The notes under the pieces are model-generated. The model was given only the letters and a program-made list of their open reading frames with translations. It had not been told where the DNA came from and made no database searches. From Lingula anatina (lineage: Eukaryota > Animalia > Brachiopoda), in contig CM120641.1 in assembly GCA_051362555.1 (NCBI GenBank), forward strand, positions 32,866,401-32,930,400: a DNA stretch of 64,000 nucleotides. Reading direction: 5' to 3'. Position 1 is the first letter of the stretch, and each line of letters starts with the position of its first letter. Of the stretch, positions 1-64,000 are shown piece after piece. A program made the translations under genes and the position numbers.

Positions 1-3000
1 AACACCTACCTGTAGAACAGGCGAATTTCAGTGCGGAGATGGTAAATGTATCCCTGGCGCTTATAAATGTGACAACGACAAGGATTGTGCTGATAATTCC
101 GACGAGCTTGGATGCCCAAGTAAGTACCAAACCTGAAAAAAGAAACTTCAGAAAATATAAGTGACTGGTTACATAGAAAAATCTGAATAAAATATTTAAT
201 TAAATGCCTCTTCAAAATAAATCTTTAAGACTTGTCCCTTGCACCGATCTCCCCTAGCAAACACACTCTCATCTTCATTTAAGCGAAAGATTTTACTTAA
301 CATTTTTTTCTCGTTTTATAATTCAGAATATACAATTTCTTGATACAGACGTGTGCCAAAAATATGTATGTAATATTGAATATTCTATCTCTGCAGCCAC
401 GCCAGCGCCGACGTGCCCATCCAGCCAGTTCACTTGCAGCAATGGGAAATGCATTCTAAATGAATGGGTTTGTGACAATGATGATGACTGTGGAGATAAG
501 TCAGACGAACAAAACTGCACAGGTTCTCTCTCTCTCTCTCTCTCTCTCTTTTCGTTTTTTAACACGGAGTTAAGTGGTATACAATAATTTACCAGGTGCA
601 ATGCCAGTATTTTTATTTTTATATTTTGCTTAAAAGAAATTGAATTGAAAATTTTCCTCAGTTTACTCGAAGCGATGAGCTGGTTCATTCTTACAGGAAT
701 GTTGCAATACATGTTGAAAGCAAACAAATCGTAAAGAGACTAGACATTTTACCTCCGCCAAGGAGGTTATGTTTTCACCCCTGTTTGTTTGTTTGTCTAT
801 CTGTCTGTTTGTCTGTCTGTCTGTTTGTCATCAACATAACTCAAAAAGTTATGGATGAATTTCGATGGAATTTTCAGGGTAGGGTTAACTTAGAAGTGAT
901 TAGTTTTTGGTGGTGATCCGGATCAACAATCAATCAATAATCAATAATAAAAAAAACTAAGTTATGGACCGATTTTGATGAAATTTTCAGGAACTGTCAG
1001 AAGTTGGCCAAGGAACAGATGATTAATTTTTGGTGGTGATCCGGATCAATAATCAATCAATAATCAAAAATCAAAAACTGAATCATTATAGAATGAAAAT
1101 TTAGGGGTGAAACGGCATTGGGTGGAGATTTTGCTGCCTTGGCGGAGGTCTGCGCTCTCGGAGTGCTTTTCTAGTTACCAATGTTTCGTGACGTTTCGAC
1201 ACCACTTCAAAGGTCCTTGGTCAGGTTGCTGCCTCGTAGATGTGAACTTCTTAAAAAACAATTTACTTCTTATAATCATTGCACAAGAGACAGCAAAAAA
1301 CCTATTTTGTTGAATGATCTGATTGTCTGTTTTAGTTCTCCTCAATGGATATTGTCGCTCTTCTGAGTTCACCTGTGCCAATAAGGAATGCGTCCCCATT
1401 GGTTACGTGTGCGACAGAGACAAGGATTGTTCTGATGGGTCAGATGAAGTGAATTGTACTGGTAAGAAAATAAACATTATTGTAAACATAGAAAACAACA
1501 GTGAGTTTTCATGGGTGGAGTGGGAGGAAACATGCTATGCCAGTTTGCTTGAATAGCGAAGTGAAATGTAAGTGGACAAGCAAGGGAAAATATAATCCAA
1601 GCAACTTGTTGATATTAAAGGGATAATAACTCTTCGTATGAGATCTATATTTCACAATAAAAACATTGTGAATAACTCATAGAAATAGAATATATTCTGT
1701 TTTACCATAAAAACGGCAGTTATAACTATAAATTCTGATATTTGAGCTTGTCTTTAAACCACGTGACCTCCATTGATAACTATACTCTGTTAAAATCTCT
1801 TAAGAGATTTTAACAAAAAACCAAACTTTTTAGAAAAAAACCAGGGACTAACTTTGAATGTAAAAATGGATTTATTAACCATTGGTAAGTATGGGAAAAT
1901 TGTTGTTTACTCCAGGAAAATTCATTTTTTGGCCGAAACGAAGAGTTATTATCCCTTTAAATATTTAGCATGTTCAAAACAAATACAAAAAAAGAAATTA
2001 CGGGACATTTGAAGAACATCAAGTTTGGGTTTGATATATTTTATACTCTAAAGAAGCAACGGCCAACTTTTTATCTTAAGCAAAAAAGTAAAAATGTATT
2101 ATTGGAGTTTTCACATCTTTTTATTTTAAGGTAGATTATGGTGATTTTTCTTGAACAACGAATTTGAAATGTCAAGAACTAATGTCGAAGTGGGATTTAA
2201 AAAAATTCGCTCCTTAAATAGATGATAATGATAATTTTCCTTGAACAGCCGTGGAGGGAACCTGTTCACCGCTTGAGTTTAAGTGCGCTGACAACAAAAC
2301 CTGCGTGTCCAAACTGTTTCTGTGCGACAGAGACAACGACTGTGGAGATTGGTCAGACGAAACTCTTGACCAATGTAAACGTGAGTCCAATCTACATGTC
2401 TGATCTGAAAGAAATGTATATTGGCTAGGTACACGTGACTCCGCTCAAAGTCTGATTTAAAATGTTCGTGATACATTGGTACATTGGTCAGGAACAAATT
2501 TATTTATTTATTTTTTTATTGCTCTGTCAACTGTCGGGACCTACGATATGAAAAACTGTCTTAATCGATTGCATGAAAAGCGAGTCACTTTATGTTGAGT
2601 CCCCAGTGTATTCGTGACACAAGGAAAATGGTAAACGAAAAGAAATAAGTGTATATACAGACTTTACAGAAAATCACTTAACAAAATAATATTATTATTA
2701 TAATTGTTTAAATGGGTATAATAATAACTGTATAAAATAACGATTGCATCGATTTGCAGGCCCTAGCGCCGGCGAGTGCCCGTATTACGAATTCAAGTGC
2801 AACAACTCCGGAAAATGCATCTCTCGGTCGTTGCGTTGTGACGGAGATGACGACTGCGGTGACAATTCAGATGAGAAGAATTGCGACAACAGTAACGAAA
2901 ATTATTATCTTTTAGATTTATCTTATAGCAATATACTTTCTTATATTGATGTCAAAGTAACAGACTTCATTGTCGTTTCACACACGTTTGAAATTAAAAT

Positions 3001-5506
3001 ATATAAGTTACACAAGTGTGGAATTTAATACAATTCAGTCATTACAGGTTAAGCCTAGGTCCCAACTACGTTTTGGACGCACTGTTTTTTAGGTTCCTTG
3101 CGTCCGGCTAAGACGTAGCTAGATCGCAGGGAAGGAATCAAGTAATTGGTGATTGCAAAGAACTGATCATGTCGAAAAGTTTCTACATGCTGTTTACGTC
3201 CACGATGAACGTGCTCCTTACGCACGAACTCCCAAGTTTCCCCCAATTTTAGGGGCCGTAGATCACACGTAGCAGCCCGTACGTTCGGTTGGGACCTAGG
3301 CTTTACGAAAGACACGTGCGGATTTGGTTTTCAGCGGACAAACATTTTTGTGAAATGCTGCATTTCAGGCATCCTGCAGAATGGCTGTCTTTCCCACCAG
3401 TTTGCCTGCTCTAGTATACGGAAGTGTATTCCCAGGACCTGGGCTTGTGACGGTGACGACGACTGCGGAGACGGCTCAGATGAAACAGCCCAAACATGCA
3501 AAGGTACACTACAGCGTGGAAATTCTTTGTAGGGTTGTATTGTTATGAAAGCGTATTTTATAGATAAGAGTCCACCAGTGGGAGAAACTCGTAACTGATC
3601 TGTTGTAATCGATGGTGGATCCGGGGTGGGCACAGGGTTGAACCCTTAAATTCTGAGGTACCCACCAAAAATTGTCCCCATCTACTGCTGTACATTTTCC
3701 GAGCGAGGCGAGTCAAAAATTGCACCACCCTCTTCCCATTAGGAATATCCTGTATCCGTCAGTGAAAGCTGGTGCGGTAGAGGGTAAACGTAACTGGATG
3801 TATTTAGATTGATAAGTAATACATATAAACCATGAAAAAAATTTAATAAAAAATCTTTTTCATGTGATTGCTACTCAGTTCAGTTACACATGTTGTTATT
3901 CTGTTCCATATTAAGGTATCCATGGCAACCGTACTTGTGCCCCCAACCAATTCCAGTGTCAGACGGACAGACGTTGCTTCCCCATGTCATACCGCTGTGA
4001 TGGGGACAATGACTGCACTGACAAATCTGATGAATTTAATTGCACAAGTATGTGAACTTTTTTTCTTAATTCTGATATATCTTTTCTTCAGTTCTTAAAA
4101 CATTCGTTGTAAAGGAAAAGGGTGTGTAATGCTTCCTAAGTTTGTGCAAAATTTGTGTTCAGATGTAATTTTTCAACGTTTCAAGATTGCCAAATAAAAA
4201 TATTCTGGTTACACTAACCCAGCCTTGTCTGAAGGCCTTCTTCAATTATTCTAATAGAAGAATGAGGCGTAATTACACCAAGATATTTTTTCTATTTCTC
4301 CGGAATCAAGAGCCGACCTGTGCAGCCAGTAGTTTTCAGTGCGGCGACGGCAAGTGTATCCCGAGTACTTGGAGGTGTGACGGGGATGACGACTGCAGAG
4401 ACGGCGCTGATGAAAGGCAGTGCGCTGGTGGGTTCTAACGGTTGCCCGTTCTTAAGGCACTGTCATACCTAGTGTATATAGCACCAACCTATGGCAAAAA
4501 ATGTCCTTACGCATACAAACGCGAGGGGTTCATTAACCTTACGTTGCATGCATCTCGAATACGCTGACAAACATTGGTTTTCGTTCGCATACCCAGAGGG
4601 AGATAATATATTTTGGGCATGTTCAAAAACGATTCACACGCTGCTAGTATCTTCATTATAATACGCAGAAACAGGGTGATTTAATACCCTCACAGTTGTG
4701 CGTAATTTTCTCCATGCGCTAGATGTGACGGAGCCTTTACTGTGGCGTTTAAGCTGAGCTGCATTATACATACTAATAGAGTAAAAACCATTTACGAGAA
4801 ATGTATGAAATATGTTACCAGATATTCATTTAATAATAGAAGCTTTATTCTTTACTAGCTCTAACTTGGTGTTCACATGAAACATATAAAATAAGCATAA
4901 GCGTATGGTGAACGAACCAAAAATAACTGAACAAAGAAGAACAGTGGAAATTATTTTACCTGTCATAAAAAATAAAAAGAATATTCTGCTACTTCTTGAT
5001 TGAAATTTTAAAAAAATCTTCACCCAGCTCCATCCTGTCGCTCCAAAGAGTTTTTATGCCGAGATGAGGCCCAGTGTATTCCCATAGGCTGGCGCTGTGA
5101 TGGAGACAGCGATTGCAAGGATAATTCGGACGAAGATAACTGTGGTAGGTTTCACAGTATGTGGATACAAAATTGCCATCCGCTGTTGATTGATCTTTTC
5201 AAAGGAAATAGCCTTTTAATTTTGCGAGTCCAATATTTTTGGTTAGGATAGAGAAAAATCCATAATCGTATAAAGGTTATTAGAGACACCGGGTGTATTT
5301 TGTATGTTTTTACTCAAAAAATATTTCCCCGCTTCTCCTGCGCCCGTTGCTGTTTCTGTCATATGTTTATAATAAATATAAATTAAGAAATTATCTTATT
5401 CCTAACGCCAAACTAACTTTAATCTAAGCTCAATTGTTGCTTTATGTCTATGATGCAATGCTTTATTTGATTCATGTTATATTTTTCATTAGGTTTAATC
5501 GGCTAG
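1..5506 (+). CDS. 3' part of a multi-LDL-receptor class A (LDLa) repeat protein; 5' end lies outside the window
   Basis: Nine phase-1 exons each encode one six-Cys LDLa module with the DCxDxSDE-type motif: <1-119, 397-522, 1336-1461, 2249-2380, 2760-2891, 3369-3503, 3916-4047, 4311-4427, 5028-5144. A terminal exon at 5493-5506 encodes GLIG-stop, and AATAAA follows at 5608. Confidence 0.9.
751..1174 (+). mobile_element. Non-autonomous Helentron-type element (HINE/DINE-like)
   Basis: Subterminal inverted repeats acctccgccaagg (751) and ccttggcggaggt (1137-1149), a (GTTT/GTCT)n microsatellite near the 5' end, a duplicated ~120-bp internal unit, 3' hairpin gcgctctcggagtgc, CTAG end, and insertion in a T-run. 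Confidence 0.85.
1619..1956. mobile_element. MITE with TTAA target-site duplication (Kolobok/piggyBac-type)
   Basis: Perfect 19-bp TIRs agggataataactcttcgt / acgaagagttattatccct flanked by TTAA (1615-1618, 1957-1960). A second, partial copy lies at 13283-13469. Confidence 0.85.
3052..3302. mobile_element. PIF/Harbinger-type MITE
   Basis: TIRs agcctaggtcccaac / gttgggacctaggct with TTA on both sides. Confidence 0.8.
4455..4736. mobile_element. Degenerate PIF/Harbinger-type MITE
   Basis: Imperfect TIRs aggcactgtcatacctag / ctagatgtgacggagcct with TTA on both sides. Confidence 0.65.
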
Positions 5507-5981
5507 ATGCTGGTGTGGTCAGAAAAGAAAGATGATACACGGCCAAAGTTACGCCTTTGCAAGGATCCTTGTTACTTTTGAAAATGAATAATTGCTCTGA
5601 AATTTAAAATAAATAAGCTGTTTTGTAAATATAGTTGTTTAAAGTCTTGTATTTATTATAAAAAATGTGCAAAACATTTTCATTGTAGTATTTCATACAT
5701 AGCATTAAATTATGTAAAAATCTAAAAAAAATTTATTACATGTGTAACAATAAAACCAACAAGGAGGTGAGTTAAGTAAACTTTTTCTTATGGGACTCGG
5801 AATTGCCCAAAAGTAATTAAAAAATAGCTTTTGAAATCCTAAATTGATAAGATTTTTTCGATAAATGCAGATATGTATTTTGAACAATATAAAATAAGTT
5901 GCTTGAGTAAAATTAATTGTACCTGTGCGTGCAAAATCCCATTCATAATCATTATCTGTTATCCAGCTTATAAACTGGTAG

Positions 5982-6048
5982 GGTATGCAAAAGACAATTT
6001 TTATCCAGCTGATAAATCCGCTGGATAAAAAATTGTCACTTGCATACC
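5982..6048. repeat. Short inverted repeat / hairpin, probably a MITE remnant
   Basis: ggtatgcaa..gacaattttttatccagc pairs with gctggataaaaaattgtc..ttgcatacc around a ~10-nt loop. Confidence 0.7.
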
Positions 6049-6519
6049 ATACATCTTTCTACGTGTGCCCTGAAAAAAACATAAATAAATACATAGATAA
6101 AATAAATAAATGTTGAAAATGTTCAATGCTGATTGTAATAAAAATCAACATGTCTTCTTCATTTAAGAGTTATTTTTCATTTACTGAAGGAACCCTTAAT
6201 TTGGCAATGTTTTAAACAAGATATTTCTCTGGCTAATTTTCTGCACATTTTGTACTGTGTCCAGCGACAAATTAATTTTTCTTCAATCAACAGCTTAATA
6301 TTTCGATGTTTAACAGAGCATCTTCATCAGGAAACGAGGCTATCCAGGTGAATAGCCTCTTTTCAGGAGGTATACTTGACACCCCACTCCCACTCACCCC
6401 ACCCCACCGATTGCCTTAGGAAAGGCAGATATAGGTCAGTGAAATATTGGAGATAAACTATTTCAATATCATACTGTTGGTTGGCGAAAAAATTACTTTA
6501 TCCTAATAACATAACACAT

Positions 6520-6660
6520 TTTTTATTTAAACAATCTGTGATAATACTTGTTCCAAAACGCACGCCTGTTTCCTGTCTCAATGACTACAGACCTGTAGGT
6601 CATACATCCATTGGTATGAAGGTGATTGAGAAATTTGTTCTGCAACATGTGAAATCAAAA
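6520..6660 (+). mobile_element. Rex1/Babar-like non-LTR retrotransposon RT fragment
   Basis: The translation FKQSVIILVPKRTPVSCLNDYRPVGHTSIGMKVIEKFVLQH matches the Rex1-type PKK...SCLNDYRPVALTS..MK..ER motif. Confidence 0.75.
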
Positions 6661-6850
6661 TGTCAAAATGTCATCAAGTCGACAACCTTCAGTAAAGGCA
6701 ACTTCCCACACGCATTAAAAATAACTTTTACCCAGCAGTTATACGTATTTAAATGAGCAAAACGGATTTTAATTATTCTGTTGTAATTTATTTTATCGAC
6801 AGATCATATCAATTTTCATTTAAGACTTTTATGTATAAATGAGACAATAA

Positions 6851-6897
<47 letters not shown>

Positions 6898-6911
6898 TAT
6901 TATTATTATTA
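6851..6911. repeat. (ATT)n microsatellite preceded by AATAAA, possible LINE 3' tail
   Basis: Read directly from the sequence. Confidence 0.85.
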
Positions 6912-7363
6912 AATTCTTCTCTGTGTTCAGCGATAATTTTTACACGGCATTAACGTAATCACCCAGCTGGTCTCGGGTAAAAAACAGAGGATTGTGAAGA
7001 AATCCATTTCTTTGAAACACCTCAAAATCACCTGTTGCATGAGGGTAGAAGGGGGATGCTCATTGGATTAAGATTTCTTTTCGGAACATTTAACCATAAT
7101 TCCACTTCAACACAATCTTAACCAATTGGTCAGTTAATCTGTCAGCTAAAAGGATTAATTCAGATCAGTGTTGATATTCCTAAAACAAGATTTTGTTTAT
7201 TCGGGATATTTGACGAGACTAAAAATTAACGCAAAATGATAATTTTAAAAGAATACACATACATCATAGATGAGTTTTAAGTTTTCAGTTCTTTTTATTT
7301 CGTAAACGTGTCAAGCCCAGTCTTCGTCACTCTCCGTAAGAAAACCGACAAGATAAGATATTA

Positions 7364-7589
7364 CAGTGGCGGATTTAGGGGGTTATCAGGGGGGTTATGA
7401 CTTCTGATTTTAAAAAAGGCACAAAATTACGTCTAGCCGAATCACAGTTCTAAACCGGACCAAATGGCACCATTTGTCCTCCAAAACACCAATTCTTTTC
7501 GGGGCCCTAGAGCGTGCCCCTCGCAATCCGGGGCCTGTCATTCCTTAAAAAACGGACCTTCCCCTTCAAAGAATCTGGATCGGCCCCTG
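7364..7589. mobile_element. cagtggcggat...atccgccactg-type MITE; related copies near 3610-3765 and 19778-19992
   Basis: Ends cagtggcggatttagggg and ggatcggcccctg flanked by TA. The 19778-19992 copy ends cctaaatccgccactg, in inverted orientation. Confidence 0.7.
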
Positions 7590-8239
7590 TATTTAGATAT
7601 ATTTATTTCTATAATATACAAAATATGATAAATATATATAAAATTCGGGCAAAACAGAGGGAATCTAATACATGGATTTAACCAAAAACAAACAAACAAA
7701 CAAACAAACAAACAAACGCAACTCTGCTACTGTGCTACAAATGTCTGCCATGCTCAATACGATAACCAGCACATATCAGCTTAGAATGCGGGTAGTTTGC
7801 CTTGTAGCTAAGAAATAACTGAAACAGATGCTTTTTTGTGGCAATGGGCACTGTGACAACAACAACACCAACAATGATATCGATAACTACGGTTAAATAC
7901 TTTTTCTTGCCTTGTGAATGACTAATTGAAAATGAATCTTACTTGAATTATTGAATATTTACATATTTCAGGATATTTCTTGGTCCCAAGTAAAAACTGT
8001 CTATTGACAACTCGAAAAAAAGCCCAAGCAGTTTTAATCCAACCGATTCCAAATGTTATGTCACTTTTGTAGGGTCATGTCATATTAAATAGATTTACAT
8101 TCTAAAAACTTGACATTAAAATTTGTTTAAACATAACCATAACTCTAAAAGTTGCCTGAGATAATAAGACCTAACATTCACTTAGCTTAAAACTTGTTGA
8201 CATTCATGACATTACGGTTTTAAGACCTATCAATTTAGA

Positions 8240-8390
8240 ATAAAGATATTTTCCTTCAATCAACAGCTAATATTACCTCCAATATATCGATGTCTCTCAG
8301 AATATCTTCCGCGGGAACATGGAGGTAATATTAGCTATCAATATAAGCTGTAGATTAAAGAAATATTACTTTATTTGCATAACATAACAC
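8240..8390. repeat. Palindromic dispersed repeat; related copy at ~6275-6335 plus 6490-6517
   Basis: A 17-bp perfect inverted repeat agctaatattacctcca / tggaggtaatattagct. It shares ttcaatcaacagct...cgatgt and attactttat...taacataacac with the 6.3-6.5 kb region. Confidence 0.65.
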
Positions 8391-11074
8391 GACTGATGCA
8401 ATTCCTCTCTGACTATCAGTTTAGGGAATTTATCTTTTTAAAGAAAATATATGCACATCAGCTAAAATATTTGTTTTTATATTTTTTATCTATTAAGGGT
8501 TATGGGGTAGGAGTAGGGAATGGTCGGACCTCCAGTTTCTCAATTTGTATATAAATGTTTTCCCGTTCTTTTCTGTTCATTGACATCACTAGATAGGCTT
8601 TACCTTTAAGTAGCAAATTTACTTATACTGCGCTCATCACACAATTTAAATTGCAAAGTAATGAACGGTACATGTTTTATCAACTGTCTTTCCCTACTTA
8701 ATATTTAATATATAATATTTAATGATAATATTTATATTCTCAGATTATAGGCCTTACCTCAATTTTCAGGGGAGGCACCACCTGTAACTCTCTGCCGTCT
8801 ATCCATGGCCTGGCCACCATATCCTACGATGTCCACGCCTTGTTTTCTTGCTGCATGTCTTTAGCGGGCATTGAACTTACACACACAGACACCAATACCT
8901 TTACAGTGTACAGTAAGCAAAATAGAGAAACAATACTACAATGTACAGAAATACTAACAAAAAACACAAACATTTTACAGACATGGACAATGACAAAGAT
9001 AAAGGGTATAAGCAGGTTAAAAAAAACAAAGAACACTACACCAAAAGACCCATGCATTTTTATATTATGGATGGATTATAATGACGCGCTTAAAAAGTAA
9101 GTGCATTATTATAATTCATCCATAATATATTTTTCTGCGCCCATGAGCCTTTTATCTCGTCCTTTTTCAGTATTGGTAAGTAGAATATAAGCATGTGAAG
9201 CATACCTTGAATGTAAACAAAGAGGGTCAGTGGAATCGAAGTGATGAATACAATCAACATGCAGGAATTAAAAACAACAAGCCTAGCGGGCTTGTTAGGA
9301 CAGGAATTTAACTTAAATCTTTTTCTAGAAATATTCTTATAATAAAGGTAAATGTTTGATAAAAATATAAGTAGATTTTTATGATTTGATTTTCAAAAGA
9401 ATGAAATTGTAAAAGGTATCTGCAATTTTGTTTTATTTTATTTTATTGGTTTTCTTTTTGTATAATGAGTGAATTTCTCAGCAGACAACCTTCTAGGTTC
9501 GACCCCCTTTCCAGCTACAGACATGTTTATTTTGGTAATTAAACAACATAAAAGATCACAGGAGCTACCCCCCCCCCCACACACACACACACACGCGAAA
9601 CTTTTTTTAAAACCATGCCAGTTCTGAATAGTGAAAAGGGGGACTATGTCATCACCTGCATGTCATCTTCTTTCAAGCAAATATAAGAAATAGTTAAAAG
9701 CAAATGTAAAAAGTAACTAAAACATTAAATCACACCAAGTATATTATCCTTTCGTTATCCTTTCTCCTTACAAAATTAAAGCTACCAAAAAGCTAGACAA
9801 TTCCACATAAATGTTTATAGCAAAAAATATATTATCACTCTATCTTTAATATCATCATCTGTGAAACAAGAAATGAAATGAAAGTTTCTTCAAAGTGCAT
9901 TGTGGATCAGTGTATATTGTGGATACGTGTTCCAGTTTACGCGGACAAGGTCGTCCAATGATGGCCTGGGGCAGGTTAGTAAACTTCAAGTTCATATCAT
10001 GTCAACAATATGCAAGGCAGCCCGTAGCCAGCAATTTCAAAAGGGGGGTTCTTTTTCTGGAAAAGTGGACCTTTTTCTATAAAAACTCCATGTACCTAGA
10101 TCAAATTTTACCCAGAGTGGACCTTTTCCCAGCAAAAAGGGCGGTTCTTTCGAACCCCCCGAACCCCCCCTGGCTATGGGCCTGCAGGGACACTGTCAAT
10201 CATAATTGGGTGAGAGGCATGCGTGGTTTCCCTTCTAAACTATTACAACATTGATTCTTCCCTCCGAAGTAAATGGTTTTTTCCCTTTAAAACGAAGAAG
10301 TTAAGGTGTGTAATCGCTGAATGCATTTCAAACGTAGGTGTATAAACTTTACAATAAAATTTGAGTCTCACTCTCATACGACAACCCCGCGTTCAAACTG
10401 ACAGCATGGTGACGACAGCAACGCCCCCAGCCGACAATCTACGATTGGAAGTCTAAGAGCGGGCAATTATGAACGTGTGATCACTCATCAGCACACAGAG
10501 CAGTGGGATGGACATATTGCGTTGCACTCAAGAGGAGAACAAAAGACATGAAGTGAGAGCGATTTAGTTCTGGGAACCGCCTTCAAATGTCATGTGATGC
10601 TACACCAATGCATCGCACTTGAGGATAGTTTCTTTACTAGCACAAAACGCCGAATGTTTCGTCTTTTTCCCTATGGTGTGCTTCTGGAATTCGACTCTTC
10701 AATCCATGCGGACTCGTCGCTCTGGGAAATGTACATGTACAAATAACACTCAGCTATTAGCCCGGACGTCGAATAACCGCCGCGGAAAATTAATCTTAAA
10801 TGGACTTAAATCCAAGATACTGGAGGTGGGTGAGTGCCACCATATCATACTCTCTTTTCATTTTTGTCATATTCCTCTTACGCCCATGTTTCTAGGTGGA
10901 TCTTGATTGCCCTTTGAGACTAGTATCAAAAGCTTCACATGCCCTATTTAGGTCACGCTCGTCGAGTTTTGTTGTTTCTTTCTAAGGCTGATGTGCATTT
11001 GCTCTCAAGTGTGAGTGAGTGTTGTTCCCTTTTAATGTACAGACACAGAAGTACATAAAACCGTCACCGACGAG

Positions 11075-12505
11075 GGAGGGGGGTTGGTAAATTGAAAAAT
11101 ATCTAATATCATTCTGATTTCTTTTTACAGGATTTTATTGGGGGGACGGGGGGACAAGGGGGGTTGGTAAATTGAAAAAGATCTAATATCATTCTTATTT
11201 CTTTTTACAGGACACAGAAGATGAGTGCCTACCATCGAACATTGACTACTCTTTGGAACAAGAATTTAAGGTTAGTAAATTTAATTTTTTGGAGGGATAG
11301 GTAAATTGAATAAGTCTAATCTTGTTTTATTTCTTTTTACAGGACATAGAAGATGATGAGCAACTCTACCCAGACACTGACTTCACTTGTCGATAGATGT
11401 TAAGGTAAGTAAACTTCTTTTTTTGGGTGGGATTCGGGGTGGGGGTGTAGGGGTTGGTAAATTGAAAAAGATCTAATATCATTCTTATTTCTTTTTACAG
11501 GACACAGAAGATGATGAATGCCTACCATCGAACATTGAGTACTCTTTGGAACAAAAATTTAAGGTTAGTGAATTACATTTTTTTTTTGGAGGGGATAGGT
11601 TAATTGAAAAAAATCTAATCTAGTTTTATTTCTTTTTACAGGACATAGAAGATGATGAGTGACTCTACCCAGACAATGATTTCACCTGTCTATAGATGTT
11701 AAGGTTAGTAAACTCCTTTTTTGGGGGGACGGGGGGACAAGGGGGGGTTGGTAAATTGAAAAAGATCTAATATCATTCTTATTTCTTTTTACAGGACACA
11801 GAAGATGATGAGTGCCTACTATCGAACATTGACTACTCTTTGGAACAAGAATTTAAGGTTAGTAAATTTCATTTTTTGGAGGGGATAGGTTAATTGAAAA
11901 AGATCTAATATCATTCTTATTTCTTTTTACAGGATCTGGAAGATGAAGAGCGACTCGACCCAAACACTGACTTCACTTGTCGATAGATGTTAAGGTAAGT
12001 AAACTACTTTTTTTTTTTGGGGGGGGGGGGGGTTAGTAAATTGAAAAAAGATCTAATATCATTCTTATTTCTTTTTACAGGACCTGGAAGATGAAGAGCG
12101 ACTCGACCCAAACACTGACTTCACTTGTCGATAGATGTTAAGGTTAGTAAACTTCTTTTTTTGGGGGGATGGGGGGTGGGGTGTAGGGGTTGGTAAATTG
12201 AAAAAGATCTAATATCATTCTTATTTCTTTTTACAGGACATAGAATATGATGAGTGCTTACAATCGAACATTGACTACTCTTTGGAACAAGAATTTAAGG
12301 TTAGTAAATTTCATTTTTATTTGAGAGGATAGGTAAATTTAAAAAAATCTAATCTAGTTTAATTTCTTTTTACAGGACAAAGAAGATGATGAGCGATTTA
12401 ACCCAGACACTGACTTCACTTGTCGTTAGATGTTAAGGTAAGCAAACTTTTTTTTTTTTTTTTTTTTGGGGGGGGGGGGGGGGGCAGGTCGGGTAAATTG
12501 AAAAA
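11075..12505 (+). repeat. Tandem array of ~130-160-bp units, each acceptor + 60-63-nt exon-like core + donor + short T/G-rich intron (order A B A B A B B A B)
   Basis: Ten copies of ...ctaat...tttctttttacag, nine followed by gaca/gacc/gatc...ttaag and then gttagt or gtaag. Confidence 0.9.
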
Positions 12506-13280
12506 AATGCAATAATAAACAATGCTGTCAATCAACATTGAATTTTAATCATGAACTACAGATAACATGGTCAATAACAGGAGCGAACAGGAGAGATATT
12601 ATCTGACAGTATTCCAAATTATCTTTGTTGATCCATCCTCTATTTTTGGTCTTCCAACAGAAAAAAATAGATACACGTCAATGTAAACATTAAAATCTGA
12701 CCGTCTTCCAGAAGGCCCAGAAGACAGTTTCAATCCGCCCCTGCAATAAGATTACAGTTTCAGGACCACGAGAGTTCAAATTCACATAATGAAAATCACA
12801 ATATTTGAAAAATGGTGACAGTGCATAAAATAATATTACATAATGTTTAAAGACATAAATACTAATACAACTGCTTATGTGAAAATACAGAAAATATGCA
12901 GAGATTCAAGTGGATGGGTGTTAATAGTCACATCTTGAAAATGCCAAAAATATTTTTTTTGAAAACTTATTTGCAATATTAAACAATATTTACCTGCATA
13001 ATTATCACTGCTTCCTTATTATGGATACTTATCTAGCAGAGAATTTAACCTGTAGGAGTTTACAGTATCAGCAAGTGTGTTTTACGTAATCTCATTTAAT
13101 GTCCACTTGAATCTTAATTGACTTTATAGCTCTGAACTTATACCCAAGGGAAAATTACAAATGTGACTAGTAAAGGTCTTCAGGCCCATAAGTCGCACCT
13201 TAAAAAGATGCAGAAAATAGGTCATTTTGTCTATTTTGATACAATAATAAATAATGTTTATAACAGCACAATCAACACTT
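12505..13280 (-). repeat. Inverted copy of the ~740-bp internal unit of the 56.3-59.6 kb HINE
   Basis: For example, tctgacagtattccaa..atctttgttgatccatcctc (12602-12640) and aaggtcttcaggcccataagtc are reverse complements of sequence at ~59365-59403 and ~58785-58807. Confidence 0.85.
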
Positions 13281-13282
13281 AA

Positions 13283-13469
13283 AGGGATGATAACTCTTTG
13301 TATGAGATCTATATTTCACAATAAGACATAGTAAACAACTCGTAGAAATATAATATATTCTGTTTTACCACTAAAAAGGCAGTTATAGCTATCATTCTGA
13401 TGTCTGAGCTTGTCATTAGACCACGAGACCTCCATAGATGGCTATACTCTGTTATAATCTCTTAAGAGA
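13283..13469. mobile_element. 5' half of the TTAA MITE family seen at 1619-1956
   Basis: ttaaagggatgataactctttgtatgagatctatatttcacaataa... is colinear with 1615-1808. Confidence 0.85.
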
Positions 13470-16429
13470 CGGTGTTCCAGCAGCTCATTACCACAGCATT
13501 GAAAACGAATGTTTCAAGGCAAGTGCCCGAGAAAAAAGGTAACATTATTGATAGTTATTAAAAATTATATTTTAATGATGTTATGAACTGTAGGCCTGAT
13601 AAACATCTAGCATTTACAGGTTGACTTACGAAGTGTCCATACTTGTTTATACGTATTATACTTTTTCTTTTGCTCTCGATGCTCTATTACAAAGATATCA
13701 TTTGAACTTGTAGGCTACCAAAAGTCTTCGTAACAACAATAGAATAAGGCAGCAACTTAGTCTTCATCCTTCAATGATAACCGTAAGGTATTTCCATACA
13801 CCTAATGGTATGTCTTTTTTACCCACTAAATCTTTCCATAATGTCAAATAAGATTAAACTGAATGTTGACTTTAATAAATGCAGTGTGTGTAATAAGATA
13901 TAAAACTTTACAAAATCTTGACTTAGTTTTGATATCTATTTCAGAACTGAATACGGTATGTGGGATTGGCGTCATCTTTGCTGTCAACGTTTTAGAGGCA
14001 TTTTTCATAACATGCAAAACACCAAATATAAGAAATACATCGAAAAATGTACCCAGTTCATATCCATAAGACATATAGAGAATAACTGAAAGATTTTGGA
14101 CCATGGCTAATTATTACGGAGAATCACAATGCAGGTTAAAACAAAGCCAATGCACCGAATGGGTCTAACTATGATTGAAATAGATATAACTCTTTGTTGG
14201 AAAAATACTGTTAATACACGCGTACATACAAGTATGTAAATAGTTTTCACTAATAATTGCAAATTCTGGCGATATTATTTTGTTTATGGTTAACTTTAAA
14301 AACTTGTTAGATGTGATTTTATCGAGATGAATTAGATATTTTTTCACTTGTGCGTTTGAACGTACTTTGATATCTTATCTAACTTAAGTGGGGTAGTCCT
14401 CATTTCATATGTATATAATTACATATAGTTCATACGTATTTAATTGGTTAATCTGCACTACATGTAAGTCTTGGGTCTATATGAGAAGTGTGTATGGGTT
14501 AATTTCTCATGAGGAACATTGGTATTGCCCACAGTAATGATTGTCCACATTTCAGCCATTGGTTTGGAATTAGTATTTATAAAATATTTACCTCTGATGA
14601 CAGGGGAATTGTTTAGCATTTGAGAAAATCATAATCTAAGTCCTTTCTGTTACCCTTACTAATTCTAATCCTTTTCCTCCTGAAGAATGCTGGGTGCACA
14701 CGGCCATTCCTCGAGGGGGGATCGCATGTCACTGCCTTTCCGATTTTCTCAAGTGTGGTTGAACAATTACCACTTTACACGAGTACCTTTTATTTTCTAA
14801 ATCAAAAATGAACTTAAAATCGAAATTGGACAGTTACTTGAGATTATATCAATGATCCAAACGATTTCAAAGCAAGCTTGCTTTATTCCTTACTTGTTGT
14901 TCCACATTTCCTGTTAAGTAAAGAGCAATGAAATGAAAGTATTGATGTTAAACTGTATATTTTTGTTATAACATTTCTTACAAAGGTGGGCAGTTTTCCT
15001 TAAAGAAGGTTTCCTTATTCATTATAGAATTAATTGTTCCTGGGATGTTGAAAAAAATTAATCCAGAATGAAGTTATTGGAGAGTATTAATTGCATATCA
15101 TTAAACAACCTACACCAATCTGCAATTTAAGCATTTGAAAATAATTTCTGTTAATAAGGTAATTGATTTTGTAATGTATAATTAGAAATAAAGTTTAAAG
15201 CTTTCTGGTGTCATATTGTCTGGTTTGTATTTATTGCTAGTAAAACATAGTTGTACCCCCCCCCCCCCTACACACACACACACACAAAGCATATATTGGA
15301 TTGAAACGAGACAGAATGATGCTTTTATTTTTATCCCTGGGCCTTGCACATTGTAGTAAAATTATCTTTGTATGTTTTACAAAATGTTTCGTTTTTGTGC
15401 CCCCCTCCCCTTTACCAAAATCATTAGCGTGCCAATGCCACGTCTGCCACAAATACCACTGATCGAAGCAAACAAATACCTACAATGTAGACGATGTCTG
15501 AGAAGAGGCTTATAAGCCTGATGCTATTTACACATAATGATCAAATAGATGGTATCGATTCAAATGGCTTTGTGAACAAGTAAATACTTAACTACAAAAT
15601 AAAGGGCCGAATATAAGAATGTTGGTTAATTTTAGCATTTTTATAGCTTTTTAGGAAAATTGCCATTTTTTCTTATGTGGCATAAAAGGGAGATAAAATA
15701 CTAAAACACTAAAATGCAGAATGATGGTGAAGGGGTTAATAATCGCGCAAAAAGCACTTTAGCTCCAAAATTGGTCTGATCTTTTCATCCAGAACTTGGT
15801 CTACTCCCGTTCAAACTAAATCCATAGCAGCCTACTTAAAATTTGAATTGGTTTACAATATGAGGCATGTTCCTCTTGTTATAAAAAGGGCACACTTTTT
15901 TCATCGAATTGATGACTGTCGTATATAGCTAGGGTGAATATGTTTTCTCCACGAACGATGTGTAAAGCAGCACGAGCGTTTCGGAGATGAATAAATAATG
16001 CTAACGAAATTGTGAAAAAAGTTTATTATTCTTTATCATAATCTTATCTCTATATATAAAGTATTTTGTTCTCATACAAAAAATCAAATATCTAAAATTA
16101 CATTTTACTTCGTTTTTATTCTCAGCCAATTGACAAGATATATACAACTCGATGCAGATTTAAATGCGATTTGGAATTACTTTTTTTCTATTGCAAGCAT
16201 ACACACGCTAGACAGCAGTCGCACGCAAGAACGCATATATATATATATGCACGCATGCACTTGAGTAGCCTACCCACGCATACAGTGCAGATGTAGTACA
16301 AATGACCAATGACATAGGGCCTACGTGTACACACACTTGCACGTACAACACACGGGTTGTTCATTCAACATGCTGGCTGCCAAGTCATGGAATGCTCGGC
16401 GTTATATCATAATGCCAATTTCAGTGTGT

Positions 16430-18392
16430 CTATGAACTTATGTCATCCCTTCTCTTTCTCCAGAAGGGGGTTTGTGGTCTGCGGCGTTTGGGTTTCGCAG
16501 CTTCTGCGGGCTTTTCGCTGGGACTGACTTGAAGGGGGGCCACGCCTCTTTTCTTTTGCCAAGGAAATCGAAACTTAGGTCGCTTGGTGGAGCTAGGACA
16601 GGTTGGCGTTTCAGCACGGGGTGCCTCGGGTCTGGGAGCTTTCGGCAGGTACGGTGCCAGGCTGAGGTCCTGGTCGTACTGGGGACAGTTCGGCAAGGTC
16701 ACATTAAAGTGACATGCTTGTGACGCTTTCTCACTAGGTCGAGGTCTAGAAAATACCAAAAACAATTATACATGATTGATGTTTATGTGATTTTTGTGAG
16801 CGTGAAGATATTTTTTGTGTGATGAATAATAAAGAATAATAGCTTATGATGAGAACAAAACTGGAAAAATAATCAAACACCGTTTATATTCTCATTAATC
16901 AGAATTGTTATTTAAAAAAACGAAAAAAAAAAGATTATTACAAAATAAGGTTTACCTAAAGCAGGAACTGCTGATCTCATCGGGTTCATCGGTTATACTG
17001 GCAGTAGGTGAACGTTGGGGCTCGAGGAGCTCAGAGAACTTTGTTTCTGATTTACAGCCAGACTCGGGTCTGAAAATATAATATCTTAGTTAACTGCACA
17101 TTCGTGCATATCCAAAACAGAAAAATCATTAAAAGTTTAAGTGACATCTGATAACACTGCAAACAAAATACATGTACATAATAGGAAAAGGGCAAATAAT
17201 AAACTCGTGTGCAAACAAACAAAATAGTAGTGGTAGTAATTGTAGTAGTAAAACTATATTCACAAGACTAAAGCACTGTAACTTATATTAGCGTATTAGT
17301 TGCATACCTTATTGACTGACTAGCATCATGAAGATGTGTCTCGACACGGGAACATTTCATTGTCTCGGGGACAGCACCGGGTAATGCTGGGCAAATTGCC
17401 TCGTACATCTGAGGCGTCAGTTTTGGCATTTGATTCAGAGGATGCTCTGTGAAAACCAGGCCGTCTTCTAAACGCTTTTTCTTTTTTCCACTGGGAATAG
17501 GATTGAGCTGAAAGAGGTTCTTCTTGATATTTTTCAAATGCTGCTTTGCAGTTTTCTTTGGCTTGGTCGGCCGCTCGAATTCATAAGGACTTACGTGGAC
17601 TTCATGGAGGTGTCCATCTGGTAAATGGTATACCTGTGTAGGAGCAGTCGCTGTGTCGAAAATGGACGAGAGGTTTCCCGGCTTCTTTGTTTTTGGCCGG
17701 GCTGACTGGAAAGGAGCCGGTTCCAGTAATTTGCTTATGTCTGCTGTAAGCTCCTTTTGCAGGTCTGCCAGCAGTTTCTGGGCATGTGGGGCGACCTGTG
17801 ACTCTGGGAAACTTGATGGCATGGTGCTGGTCATGTTTGGTGCGTTTGGCTGACCCCCCATCTGATTTCTATGTGCCATGCTTTTAGGTGTCGCAAATTT
17901 TGAATTCTTCGACGTGGAAAATGCTAAGCTTTTGGCATTAGGACCCTGCATATTCTGGTCTTCGTTTAAGGTGGCACTTTTATTACCTGGAGGTCGTAAC
18001 ACAACATGTTCGGCGCCAGATGCTTTGGGCTCAAAGTTTGAAGACGCAGGTGAAGTTGGCTTAGGCAGAACTTTTTCATCTGTCGATTTTTCTATGGGCG
18101 TCATACGATATGGAATAAATTCACTCTCTGAGGAGGTCGAATGAAGTGTGGCCTTGGGGTCCATCTGCTGCACTGGACGACCACACCCAGCTTCGAACTC
18201 TCTCATTGGGCGCTTGAACTTCTCCAGCGGGACCTCTCCGTCTCTTGACACAGCACGAAAAATGTCTGAATTCAAGACAATGTCTTCATCTTCTCTGCGT
18301 CTTGTGCGCTGTTTTTCATATATAGAATTAATCGTTCCATCATCTACTCGCATCGACTTCAGACTTTTAAAACAAAGGCATAGACAACTCAT
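16430..18392 (-). CDS. Three-exon uncharacterised, Pro/Ser/Lys-rich, probably disordered protein (~504 aa)
   Basis: Exons 18392-17308, 17069-16956 and 16745-16430 join in frame through two canonical phase-2 GT-AG introns. The start is MSCLCLCFKS. The 1.1-kb first exon is open and GC-elevated, and AATAAA lies on the minus strand at ~16115. Confidence 0.8.
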
Positions 18393-18421
18393 CTTGCTGC
18401 TTTGCAATATCACTTAGATAT

Positions 18422-18688
18422 ATGGCAACTATAGTGACATGTGTGACGTCACAGATGATTTTCCTACATCAAAGCGACGCAAGGATAAAATTATAAACTG
18501 TACAATTAATTGAAAACAAAGGAATGTTTTATTTGTTTTTATTACTCGCTAAGTAACAACAAGTTTCCGAGTAAAAATTAAAAAAATATTTTTATGATAT
18601 TAATGATTAAACCCAGCCATTGATATACAGATCTAATAGATAAGAATCAAGATTATAGTTGATCATGACGTCATAAAGCATAGTAACG
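18422..18688. promoter_or_regulatory. Candidate promoter of the orphan gene with two palindromic CRE sites and RFX-like half-sites
   Basis: TGACGTCA at 18444-18451 and 18666-18673; atggcaac (18422-18429) and catagtaac (18679-18687). Confidence 0.45.
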
Positions 18689-19011
18689 GTTAAGCCGAAA
18701 CAATCGGTTAGTTGTGTGTTGTAAAATTTTCTCCATTATAAAGTGTTTTTTTATTGCACACATGGGCTTAGAAAAACTTTACACAAGATGTTTACTATGA
18801 TACACAAATGCCTAAATTCAAATGTCTTACATTTTCTTAAAAAATCAACTTCGTTTTATTTTGAAACAGACCATAAAGAGGGCTGATTAGCCAGATATCG
18901 AATTGTTTTACACAATAGCCAATTGATCATATTGTTTCTCTAAAGTCACGTTTTAATAAAAGACGGACCGCCTTCCCATTCCTATGGGACGTCTGGGTAA
19001 ATAAATAAATT

Positions 19012-19138
19012 GGCGTTTCGATAGTCCGAATGTTCATTGGTCCGAATAAAACCGTAGCATTTTCATCAGTTTTTATCAAGGGCTCGTTGGTCCGTAGGTT
19101 CTATAGTGAACGTTCGGACCAATGAACCTTCGGACTAT
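19012..19138. mobile_element. Degenerate copy of the MITE family at 55686-55856
   Basis: atagtccgaatgttcattggtccgaa ... ttcggaccaatgaaccttcggactat; it abuts and truncates the AAA pseudogene. Confidence 0.75.
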
Positions 19139-19540
19139 GCGTTTCTGAAATCTCCTAAGGAAAGCAGGACCCAGCTCCCAGGGACAGTTTGTTGTAGGCC
19201 TACATAGAAGGAATATTCTCTCAGAACTTCCAGAACTGTCTGCTCCCTCCATCTGTTTCAAAAGTTCCGTTTTCACTCTACGTGAGTGCTCTTCCTCATG
19301 TGAGCTCCTTTTGCTACACACGCTGTCAATTTCATCAATAAACACGACCGATCTTCTTCCCTGGCTAGTAGCAGGCTGAAACAGGTCTTTGATCCTCTCT
19401 CCAACCTAACTTGAAATGAGATCCGAGTTTGAGACACTAGAAGCCAGACCTGATTTCTGATGAAACTGCCTGAGCTAGTCAACTTTTGCCAGTGCCTGGA
19501 GGACCATACAGTAGGATTCTTTGCCAAGGTTTACGCCCAC
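19137..19540 (-). pseudogene. Disrupted VPS4-like (meiotic clade) AAA ATPase fragment
   Basis: GRKPWQRILLYGPPGTGKS (Walker A), FIDEIDS (Walker B), SRRVKTELLKQMEG and TNCPW...FLRRFQKRI (SRH) are present, with in-frame stops and frameshifts. Confidence 0.88.
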
Positions 19541-20187
19541 CTACAATGCCAAATCCATTGAAACACATGACCATGGATATGAAGTATACAGGTACCGAGG
19601 TCATTTAATATTATGGTTATTTGAGTAGTAGAAGACTATCAAAATAATTTAAAAATTTGAAATAGAAATTGTACTTTAAATCAATTACTAGTATATAATT
19701 TAATTACTAAATAATATTAATTTAAAGCAAAATGCTCACACAGTATTTTAAATAAAACATTATATGCATCTTGCCTTCACGGGGGCGGATCCAGGATTAT
19801 TTGAGGGGGGGAGGTCCGCAGATGCGAAGCCAACCTTCCTCCCCCCCCCCCCAGGCGTGGGGTTAGGGGCCCGCTGAAAGGCTCCGAAAAACGGTTTAAA
19901 ATTATGATTCAGCTAGTCAAAATTGGTGTGATTTTTTTCAGAAATCGAAGTAGGGGGGTCTGAACCCCCTGATCCCCCTAAATCCGCCACTGTAAATGGC
20001 TTTTTTTCGGGGAAATGCCTTCTTATGTCAAATATATACTGTATGAACTCATTTTCCAATCATTTTATGCTTGTGGACGTTTGAGGTCGTTTGTGGACGT
20101 TTGTAGATGTTAATGAGAGAGACCGGCTAGGTTTGTTTATTTTAATTTGTTTTTATAAATTCACTTTTTATTTTTTAACACGTCAAA

Positions 20188-20189
20188 AA

Positions 20190-20261
<72 letters not shown>

Positions 20262-20263
20262 AA
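20188..20263. repeat. (AAAT)n microsatellite
   Basis: Read directly from the sequence. Confidence 0.95.
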
Positions 20264-20519
20264 AAGAGGTGGATCACGTTAATAATTGATAAATACTTAA
20301 AATTTTTCAACTTTGATTCGTTTTTAATTCATTATTATTATTACCAAAGTACATCGTTCAGTTTTTCGGAAAGCCACGAGCGGTTTTAGTAAACGTCTTA
20401 TCGGTGGGTACTTTTCGCCCATTTCAATTAACCGGATGTAGACACCGCCAGGTAGAATATATATTTTTGTTATGATAATGTGCGGGGCTTAAAAAGTTCT
20501 CAGCCAGTTGCAATCCAAA

Positions 20520-51819
<31,300 letters not shown>

Positions 51820-53212
51820 GACTGAGAGCAACAATCACAGTTCAGCTGAAATTATAGAACAGGCTGAGACCCTTTTGGTTTGTCAAACCAGCCATGAACC
51901 TGCAGGTGAACGGTGGAAATCATGTTAATGGTTGTGACTGCTGTAGCTTGACATTTATCTTAAGTGCTCATAGACTGGTGCCTACAAAATAGTGATATCT
52001 CATTTAAAGTTAGCAATTCATAAAACACGTTCGTAGAATTTTGTTACCCAAGATTAGTTTTCATACAAGAATAAAACTTGATAGACTCAAATATGATATT
52101 GACTGGCCCAAAGAAGAGCAGACACCAGACTTTTATATCCAGGTAAAATGTTAACCATGTGAATGTTTGAGGTTGCAATGGCTTCTGTACATGTGAAGTG
52201 GACACCAGTTGTATTCTTCTGGTTAATTTTTTCCAGATCAACTTTATTTTTAAGCATCAGCAAGCAATGTAGATAGTGCATTATCCCAGAAGTGGTTTTA
52301 AAGGATTTATAAGGGAAATGTAGAAACTGATTAACAGGGTTTTAAATATATTTGTCAGTTTTGTGTATGAGAGCACCTTGCTTTTAGATTGAAAGTGGGA
52401 GATGTTGATTAAGAACCAATATGATAGAATGGGCAATAAATACCCAAGTAAATACTTTGTAAGGCACGAAAGTGGTTTAACCATATTTATTGTTTTTTTT
52501 CTAGCAAATATTGTACCCATTACTTATTCAACAATAAGAACAGGACACTTAAGACAACTGTAAAAAATATGGGAAAGAGAATTGATTCACTTGTGTGCTA
52601 GTTCCATGGGACCATTAAATCACTCTATGGCAAGTTATGATAAAACTATTACAAAACTGTTAGTGAATACTTATTCACTTTTGTTTAAAAACTGAACTCA
52701 TTATGTTCCAACTGCAGTGATAATGTTAAGATTTATTAAATGTTTTGCTCTCCAGAGTGCTATTATAATCAAGATTTATTTCAAGAGGTGTAATTTTTAA
52801 AGGGATTAAATTTTCCCCCAATTAAAATTGTGATACATGAAATTAAGTCAAGCCATCATGTAGAAAAGGTGTTGCAGTTATATACATATATTTTTTATAC
52901 AGATAAAATATGTATTATTCATGCATGATTAAGGTTGTATTGAGTAAAGGAGGTTAGGATCAAAATACATAGTTATTGTTTAACGGCAAAAATTACAACT
53001 TTATAACTGTATAAATCAGATTTGCATTTTTACAAGTCATATGTAGAAGTCACTTAAAAATGATATTAATTTTAAAAACTTGTGAAGTTTTCATCTAGCA
53101 GCTGATATTACGATTAATCCATTGAGAAAAAAATCTTGCAAGTCTCTATTCCAGAATTTGGAACTTCCTCCAAGGAGAAAAATAAAATTTGATGCAAAAA
53201 TGTATATTTGTG

Positions 53213-55115
<1,903 letters not shown>

Positions 55116-58100
55116 ATGAGACGACTTGGCAGAGTTACAGGATGGTTTCTAAATGTCACAGGTGCCGAAAATGGAAGTTGCGGCTTAATGAGATCGAATC
55201 TGAGATGCCGAATGTGTTCCACAGGTGCGATTTTTTTTACTGATAATACTAGACGTTTTAACAAAATTGATTGTCAATGTCAGCAGTTTTTTGTCGTCTG
55301 CACATGTTACTGATTTACATGTGCGTTTAAGTCCTAATTATGGTTTCTGATATACATTGGATGTGCAATCGCATGACAAGGCCTCAAAAACTTAAATGAC
55401 GACCAGTTTGAGGATCCACCGTGATGTGGACGCTCTTAAAATTTTATATTATAGATTCAGATAAGTTTTAAAAATACCCTGACAACTGCTAGGTCCCATA
55501 TCTTGATATGTCATTCCGTATGTCATCAACCATACTTTTACTCTAAGGATGCCCAAAAATTGGCACATTTTATGTATACAATAACAAAAATTCTGCCATT
55601 GCTGTTCTCGATTCTAAATTAATTGTAACTGTACATGTGAGTTACTGAAAGACTTCCCTCTTGGTTTCTGGCTGTGTCCAGTATGGGGCCGTAGCGATAG
55701 TCCGAAGGTTCAATAGTCCGAAGGTTCATTGGTCCGAATGTTCACTATAGAACCTTCGGACCAATGAACCCCTGATTAAAAGATCAGTATTTGTTACCAC
55801 TTTTCGGACCAATGAACCTTCGGACCAATGAACCTTCGGACTATCGAGACGCCCCCTCCAGTATGGCAAAGACTGCATTTGATAAGCCTGAATGACACCG
55901 TCTTTCCATGTTGCCGTGCGGTGACAAACTATAGTATGTCATTGGGATGTGACTGCCCTTGCAGTGTGATTCTCATGATGAATACTCACATGAGTAAGCA
56001 TGATATCTATTCTTTAGAACCTCAATTTTCACTTGGGCATGAACCTGGGGAAGTTTAAAGCAGGTCAAGCTATTTTATTCACATTTTACCCAAAAATAAG
56101 TTTAACAATGTCTTGAACAAATGCAAATTTTATTTTTATTGCAAATAAATTAAAGTAGAAATGTCATTCAATATAGAATAATGTCTTTGAACAGTAACAA
56201 GTGAATATTTAATAATAATAGGCAACTACAGTATGAAACTTTTGCATCATAAATGGCAGGTGTTAGTTTCCTAACTTCTTTTTATGTACAGACACAGATG
56301 TGTCTGTACATATAGCCATCATCTGCGTCTGTCGTCGCCGTCGCCGTCGTCGCCGTCGCCGTGCACTTTTACCGATAACACGATAAGTGGAAAACTGTTT
56401 TTTCTTTTGGCTTGAAACTTACGGAACTGATGAATATTCATAATACGCAGGTCAAGTTCGAAAATCAGCATGATCGGCTCACTTATAAGGAATTTATGCT
56501 GTTTTTTCACTTTTTTCAGCATATATGCAGCACCGATAACACGATAAGTGGAAAACCATTTTACCTTTTGGCTTGAAACTTACAGAACTGATGAATATTC
56601 ATAATACGCAGGTCAAGTTCGAAAATCAGCATGATCGGGTCACTTATAGGGAATTTATGCTGTTTTTTCACTTTTTTCAGCATATAAACAGCACCGATAA
56701 CACGATAAGTGGAAAACCATTTTACTTTTTGGCTTGAAACTTACAGATCTGATGAATATTTATAATACGCAGGTCAAGTTCGAAAATCAGCGTGATTGGG
56801 TCATTTTTAGTGAATTTAGGCTATTTTTTCTCTTTTTTCAGCATATATGCAGCACCGATAACACCATAAATGGAAAACCATTTTACCTTTTGGCTTGAAA
56901 CTTACAGAACTGATGAATATTCATAATACGCAGGTAAAGTTCGAAAATCAGCATGATCGGGCCATTTTTAGGGAAGTTATGCTGTTTTTTCACTTCTTTC
57001 AACATATATGCAACGCTAATAACACAATATAAGAAAAACAGATAGGCCAATTGTCATTATACTCACAGGAGTAGTCAAACTAACTAAAACGCAGGTTGAG
57101 TTCCAAAATCAGCATAATCGGGCCATTCTTTTAGAAGTTATGCTGTTTTTTCTTATTTCCTCAGATTCAATTGTTAGGCATGTTAACAGTCTCATTATTG
57201 AACTAATAAGATACGTAAAAGTGTTTGTTTGACATTTCCTGCATCTTAATAACATTGTTAGTTGATTATGTAAAAATGATGGTAAACTTGTTATTGTGTA
57301 TTATGTTATAAAGTGTCAAAAATGGAAATAAACAAATATCATTGCAGTTTGTCAGATTCAATCATCTACTATATTCATTATCTCAGAATGGAGGAAATTG
57401 GACATTTAACACTATTCTATTGATATTTTTCCCATCTCATCAATTTTCTTAGTTGATCATATACAAATGGTAGAAAACTGTTTATTTTTTTTTATGTTAA
57501 AAAAGTGTTTTAAAAATGGAAGTAAACCCATTGCAGAACAGTGCTGTCTTGTTTCAGCATATATGCAGCACCGATAACACGATAAGTGGAAAACCATTTT
57601 ACCTTTTCCCTTGAAACTTACAAAACTGATGAATATTCATAATACGCAGGTCAAGTTCGAAAATCAGCATGATCGGGTCATTTTTTAGGGAAGTTATGCT
57701 GTTTTTCACTTTTTTCACCATATATGCAACACTGATAACATGATAAGTGAAAAATCATTTTACCTTTTGGCTTGAAACTTGCAGAACTGATGAATATTTA
57801 TAATATGCAGGTCAAGTTTGAAAATCAGTATGATTGGGTCATTTTTAGGGAAGTTATGCTGTTTTTCACTTTTTTCATCATATATGCAACACTGATAACA
57901 TGATAAGTGGAAAACCATTTAACCTTTTGGTTTGAAACTTGCAGAACTAATGAATATTCATAATACGCAGGTCGAGTTTGAAAATCAGCATGATCGGGTC
58001 ACTTTTAGGGAAGTAATGCTGTTTTTTCACTTTTTTCAGCATGTATGCAACACCTTTGTGCTATATGATGGTACTGTATGGATAGCAGTCTTTAAAATTG

Positions 58101-60973
58101 TCCCTTGGGTGATCCCTAATTAAATTAAGGTCTATAAAGTCACTTGCCTACTCATTAATTTTCAATTGACCATTAAATGAGATTACATAAAACACTCCTT
58201 GATATTTCCCTGTAAAGTCCCATAGGTTTAGCTCTCTTAACTGTGTCACAAAATTAGGATTTGGTGATAATTGTGCAGATAAATGGTGTTTAACATTGCA
58301 AATAATTTACAACAAAAAGAATGTGTTATGCCAACATGCTATAGATGCATAACAGTGCTTTATTTTTCTCAAACTTGGTGGGGTTATTAATATCAAGTTA
58401 ATACAGCTAGATTAAAAGTTTGAATAGCAGCTTTATTGGAATTTTTTACGTTTTATTTAAAATTTTTTTAAAATTATTTTTCAAACACTAGCATCTTCAA
58501 GATGTGATTTTATACTCCCATCCACCAGAAGTGCTGTGCATTTTCTGTATTTTTATTAAATTTATGCATTTTTGAAATTTTCATTTTTCTCATTCTGGCA
58601 CTTTCTTATTGTAAACTTGAACTCTGATGGGCCTGAAGCCTTATGCTTTTACTTTCATCAGTGTTACCTGTTGTGCATAATTAAAATTTGATGTTGACTG
58701 TGCAGTTAAACATAATGTATTATTGCATCAGAATTGGCAGTCTCCTGTTTTTGTGCATTATTGTTTTCTGCTTTTCTTAAGGTGTGACTTATGGGCCTGA
58801 AGACCTTTGATGACAAATTTGTGTGGTCAGTCTGTAAATTCCCTTTGGGTATTCACTAGGCTAAGTTCAGTGTTATAAACTCATTTGCCTAATTAATTGT
58901 CCATTAAATGAAATTTCGTAAGGCACACTTGTTGATATTTCCCTGTAAACTCCCAAAGGTTAAGCTCTCTGCTAGATAACATAGTGTCCATAATAAGGAA
59001 GCAGGGAATAGCAGCTTCATTGGGATTATATTTCTGTTGTTTTCTTTTAAATTTTTTCTCCAACACTGGCATTTTTAAGATGTGACTTTTAACTCCCATC
59101 CACCTGAGGCTCTGCACATTTTCAGTATTTCCACATTAGCAGTTGTATTGGTATTTATGTCTTTAAACACACTGTAATATTATTTTATGCACTGTCATCA
59201 TTTTTCATATATTGGGACTTTCATCATGTGAATTTTAACTCTCATGGTCCTGAAACTGTAATCTTATTGAAGGGGTGGATTGAGACCATCTTCTGGGTCT
59301 CCTGGAAGACAGTCAGACTTTAAAGTTTATATTAACGGGTTTCTGTTGGAAGACCATCAAAATGGAGGATGGATCAACAAAGATACCTTGGAATACTGTC
59401 AGAAAATATCTCTTGATCTGCTCCTGTTATTGACCATTTTACCTGTTGTGCATGATTAAAAATCAGTGTTGACTGACTGTGCTATTATAAGCATTATTTA
59501 TTATTGCATCAAAATTGACAAAATGACCTATTTTGCATCTTTTTTTTTCTGTTTTTTGTCTGTACATTTGACAGCTTTGCTGCCTTGTTAGTAGTTTATA
59601 CTGTATACTAAATCATTACTATAAAAATTTAGTAGATGTGTATGTAATTTAAAGAAATCTTTAAGAACAAAAATAAGGACTGCTCAGTTGATGGCCTAAA
59701 CCACATCCTCTATGCAGATGACCTTGTCCTGTTATCAACTAGCAAGGAAGGACTGCAAGGCCACTTATTAGCACTTCAAACATATTGCAGAAAATGGAAG
59801 CTTCAGGTAAATGAGAAAAAGTCAAAAGTTGTCATCTTTAACAAACAAGGGAAACTAGACAAGAATATTAACTTTTATATAAATAACAAAATCATAGAAT
59901 CTGGAAGAATTTCACATACTTAGGAATAACCTTCACAAACACAGGGTCTTTAAAAAAAGCAATTGAAAACCTGAAACAAAATGCAATGAAAGCATCTTTT
60001 GCACTGAAAACAGCACTTTCCTCACACCAAATATCTTCTCCCCTACTATACATGAAACTCTTTGATAAAACCATCAAGCCAATCTTACTCTATGGTTGTG
60101 AAGTTTGGGCAGAGGAGCTATTTAAAGATAAGAAAATCTCCCTCCAAAAAATTAATAAAATGCCTTTTGAGCAGCTCCATCTAAAAACGTGTAAGTGGGC
60201 TCTTGGTGTACGGAAATATGCAAGCAACAATGCAAGTAGGGCAGAACTTGGAAGGCTGCCACTCTACACAGATATTGTATTCAGTACCAAATTCATTTCA
60301 AAGAACTTGCTCCAAATAGAATCGTGAAACAAATCTATGAAAGAGAAATCCATTTAAAAGGGCCTAGCTGGTCAAGCTCTCTGAAAACTTTTATAGACCT
60401 CTGGGGACTGTCAACAGATCTAAACACTGTAGACCCAAACTTACTTCAAGTAAATGTTATTAAAAAAATTGAAGAACTTTTTTGGACCGATCTGCACAGT
60501 GACAATAAAAGCAAACTAAGAACTTATAAAGCAATAAAGAAATCCTACACTCCAGAAAATTATCTCACAATGAAAGTCCCTCTAAAAGAAATAAAAACAC
60601 TTGCAAAATTTCGAATCAGTGACCATGACCTAGAAATTGAAAGAGGTCGCTACACAAAACCCAAAAAAACAGTAGAAAACCGAATATGTCCACATTGCAA
60701 TGATGTTGAAACAGAAGTGCATTTCCTACTAAAATGTAATGAGCATGTGAACGAAAGAGAAAAAAATGATAAAAATGATACCGCCGCAAATGTCATCTGA
60801 TTTAGAAAAACTTGCCTGGCTTCTCAATCCTCAAAGTGAACACCCCCTAAAAACCGTGTGTCACTTCATCCAACAAACATTTAAAAAAAGACTAGCCTGT
60901 CAATAATAATGAGCAAGTCTACCACAATACAGAACAATGTAATTGTCATTATGTAATATAGGTATTTTTTATC

Positions 60974-61011
<38 letters not shown>

Positions 61012-63426
61012 TATTTATTTTTATTGTGATAATAGGTCTAGATTGTACTAAATGTATCTATATACAAGTAGTTTAGAGGGCCTGCAAAATGTACTGAAAC
61101 GTTTTAGTGCTCAATAAAATTATTATTATATTATTAAATCAGTTTTTAGTTTGGTGTTGGGCTATCATATCAATTATTATGCAAATTAATGATCATGGAG
61201 AGCAAAGAAATGCTTTACGCCAAGACAACAACATGACACACCTTAATGTAAAGTCCTAAAAATCATTTTTAAGCAACAGAAGCAGAAACCACCCCAAGCA
61301 GAAATATTAAACTGATGAGAGCTAAAAGAGCTAAAATTCGTGTTTTACAGCATCATATTTGTGTGTGTAATATATATGGAAAAATGTATTTGCTTAATTT
61401 TTGCTACCTTTATAAGTTTATAACTTTATTATACTTTATTATATTCAGTGCAAGTGAAAGAAGTGGTGAAAAATGCTACCAGAGACACTAGTAAAGAAGG
61501 AGACAAGTTAAGGAGTGTAATGAGATTAGTACCACAACCAGGTAAGAATTTAAACTCGGCTCAAATGATTTTACAAGATGAACAAATGCTACAGTTAAAT
61601 ATTTGTGAATTGTTAACATGAATATCAACTGGAAAAGAGTCTCACAAAATAAAGTTGATAATTGAAGACTAACTTTTTATTGATATATTAGTTGTGAATA
61701 TGTTATGGAGTTTAACTTGTCACAGCTATTGGCAGAATAATTTTATTTAATTTCTTAAATTTACAGTGGTGGTAGTGACAACAGCAGCGTATGATGATAA
61801 ATCTCACAGCTGGACCAAAAGAGGCTTAACATGCAGCTCTTTCACAAGTACTTCACTAGAACCACCTATAGTGTCAGTCTGTGTCAACAATCCAAGGTAC
61901 AGACAGTGAAGATATTTTAAAACTTCAGTTTTGATTCAATTTTTGATCATTTTGCAAGTTACAAAAGTATGCAATATACAGTTATAAATAATAAGATATT
62001 AGAATAAAAATGCAGTCCAATACATGTGTGAGTTGTACTCCAGATAAGATTTTGTGGCGGGGTTTTTGGGATTTTTTAGGGTTTCATGGTTATGCATCAT
62101 AGCTGTCTGGGAGGCCTGGTACTGTAAGCGAAGTTATGGAACAAAATGTTGGGGATTCATTCTTATAATACATTATGATGACTATATTAATTTGTAATTT
62201 GATGGAAAATAATGTATTTTGATTAACTCTGGGGTTTTATTATTTTTATTTGTGTTTCAGTCGTTTCCACAATACACTACTTCAATCAAATTATTTTGCA
62301 GTAAATGTGTTAGCCAAAAATCAGGTAAGATATTTTTTGTTGTAATAATTTTTATCAGTGAATTTAGATTTGATAAACCATTTGTTTTTGAAATGGCTGT
62401 TGAAGTGGTTGAAGTCAGTGATTGGTCCTCATACAGTATGTGCCAAAAACTCCTTAGCCAACAGGTACTAGCCCTTAATGGGACCAGTTTTTAAGAATTG
62501 ACTGTTCCAATGAAGAAATGATGGTTATAGGAACTGAAAACATTTATGAAATTTTAGCAATGGAACTTTTTCCACACTAGTGTAAACATGACTAAATTCT
62601 AATGTGTGTTTGTATTTGTATGTGTGAAATATAGTATTGATACATGTAAATATCATATTTTAGATCAAGCTAACCATTCATTTTCTGTATGTATGTATGT
62701 ATGTATGTATGTATGTATGTATGTATGTATGTATGTATGTATGTGCATGTGTCAGTCTGTGTGTTTGTATAATAATATTGACATATATTTTATATTTCAG
62801 ATCAAGCTTAGTGTTCATTTTTCAACTCCAGCAAAAGATGGTGTCGACCAGTTTGGAACAGTTATACATGAATCTGGAATCAAGGTATCACACTATACAT
62901 ACTAAGAGAAGATGATAATGCAATTCAATATCAGGATGATCATGTGAAAAAATATTACAGATAATTTGTTCACAAGCAAATTATTTATGAGTTGATGTTC
63001 CTGATTAACATCCCAGAATTTATTATTAATATATCCCAAGCTGATGAATATTTGTTCTCATGTTAATTTCTTTTCTTTTTTTTTTTCGTGTGTGTGTGTG
63101 ATGGTGTGTGTGTGTGTGTGTGTGTGTGTGAGATGGTGAAGTGCACTTTGTGCAAATACATGTGCTGCACAAAGTATATTCCAGGAAACTTAGAGTTTAG
63201 GTTTAGACATGTCTCAGGTTTATTTGTTGTTTTTTAAAATTGTATTTGCTACAGGTACTTTTGTGATCTACTTCTAGGGCACTCCTCTGATAAATGGTGC
63301 ATTGGCAATCCTGCAATGTAAATTGCATTCTGTACATCAGATAGGAGATCACAATGTATTCTATGGAGAACTATTAGAAACCTCTACAAGTACAGAAATA
63401 GGAGAGCCAATGTTATATTACAGAAG
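55116..63426 (+). CDS. Flavin reductase-like protein (HpaC/RutF/DIM6-NTAB family) with probable mitochondrial presequence; last exon not resolved
   Basis: Exons 55116-55224 (less certain), 61449-61541, 61767-61896, 62261-62324, 62801-62884 and 63278-63426 splice in frame. They give LRSVMRLVPQPVVVVTT...RGLTCSSFTSTSLEPPIVSVCV...FAVNVLAKNQ...GTPLINGALAILQC...GDHNVFYGE...PMLYYR. Confidence 0.88.
55686..55856. mobile_element. MITE with ~15-bp subterminal repeats and an 8-10-bp target duplication (Mutator- or hAT-like)
   Basis: cgatagtccgaaggttca... / ...tgaaccttcggactatcg; tccagtatg at 55677-55685 and 55857-55865. Confidence 0.8.
56284..59590 (+). mobile_element. 3.3-kb Helentron-associated element (HINE) carrying satellite arrays
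   Basis: 5' hairpin atgtacagacac/gtgtctgtacat, a (GTCGCC)n microsatellite, 161-bp monomers (56371, 56532, 56693, 56854, then again from ~57570), and a ~740-bp duplicated unit (~58090 and ~58835). The 3' end has subTIR tgtctgtacat at 59557 and hairpin gacagctttgctgcc. Confidence 0.85.
59680..61135 (+). mobile_element. 5'-truncated, frameshifted CR1-group (L2/Crack/Daphne-like) LINE
   Basis: LNHILYADDLVLLS, YLGI, PILLYGCEVW, RAELGRLPL, FRISDHDLEIERGRY and C-terminal CPHC..ETEVHFLLKC; AATAAA plus an (ATT)n tail. Confidence 0.9.
62686..62743. repeat. (ATGT)n microsatellite
   Basis: Read directly from the sequence. Confidence 0.95.
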
Positions 63427-64000
63427 GTATCAAATGTATTTATTTTGTAACATTTTGTTCCAATGAATGAAATGCACATACAGTTTAAATGGTGAGACCA
63501 CTATTACACAATGTTAATTTATGTTTTATGTGTTTTTTTAAGAAATAGATGTTATTTGAAAGTAAAAACAACATGTTAAAGGCATGTAATTTAATTTCAG
63601 AAGTAGTTTTTTTTGTAATATTAATGATAATGATACTTTTAAGTATTAAAATGCATTTCTGTTTTGTTGTGTTTGGTAATTTTTTTGACTCCAATAGACC
63701 AATCATAAGTCTCAATTCAGTTTTGGCAGCAATGTGGAGCACACACAGAGCCTGGGTCCATGGCATAATGTATAATTTGAAGTGTGAACTTTTTTATAAT
63801 TAAAGGACAAGCATTTCTCTGTTTTTTTTTTTTTTTTTTTTACTTACCCTCTCTCACCATATTAAGGAAATTATAACTTTAGATCTTCTCCTGCAATTTA
63901 CATATGATGTAACATTTTTATTTGATCTGTATTGGGGACTGTCAATGGTGCATTATATATATATATATGCCATATTACAAACTGTGCAGTGAATAGTTGG

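What the first reader, a model, noticed from the sequence alone, without database searches (positions are those of the whole stretch)
11030..12505. A satellite whose monomer is a complete intron + microexon, sitting behind a Helentron-like head
Seen: each unit has a branch-point-like CTAAT, a pyrimidine tract ending TACAG, a 60-63-nt core ending TTAAG, a GTTAGT/GTAAG donor and a ~70-100-nt T/G-rich intron. Type A cores are open phase-0 exons (DTEDDECLPSNIDYSLEQEFK). Immediately upstream, ttttaatgtacagacacaga-agtacataaaaccgtca (11032) matches the 5' end of the HINE at 56284 (tttatgtacagacacagatgtgtctgtacatatagccatca). Immediately downstream lies an inverted copy of that HINE's internal unit. 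Established: Helitrons/Helentrons capture gene fragments and HINEs carry central tandem arrays. Inference: a captured acidic microexon pair was amplified as the element's array, giving a mobile, splice-competent exon cassette able to donate repeat exons or form a multi-exon ncRNA.
Basis: partly seen in the sequence, partly recalled or inferred. Interest (0 to 1): 0.8.

Follow-up and report, generated by a model that had tools for sequence, protein, structure and literature searches.

The report
Spliceable exon-intron satellite in a brachiopod
In a lamp shell (Lingula-type brachiopod) a roughly 140-base unit made of one short exon plus one short intron is repeated nine times here and likely thousands of times in the genome; a few RNA reads from other copies join exon to exon, likely by splicing, but this copy is nearly silent, carries stop codons in five of its nine exons and lies between two broken transposon pieces, not inside an intact mobile element.

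Summary
There are nine 60-63-nt cores (four open A, five 62-nt B with stops in every frame) separated by 72-96-nt GT-AG intervals. Their acceptors outscore 51-52 of 53 modelled exons nearby. The head is a true HINE (non-autonomous Helentron) 5' remnant: paralogous flanks run into an intact head. The monomer is abundant: summed contig depth is about 10^3-10^4 times single-copy depth. In one of three poly(A) runs laid closely, two sets of reads (6 and 5 of 179) from divergent paralogs join exon to exon. Most family RNA (30-63 reads per run) crosses the acceptor unspliced, and almost none matches this locus closely. The mobile-cassette reading fails here. The head-array junction is single-copy, the head is cut at about 38 nt, no 3' terminus follows, and the downstream HINE piece is inverted and lacks its end. 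No donor protein or coding constraint was found. Best reading: a decayed local block of an abundant satellite-like family, likely born as a 'mirage' duplication of a whole exon plus intron, with low-level splicing elsewhere. Whether Helentrons spread it is untested, because no assembly was available. The scan noted a similar kind of repeat in another genome (e1-9814498), without RNA evidence.

The parts
10241..11029 (+). Low-copy upstream flank, mildly CpG-rich; paralogs are transcribed, likely in the + sense; candidate donors at 10826/10830
   Evidence: Contig depth 430-1760 over 10700-11049 against about 115 single-copy, i.e. about 4-15 fold; 850-1960 over 10241-10963. RNA up to 23.6x on first-mate-minus, with paralog variants. 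CpG o/e 0.71-0.89 against 0.43 for the window, but other tiles reach 0.77-0.88. Donor scores.
11030..11068 (+). Truncated HINE 5' end: T run, subTIR at 11035, inverted repeat with about 6 nt lost, cut about 38 nt in
   Evidence: hairpin -3.3 against -11.8 kcal/mol for the intact head. 8 reads of X12 run from the same flank into an intact head, and 3 DNA contigs carry the HINE-type T at 11034.
11069..11210 (+). Exon-less unit 0 (G run, branch-point-like CTAAT, acceptor at 11130, core and donor deleted) and the intron piece before A1
   Evidence: one contig 11004-11163 identical at depth 113.3, so the junction is single-copy in X1.
11211..11270 (+). A1 core, 60 nt, open in phase 0 (one codon lost)
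11343..11404 (+). B1 core, 62 nt, stops in all frames; its acceptor and first 20 nt are the most repeated segment laid
   Evidence: depth 951,530 at 11330-11364.
11501..11563 (+). A2 core, 63 nt, open
11642..11703 (+). B2 core, 62 nt, two stops in phase 0
11795..11857 (+). A3 core, 63 nt, open
11933..11994 (+). B3 core, 62 nt, stops
12081..12142 (+). B4 core, 62 nt, near-identical tandem copy of B3
12237..12299 (+). A4 core, 63 nt, open
12376..12437 (+). B5 core, 62 nt, stops
11271..12375 (+). Eight GT-AG intron-like spacers of 72, 96, 78, 91, 75, 86, 94 and 76 nt between the cores (T run, G run, CTAAT, pyrimidine tract)
   Evidence: all shorter than the shortest gap between modelled real exons (143 nt; 52 gaps).
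12438..12506 (+). Last, incomplete intron (donor, T and G runs), broken before its branch point
12507..13277 (-). Inverted fragment of the HINE family's ~730-770-bp internal unit, without a terminus
   Evidence: 75.5% over 842 columns to 58692-59509; ends about 48 nt before the 3' subTIR position.
56280..59587 (+). Reference HINE: 5' subTIR and inverted repeat 56283-56312, GTC-type microsatellite 56331-56362, 161-bp arrays, ~730-770-bp units, 3' subTIR at 59557 and small hairpin

Best explanation
This is a nearly silent, decayed ten-unit block of an abundant Lingula repeat family whose monomer is one short exon plus one short intron, likely born by tandem duplication of a real exon-intron unit and likely non-coding, with splice sites that are likely used at low level in some other copies. 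Shown: the unit anatomy; the A/B alternation with a 294-bp dimer and a B-B duplication; high abundance; exon-to-exon reads from paralogs; a majority of unspliced family RNA; a single-copy head-array junction; no element 3' end. Inferred mechanism: (1) the genome's habit of duplicating exon edges ('mirages'; 4 of 4 long-period arrays in the neighbouring BEACH gene start on an exon 3' edge) once copied a whole short exon with its intron. (2) Slippage or unequal exchange amplified it and split it into A and B types. (3) Copies spread through the genome by a route not shown (Helentron activity or duplication together with the low-copy flank). (4) Where an upstream promoter or host transcript reads through an array, the strong acceptors are sometimes used, but introns shorter than the host's usual ones are mostly retained. 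(5) The 62-nt, stop-containing B exons end any reading frame here, so products would be non-coding or degraded. The HINE head and the inverted HINE piece are likely remnants of separate insertions at T-rich sites, later trimmed by deletion, not the two ends of one element.
For: Anatomy and stops; splice scores; periods 134-148 and 294. Abundance: depth 951,530 and 617,481 at B acceptors and 116,565 and 84,702 at A acceptors, against 113-118 for contigs identical to this locus, i.e. about 700-8,000 fold (summed contig depth is not a true copy number). Exon-exon reads in X10: 6 of 179 laid reads carry an A-like exon end (21 of 25 letters, compared by eye) directly before a B-type start. 5 of 179 go back 11387 to 11341, and 3 go back 11381 to 11348. 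Unspliced versions would need at least 167 and 178 nt, and reads are at most 151 nt. These two joints have zero depth in the DNA contigs. Unspliced reads across the acceptor: 43 of 179, 63 of 216, 30 of 142. Reads at 99% or better: 0, 4 and 2. RNA per unit of DNA depth is about 11 and 190 times lower than on the adjacent HINE unit in X10 and X16, and zero in X13. Junction 11050-11084 is at depth 113.3; 8 X12 reads run from the flank into an intact head. No 3' subTIR within one mismatch lies between 11035 and 27639. Synonymous changes: 2 of 8 in A (18% possible) and 4 of 15 in B (20% possible), so no clear coding constraint. Mirages in the same window (PMC3087553 passages).
Against: Pieces of the same HINE family touch both ends of the array, which is unlikely by chance, and array length and monomer size resemble HINE central repeats (140-180 bp, short arrays; PMC7492417 section 10). 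The conservation peak on branch point, AG and the first 20 exon nt across thousands of copies may mean selection rather than neutral decay, though it may also be a contig or aligner effect. One paralog junction reads as a 63-nt in-frame exon (my reconstruction by eye), which fits a live coding master gene. Exon-exon reads come from one run only: 0 at those joints in X11 and X12, and only 24 of 142 loose-end rows were shown. They could be intron-less DNA copies missed by contigs, or template-switch chimeras. Only 6% of X10-X13 and 25% of X16 were read, tissues are unknown, and the stretch held no expressed spliced gene as a positive control. Low read identity could partly reflect polymorphism between animals. 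No progenitor gene was found.
Confidence: 0.55

Rival explanations
1. Helentron cargo: the monomer is the central repeat of a HINE subfamily and is spread by rolling-circle transposition; this locus is a rearranged, dead member.
For: True HINE head directly upstream in the array's sense, and a HINE internal piece directly downstream. Summed depth of the monomer is of the same order as that of the HINE unit (3e5 against 6e5). Oyster Cg_HINEs carry short arrays of 140-180-bp monomers, and related flanks can carry unrelated arrays (PMC7492417 sections 7 and 10). Truncated and differently oriented arrays occur in Helitron debris (PMC12628747 passages).
Against: The junction is single-copy. Paralogs of flank plus head continue as a normal head. 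There is no microsatellite and no 3' subTIR or hairpin, and the downstream piece is inverted and lacks its end. The monomer has no similarity to either internal repeat of the HINE at 56280. The flank upstream of the head is itself shared by several copies, which a HINE's own transposition would not carry; one contig joins that flank (10975) to an array acceptor (11457), letters between unknown.
Confidence: 0.25
2. Living repeat-exon protein gene family: a master gene with many 63-nt phase-0 exons encodes an acidic 21-residue repeat protein; this block and most copies are its pseudogenes.
For: 4 of 4 A cores are open and symmetrical. One paralog read set appears to join a 63-nt open exon in frame to the next exon (by eye). 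The low-copy upstream flank is transcribed on the same strand and has good donors at 10826/10830. An earlier unchecked note describes a giant tandem-exon gene elsewhere in this genome (e1-10624575).
Against: B acceptors are 5-10 times more abundant than A acceptors, and paralog B cores reconstructed from contig inserts are also mostly 62 nt (table 5c, by eye). No clear synonymous bias. No relative among 1 and 785 candidates, although the collection holds RefSeq Lingula proteins. The three hits are unrelated repeat ORFs. Secreted acidic proteins were not found among Lingula shell proteins (PMC4595640 passage).
Confidence: 0.15
3. Spliced-leader RNA or other structured small-RNA gene array: each unit gives a short exon, a donor and an Sm-like U run.
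For: A-type donors are followed within about 12 nt by an A-U(6)-GG stretch resembling an Sm site (consensus recalled); the units are tandem and high-copy.
Against: Every unit has its own branch point and acceptor. No pile-up of reads joining the core's 3' end to varied mRNAs is listed, and exon 3' halves are barely covered. Folding z-scores are +0.2 to +1.2 for 4 units. The best Rfam E-value is 1.6, far below gathering.
Confidence: 0.02
4. Chance splice-like motifs in an ordinary AT-rich satellite.
For: All units descend from one ancestor, so the signal is one event, not nine; the minus strand also has acceptors scoring 9.2 and 11.2.
Against: Branch point, tract, AG and donor are all in correct order and spacing. 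There are 10 acceptors at 12.0-13.4 on + against 4 at 6.4-11.2 on -. Reads join exon end to exon start.
Confidence: 0.03

Closest known systems
Amphioxus 'mirage' minisatellites (Adh3, globins BflGb6/BflGb9; PMC3087553, abstract and passages read)
   Same: Tandem copies of exon-intron boundaries with AG/GT signals, units up to 150-160 bp, turnover by unequal exchange; the same process is visible in this window.
   Different: Mirages copy one boundary of a host gene's own exon, are reported locus by locus and are said not to disturb normal splicing. Here the unit holds a whole exon and a whole intron, has no host gene, is shared by likely thousands of copies, and some copies appear spliced to each other.
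HINE / DINE-1 / Cg_HINE non-autonomous Helentrons with central repeats (PMC4067079 passages; PMC7492417 abstract, section 7 and section 10 part 1)
   Same: T-rich site, 5' subTIR with inverted repeat, short array of ~140-160-bp monomers; the element at 56280-59587 is a typical member.
   Different: No microsatellite, no 3' subTIR or hairpin, single-copy junction, inverted downstream piece. The passages read do not describe central repeats that are exon-intron units.
Tandem-exon protein genes such as primate NBPF/Olduvai arrays
   Same: Alternating two exon types encoding acidic repeats, amplified in tandem.
   Different: Units here are about 140 bp rather than kilobases, B exons break the frame, and no protein or coding constraint was found.
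Human F7 IVS7 37-bp VNTR reiterating a splice donor (PMC1557585, search listing only)
   Same: A tandem repeat that multiplies a splice site.
   Different: One site only, one locus, inside a functional gene.

Membership tests
HINE (non-autonomous Helentron) | 5' subTIR with adjacent inverted repeat, a few nt from a T-rich end | tested here: inconclusive
   subTIR at 11035 after a T run; inverted repeat partly deleted, hairpin -3.3 against -11.8 kcal/mol. Homology shown, integrity not.
HINE (non-autonomous Helentron) | Microsatellite after the head | tested here: not met
   Present at 56331-56362 in the reference element, absent after 11068.
HINE (non-autonomous Helentron) | Central tandem array | tested here: met
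   Array follows the head by position; its monomer is unrelated to the reference HINE's own repeats.
HINE (non-autonomous Helentron) | 3' subTIR plus stem-loop in the same orientation | tested here: not met
   No 3' subTIR within one mismatch between 11035 and 27639 on +; downstream piece inverted and cut before the terminus.
HINE (non-autonomous Helentron) | Interspersed copies with the same flank-array junction | tested here: not met
   Junction bin 11050-11084 holds one contig at single-copy depth in X1 at 82% likeness. Differently joined subfamilies are not excluded.
HINE (non-autonomous Helentron) | Empty site with TT target and no duplication | not testable with these tools
   No assembly held; joint 10975 to 11457 has unknown letters between.
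Mirage minisatellite | Tandem unit spans an exon-intron boundary with splice signals | tested here: met
   Both boundaries in each unit.
Mirage minisatellite | First unit overlaps a real exon of a host gene | tested here: not met
   No host gene found: no ORF with a family match in 9877-11620, no listed splice joint from the flank into the array.
Tandem-exon protein-coding gene | Symmetric open exons throughout | tested here: not met
   4 of 9 open; 5 of 9 are 62 nt with stops in all frames; all nine joined give 12-19 stops per frame.
Tandem-exon protein-coding gene | Purifying selection on the peptide | tested here: inconclusive
   2 of 8 and 4 of 15 variants synonymous against 18-20% possible; numbers too small.
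Tandem-exon protein-coding gene | Spliced mRNA from the locus | tested here: not met
   No GT-AG skip joint listed on this locus in 5 RNA runs (51 joint rows hidden); exon-exon reads come from divergent paralogs.
Spliced-leader RNA gene array | Leader exon found at the 5' end of many mRNAs | tested here: not met
   No such loose-end pile-up listed at donors; depth at most about 26x on exon 3' halves.
Spliced-leader RNA gene array | Conserved stem-loops around donor and Sm site | tested here: not met
   z-scores +0.2 to +1.2; no Rfam match near gathering.
Satellite DNA (classical long heterochromatic arrays) | Long arrays at defined chromosome regions | not testable with these tools
   Only abundance was measurable; array lengths and locations elsewhere are unknown.

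The most novel reading that the evidence does not exclude
A satellite-scale family (thousands of monomers, on the order of a megabase) whose repeat unit is a working exon-intron module, kept splice-competent by selection on its branch point and acceptor, transcribed from a low-copy promoter-like flank into multi-exon RNAs (some in frame) and dispersed with Helentrons: a mobile, spliceable satellite that can seed repeat exons into genes.
Probability: 0.2. Interest if true: 0.8.

Novelty: new variant of a known kind. Interest (0 to 1): 0.5.

Why it matters
Satellite monomers are usually traced to transposon parts, and exon-edge duplications (mirages) are reported as local events. This family appears to bridge the two: a complete exon-intron unit amplified to satellite abundance, with read evidence that some copies are still spliced. 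Thousands of diverged copies of one splice module in one animal would be a natural experiment on minimal intron length, splice-site decay and exon birth. It would also allow a direct test of whether Helentrons spread ready-made exons. Ten literature searches returned no listing that describes such a family in Lingula or a satellite of this build. The library lacks most subscription journals. If the family is just neutral debris, the interest is moderate.

Tried and rejected
The look-up of sequencing runs: no RNA holder listed (no evidence either way); 9 DNA rows in 3 studies, share at most 0.34. Rfam: 3 matches at E 1.6-4.4, all far below gathering. Folding: no stable structure in 4 units. Metagenome pattern scans: 0 hits, then 5 single-match loci with only short 31-54-column matches at 79-85%, taken as chance. 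Protein searches: 0 of 1 and 0 of 785 candidates (weak, short query). 3 hits among 1.84 billion representatives were rejected as summed weak matches to unrelated repeat ORFs: 20-42% identity, no acidic motif, partly on intron-derived residues. Pfam: nothing for the A-core ORF or the two upstream ORFs. The ESM Atlas gave no answer. The minus-strand gene at 16433-18413 was meant as a splicing positive control but had almost no reads. My gene model over-called short exons (81), so 28 were dropped before scoring. I considered that the 'head' is only a decayed array acceptor (score 23 against 38 for the HINE head) and rejected it. Earlier-finding look-ups by sequence gave nothing relevant. The supplements of PMC13121700 held as text (3 files) had no hit for rolling, helitron, satellite or intron; its repeat tables and figures may not be among them.
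Full report
Setting. The window is animal DNA. An exon of the FtsJ-type methyltransferase at 54488-54751 is 98% identical to a RefSeq Lingula anatina protein and at most 69% identical to the other 119 listed hits, so the organism is Lingula or a close brachiopod. The array lies between an LDLa-repeat gene (about 1-5500, +; one exon checked) and a minus-strand gene (16433-18413), upstream of a BEACH-domain gene (20520-51819, +). No assembly was available.

The observation. All features described are present. Nine cores, in the order A B A B A B B A B, each have CTAAT 27-28 nt before a TTTTACAG acceptor, end in TTAAG, and are followed by a GT donor. Spacers are 72-96 nt. TRF finds periods of 134-148 and a 294-bp dimer. 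I modelled the BEACH gene to get species-own splice matrices and kept 53 of 81 model exons. Array acceptors beat 51-52 of these 53, and donors beat 26-50 of 52. CTAAY at that position occurs before only 2 of the 53. The signals are strong and mainly on the + strand, but they descend from one ancestor and count as one event. All five B cores are 62 nt and carry stops in all three frames. And all spacers are shorter than the shortest gap between modelled real exons (143 nt). Variants among copies show no clear synonymous excess (2 of 8; 4 of 15).

The head. 11030-11068 is the best match in the window to the HINE head at 56280 (score 38; best tile elsewhere 24), and the subTIR 11-mer occurs nowhere else but in that HINE. 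Reads settle the homology: in run X12, 8 reads cover the same upstream flank and run on into an intact head, and 3 DNA contigs carry the HINE-type base at 11034. At this locus the inverted repeat has lost about 6 nt, and the head is cut about 38 nt in and fused to the G-rich part of an array intron. That junction is covered by one identical contig at depth 113.3, the single-copy level (a second identical contig has 118.5). No microsatellite follows, and no 3' subTIR lies within 16 kb on the same strand. The piece at 12507-13277 is the HINE's ~730-770-bp unit, inverted, 75.5% identical, and ends about 48 nt before the terminus position. By the features listed in PMC4067079 (passages) and PMC7492417 (section 7 and section 10 part 1), the element at 56280 is a HINE, but head plus array here is not a complete one.

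Abundance. Contigs of DNA run X1 pile up on the monomer: 951,530 and 617,481 at B acceptors, 116,565 and 84,702 at A acceptors, against about 115 for single-copy sequence, i.e. about 700-8,000 fold. The tool warns that summed contig depth is no copy number, and 1088 of 2178 contigs fit two places, so I read this only as 'likely thousands'. About 8,000 monomers would be roughly 1 Mb, or 0.3% of the 329-Mb assembly reported in PMC13121700 (passage); this is a rough inference. Depth peaks on the branch point, acceptor and first 20 exon nt, and falls to a few thousand at two of the three donors laid. So copies diverge more in the exon's 3' part and the G run; whether that is selection or a contig effect is open. 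The flank 10700-11049 is repeated about 4-15 fold. One contig joins the flank (10975) to an array acceptor (11457) with unknown letters between, which is compatible with flank and array being linked in another copy.

RNA. Five 2026 RNA runs were laid (6% of X10-X13 and 25% of X16 read). At 88% likeness the array has 0-5x depth, against tens to more than 1,000x on the neighbouring HINE unit. Relative to DNA depth this is about 11-fold lower in X10, 190-fold lower in X16, and nil in X13. At 82% likeness on 10700-11720, X10, X11 and X12 gave 179, 216 and 142 reads, of which 0, 4 and 2 were 99% alike. Almost all are first-mate-minus, which in most stranded libraries means RNA in the sense in which the splice signals work. 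The main signal is one divergent paralog read straight through its acceptor (43, 63 and 30 reads with intron letters). In X10 alone, 6 reads have an A-like exon end (21 of 25 letters, by eye) directly before a B-type start, and 5 reads from 5 starts return from 11387 to 11341, where the match begins at the AG that ends every core. For these two joints an unspliced molecule would need at least 178 and 167 nt, and reads are at most 151 nt. The DNA contigs show neither joint. I take them as likely spliced products of other copies. Caveats: one run, small counts, contigs drop rare variants, only 24 of 142 loose-end rows were shown, and no expressed spliced gene lay in either stretch as a control. 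By eye, one junction reads as a 63-nt open exon joined in frame to the next, while paralog B cores rebuilt from contig inserts are mostly 62 nt.

No donor gene. Searches with the A-containing frame and an A/B alignment found nothing. The three HMMER hits are unrelated repeat ORFs. Pfam and Rfam are blank. These are weak negatives for a 21-residue unit.

Mechanism. I checked this window: 4 of 4 TRF arrays with period 39-78 inside the BEACH gene begin on a modelled exon's 3' edge. The most economical origin (inferred) is a duplication of that kind that took a whole short exon with its intron, followed by amplification, A/B divergence and dispersal. Strong acceptors are used occasionally where a transcript crosses an array, while unusually short introns are mostly retained (inferred). 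B exons would end translation, and decay of such RNA follows from general knowledge of premature stops (recalled). The HINE pieces on both sides are best read as separate insertions at T-rich sites, later trimmed. Their presence on both sides keeps the cargo hypothesis alive for the family (0.25). A live coding master gene (0.15), a spliced-leader array (0.02) and chance motifs (0.03) are less likely.

Verdict. The specific claim of a mobile HINE cassette is not met at this locus and is untested for the family. It works like a mirage minisatellite scaled up to satellite abundance, but it is not a member of that class (no host gene) nor a complete HINE. New variant of a known kind; interest 0.5; novel case probability 0.2, interest 0.8. 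Other papers seen: PMC12628747, PMC9659126 and PMC4595640 (passages); PMC1557585 and PMC3902484 (listing only).

Noticed in passing
window 29775-29866, 36543-36637, 42904-43438, 49071-49211: Four tandem arrays (periods 39, 48, 78, 67) each start on an exon 3' edge of the BEACH gene, and three repeat a GT one period on: mirage-type duplications. 35385-35450 looks like a further degenerate copy of the exon end at 35336.
   Followed up: partly
window 16433-18413 (-): Multi-exon gene with a 376-codon open frame and no Pfam match; almost no reads over 16266-17200 in three RNA runs.
   Followed up: partly
window 19079-19540 (-): Intronless AAA ATPase fragment (PF00004, E 3e-16) with stops just upstream, likely a processed pseudogene piece, interrupted by a repeat that also occurs at 55713-55825.
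   Followed up: partly
window 59648-60900 (+): Frameshifted reverse-transcriptase remnant (PF00078) directly after the HINE's 3' end.
   Followed up: no
window 56280-59587: Complete-looking 3.3-kb HINE carrying two unrelated internal repeats (161 bp and ~730-770 bp); the long unit is also seen head-to-tail in RNA and DNA records (joints 13238 to 12507 and similar).
   Followed up: partly
window 13279-13469 and 1615-1807; 10020-10195: Two other high-copy interspersed repeats near the array, both well represented in RNA reads.
   Followed up: no
window 10700-10770: Paralogs of the low-copy flank are transcribed on one strand (up to 24x), and 5 molecules share an end at 10767 in X11; identity of this sequence unknown.
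   Followed up: no
window 1-5500 (+): Gene made of consecutive single-exon LDLa repeats that appears, by eye, to end in a very short last exon near 5493; only one exon was checked.
   Followed up: no
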